A stretch of DNA of 14,570 nucleotides. It comes from an uncultured Gammaproteobacteria bacterium. GTDB taxonomy: Bacteria > Pseudomonadota > Gammaproteobacteria > UBA9214. Shown here one piece after another: positions 1-14,570 of the stretch. Below the pieces are notes generated by a model that did not search any database, was not told the DNA's origin, and saw only the letters and a program-made list of their open reading frames with translations. The position numbers were made by a program, and so were the translations under genes. The DNA is taken from NCBI GenBank assembly GCA_963773065.1, contig CAVYZN010000013.1, positions 1 to 14,570 of the forward strand, read 5' to 3'. Numbering within the stretch: the first letter of the stretch is position 1; every line of letters begins with the position of its first letter.

Positions 1-226
1 GAAGGGCGTTACGGCTGACATCAATCAAACCGCCACGACGCCAGGAAAAAACAATTGAATTGAAACAAGGGACCCGTGTTTTCCCAGGTAATAACTGAAA
101 AACATCTAAAAAGAAAACCAGGCCGCAGGAAGGAGCTGGTTTAGTTCATGCCCAGAAAGTCTTCACCAAGGGACAACGATCCCATATTGGTCCGCAAGCT
201 GCGCAAGGGCACATTTTGTCTGGTGA

Positions 227-1235
227 TCAAGCGTGATGCCGCTTTTCAGGGATCTTATAGGCACCCCAGCGTACTTCGCCGGGGATTAATACATCCCTGC
301 CGGTAGATCCGTCGGCGGATGCCTTCACCCACGCAATCAGTTGCTCAACGCGCGCATGGTATTCCGCAATCGGCATCAGACGGGAGATGTCGATGGCAAG
401 CATGAAATGCCCGTTGTCGCCGCTTTCAGAAAAATTCTTGTACATCGACTTGACACCGTGGCTGAAACCCGCCCCGGTGATTACACCACTGAGTATTTCC
501 ACCATTAGTGCCAGTCCGAAACCTTTGGGCCCTCCGAAAGGCAGGAGCGGGCCTTCCCGCACTCCCTCGGAACGGTAAGGGGATTGCCTTGCCCGTCGAT
601 AGCAACATTTTCCGACAGCCTGCCTGACTTCCCTGCTCCACGATCTTCGTGACCGAGGAACCGGCCATGGCGGAGATTGTCATGTCGATCATTACGTCCG
701 TCCATCGGGTCGGGGCGCCGCAAAGGCAAGCGGGTTGGTTCCGAGCACGGGCCTGATGCCACCAAACGCCGCCACCTTCGGAAACGAATTACTCATCGTT
801 ATTCCAATCATGTTGCGTTCGGCGGCGATCTGGACGTAATAGGCGGCGGCGCCGAAGAAATTACTGTTACGTACCGCCACCGCACCCATGCCCTCAGTCA
901 TCGCGATCCCCACGGCCCTGTTCATGGCCAAGCGACCAATGTGATGACCAAGCCCCGCATCGCCGTCCAGCAGATCCAGTGCCGCTGCCCATCGGTAGAA
1001 TCTGGGGGTACAGGGGCATTTGATGAGCCCTAATGAGATCCTTCTGGCCAGGAGCGGTAACCGCCAGACGCCTTGCGTGCTCCGCCCCACCTGGTCGCAC
1101 CAGACGAGCACATCGGCCAGGCTGTCTGCCTGCAGATTTGTCCGCTCCGCAGGCGAGCGCAATCTCGCGCGTAAAGCGTCGCAGTGACCCGGGTGCAATG
1201 GCAAGTGCGTCTAGCGGCCGATGATTCTCTTCCAT
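227..1235 (-). CDS. Ldh_2-family (type 2 malate/L-lactate/sulfolactate/ureidoglycolate dehydrogenase-like) oxidoreductase, frameshifted; 3' end uncertain
   Basis: Stitched from ORFs 894-1235, 692-1204, 426-692, 505-765 and 227-562. Family motifs: DGDAGLGH, AVAVRNSNFFGAAAYY, GTNPLAFAAP, LLPFGGPKGFGLALMVEILSG, GHFMLAID, VLIPGE. Confidence 0.88.
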
Positions 1236-1242
1236 AGCCTTT

Positions 1243-2414
1243 ACGCTTCCTCTCTACCCGGGACAAGAAATTCCTGACCGCCGGCCACGGATCCGACAGG
1301 CTGAAGTATGGAAATGTCTGCCTGTGAGCAAGGCTGCGCAGCCATTGAAACCAGCCAAGCTCTCCGCGGGCGTGCAACTGCCGGAAAGCATGGATATCAT
1401 CCCTTATAAACAATAATTTCACGTTTTGCGCGTAGGAACTCACATCAGGCTGGGGCAGACCGGTCACATGGTTATAGATAATCATTGCGCTATCCATGCC
1501 CGCGCGGACCAGCAGTTCGTGTGCTTGCGTAAAGCGAACATTGCTTTCTATCACCTTCAGCTCGCCATCGCGGGGATCACGTTTGAACTCGATGTTCCCA
1601 AGCCCGCGGAAACGCATCCCTTGAAAAAAATCTTTTCCCCAACTCGGCCGTATCGGGCAGCCACTGGGTCATGTGGTATGAAGCGGGGCCTTCGTTAACC
1701 GGATACCTGCGCAGCACTCTTTTGGTGAAATGAAAGAGTGCCTGTCCGTCATGCGTGATATAGGTGTAATAACGGCTTAACTGGCTATCCGGGCCGGGAA
1801 TGAGTTCGCAGATCATTATGCGCAGTCGTTTCTCCAGCAGGGTTGCCGCCTGCTGTCGCAGTTCCTTGAAATCCGCAGGGCTAAGGTACTTTCTGTTCGG
1901 ATAGTATTGTTTAAAACAGGCGCGAATGAACCGGCTTGATAATGACTGGGTACATTACCACGTTTTCCAGGTCATCGAGATCACCCAAATGGTCAAGCTG
2001 CCAGAACCGGGGGTCTGGCAGCCCGGGGAACGCGCCCATTCAAATGTGCGTTGCTTGTCGAGCATGTCCAGGACGAGTTCGGGCACATAATCATCAAGCA
2101 GGTATAGCCTTTCGAGTTGCTGGCGATGCTTTGCCATGACTTGAAAGCGTCGTCGCCGCAAGCGAAAAGCACGTGTCCTTCAAGCGGTGAGCGATCGGAG
2201 CCGAGCAGTATTCGCCCCGGTATTCAAGTGGTGAATTATTCTTCGGCAGAGGAAATTAACCCTGGCAAAAGCGCGACAGTGGGGCCAGGCAACTCTTATC
2301 ACACGACACACGCACAGGGATGCCTTTCCTGCCGAGACTGCGGACAATCGACAAGCTGTTGGCAGCGCCCCCAAGCAGCAATACGGGCGGAGAGGAAAGG
2401 AAATGACTGCTCAC
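1243..2414 (-). CDS. ATP-grasp carboxylate-amine ligase (D-aspartate-ligase-like group), frameshifted; both ends approximate
   Basis: N-terminus PVLLLGGAANSLSIVRSLGRKGIPV (end of ORF 2256-2654), then MLDKQRTFEWA (1955-2161), ICELIPGPDSQL...KRVLRRYPVNEG (1577-1816) and GLGNIEFKRDPRDGELKVIESNVR...FSLSDPWPA (1030-1617). The EFK-x-D-x-RDG...IE-x-N-x-R segment is the ATP-grasp signature. Confidence 0.85.
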
Positions 2415-3559
2415 CGCTGCAACTCTTGCACAGCCGGCCAGCAGAGGGGCGGTCCGCTTGTCGTGCAAATATGTATTGCAGTACCAATTTACCGAATCGG
2501 GTGCCCCGGCCCGGTCAGCGACCAGATCGTGATGATTGAGTCCGGGTGTGGTATTGATTTCGTTGATGACCCCCCCGCTGTCCTGCAATGGCGTCGCCAG
2601 CGTCGGGGCGATGATGTCGACACCTGCCAACTCAAGGTTAAGCGCGGATACCAAGCGTTCACCCAGCTCTATGATCGAGGGATGAACCCTGATGTTCCCG
2701 GTGGTTCTCCCGGGAGGAGTTCTGATTGACGACGGTTTTCACCACAACGGATTCGCCGGCAGCCGGGATATAATTCAGGTGCATCCCGGCATTTCCAAGA
2801 TGATACTCTGCACTCGAGATCCGTCGTGATATGGCAGAGTGAGGTCACCGTATCGCCTTCAGCCCTGCGACGGTTCTCCGCAGCAATCAGCGTTCTAAGC
2901 GTACACCTGCCATCGCCTGTCACACGGGGAGGGTCCCTCCGCACCGCGTCGACAAATTGCCCGCCGAGATAGAGCAGCCGGTACGAATTGCCCGGTATCG
3001 GCGGTTCGACAAGCAGGTTTTTATCGTAGCCTGAAGCCCATACGGATGCGCGCCTGAGCTGACGGCGGCTGTGAACGTTGGCGGTGATCCCGTTTCCCCG
3101 CCTGTTCCCTGCATCGGCTTGATGACAACCATGGTATTGAGATGTTCCATGAACTCGGCCGCCCTGGGGATGCTGGCGAGGTCGTACACGAGATAAGGCG
3201 GCCCTTGATAGCCGGCTTCCGCCAGAAGCTTGTAGGTCAGGTGTTTGTTCCCGACAATCCGCAGACTCAAATGGGTATCCAGCATGACATGGTATCCACA
3301 GACATAGGTACTGTGTTTGCCATCGCTGATTTCCAGGATATGGTCGCCCAGTTCGCGCACCCCGTGCACCGACGGAGCAGGCGGCTGACTCCCAGTAGGA
3401 GCGATAGTACTTTTCGTACACGCGGGCGAACTTCTGCAGCAGTTGCCGATTGTTAGGGTAATATCTATGCCTGAACTTGAAGTATAGCCTCTGCATGCGG
3501 AGCAAGCGGGTAACGATGTTCTGATACATATTGATATCACTCTGTTTTAGTCCCGTCAT
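2411..3559 (-). CDS. Cyanophycin synthetase/GshF-like ATP-grasp ligase (ATP-grasp domain only, no Mur-ligase domain), frameshifted; 3' end approximate
   Basis: Stitched from ORFs 2669-3559, 2920-3540 and 2256-2654: NKHLTYKLLAEAG, VVIKPMQGTGGxGIT, YRLLYLGGQFVDAVRRDPPRVTGDGRCTLRTLIAAEN, AGVDIIAP...GGVINEINTTPGL. These resemble the CphA N-terminal ATP-grasp motifs (V-x-GDG-xx-T-I-xx-LI...EVNxxPGL). Confidence 0.82.
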
Positions 3560-3710
3560 CCTGGGAGTCTGTCCGAGTAACCATGTTGCTGCTGCGGCAC
3601 CGGGGATCTGCCGCCTCCTTATGCACAGAATATTTGGACAGGCTCCCCATGGAATGGGTGGGTGCCTCTTAATCGAGACGTCCCCCTTTTAAACGGATTG
3701 CACTAACGCG

Positions 3711-4443
3711 TCAGGGACGAAACTTCACTTGAAGGATACAACCAGCCTCTTGCAATATATCGTCTACCCATTCGTTGGAGAATACACCGCGTTTGACGTC
3801 TGCGACATACCGCTCCAGCGAGTCACGCTGTACGAAGGCACGCTTAGAATATCCTCGGCGAAGTCCAGACGCACGACGGTCAGGCCGTTGGTATCGCCGA
3901 TAATGATGTCCCCGGGGTTCACGACGATGCCGCCACAGCAAATCGGGTAGTTGATCTCGCCGGGTCCGCGGTGCAAGGGACCGATGGTGATACCCCTCGC
4001 GCATAGATCGGCAGCCCGGTCTCCTTTATTCCCGGAAGGTCACGTATCAGTCCGTCTATGACAAACGCCTGAATGCCGCGATGCCTGGCCTTGTTGGCGA
4101 CGAGATCGCCCATTACACCGTTCATCGGGGTAGCCCCCGCATCTACCACTACAATGTCCCCCGGGTGCGCGACATCGAGAGCCTTGTGCACCATCAGGTT
4201 GTCACCCGGAAAGACCTTGACGGTACAAGCGGGTCCGCAGATGGCGTCGTCGTTTACCAGGTTGTGTATCGCTGCCGACATCGTATAGAGCCTGTTCATG
4301 AGGTCTGAGATGTCAGGCGATCCAAAGCATCTAAACTGCTCTATAATGCCTGGACTCGGTCTCGCTATGACTTCACGGATGCGGAAGCCGGGACCAGGAT
4401 ACATCTCGGCGGACTTGGGCTTTTTGACGGTGCTGATAACCAT
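3711..4443 (-). CDS. RraA-family protein / 4-hydroxy-4-methyl-2-oxoglutarate aldolase-like, frameshifted
   Basis: Motifs ISDLM, GPACTV...GDNLMVHKAL...PGDIVVVD, GDLVA, VIDGLIRD, GPGEINYPICCGGIVVNPGDIIIGDTNG. ATG at 4443 with GGAGGA Shine-Dalgarno at 4451-4456. Spans ORFs 3919-4500, 3764-3976 and 3711-4004. Confidence 0.9.
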
Positions 4444-4495
4444 ATTCGAGTCCTCCATCAAACTGGGATATCTATGGCGCCCAGGGCGACCAGTT

Positions 4496-4510
4496 TGCAA
4501 AAACGATCCA
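4496..4510 (-). promoter_or_regulatory. Possible sigma-54 (-24/-12) promoter of the RraA/ATP-grasp operon
   Basis: Minus strand reads TGGATCGTTTTTGCA, one base short of TGGCA-N6-TTGCA spacing, about 53 nt upstream of the ATG at 4443. Confidence 0.3.
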
Positions 4511-4638
4511 GTAGCCTAAGCTTGTCCTCCCAGAGACATCGACGCGCTCCAGTGCACCCGAGACTGTTTCACTTCCCTCAACATTTCTAAGGAGTTGGTT
4601 ATACTCGCAGACACTATAATCAGGATGAGATTTAGACT

Positions 4639-4845
4639 TTGGTCCATGATAATACTTTGTTCTAACAAATACTCAAACTGGTCCCGGAATTCTGGTCCGT
4701 GGTACGGGCGCACCATCAGGACCAGAAACTGCGCAAAATGACCCGCTCGTCACAGTTCATCAGGCTGTGTCTGGCGCAGTTCGCGGGCCGCGTGGACCTG
4801 CGCGATGTTGTCAGCAACCTCAAGGCTCAGGCCGGCAAGCTCTAC
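4639..4845 (+). pseudogene. IS4-family transposase N-terminal remnant (DUF4372-like), with in-frame stop and truncated
   Basis: Reads LVHDNTLF*QILKLVPEFWSVVRAHHQDQKLRKMTRSSQFIRLCLAQFAGRVDLRDVVSNLKAQAGKLY, which resembles the NTLFSQIL...QF...AQL.GR.SLRD...L.AQ..KLYHLG pattern. TAA at 4663-4665; similarity ends after KLY. Confidence 0.8.
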
Positions 4846-4887
4846 CCCGAATTCCTCCCCGAGGGGATAGAAAAAGGCTGCATACAC

Positions 4888-4902
4888 TGGCATAACGGTT
4901 GT
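4888..4902 (+). promoter_or_regulatory. Possible sigma-54 promoter upstream of the oxygenase gene
   Basis: TGGCATAACGGTTGT has the correct GG-N10-G spacing but T in place of the conserved -12 C. Confidence 0.3.
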
Positions 4903-5047
4903 GCGAACAATCGGTTAAGGCAAAGAGTAGCGGCCGTCGATCACGAACGACCCTCTGATCACAATCGTGCGAAATGCCGGGGGGGTGGGAACCGCGCTTG
5001 AGTAACACCACTTCTTCAGCCATTGCAAGTACGATCAGCAGCCAGAC

Positions 5048-6037
5048 ATGAAAATATTCGATTTTTCGCCGGAGCATTATTCCAACGAGTATCAAGCGAA
5101 GGGTTTTGTCAACATTCCGAATGGCATGAACCCGTAATTTCTGGCCTATGCCAGAGATCAGGCCCACGAACTGATCGAAGCGCAAAGATCGTTGAAGGAA
5201 TGGGAGTTCAAGGGAAAGAAGCAGCAGTTCTTGTTTTCCTTTCCACGGGATTCAGACTTTCCGGACGGTGTGAAACAGGCTGTTGCCAGGGTTGCCGGGC
5301 TTTCGGAAGAACGTATGACGCTCTGTGAGCGCCACATCAAGGCATACGCCCGTACCGCCGCTGCGAATCCTACGCCCACAAGGATCGCGTTGCCTCGGAG
5401 GTCGCCGTGGGAATACCGCTGGCGGTTCCAAATGGCTCGTATATGGTCTTGTACCCCAATCATCATGTGGCGGCCAACCCTTACAACACCACGGCGTTGT
5501 CCGCAGTAGCCTTGACGAAAATGAACGGCCCGAGAACATATCGAAGGATATCGAACCCGTAAAGCTCGATATCCAGCCGGGTGACCTCGTCATGTTTCGA
5601 GGCTCCGCGATCTGGCACCAGCGCATTAACCCGGCCAACACCATGCTGCGGTATCTGAAGTTCAACGCCATGCGGCTCCATCCGATCGGGGAGGATCCCG
5701 GTACTCCGCTACAGCGCGAGAAGAAAGTCTCGGGCTCGTGCGGACCACCCCGGATGAGCAGCTTTTGCGATCGAGAATTGAAGTGTCGCCCCGTCTGGAA
5801 CGGATCAGCCGCCATTACACCCGTCTGTACTGGAAGGAAATGATCCAAGCGTATATCGGAGGCGAGAAGGAATTCACCCTGTCCGAGATCGACCTGCAGA
5901 TCTTCAGAAACATCGAGGGTGGCCAGACAGTCTCCGGCACGCTGGAGCGTGTTGGTGTCACTGGAGCGGATCAGTTGAACTATCTGCCACGTGTCCGGAG
6001 GCTGATCGCTCTGGGTGGCATAGACATTCTGTCGTAA
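5048..6037 (+). CDS. Putative 2OG-Fe(II) oxygenase (double-stranded beta-helix) with C-terminal helical extension; frameshifted, with an in-frame TAA at 5135
   Basis: Reconstructed as MKIFDFSPEHYSNEYQAKGFVNIPNGMNP*FLAYA...HIKAY...PTPHKDRVASEVAVGIPL...QPGDLVMFRGSAIWHQR...YLKFN...LIALGGIDILS. HxD (HKD) plus the distal H in PGD..F.G...WH.R fits the iron facial triad. Confidence 0.7.
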
Positions 6038-6086
6038 TCGAGGCCAATTTATGGACGTTACTGTAGCAAGGAAACCAAGGTCCGAT

Positions 6087-6220
6087 GAATAGAACTCTTA
6101 AAGCCCTTTTTCCTCGACAAGAAACGTACGGCTGGGCCTGTGGGCACCCATTGGCGAACCGACCGGTACCCGGGAAATGACGTGATCGACCAGGTGAGAG
6201 GCCGTCTCTGCCATGCGAGT
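6087..6220 (-). mobile_element. Internally deleted IS91-family remnant: ~20-codon transposase fragment joined to an oriIS-like end
   Basis: 6161-6220 encodes TRMAETASHLVDHVISRVPV, compared with RRMAETAAHLVDHV.P.VPVRQWVLS next to the IS91 zinc-binding domain. 6087-6145 is a close copy of 14494-14553 and ends ...AAGAGTTCTATTC on the minus strand. Confidence 0.7.
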
Positions 6221-6238
6221 TGTAATCGGCGGCATCGG

Positions 6239-6301
6239 AAGCAAACGGGCTGATGCCAGGTATCTCCTCGCTTTCTTGAAAAGCGCCGCTTTATCGGTCA
6301 A
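6239..6301 (-). pseudogene. HEPN-domain toxin, N-terminal 21 codons only
   Basis: (M)TDKAALFKKARRYLASARLL is a typical HEPN first helix. It directly follows an MNT gene and is cut by the IS91 remnant. Confidence 0.6.
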
Positions 6302-6628
6302 AGCCGCTATCCCTTCACGGCGGACGTTGCGCCAGAACGGTCCTTCGACGGTCTTGAGAGTGTTTTCATCGACCGGCAAGACCGAAAGCAGGACACCGTA
6401 GCGGAGGTTGAAATCCGCGATGATATCGGCGATACGATCGATTTCGCGCGACGGGCGGATTACGTCGCGCAGAATCAGCAAAAGATCCACGTCCGAGTCG
6501 GGTCGCGCCTCGCCTCGCGCTTCGGAGCCGTAAATCAAAAGGCCGCGTTAGCGGTCGCCGTAGCGCATGCGCAAAGCGGTCGAAAACTCTTGCAGGATAG
6601 AATCAAGATTGGCCCGGATTGTTGTCAT
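6302..6628 (-). pseudogene. Minimal nucleotidyltransferase (MNT) antitoxin with in-frame stop
   Basis: From ATG 6628: MTTIRANLDSILQEFSTALRMRYGDR*RGLLIYGSEARGEARPDSDVDLLLIL...PFWRNVRREGIAA. Carries the GS-x-ARG...SDVD motif. TAA at 6548-6550 sits where Leu (YGDRL) is expected. Confidence 0.85.
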
Positions 6629-6919
6629 ACCCAGTCTCTATCATTGCGCCGATCATCAATCGTGGATCGAGCTATAACCAAGGAGACGAGCTCTGCGATC
6701 CTTAATGAGTGGGGCTACCGAAACTTCAACCCTTGTGAGGCAGGAGGATAATAGTGACACATGAGCGCCCGGAGGGCTGCTGTCGCGCCCCACCGCGCCG
6801 GATCCACTGCCGTCGATCGCGACCCCACGAGGAGGTCAGGAGCACAATCCGCATCACGTTCGACGAGAAAACATCATTCGGGCACGCCTCTCCCTCTCCT
6901 TCGCCCTCCCCGGAGGGAC

Positions 6920-6968
6920 AAGGCAGTACGGCGTTAACGAAATCCCGGTGTTCCTGGCGGCTTACACA
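6920..6968 (+). repeat. Imperfect direct repeat, copy 1 (partner at 7992-8040)
   Basis: aaggca-gtacggcgttaacgaaatcccggtgttcctggc aligns with aaggcaggtacggcgttaaagttatcctggcgttcttggc; the core GTACGGCGTTAA is identical. Confidence 0.75.
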
Positions 6969-7050
6969 ACTGTCCCGTTAAGTTATATTGAAACTCAATA
7001 AAGTCATGAAAAGCTGATTACGATGTTCTTGGGTTGCAGGACATGAATAT
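6965..7050 (-). mobile_element. Probable IS4-family right-end scar
   Basis: Minus strand ends ...TAACTTAACGGGACAGTTGTG, resembling the TTAACSGGACAGNNNTG right ends I recall for DUF4372-type IS4 elements. Inner boundary uncertain. Confidence 0.4.
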
Positions 7051-7072
7051 TCTGTTGTCATAGAAGGTGAAG

Positions 7073-7203
7073 AATCCCTTCTCCCTCCGGTACTTGACGT
7101 TACCTTGTACGGGTAGAAGGTCAGGATGAGGGAATATAAAATCGAGCAATTATCCTATTAAATCACCTCACCTGCCCTTATCCTAGCCCTCTAACCGTAC
7201 CGG
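7073..7203. repeat. Degenerate palindromic REP/MITE-like element
   Basis: Arms 7107-7132 and 7175-7200 are inverted repeats (21 of 26 match) around an AT-rich 42 nt spacer, preceded by TCCCTTCTCCCTCCGG. Confidence 0.65.
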
Positions 7204-7381
7204 GCACCGCAGTGTTCTGTCCCGAGCCTGATCCTCCGTTTCCTCCGTGATGAGAGTCCCTCGTCACGGCATAAATTACAGTGCCCACCACGGCGCCGAT
7301 TGCGATGCCGGTACCCACAGCCGTGCCTTTCGAAATCGGGGCCGCTTTCTCGAGAATAATGTGACAGATTTATTTTCCGTC

Positions 7382-7711
7382 CTATTCACAACCCAACGCG
7401 GCGCAGATCGTGACTTGAGCTTGCTGGAAAGCACTTGGCGTCAGCCTGCCAAAGTGGGATGCCGCAATACGCCTATTCAGCGTGTAAAGCTTCGTGGTTC
7501 GAAGATAGCTTGGCTTGGGAAGGATACCTTCTTGAAAATCGCCCTGATAGAGCGGGAGAGCATCTTCGTGACCTGGCTGGGAGGTAATCGCGGCGGCGAG
7601 AAAGTCGCCGAAGGAATCGGCGTGTCTCAGCACCAAAACGGGACGACGCTTGCTGGTGGTAAGGTCCGTGTAGGGAAATGGAATGAGCAGGATGTCACCT
7701 GGATGCGGCAT
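7382..7711 (-). CDS. Type II toxin, PemK/MazF-family endoribonuclease
   Basis: Intact 109 aa ORF with GDILLIPFPYTDLTTSKRRPVLVL...AAITSQ...GILPKPSYLRTTKLYTL...FGRL. Confidence 0.92.
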   Translation of the reverse strand: MPHPGDILLIPFPYTDLTTSKRRPVLVLRHADSFGDFLAAAITSQPGHEDALPLYQGDFQEGILPKPSYLRTTKLYTLNRRIAASHFGRLTPSAFQQAQVTICAALGCE

Positions 7712-7899
7712 CGTTCCAGGTCTCGTCGTCGGGATTATCCCAAGTCTGGTTCATGCTGGCCATCTGCGCGGCGGAGAGATTGTCATACGGGGCCTGCTCG
7801 CGGCGGCTGCGCAGGAATTCGATAAAATCCAGAACCTCGCGCGCCAACGCATCCGGCAGGGGGTTTGACGGCTTCGTAGATTTTGTCAGCGAGTGCCAT
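7695..7899 (-). CDS. DUF2281-like antitoxin (one frameshift in the G run at 7859-7863)
   Basis: ATG 7899 with GGAGA SD. Corrected sequence MALADKIYEAVKPLPDALAREVLDFIEFLRSRR...WDNPDDETWND carries the LP...EVLDFIEFL motif and an acidic W-D-N tail. Overlaps the toxin start. Confidence 0.8.
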
Positions 7900-7991
7900 G
7901 TAATTTCTCCGTGATGTGCATTCAAGATTAGCAGGTAAGCATAGCGAAATAAACGCTGATATCCAGTCGGCACAGCAATAGACCGTAATTA

Positions 7992-8040
7992 AAGGCAGGT
8001 ACGGCGTTAAAGTTATCCTGGCGTTCTTGGCATCTACAGA
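7992..8040 (+). repeat. Imperfect direct repeat, copy 2 (partner at 6920-6968)
   Basis: Same alignment as copy 1; shared core GTACGGCGTTAA and ATCCYGGYGTTCYTGGC. Confidence 0.75.
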
Positions 8041-8068
8041 AAACCGGCCTCCCCTGACATAGCCGTGT

Positions 8069-8208
8069 CTATTTGACGACCTTGTCGTCCTTCAGCACCC
8101 CTTCCAGCCGGTCTCGCACAGCGTGGTGATCACCTTGATACGCGCATAGGCTTTGTCGTTGCCTTCTACCATGATCCATGGCGCCGCATTGGTGCTGATG
8201 TGTTCGAC
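8069..8208 (-). pseudogene. pap: Orphan 3' end of a PPK2-family polyphosphate:AMP phosphotransferase gene
   Basis: Reads VEHISTNAAPWIMVEGNDKAYARIKVITTLC(fs)RLEGVLKDDKVVK*, matching the PPK2 C-terminal pattern TST..APW..VE.NDK..AR.KVL..LC..LE. Confidence 0.75.
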
Positions 8209-8270
8209 GCGGGGAATCAAGTTGCAGGGAAGAGTTAGTGCAGAATTTTATCGAACAAACACTACAGAGC

Positions 8271-8290
8271 ACTCAAGATTGAGTATACTC
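8271..8290 (+). promoter_or_regulatory. Overlapping palindromes with a TATACT -10 box just upstream of dndC
   Basis: ACTCAA-GA-TTGAGT (8271-8284) and GAGTATACTC (8281-8290). TATACT at 8284-8289 is separated by 7 nt from ATG 8297, and no SD is present. Confidence 0.35.
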
Positions 8291-8296
8291 CCCGAA

Positions 8297-9594
8297 ATGA
8301 CAGCGATCCCATATCAGGACATCAAGAGATTCCCTGCGTCAGCTCTACCTGGAAGACACCGGCCATGGCTCGTCGGCTTCAGCGGTGGCAAGGACAGCAC
8401 GATGCTCGCCTCGCTCATCGTTGAGGCCGTCGCTGTATCCCCGATGACCAGCGCAAAAAGCCGGTCGCCGTCCTCTGCACCGACACCCGTGTTGAAATCC
8501 CGGCCATCGTTGAAATGGTCGAGGGCACCCTGGCGCGCATGCAGCGCTTCTCCCAGCAGAACAGACCTCAACATCGAAGTCAATCTCCTCAAACCGCCGC
8601 CCGAGCAATCTTTCTGGGTCAACATCATCGGTCGCGGCTACCCGCCGCCCAACCGCACCTTCCGCTGGTGCACGCAGCGCCTGAAGATCGATCCCGTCAC
8701 TATCTTCGTCCAACAGCGCCTTGGCCACTGGGCGAGGCGATCCTGCACCTGGGCGCGCGCCGGGCGGAAAGTTCGACCCGCGCACAAACCATGGCCGGCC
8801 GCGAAAAGCGCAACGGCCTGAGCCGTCACCCGATCTGCCCCGCGTCTGGGTATCCAATCCGATTGAATTCCTCACTACCGAAGAAGTCTGGGCCTACCTG
8901 CTCCAGAAACCCAATCCGTGGGGCGGCGACAACCGCCCGCTCTACAAGCTTTACGCCAGCGCCTCCAACGGCGAATGCCCCATCCAGATTGACACCAGCA
9001 CCCCCAGTTGCGGCAACTCCCGCTTCGGCTGCTGGACCTGCACCGTCGTTGAGCGCGACAAGGCCAGCGAAGGCCTGCTCGCCAGCCGGGGATGAACGCA
9101 TGGAGCAGCTGATCGAATTCCGCGAAACACTCCTCTAATTCCGTGACCCCGCTAACGGCTGGCGCGACAGCCGCCGCATGAACGGCAACGACGGCCCCGG
9201 CCCGCTCCCATCGAAGCCCGGCGTGAACTCCTAAGACGCCTGCTCGCCTTGCAGGAAGAAATCGGCCTGACGAAGTCATCAGCCCGGAAGAATTCCTTCT
9301 GATTCAACAGACGTGGAAAGCAGCACGCGACCCCGACGATGGCCGGGCGTAGCCCGCATCGTCAACAAACAACGAGGTGTCATCATGAGTGCCGACCTGA
9401 AAGAACTGAACCGCCTGCGTGAACTGGAGGAGGAAGTCGCCCGCGAAAAGGCCATCGACGCGGATACACTCCGCCGCATGCTCGCCAAGGTGGAGGAATA
9501 CAGCGAAAGCCACCGCGCCCACGGCCTTCCCGACGACTTGCTCAATATCCTCAAGGATGACCTTGGAAGCCCAGGAGCGGGGGCGAGGAGCTGA
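8297..9594 (+). CDS. dndC: DNA phosphorothioation sulfurtransferase DndC (PAPS-reductase fold); several frameshifts and an in-frame TAA at 9136
   Basis: Motifs RPWLVGFSGGKDST, TDTRVEIP, SFWVNIIGRGYPPPNRTFRWCTQRLKIDP, LGARRAESSTR, EEVWAYLLQKPNPWGGDN, ECPIQIDTSTPSCGNSRFGCWTCTVVERDK and GPGP, all diagnostic of DndC. Confidence 0.93.
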
Positions 9595-9595
9595 A

Positions 9596-9818
9596 ATGCC
9601 AGAAGTTTATATCGATTCGCTTGACACTAGAAAATTTCGGTCCGTTCTACGGCGAGCACATATTTAATTTCGGCAGCCTCGCTGGCCGTTGCGGCATTCT
9701 GGTTGGCGGAAAGAACGGGGCGGGGAAAACCCATGTGCTGCGGGCACTTTATCTTGCCGTTGTAGGCGAAAACAGCGCGCGGTGCCTTGAATCGCGGCGA
9801 ACCGATTGTTGTGGTTGA
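9596..9818 (+). pseudogene. dndD: DndD-like SMC/ABC ATPase, only the N-terminal ~60 aa
   Basis: GAGGAG SD, then MPEVYIDSL(fs)TLENFGPFYGEHIFNF...ILVGGKNGAGKTHVLRALYLAVVGE. Has the L-x-NFG-x-F-x-G start and Walker A, and sits directly after dndC. Similarity ends near 9770. Confidence 0.8.
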
Positions 9819-9822
9819 CTGG

Positions 9823-10756
9823 ATGCCAACTGGTGCTGTCATCTCAGCATTTTCCGAATGCACGCGATGGCTCAACGTGCTAAGTGATCTGAATTACGAC
9901 ACGGCAAGTGGAATTGCGCCCCACAAACCACTGCTTCTTCTTGTTATCTGTGATTTGGCCGAGTCGGGAAAGATGGAATGAGCGATTCTCTATCGAGATG
10001 GTGATCTTGACACTTCGGTTCAGTTCTTACTGGAGGATCGTTGCCGACCGCAGACGTTCCAAGCCTGGACGACATCAGACTCCCGTTCTTTTATTTGCGG
10101 ACTGAAGGAGTATGGAAACCGCTTGAAGCTGACGGGAGACGGGCAGAAGACAGAAACCGCGCTGTGTTGGGCCAATTGGATGTCTCATACCTTGCGTGCC
10201 TGAAGAGCGAGGAATTCCGTACATTAGCGCGCCGAACGCTAATTGCGAAATACTTTGAAGCGCACGAACGGGCCGAACTCTATAGCCTTGTCGGACTTGA
10301 AGTGCCGCTAGAAGACATCGTTGCAGCAGATGCGACTCGTTTTCTACCGTCCGAAACGACCGGGACAAAACGCGATGCCAAGTTTTCTTTCGTGTCCTCC
10401 CAGCTTACGACTATACCTGCGCGTTGACGCGCTATCGGATGATTGCGACCAACGGAACAACGTCGCTTGACGCGGCGCACATCCACCAATTCAAGAAAGG
10501 CGGCAGCAACCACCCAACAAATGGAATCGCACTGTCAAAGACTGCACACTGGCTGTTTGCCCGCGGCTTCTGGTCGATCACAAACGATTTGCGCGTAATC
10601 GTTGCCGAACACCGTTTCGAGGAAGTAGGTGAGGACGCTTACTTGCTCAAAAAAATGGCCGGACGCGAGATGTTGCGTCCCACGAATATTCATTTTTTGC
10701 CTGATCCACAAATCCCTCCCTGGCATCGTAAGCATCACAAGTTCGAAGACCGATAA
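9823..10756 (+). CDS. SBD-HNH endonuclease (phosphorothioated-DNA-binding restriction endonuclease-like), frameshifted
   Basis: N-terminal APHKPLLLLVICDL...F..YW...IRLPFFYLRTEGVW is a sulfur-binding-domain pattern. C-terminal RDAKF...AYDYTCALT...DAAHI...GGSNHPTNGIALSKTAHWLF.RG...WHRKH is an HNH domain. Confidence 0.8.
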
Positions 10757-10919
10757 TGATTCACGTTAAGGAATTGTTGCGCGTAGGTTTCAAAAATTTT
10801 AAACGTGAAAGAAAAAAGGGGCGGAGGGGTGGCAGCCGTAAAAAAGATAAGGTTGAATAATTAATTCAGCGAAAACAGGCATCGCCATCAAATTCTCCAC
10901 CCATTTGGCATAAAGATTG

Positions 10920-11193
<274 letters not shown>

Positions 11194-11252
11194 CTTCTGC
11201 TCAGGGCGTTCGGATGATTCGCCTGGAGACTAAGTGATTGAGACGGCTGCGC

Positions 11253-11320
11253 ATTCCACTGAATCCTGCCACCCATTCCACGTGAAAGCTGCCACCCGGA
11301 CCACGTGAAGCCTGCCACTC
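11253..11320. repeat. IS21 right-end transposase-binding repeats (3 x 22-23 bp)
   Basis: attccactgaatcctgccaccc / attccacgtgaaagctgccaccc / ggaccacgtgaagcctgccactc. Confidence 0.85.
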
Positions 11321-11375
11321 AATCCAGCACCAGGCGGCCGCCTGTCGGAGCGAAGCGACGCGGGATGTGGCATTG

Positions 11376-12131
11376 TTACTCAGGGAGGTCGGTTCTTGTC
11401 AACTTCGCCTGGCGTTTTCGCATCGACTCCCCCTTCAGGTTGATGCGGTAGGCATTGTGTACGAGGCGATCGAGGATGGCGTCAGCCAACGTTGGATCGC
11501 CGATGACCTCATGCCAGTGATCGACGGGCAATTGGCTGGTGACAAGGGTGGAGCGGGAGCCATGACGGTCGTCGAGCAGTTCCAGCAGATCCCGGCGTTG
11601 TTCGGCGCTGAACTTGGCCAGCCCCCAGTCATCCAGGATGATGAGGTCGGTCTTGGCGAAGCTGCTCATGAGCGTGGGGAAGCGCCCGTCGCCATGAGCC
11701 AGGCCCAGTTCCTCGAACAACCTGGGCAGGCGCAGATACTGGGCGGTGTAGCCCTCCCGGCAGGCCTTGTGGGCGAGCGCGCAGGCGATCCAGGTCTTGC
11801 CCACGCCGGTGGGGCCGTTGATGATGAGGTTGAGCCCCTCGCGTACCCATTGGCAGGTGCTCAGTTGCCGCAGCAACGCCTTGTCCAAGCCACGGGGTGA
11901 GCGGTAGTCGATATCCTCGAGGCAGGCGCTGTGTTTGAGCCTGGCCTTGCGCAGGCGGGTCTGCAGGCGCCGGTCCTCCCGCGAGCTCATCTCCCGGTCG
12001 ATGAGTAAGCCGAGGCGTTCCTCGAAGGACAGTGCCTCGATGTCAGGCAGGCGCTGCTGTTCGGTGAGCGCCTTGTGCATGCCGTCGAGGCGCAGGGTCT
12101 GAAGCTTTTCCAGCGTGGGGTGGTGCAACAT
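11376..12131 (-). CDS. istB: IS21 helper ATPase IstB
   Basis: Intact 251 aa ORF with Walker A GPTGVGKT, Walker B LIILDDWG, and TSQLP...DPTLADAILDRLVHNAYRINLKGESMRK. Confidence 0.97.
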   Translation of the reverse strand: MLHHPTLEKLQTLRLDGMHKALTEQQRLPDIEALSFEERLGLLIDREMSSREDRRLQTRLRKARLKHSACLEDIDYRSPRGLDKALLRQLSTCQWVREGLNLIINGPTGVGKTWIACALAHKACREGYTAQYLRLPRLFEELGLAHGDGRFPTLMSSFAKTDLIILDDWGLAKFSAEQRRDLLELLDDRHGSRSTLVTSQLPVDHWHEVIGDPTLADAILDRLVHNAYRINLKGESMRKRQAKLTRTDLPE

Positions 12132-12152
12132 AGTGGGATCTCCTGTGTCAGG

Positions 12153-13695
12153 TCAGTGGTAGTAGTCCGAGCCACGGATGTTGTCGTGCTCGAGGCAGAG
12201 GGTGAGTTCCTGCTGTGCGGGCAGTGGCTGGCATTCGAGCCCCTGACGCAGGATGGACTCGATGCTCTTGTAGCTGCAGGCGCCCAGCAGCAGTGCCCGG
12301 CGACAGGCCGCCTCCAGGCGCTGCTCACCAAAGCCCTTGCCCAGGCGCATGATGCCCAGACAGGAGCGAAAGCCCTGCTGGGGATGGGCGCGGCGCTCGA
12401 GGATGTCCTGGATCACCCCGGCGGTGGCCGGCCCGGTATGTTCGGCCCAGCGGATGAGCCGCTGGGGTGTCCACTGGGCGTACTCGCGATGGGCCTTGGG
12501 CATGTGCTCGGGCACGGTGGTGTGGCGACCCGTGAGCGCAGAGCGGATGTGGCTGGCCACCCGTTGCCCCTGGTGGAAGCACTCGATCGTGTTGGCGCTG
12601 ATACGCACCTCCAGCTCGACGCTTCACCAGCTGATAGGGCACGGAGTAGTAGTGACCCTCGACCTCGAGGTGATAGTCGATGTGTACGCGGGCCTTCTTC
12701 CACTCGGCGAACACATAGGGTTCGCCCGGCAGCGGGCGCAGTGCCGGTCGGTCGAGCTGCTCGAACAGCGACTGACGGGAACCGGGCAGCTTCTTGAAGG
12801 GGCGGCGGTTGAGCCGCTCCAGCAGCTCGCGGATCGCCTGGTTGAGTTCGGCCAGTGAGAAGAAGGTGCGGTGGCGCAGCGCCGCCAGGATCCAGCGCTC
12901 GACCACCTGCACGCCGACCTCGGCCTTGGCCTTGTCGCGGGGGCGGCGCACGCGGGCCGGCAGCACCGCCACGCCGTAGTGGCTGGCCAGGTCCTGGTAG
13001 GTGGGATTGAGGTCCGGCTCGTAGCGATGGGCCTTGGTGACGCCACTGCGCAGGTTATCGGGGACGACCACTTCACTGACCCCGCCAAAGAACTGGAAGG
13101 CCCGCACATGGGAGCCGATCCAGTCCGGCAACTGCTGGCTCCAGGTGGCCTCGGCGTAGGTGTAGTTGGAGGCCCCCAGCACGGCGACGAAGATCTGTGC
13201 CGCCTTCACCTCACCGCTGGCCCGGTCCACGATCTCGACCGTTTGCCCGGCATAGTCCACGAACAGCTTCTCCCCGGCGCGGTGTGGCTGGCGCATGACC
13301 ACATCGAGCTTCTCTTCCCAGGCGCGGTACTGGCCGCAGAACCAGCTGTACTGAAAGCCCTCGGGATGGGCGGCCTTGTACTCCTGCCACAGCAGGAAGA
13401 GGGTCACGCCCTTGCGCCGCAGCTCCTCTCTGATGTGGGTCCAATCCGGAACGACGCGTTGCGATGGCGGTAGCGATGGCGGCGGTGGAAAAAGCTGACG
13501 ATCCAGGGTGGCATCGTCCAGCTCATCGGCGGCGGGCCAGCAAAGCCCAGCGTCCTCAAACCGCCGTAGATACTCCTTCACGGTGGGCCGGCCAATCCCG
13601 TTGCTGCGGGCGATCTGCCGGTTACTCAACCCGCTATCGAACTTCAATCTCAAGACATCTTTAATCTTACGCATGGATAACCTCTGTGCTGGCAT
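12153..13695 (-). CDS. istA: IS21 DDE transposase IstA, one frameshift near 12615
   Basis: [50 protein letters not shown]; continues in ORF 12153-12608 to [11 protein letters not shown]. Confidence 0.96.
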
Positions 13696-13777
13696 CTGCC
13701 CCGTCCTCAACCGTTGAAAACGGGGCAGCATACCGTTGTGGTTATCCCGCGCCAGGATCGCTAACTTCCCCTGTCCA

Positions 13778-13869
13778 GGGTGGCAGCCTTGCCATGGAAT
13801 AGATGGCAGCCTTGCCGTGGAATGGGTGGCAGCTTTGCTATGGAATCAGTGGCAGGGTTGGTCTGGAAT
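13778..13869. repeat. IS21 left-end transposase-binding repeats (4 x 23 bp)
   Basis: gggtggcagccttgccatggaat / agatggcagccttgccgtggaat / gggtggcagctttgctatggaat / cagtggcagggttggtctggaat. Confidence 0.9.
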
Positions 13870-13874
13870 ACGCA

Positions 13875-14465
13875 AATGGCTTTACGGCGGAGTAAGCGCC
13901 ATCCTGGGCATGAATTGTGCCGTAGCGACAGGTAATCACGGAATTCGACATCATCTCGATTTTCCCGCCGCTGCACCGTGCAGTGATACAGACTCCGCGT
14001 GACGGCAAATTCAGAATTTCCTTAGGGAAACAACACACCCGTCTCATTGTTGCCCACATCAGCGAGACACGGAAGTCTCATCCCGATGGTGTTTTCGAGG
14101 TGGCCAGTTTCAGCAAGCCGTCACGGTCACGGGCAGGTAGGTGAGCGATAGCCCTCCTTTTCCAGCGCCATGCATAGTTCAGCACCGAGGAATGTTCGAC
14201 CCCGACGTGACGATGTGCCGCTTGTTGGATTCGCCTTAGCGCGGCGTGAATCGCGGCGTTGTTCTCTCCGTTGCGCACGACGTGAAGATCACCTCGCCGG
14301 TGCGCCCCGATCAACTCGCCACCTGCGCGCGCCGTCTCTATAACCGATTCACTTTCGCGCCGAACTTGTACGCGCTTACGGATGCCCCATTCCGTTGTGA
14401 GGTACGGCATCATGCCTCCAGTACCCCGGCAGCATGGCGTCGTCGCTTGTGTCAAGGTAAATCAT
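13875..14465 (-). pseudogene. Cysteine desulfurase (IscS/NifS/DndA-like), 5' ~200 codons, heavily frameshifted and truncated by IS21
   Basis: Three-frame stitching from ATG 14465 gives MIYLD..ATTP, MMPYLTTEWG, SAYKFGAKV, IETARAQVA.LIGA, EVIFTSCATE.NNAAIHAAL, KRHIVTS.VEHSSVL, ALEKEGYR.TYLPV.RDGLL, SLMWA.NETGV, GKIE, DYLSL. These are class-V PLP cysteine desulfurase motifs in the expected order. Confidence 0.85.
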
Positions 14466-14493
14466 AATTTTATGGCAAATGTCAACTAGCAGA

Positions 14494-14570
14494 GAATAGG
14501 ACTTTTAAACGCCCTTTTCCGTCGACAAGAAAAGTACAGGGGGGCCGCTGGGCTGTCAAGCGCGCGAGAT
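14494..14570 (-). mobile_element. IS91-family oriIS-like end; element probably continues past the window
   Basis: Minus strand ends ...GGGCGTTTAAAAGTCCTATTC, resembling the G..TTGAAA.TCCTAT.C oriIS pattern. Close homolog of 6087-6145, which abuts an IS91 transposase fragment. Confidence 0.6.

Follow-up and report, generated by a model that had tools for sequence, protein, structure and literature searches.

A gene for an SBD-HNH nuclease, predicted to cut phosphorothioate (PT)-modified DNA, stands at the position of dndD in about four of ten sampled loci of one widespread clade of dnd operons. Comparison of these loci makes it probable that dndD and the nuclease gene are writer and anti-writer alleles of one slot, swapped by homologous recombination and forming a PT counterpart of DpnI/DpnII. 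The locus examined here, from an uncultured gammaproteobacterium, carries the nuclease allele.

Layout of the locus and fold of the nuclease

The window, the whole 14,570-nt stretch of DNA that was analysed, is an entire contig (C13) of a 33-contig, 91% complete assembly (G000). Its forward strand carries dndC (8297-9594), a 65-codon dndD stub and an SBD-HNH nuclease gene (9823-10756), in that order. To the left, on the reverse strand, lies a 3' gene fragment (8059-8209). A whole copy of the gene on contig C11 matches it at its 3' end with 87% identity, and four same-genus genomes match it at 80-90%; the fragment's translation reads as a polyphosphate kinase 2 (pap-like), and it is possibly an island attachment-site duplicate. 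A DNA search of 40 related genomes returned this fragment only and no dnd or nuclease DNA. Directly upstream of dndC, a likely promoter (8271-8296, forward strand) places TATACT, which overlaps a 6-bp inverted repeat, 7 nt 5' of the ATG, and under a strict pattern a -10-like hexamer lies close upstream of the dndC start in 18 of 78 loci.

The dndC gene spans ~432 codons, with an SGGKDS loop and an Sp-DndD-like tail, and was assigned through the PADLOC DndC profile (E 7e-30 and 5e-38 for its pieces) and homologs of 430-440 aa, which share 95-100% identity with its middle piece. A 93-aa ORF at 9313-9594, considered as a separate gene, was rejected; its sequence is the DndC tail. The dndD 5' stub (9597-9791, forward strand) comprises codons 1-65, with the Walker A motif at 9705, and matches PADLOC DndD positions 6-61. 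An earlier reading from the sequence alone had dndD breaking off about 60 codons in, and likeness to intact dndD indeed ends at ~9791, codon 65-66, leaving 65 of 687 codons and no further piece anywhere in the assembly. A nuclease-cassette leader (9792-9822, forward strand) follows, delimited by comparison with relatives, in which the stop codon of the stub lies immediately 5' of the nuclease ATG. The nuclease gene (309 codons in relatives; assigned from homologs, profiles and the model of a relative) starts 32 nt past the break, co-oriented and within the ~50 nt proposed earlier, and ends with a stop at 10756; it contains the previously reported motifs APHKP (9916) and LPFFYL (10080), together with AAHI at 10472. 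Low-complexity and homopolymer junk, evident from the sequence itself, fills 10790-11195, so the true right flank of the cassette is unreadable from ~10790.

The sequence-only reading also held that dndE is absent, and none was found on the contig or, by tblastn with the DndE::HerA protein of locus L014, in the 91% complete assembly; the Pfam DndE profile gave no match in the assembly, yet gave none in any control either. The assembly likewise yielded no other dndD, no DGQHR gene and no second nuclease. With dndD reduced to a 65-codon stub and dndE::HerA missing, the PT writer at this locus is therefore incomplete.

The nuclease is recognised by an N-terminal SBD profile match (E 2e-15) and a C-terminal HNH_2 match (E 1e-7), and its 309-aa homologs are at most 92% identical to the window's last piece. 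We modelled the intact relative from locus L094 (87-89% identity to the in-frame pieces of the window nuclease; pLDDT 80.9), which folds into two domains, SBD and HNH, without an SRA domain. The N-terminal domain superimposes on SBDHga (8h0l) with Z 15.5 and rmsd 2.5 over 134 aligned residues, bearing out its earlier assignment as an SBD, and also matches SprMcrA (7ccd; Z 14.0) and ScoMcrA (Z 13.5), while the HNH domain matches TagI (Z 11.8). H218, N232 and H241 are present in the window and kept in 66-67 of 67 relatives. The sulfur pocket of SBDHga consists of H25, K26, L75, P76 and H79 (PMC10602919); the corresponding residues in the 67 relatives are H in 61, K in 64, L in 58 (F in 8), P in 67 and H in 63. 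The window keeps four of the five, with TAT (Tyr) at the H79 position, inside a T run of an error-rich contig. Against NF045808, the EcoWI-like PT-DNA_restrict model, four relatives score 111 (L094), 106, 91 and 80 bits relative to a cut-off of 180; the subfamily is related to this model and lies below its curated cut-off. The nuclease is thus built like a PT-dependent type IV enzyme and is predicted to cleave PT DNA. Its dN/dS is 0.06-0.23 in 10 close pairs.

Occupancy of the dndD slot and traces of exchange

GTDB genomes were scanned with DndC and the best 80 of 97 loci kept; a nuclease scan contributed 50 metagenome loci, for a combined set of 130. Intact relatives are arranged as dndC, dndD (687 aa) and a dndE::HerA-type ATPase fusion (493 aa), and then continue with DGQHR genes or a HATPase and Methyltransf_35 pair. 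The parent operon is of the DndEi type, in which DndE is fused to HerA/FtsK, and the intact relatives share the order of those clusters (PMC6435447; PMC10853773). DndEi-type clusters possess dndD and dndE::HerA, whereas the window has only the stub of the former and lacks the latter.

Among the best 80 of 97 DndC-picked loci, 37 carry dndD without the nuclease (32 full, 5 running to the contig end) and 33 are in the nuclease state, with the nuclease behind dndC and dndD truncated or lost; 8 have other genes at the slot and 2 end at dndC at a contig edge. The nuclease match starts at most 150 nt past the end of the DndC match in 27 of the 33, and an SBD profile search of the 8 loci with other genes revealed no hidden SBD gene in 7 and a scrap in L075. 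Intact dndD and the nuclease occur together in none of the 80 DndC-picked loci and in none of all 130. The 50 nuclease-picked loci include 6 weak partial matches and 11 with less than 250 nt upstream; where at least 400 nt of upstream sequence is available, dndC is found there in 25 of 33 (some duplicates). Fewer than 3.6% of the members of other, published SBD-HNH sets lie near dnd genes (PMC7461809), whereas the window's subfamily is mostly found behind dndC. In L116, L026, L052, L063 and L065 the nuclease lies within what was the dndD span, next to 5' or 3' remnants of dndD. Nuclease-state loci span Acidobacteriota, Verrucomicrobiota, Nitrospirota, Binatota, Bacteroidota and others, and the Bacteroidota show the same adjacency at 35-38% DndC and 23-26% nuclease identity.

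A genome-wide check covered 31 of the 33 nuclease loci and 36 of the 37 intact loci, with same-genome duplicates dropped. None of the 31 nuclease genomes contains a full DndD match, and fragments occur in 7, one of them (G071) at a contig edge. A full nuclease occurs in one of the 36 intact-dndD genomes, following an in-frame join of dndD codon 591 to a dndC tail; this single co-occurrence is probably the same broken locus. Across 401 genomes of one class, the nuclease is matched in 10, DndD in 15 and both in 2, G044 (with its own dndD remainder) and G146 (whose canonical DndD and distant SBD-HNH lie on different contigs). At this background the expected overlap is below one genome, so genome-wide exclusion does not exceed chance and is not counted as support.

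A dndC tree was built from 76 rows after removal of two duplicates, two edge loci and those dndC genes that were short or distant. The intact and nuclease states are interleaved and scattered on it, with 21 state changes over 68 labelled tips versus a shuffled mean of 21.8, and 15 versus 19.2 when the 56 GTDB tips are taken by themselves. Left breaks are found where dndC ends or at codons 66, 128, 407 and 591 of dndD, and right ones within dndD, at dndE::HerA or among island genes farther on. By eye, the left break points appear to share microhomology. Several nuclease loci match an intact locus on their flanks: L037 resembles L041 on both sides of the nuclease (right flank 91%), L022 resembles L024 on both sides (90%), and L094 tracks L015 at 96-97% up to the junction.

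Pairs of nuclease loci show the complementary pattern. Between L026 and L052, the nuclease and ~100 nt on either side agree at 98-99%, but beyond this tract similarity drops to 81-93% in dndC and to 70-85% across what remains of dndD. The two loci also agree at 99% over the 144 nt preceding dndC, which leaves it ambiguous which way the exchange went in this pair, and dndC may have been renewed instead. In L101 and L117, 50-nt stretches of the nuclease differ at 0-2 positions and those to its left at 4-16, and the left shared tract is shorter than 100 nt in L101/L117, L027/L131 and L109/L111. Genes dndC and nuclease share a nearest partner in just 7 of the 25 GTDB loci that carry the nuclease; in the window, dndC is nearest L050 and L116 and the nuclease nearest L094, L095 and L101. 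Distances for the two genes are weakly correlated (Mantel rho 0.22), and in one clade (L032, L044, L079, L033, L037) their trees match. Of 10 close pairs, 9 have a nuclease younger than their dndC, a result biased by the selection of these pairs for low nuclease dS. From these sequence comparisons, the swap has arisen many times, probably through recombination. The earlier suggestion that the locus switched from PT writing to PT restriction by deletion of the writers is thus supported as to the switch; in place of a one-off deletion, the loci point to recurrent exchange.

Proposed mechanism and alternative readings

In the proposed mechanism, SBD-HNH would take the place of dndD, and often of the downstream genes as well, in a dndC-dndD-dndE::HerA operon. 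The left crossover would lie in the conserved dndC end or dndD start, and the right one in the dndD remainder, dndE::HerA or later island genes; as exchange runs through conserved flanks, gain of the cutter would be loss of the writer in a single step. With the dndD allele the locus would write PT, and with the nuclease allele likely none, since DndD is essential in studied systems: dndC, dndD and dndE are all essential for PT (PMC8569181), and PT synthesis requires an NTPase (PMC12914056). The nuclease would be expressed from the dnd promoter, with coupling to the stop codon of either dndC or the stub, and would restrict PT-marked phage, plasmid and island DNA, while barring re-entry of an active dnd operon in the manner of ScoMcrA. 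The locus would thus likely flip, by recombination, between a state that marks its own DNA and one that cuts marked DNA.

A more tentative proposal, possible and in our view doubtful, is that the nuclease behaves as a mark-dependent homing gene. The sulfur marks of an intact dnd operon would make its own DNA cleavable, an encounter of the two alleles would lead the nuclease to cut that marked DNA, and repair templated by the homologous dndC-nuclease copy would install the nuclease and delete dndD, so that insertion would confer its own immunity. Such a gene would amount to a gene drive against an epigenetic mark, not a sequence, and would be one cause of the patchy distribution of dnd systems.

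Three other readings concern the integrity of the locus or its ancestry. A chimeric dndD/nuclease join could be suspected from the error-rich contig, with junk 30 nt past the gene, and from the public runs, none of which bridges the window's junction at high identity: four runs contain 5-6% of the window's words, and at 80% likeness the pieces listed belong to relatives and none crosses the junction. The same join, with a stub ending at codon 65-68 directly 5' of the nuclease, recurs in 10 of the 50 independent-looking metagenome contigs, and L117 is identical to the window over 41 nt spanning the break; the junction is therefore natural and not a misassembly, and we regard a chimera as exceedingly improbable. 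That family-wide exchange holds while the window copy itself is dead, its dndC and nuclease being pseudogenes in a decaying island, is less far-fetched and still quite unlikely. Sixteen window-only indels in 2460 nt relative to close relatives (dndC has 10 of them, the stub and the nuclease 3 each), one stop in dndC and the Tyr in the pocket all speak for decay, as do decayed nuclease copies elsewhere (L069, L075). Yet 13 of the 16 indels are single bases, the contig has the lowest long-open-frame share of the 33 (0.17 versus ~0.6), and unrelated genes on it are broken too; the indels are probably unpolished long-read errors in a copy that may otherwise be whole. With 1 of 138 invariant DndC residues changed and a terminal N/S of 12/31, the window dndC is unlike a gene with 10 real frameshifts. 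The remaining reading, the second put forward from the sequence alone, makes SBD-HNH the restriction enzyme native to an intact, larger dnd operon that later lost dndD and dndE, and predicts it as a conserved neighbour of dndCDE among DndC homologs. Enzymes of wHTH+SAD+HNH architecture in the Dnd loci of 698 taxa (PMC10853773) lend it some plausibility, but no locus of the 130 has both genes, the nuclease lies within the dndD span with dndD remains flanking it in the five loci named above, and the L094 model lacks an SRA domain. We consider this origin very improbable, and for the sampled clade it is largely refuted.

A reduced form of that reading, in which DndC works with the nuclease and without DndD, is possible and draws on an unexpected feature of dndC. 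Terminal-branch N/S of dndC is 0.309 for 39 nuclease-locus tips versus 0.320 for 28 intact tips (p 0.63), so relaxed selection after dndD loss is not seen on these branches, and invariant DndC residues are changed at 45 of 5081 positions in nuclease loci and at 57 of 3987 in intact ones, long-read-type records (those labelled MFD, which we take to be long-read assemblies) being set apart; frameshift counts from pairwise alignment were noisy and are left out of the results. DndC and SBD-HNH might accordingly form a working two-gene system, in which DndC without DndD and DndE would mark nicked or invading DNA by thiolation or adenylation, or would be completed by an invader's ATPase, whereupon the nuclease would cut the DNA or kill the cell. 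Stop-start coupling of the genes, their adjacency in the divergent Bacteroidota and L118, which retains a near-clean dndC (3 of 154 invariant residues changed) next to a decayed stub (14 of 33, some via frame slip), fit such a pair. However, the two genes do not travel together as a unit, the nuclease is whole in 8 loci in which dndC is gone or a scrap (L097, L098, L100, L105, L107, L108, L115, L125), and dndC is also clean behind unrelated replacement genes (L040, L051). The P-loop NTPase requirement of studied systems (PMC12914056) counts against the pair as well, and the sampling itself favoured intact DndC peptides, by which the DndC-picked loci were chosen. Moreover, stubs that cannot be ATPases are as fresh as dndC in 9 of 10 cases (0-2 of 33 invariant residues changed), which fits young captures. 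On balance a two-gene system is unlikely. The allele-exchange reading, for its part, requires very young captures or constant renewal to account for the unrelaxed dndC, and we infer that dndC serves largely as a flank common to both alleles and is renewed by working operons.

Comparison with known systems

Earlier accounts of SBD-HNH genes near dnd differ from the allele exchange proposed here. Three-domain wHTH+SAD+HNH enzymes have been proposed as restriction partners of dnd modules (PMC10853773), whereas the window's subfamily has two domains and behaves otherwise; the present loci speak against taking every dnd-adjacent SBD-HNH as a cognate restriction enzyme. Rare SBD-HNH/dnd neighbours have been suggested to reflect non-functional dnd clusters (PMC7461809, whose Table S4 gives ~65 such neighbourhoods), and PT-dependent nucleases have been proposed, as an untested idea, to lie behind sporadic dnd systems (PMC8569181). 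In the open literature we found no account of an in-operon swap of SBD-HNH for dndD, although the supplements of PMC7461809 and PMC10853773 may list such loci. For the sampled clade, the paradox of a PT writer beside a PT cutter would be resolved by alternative alleles that are not partners, and an allele swap would explain dndC-only remnants. The matched natural pairs L037/L041, L022/L024 and L094/L015 make the question of sporadic dnd systems testable.

In domain composition, SBD plus HNH without SRA, the window nuclease resembles SprMcrA, EcoWI (PMC7461809) and SBDHga (8h0l; PMC10602919), and with SBDHga its subfamily has in common the H-K, L-P and H pocket (PMC10602919). This SBDHga-like pocket suggests that the subfamily may supply broad-range PT cutters.

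Free-standing homing endonuclease genes combine a nuclease gene with short co-transferred edges and divergent flanks. The ~100-nt co-conversion tracts on each side of the nuclease in L026/L052 recall this pattern; the target here, unlike a sequence-specific cut site, would be a mark written by the empty allele.

Mutual exclusion of writer and cutter has a precedent in Streptomyces, in which ScoMcrA and dndA-E cannot coexist: entry of the nuclease reduced exconjugants 300-fold, and 10 of 10 tested survivors had lost the dnd island (PMC3009677). In that system, made up of ScoMcrA (SLP1) and the S. lividans dnd island, cells that have lost dnd are selected once the nuclease arrives (PMC3009677). 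The two elements of that system are separate islands, one of which is excised whole, whereas here the nuclease gene replaces dndD itself.

The closest parallel is with the DpnI/DpnII cassettes of Streptococcus pneumoniae, which occupy one locus with shared flanks, never coexist and are exchanged (PMC2993543, PMC12707154). As at the dnd slot, the writer and the cutter of one mark use a single locus and do not occur together, and shared flanks with traces of exchange are present at the dnd slot as well. The mark is a methyl group in DpnI/DpnII and backbone sulfur here. At the dnd slot, moreover, the swap takes place inside the writer operon and leaves dndC standing, in contrast to replacement of a whole writer at fixed ends, and it involves variable break points and nuclease subfamilies across many phyla, as opposed to one species. 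The swap at the dnd slot is thus a variant of known writer-versus-cutter conflicts, one that is real, recurrent and explained in outline.

Joins and remnants at the slot behind dndC

Behind the nuclease (the SBD-HNH gene predicted to cut PT-DNA), four loci, L026, L052, L063 and L065, retain C-terminal dndD remainders of 300-380 codons together with a whole dndE::HerA. Invariant residues are almost unchanged there (0-2 of about 100). At L172:6-300, in genome G099, dndD is fused in frame at about codon 591 to the final 36 codons of dndC, followed by the nuclease. The arrangement of this join indicates that the cassette carried a dndC tail along into the dndD end.

Seven further loci (L040, L051, L074, L076, L019, L061 and L067) have lost dndD and hold other genes at the same place, including an HsdR_N protein, a BbrUII-like restriction enzyme and a DNA methyltransferase. 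The slot behind dndC appears to be a general exchange hot spot.

Upstream region and neighboring genes

Many loci carry a -10-like hexamer 5-9 nt ahead of the dndC start (18/78 under a strict pattern), a proximity that suggests a leaderless dndC transcript. The window's own copy of this region (8271-8297) also has an inverted repeat of 6 bp overlapping the hexamer.

Head to head with dndC lies a fragment of 150 nt from the 3' end of a gene for polyphosphate kinase 2 (8059-8209, minus strand), 87% identical to a whole copy on another contig of the assembly (C11:91853-92001 region). A second stretch, 7201-7353, matches C11 at 94%. Either the duplication is an island attachment duplicate or the window's contig derives from a related strain, an origin on which the assembly's contamination figure of 6.3% bears.

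Toxin-antitoxin genes adjoin the dnd locus: a DUF2281 and PemK/MazF-type pair (7382-7973, minus strand) and a minimal nucleotidyltransferase gene (about 6098-6538, minus strand; PADLOC PDC-S09). A frameshifted, predicted biosynthetic cluster encoding a reductase, ATP-grasp ligases and an RraA-like aldolase spans 227-6037, and its frame breaks support read error across the whole contig. Beyond homopolymer junk lies an IS21-family istA-istB (11376-13731, minus strand), for which blastn of the assembly gave no second copy.

Distribution of the clade and the nuclease

Two loci of this clade are present in each of five genomes (L019 and L067, L029 and L031, L038 and L049, L052 and L071, L076 and L077); an intact dndD locus accompanies a nuclease locus in 0/5 of them. 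An archaeal (Bathyarchaeia) record, L059, has an intact operon of this clade, nested among bacterial copies. In L126, L127 and L129 the same nuclease subfamily follows a dndD start of 128 codons and a dndC that is only distantly related (39-42% identity), pointing to entry into other dnd clades as well.
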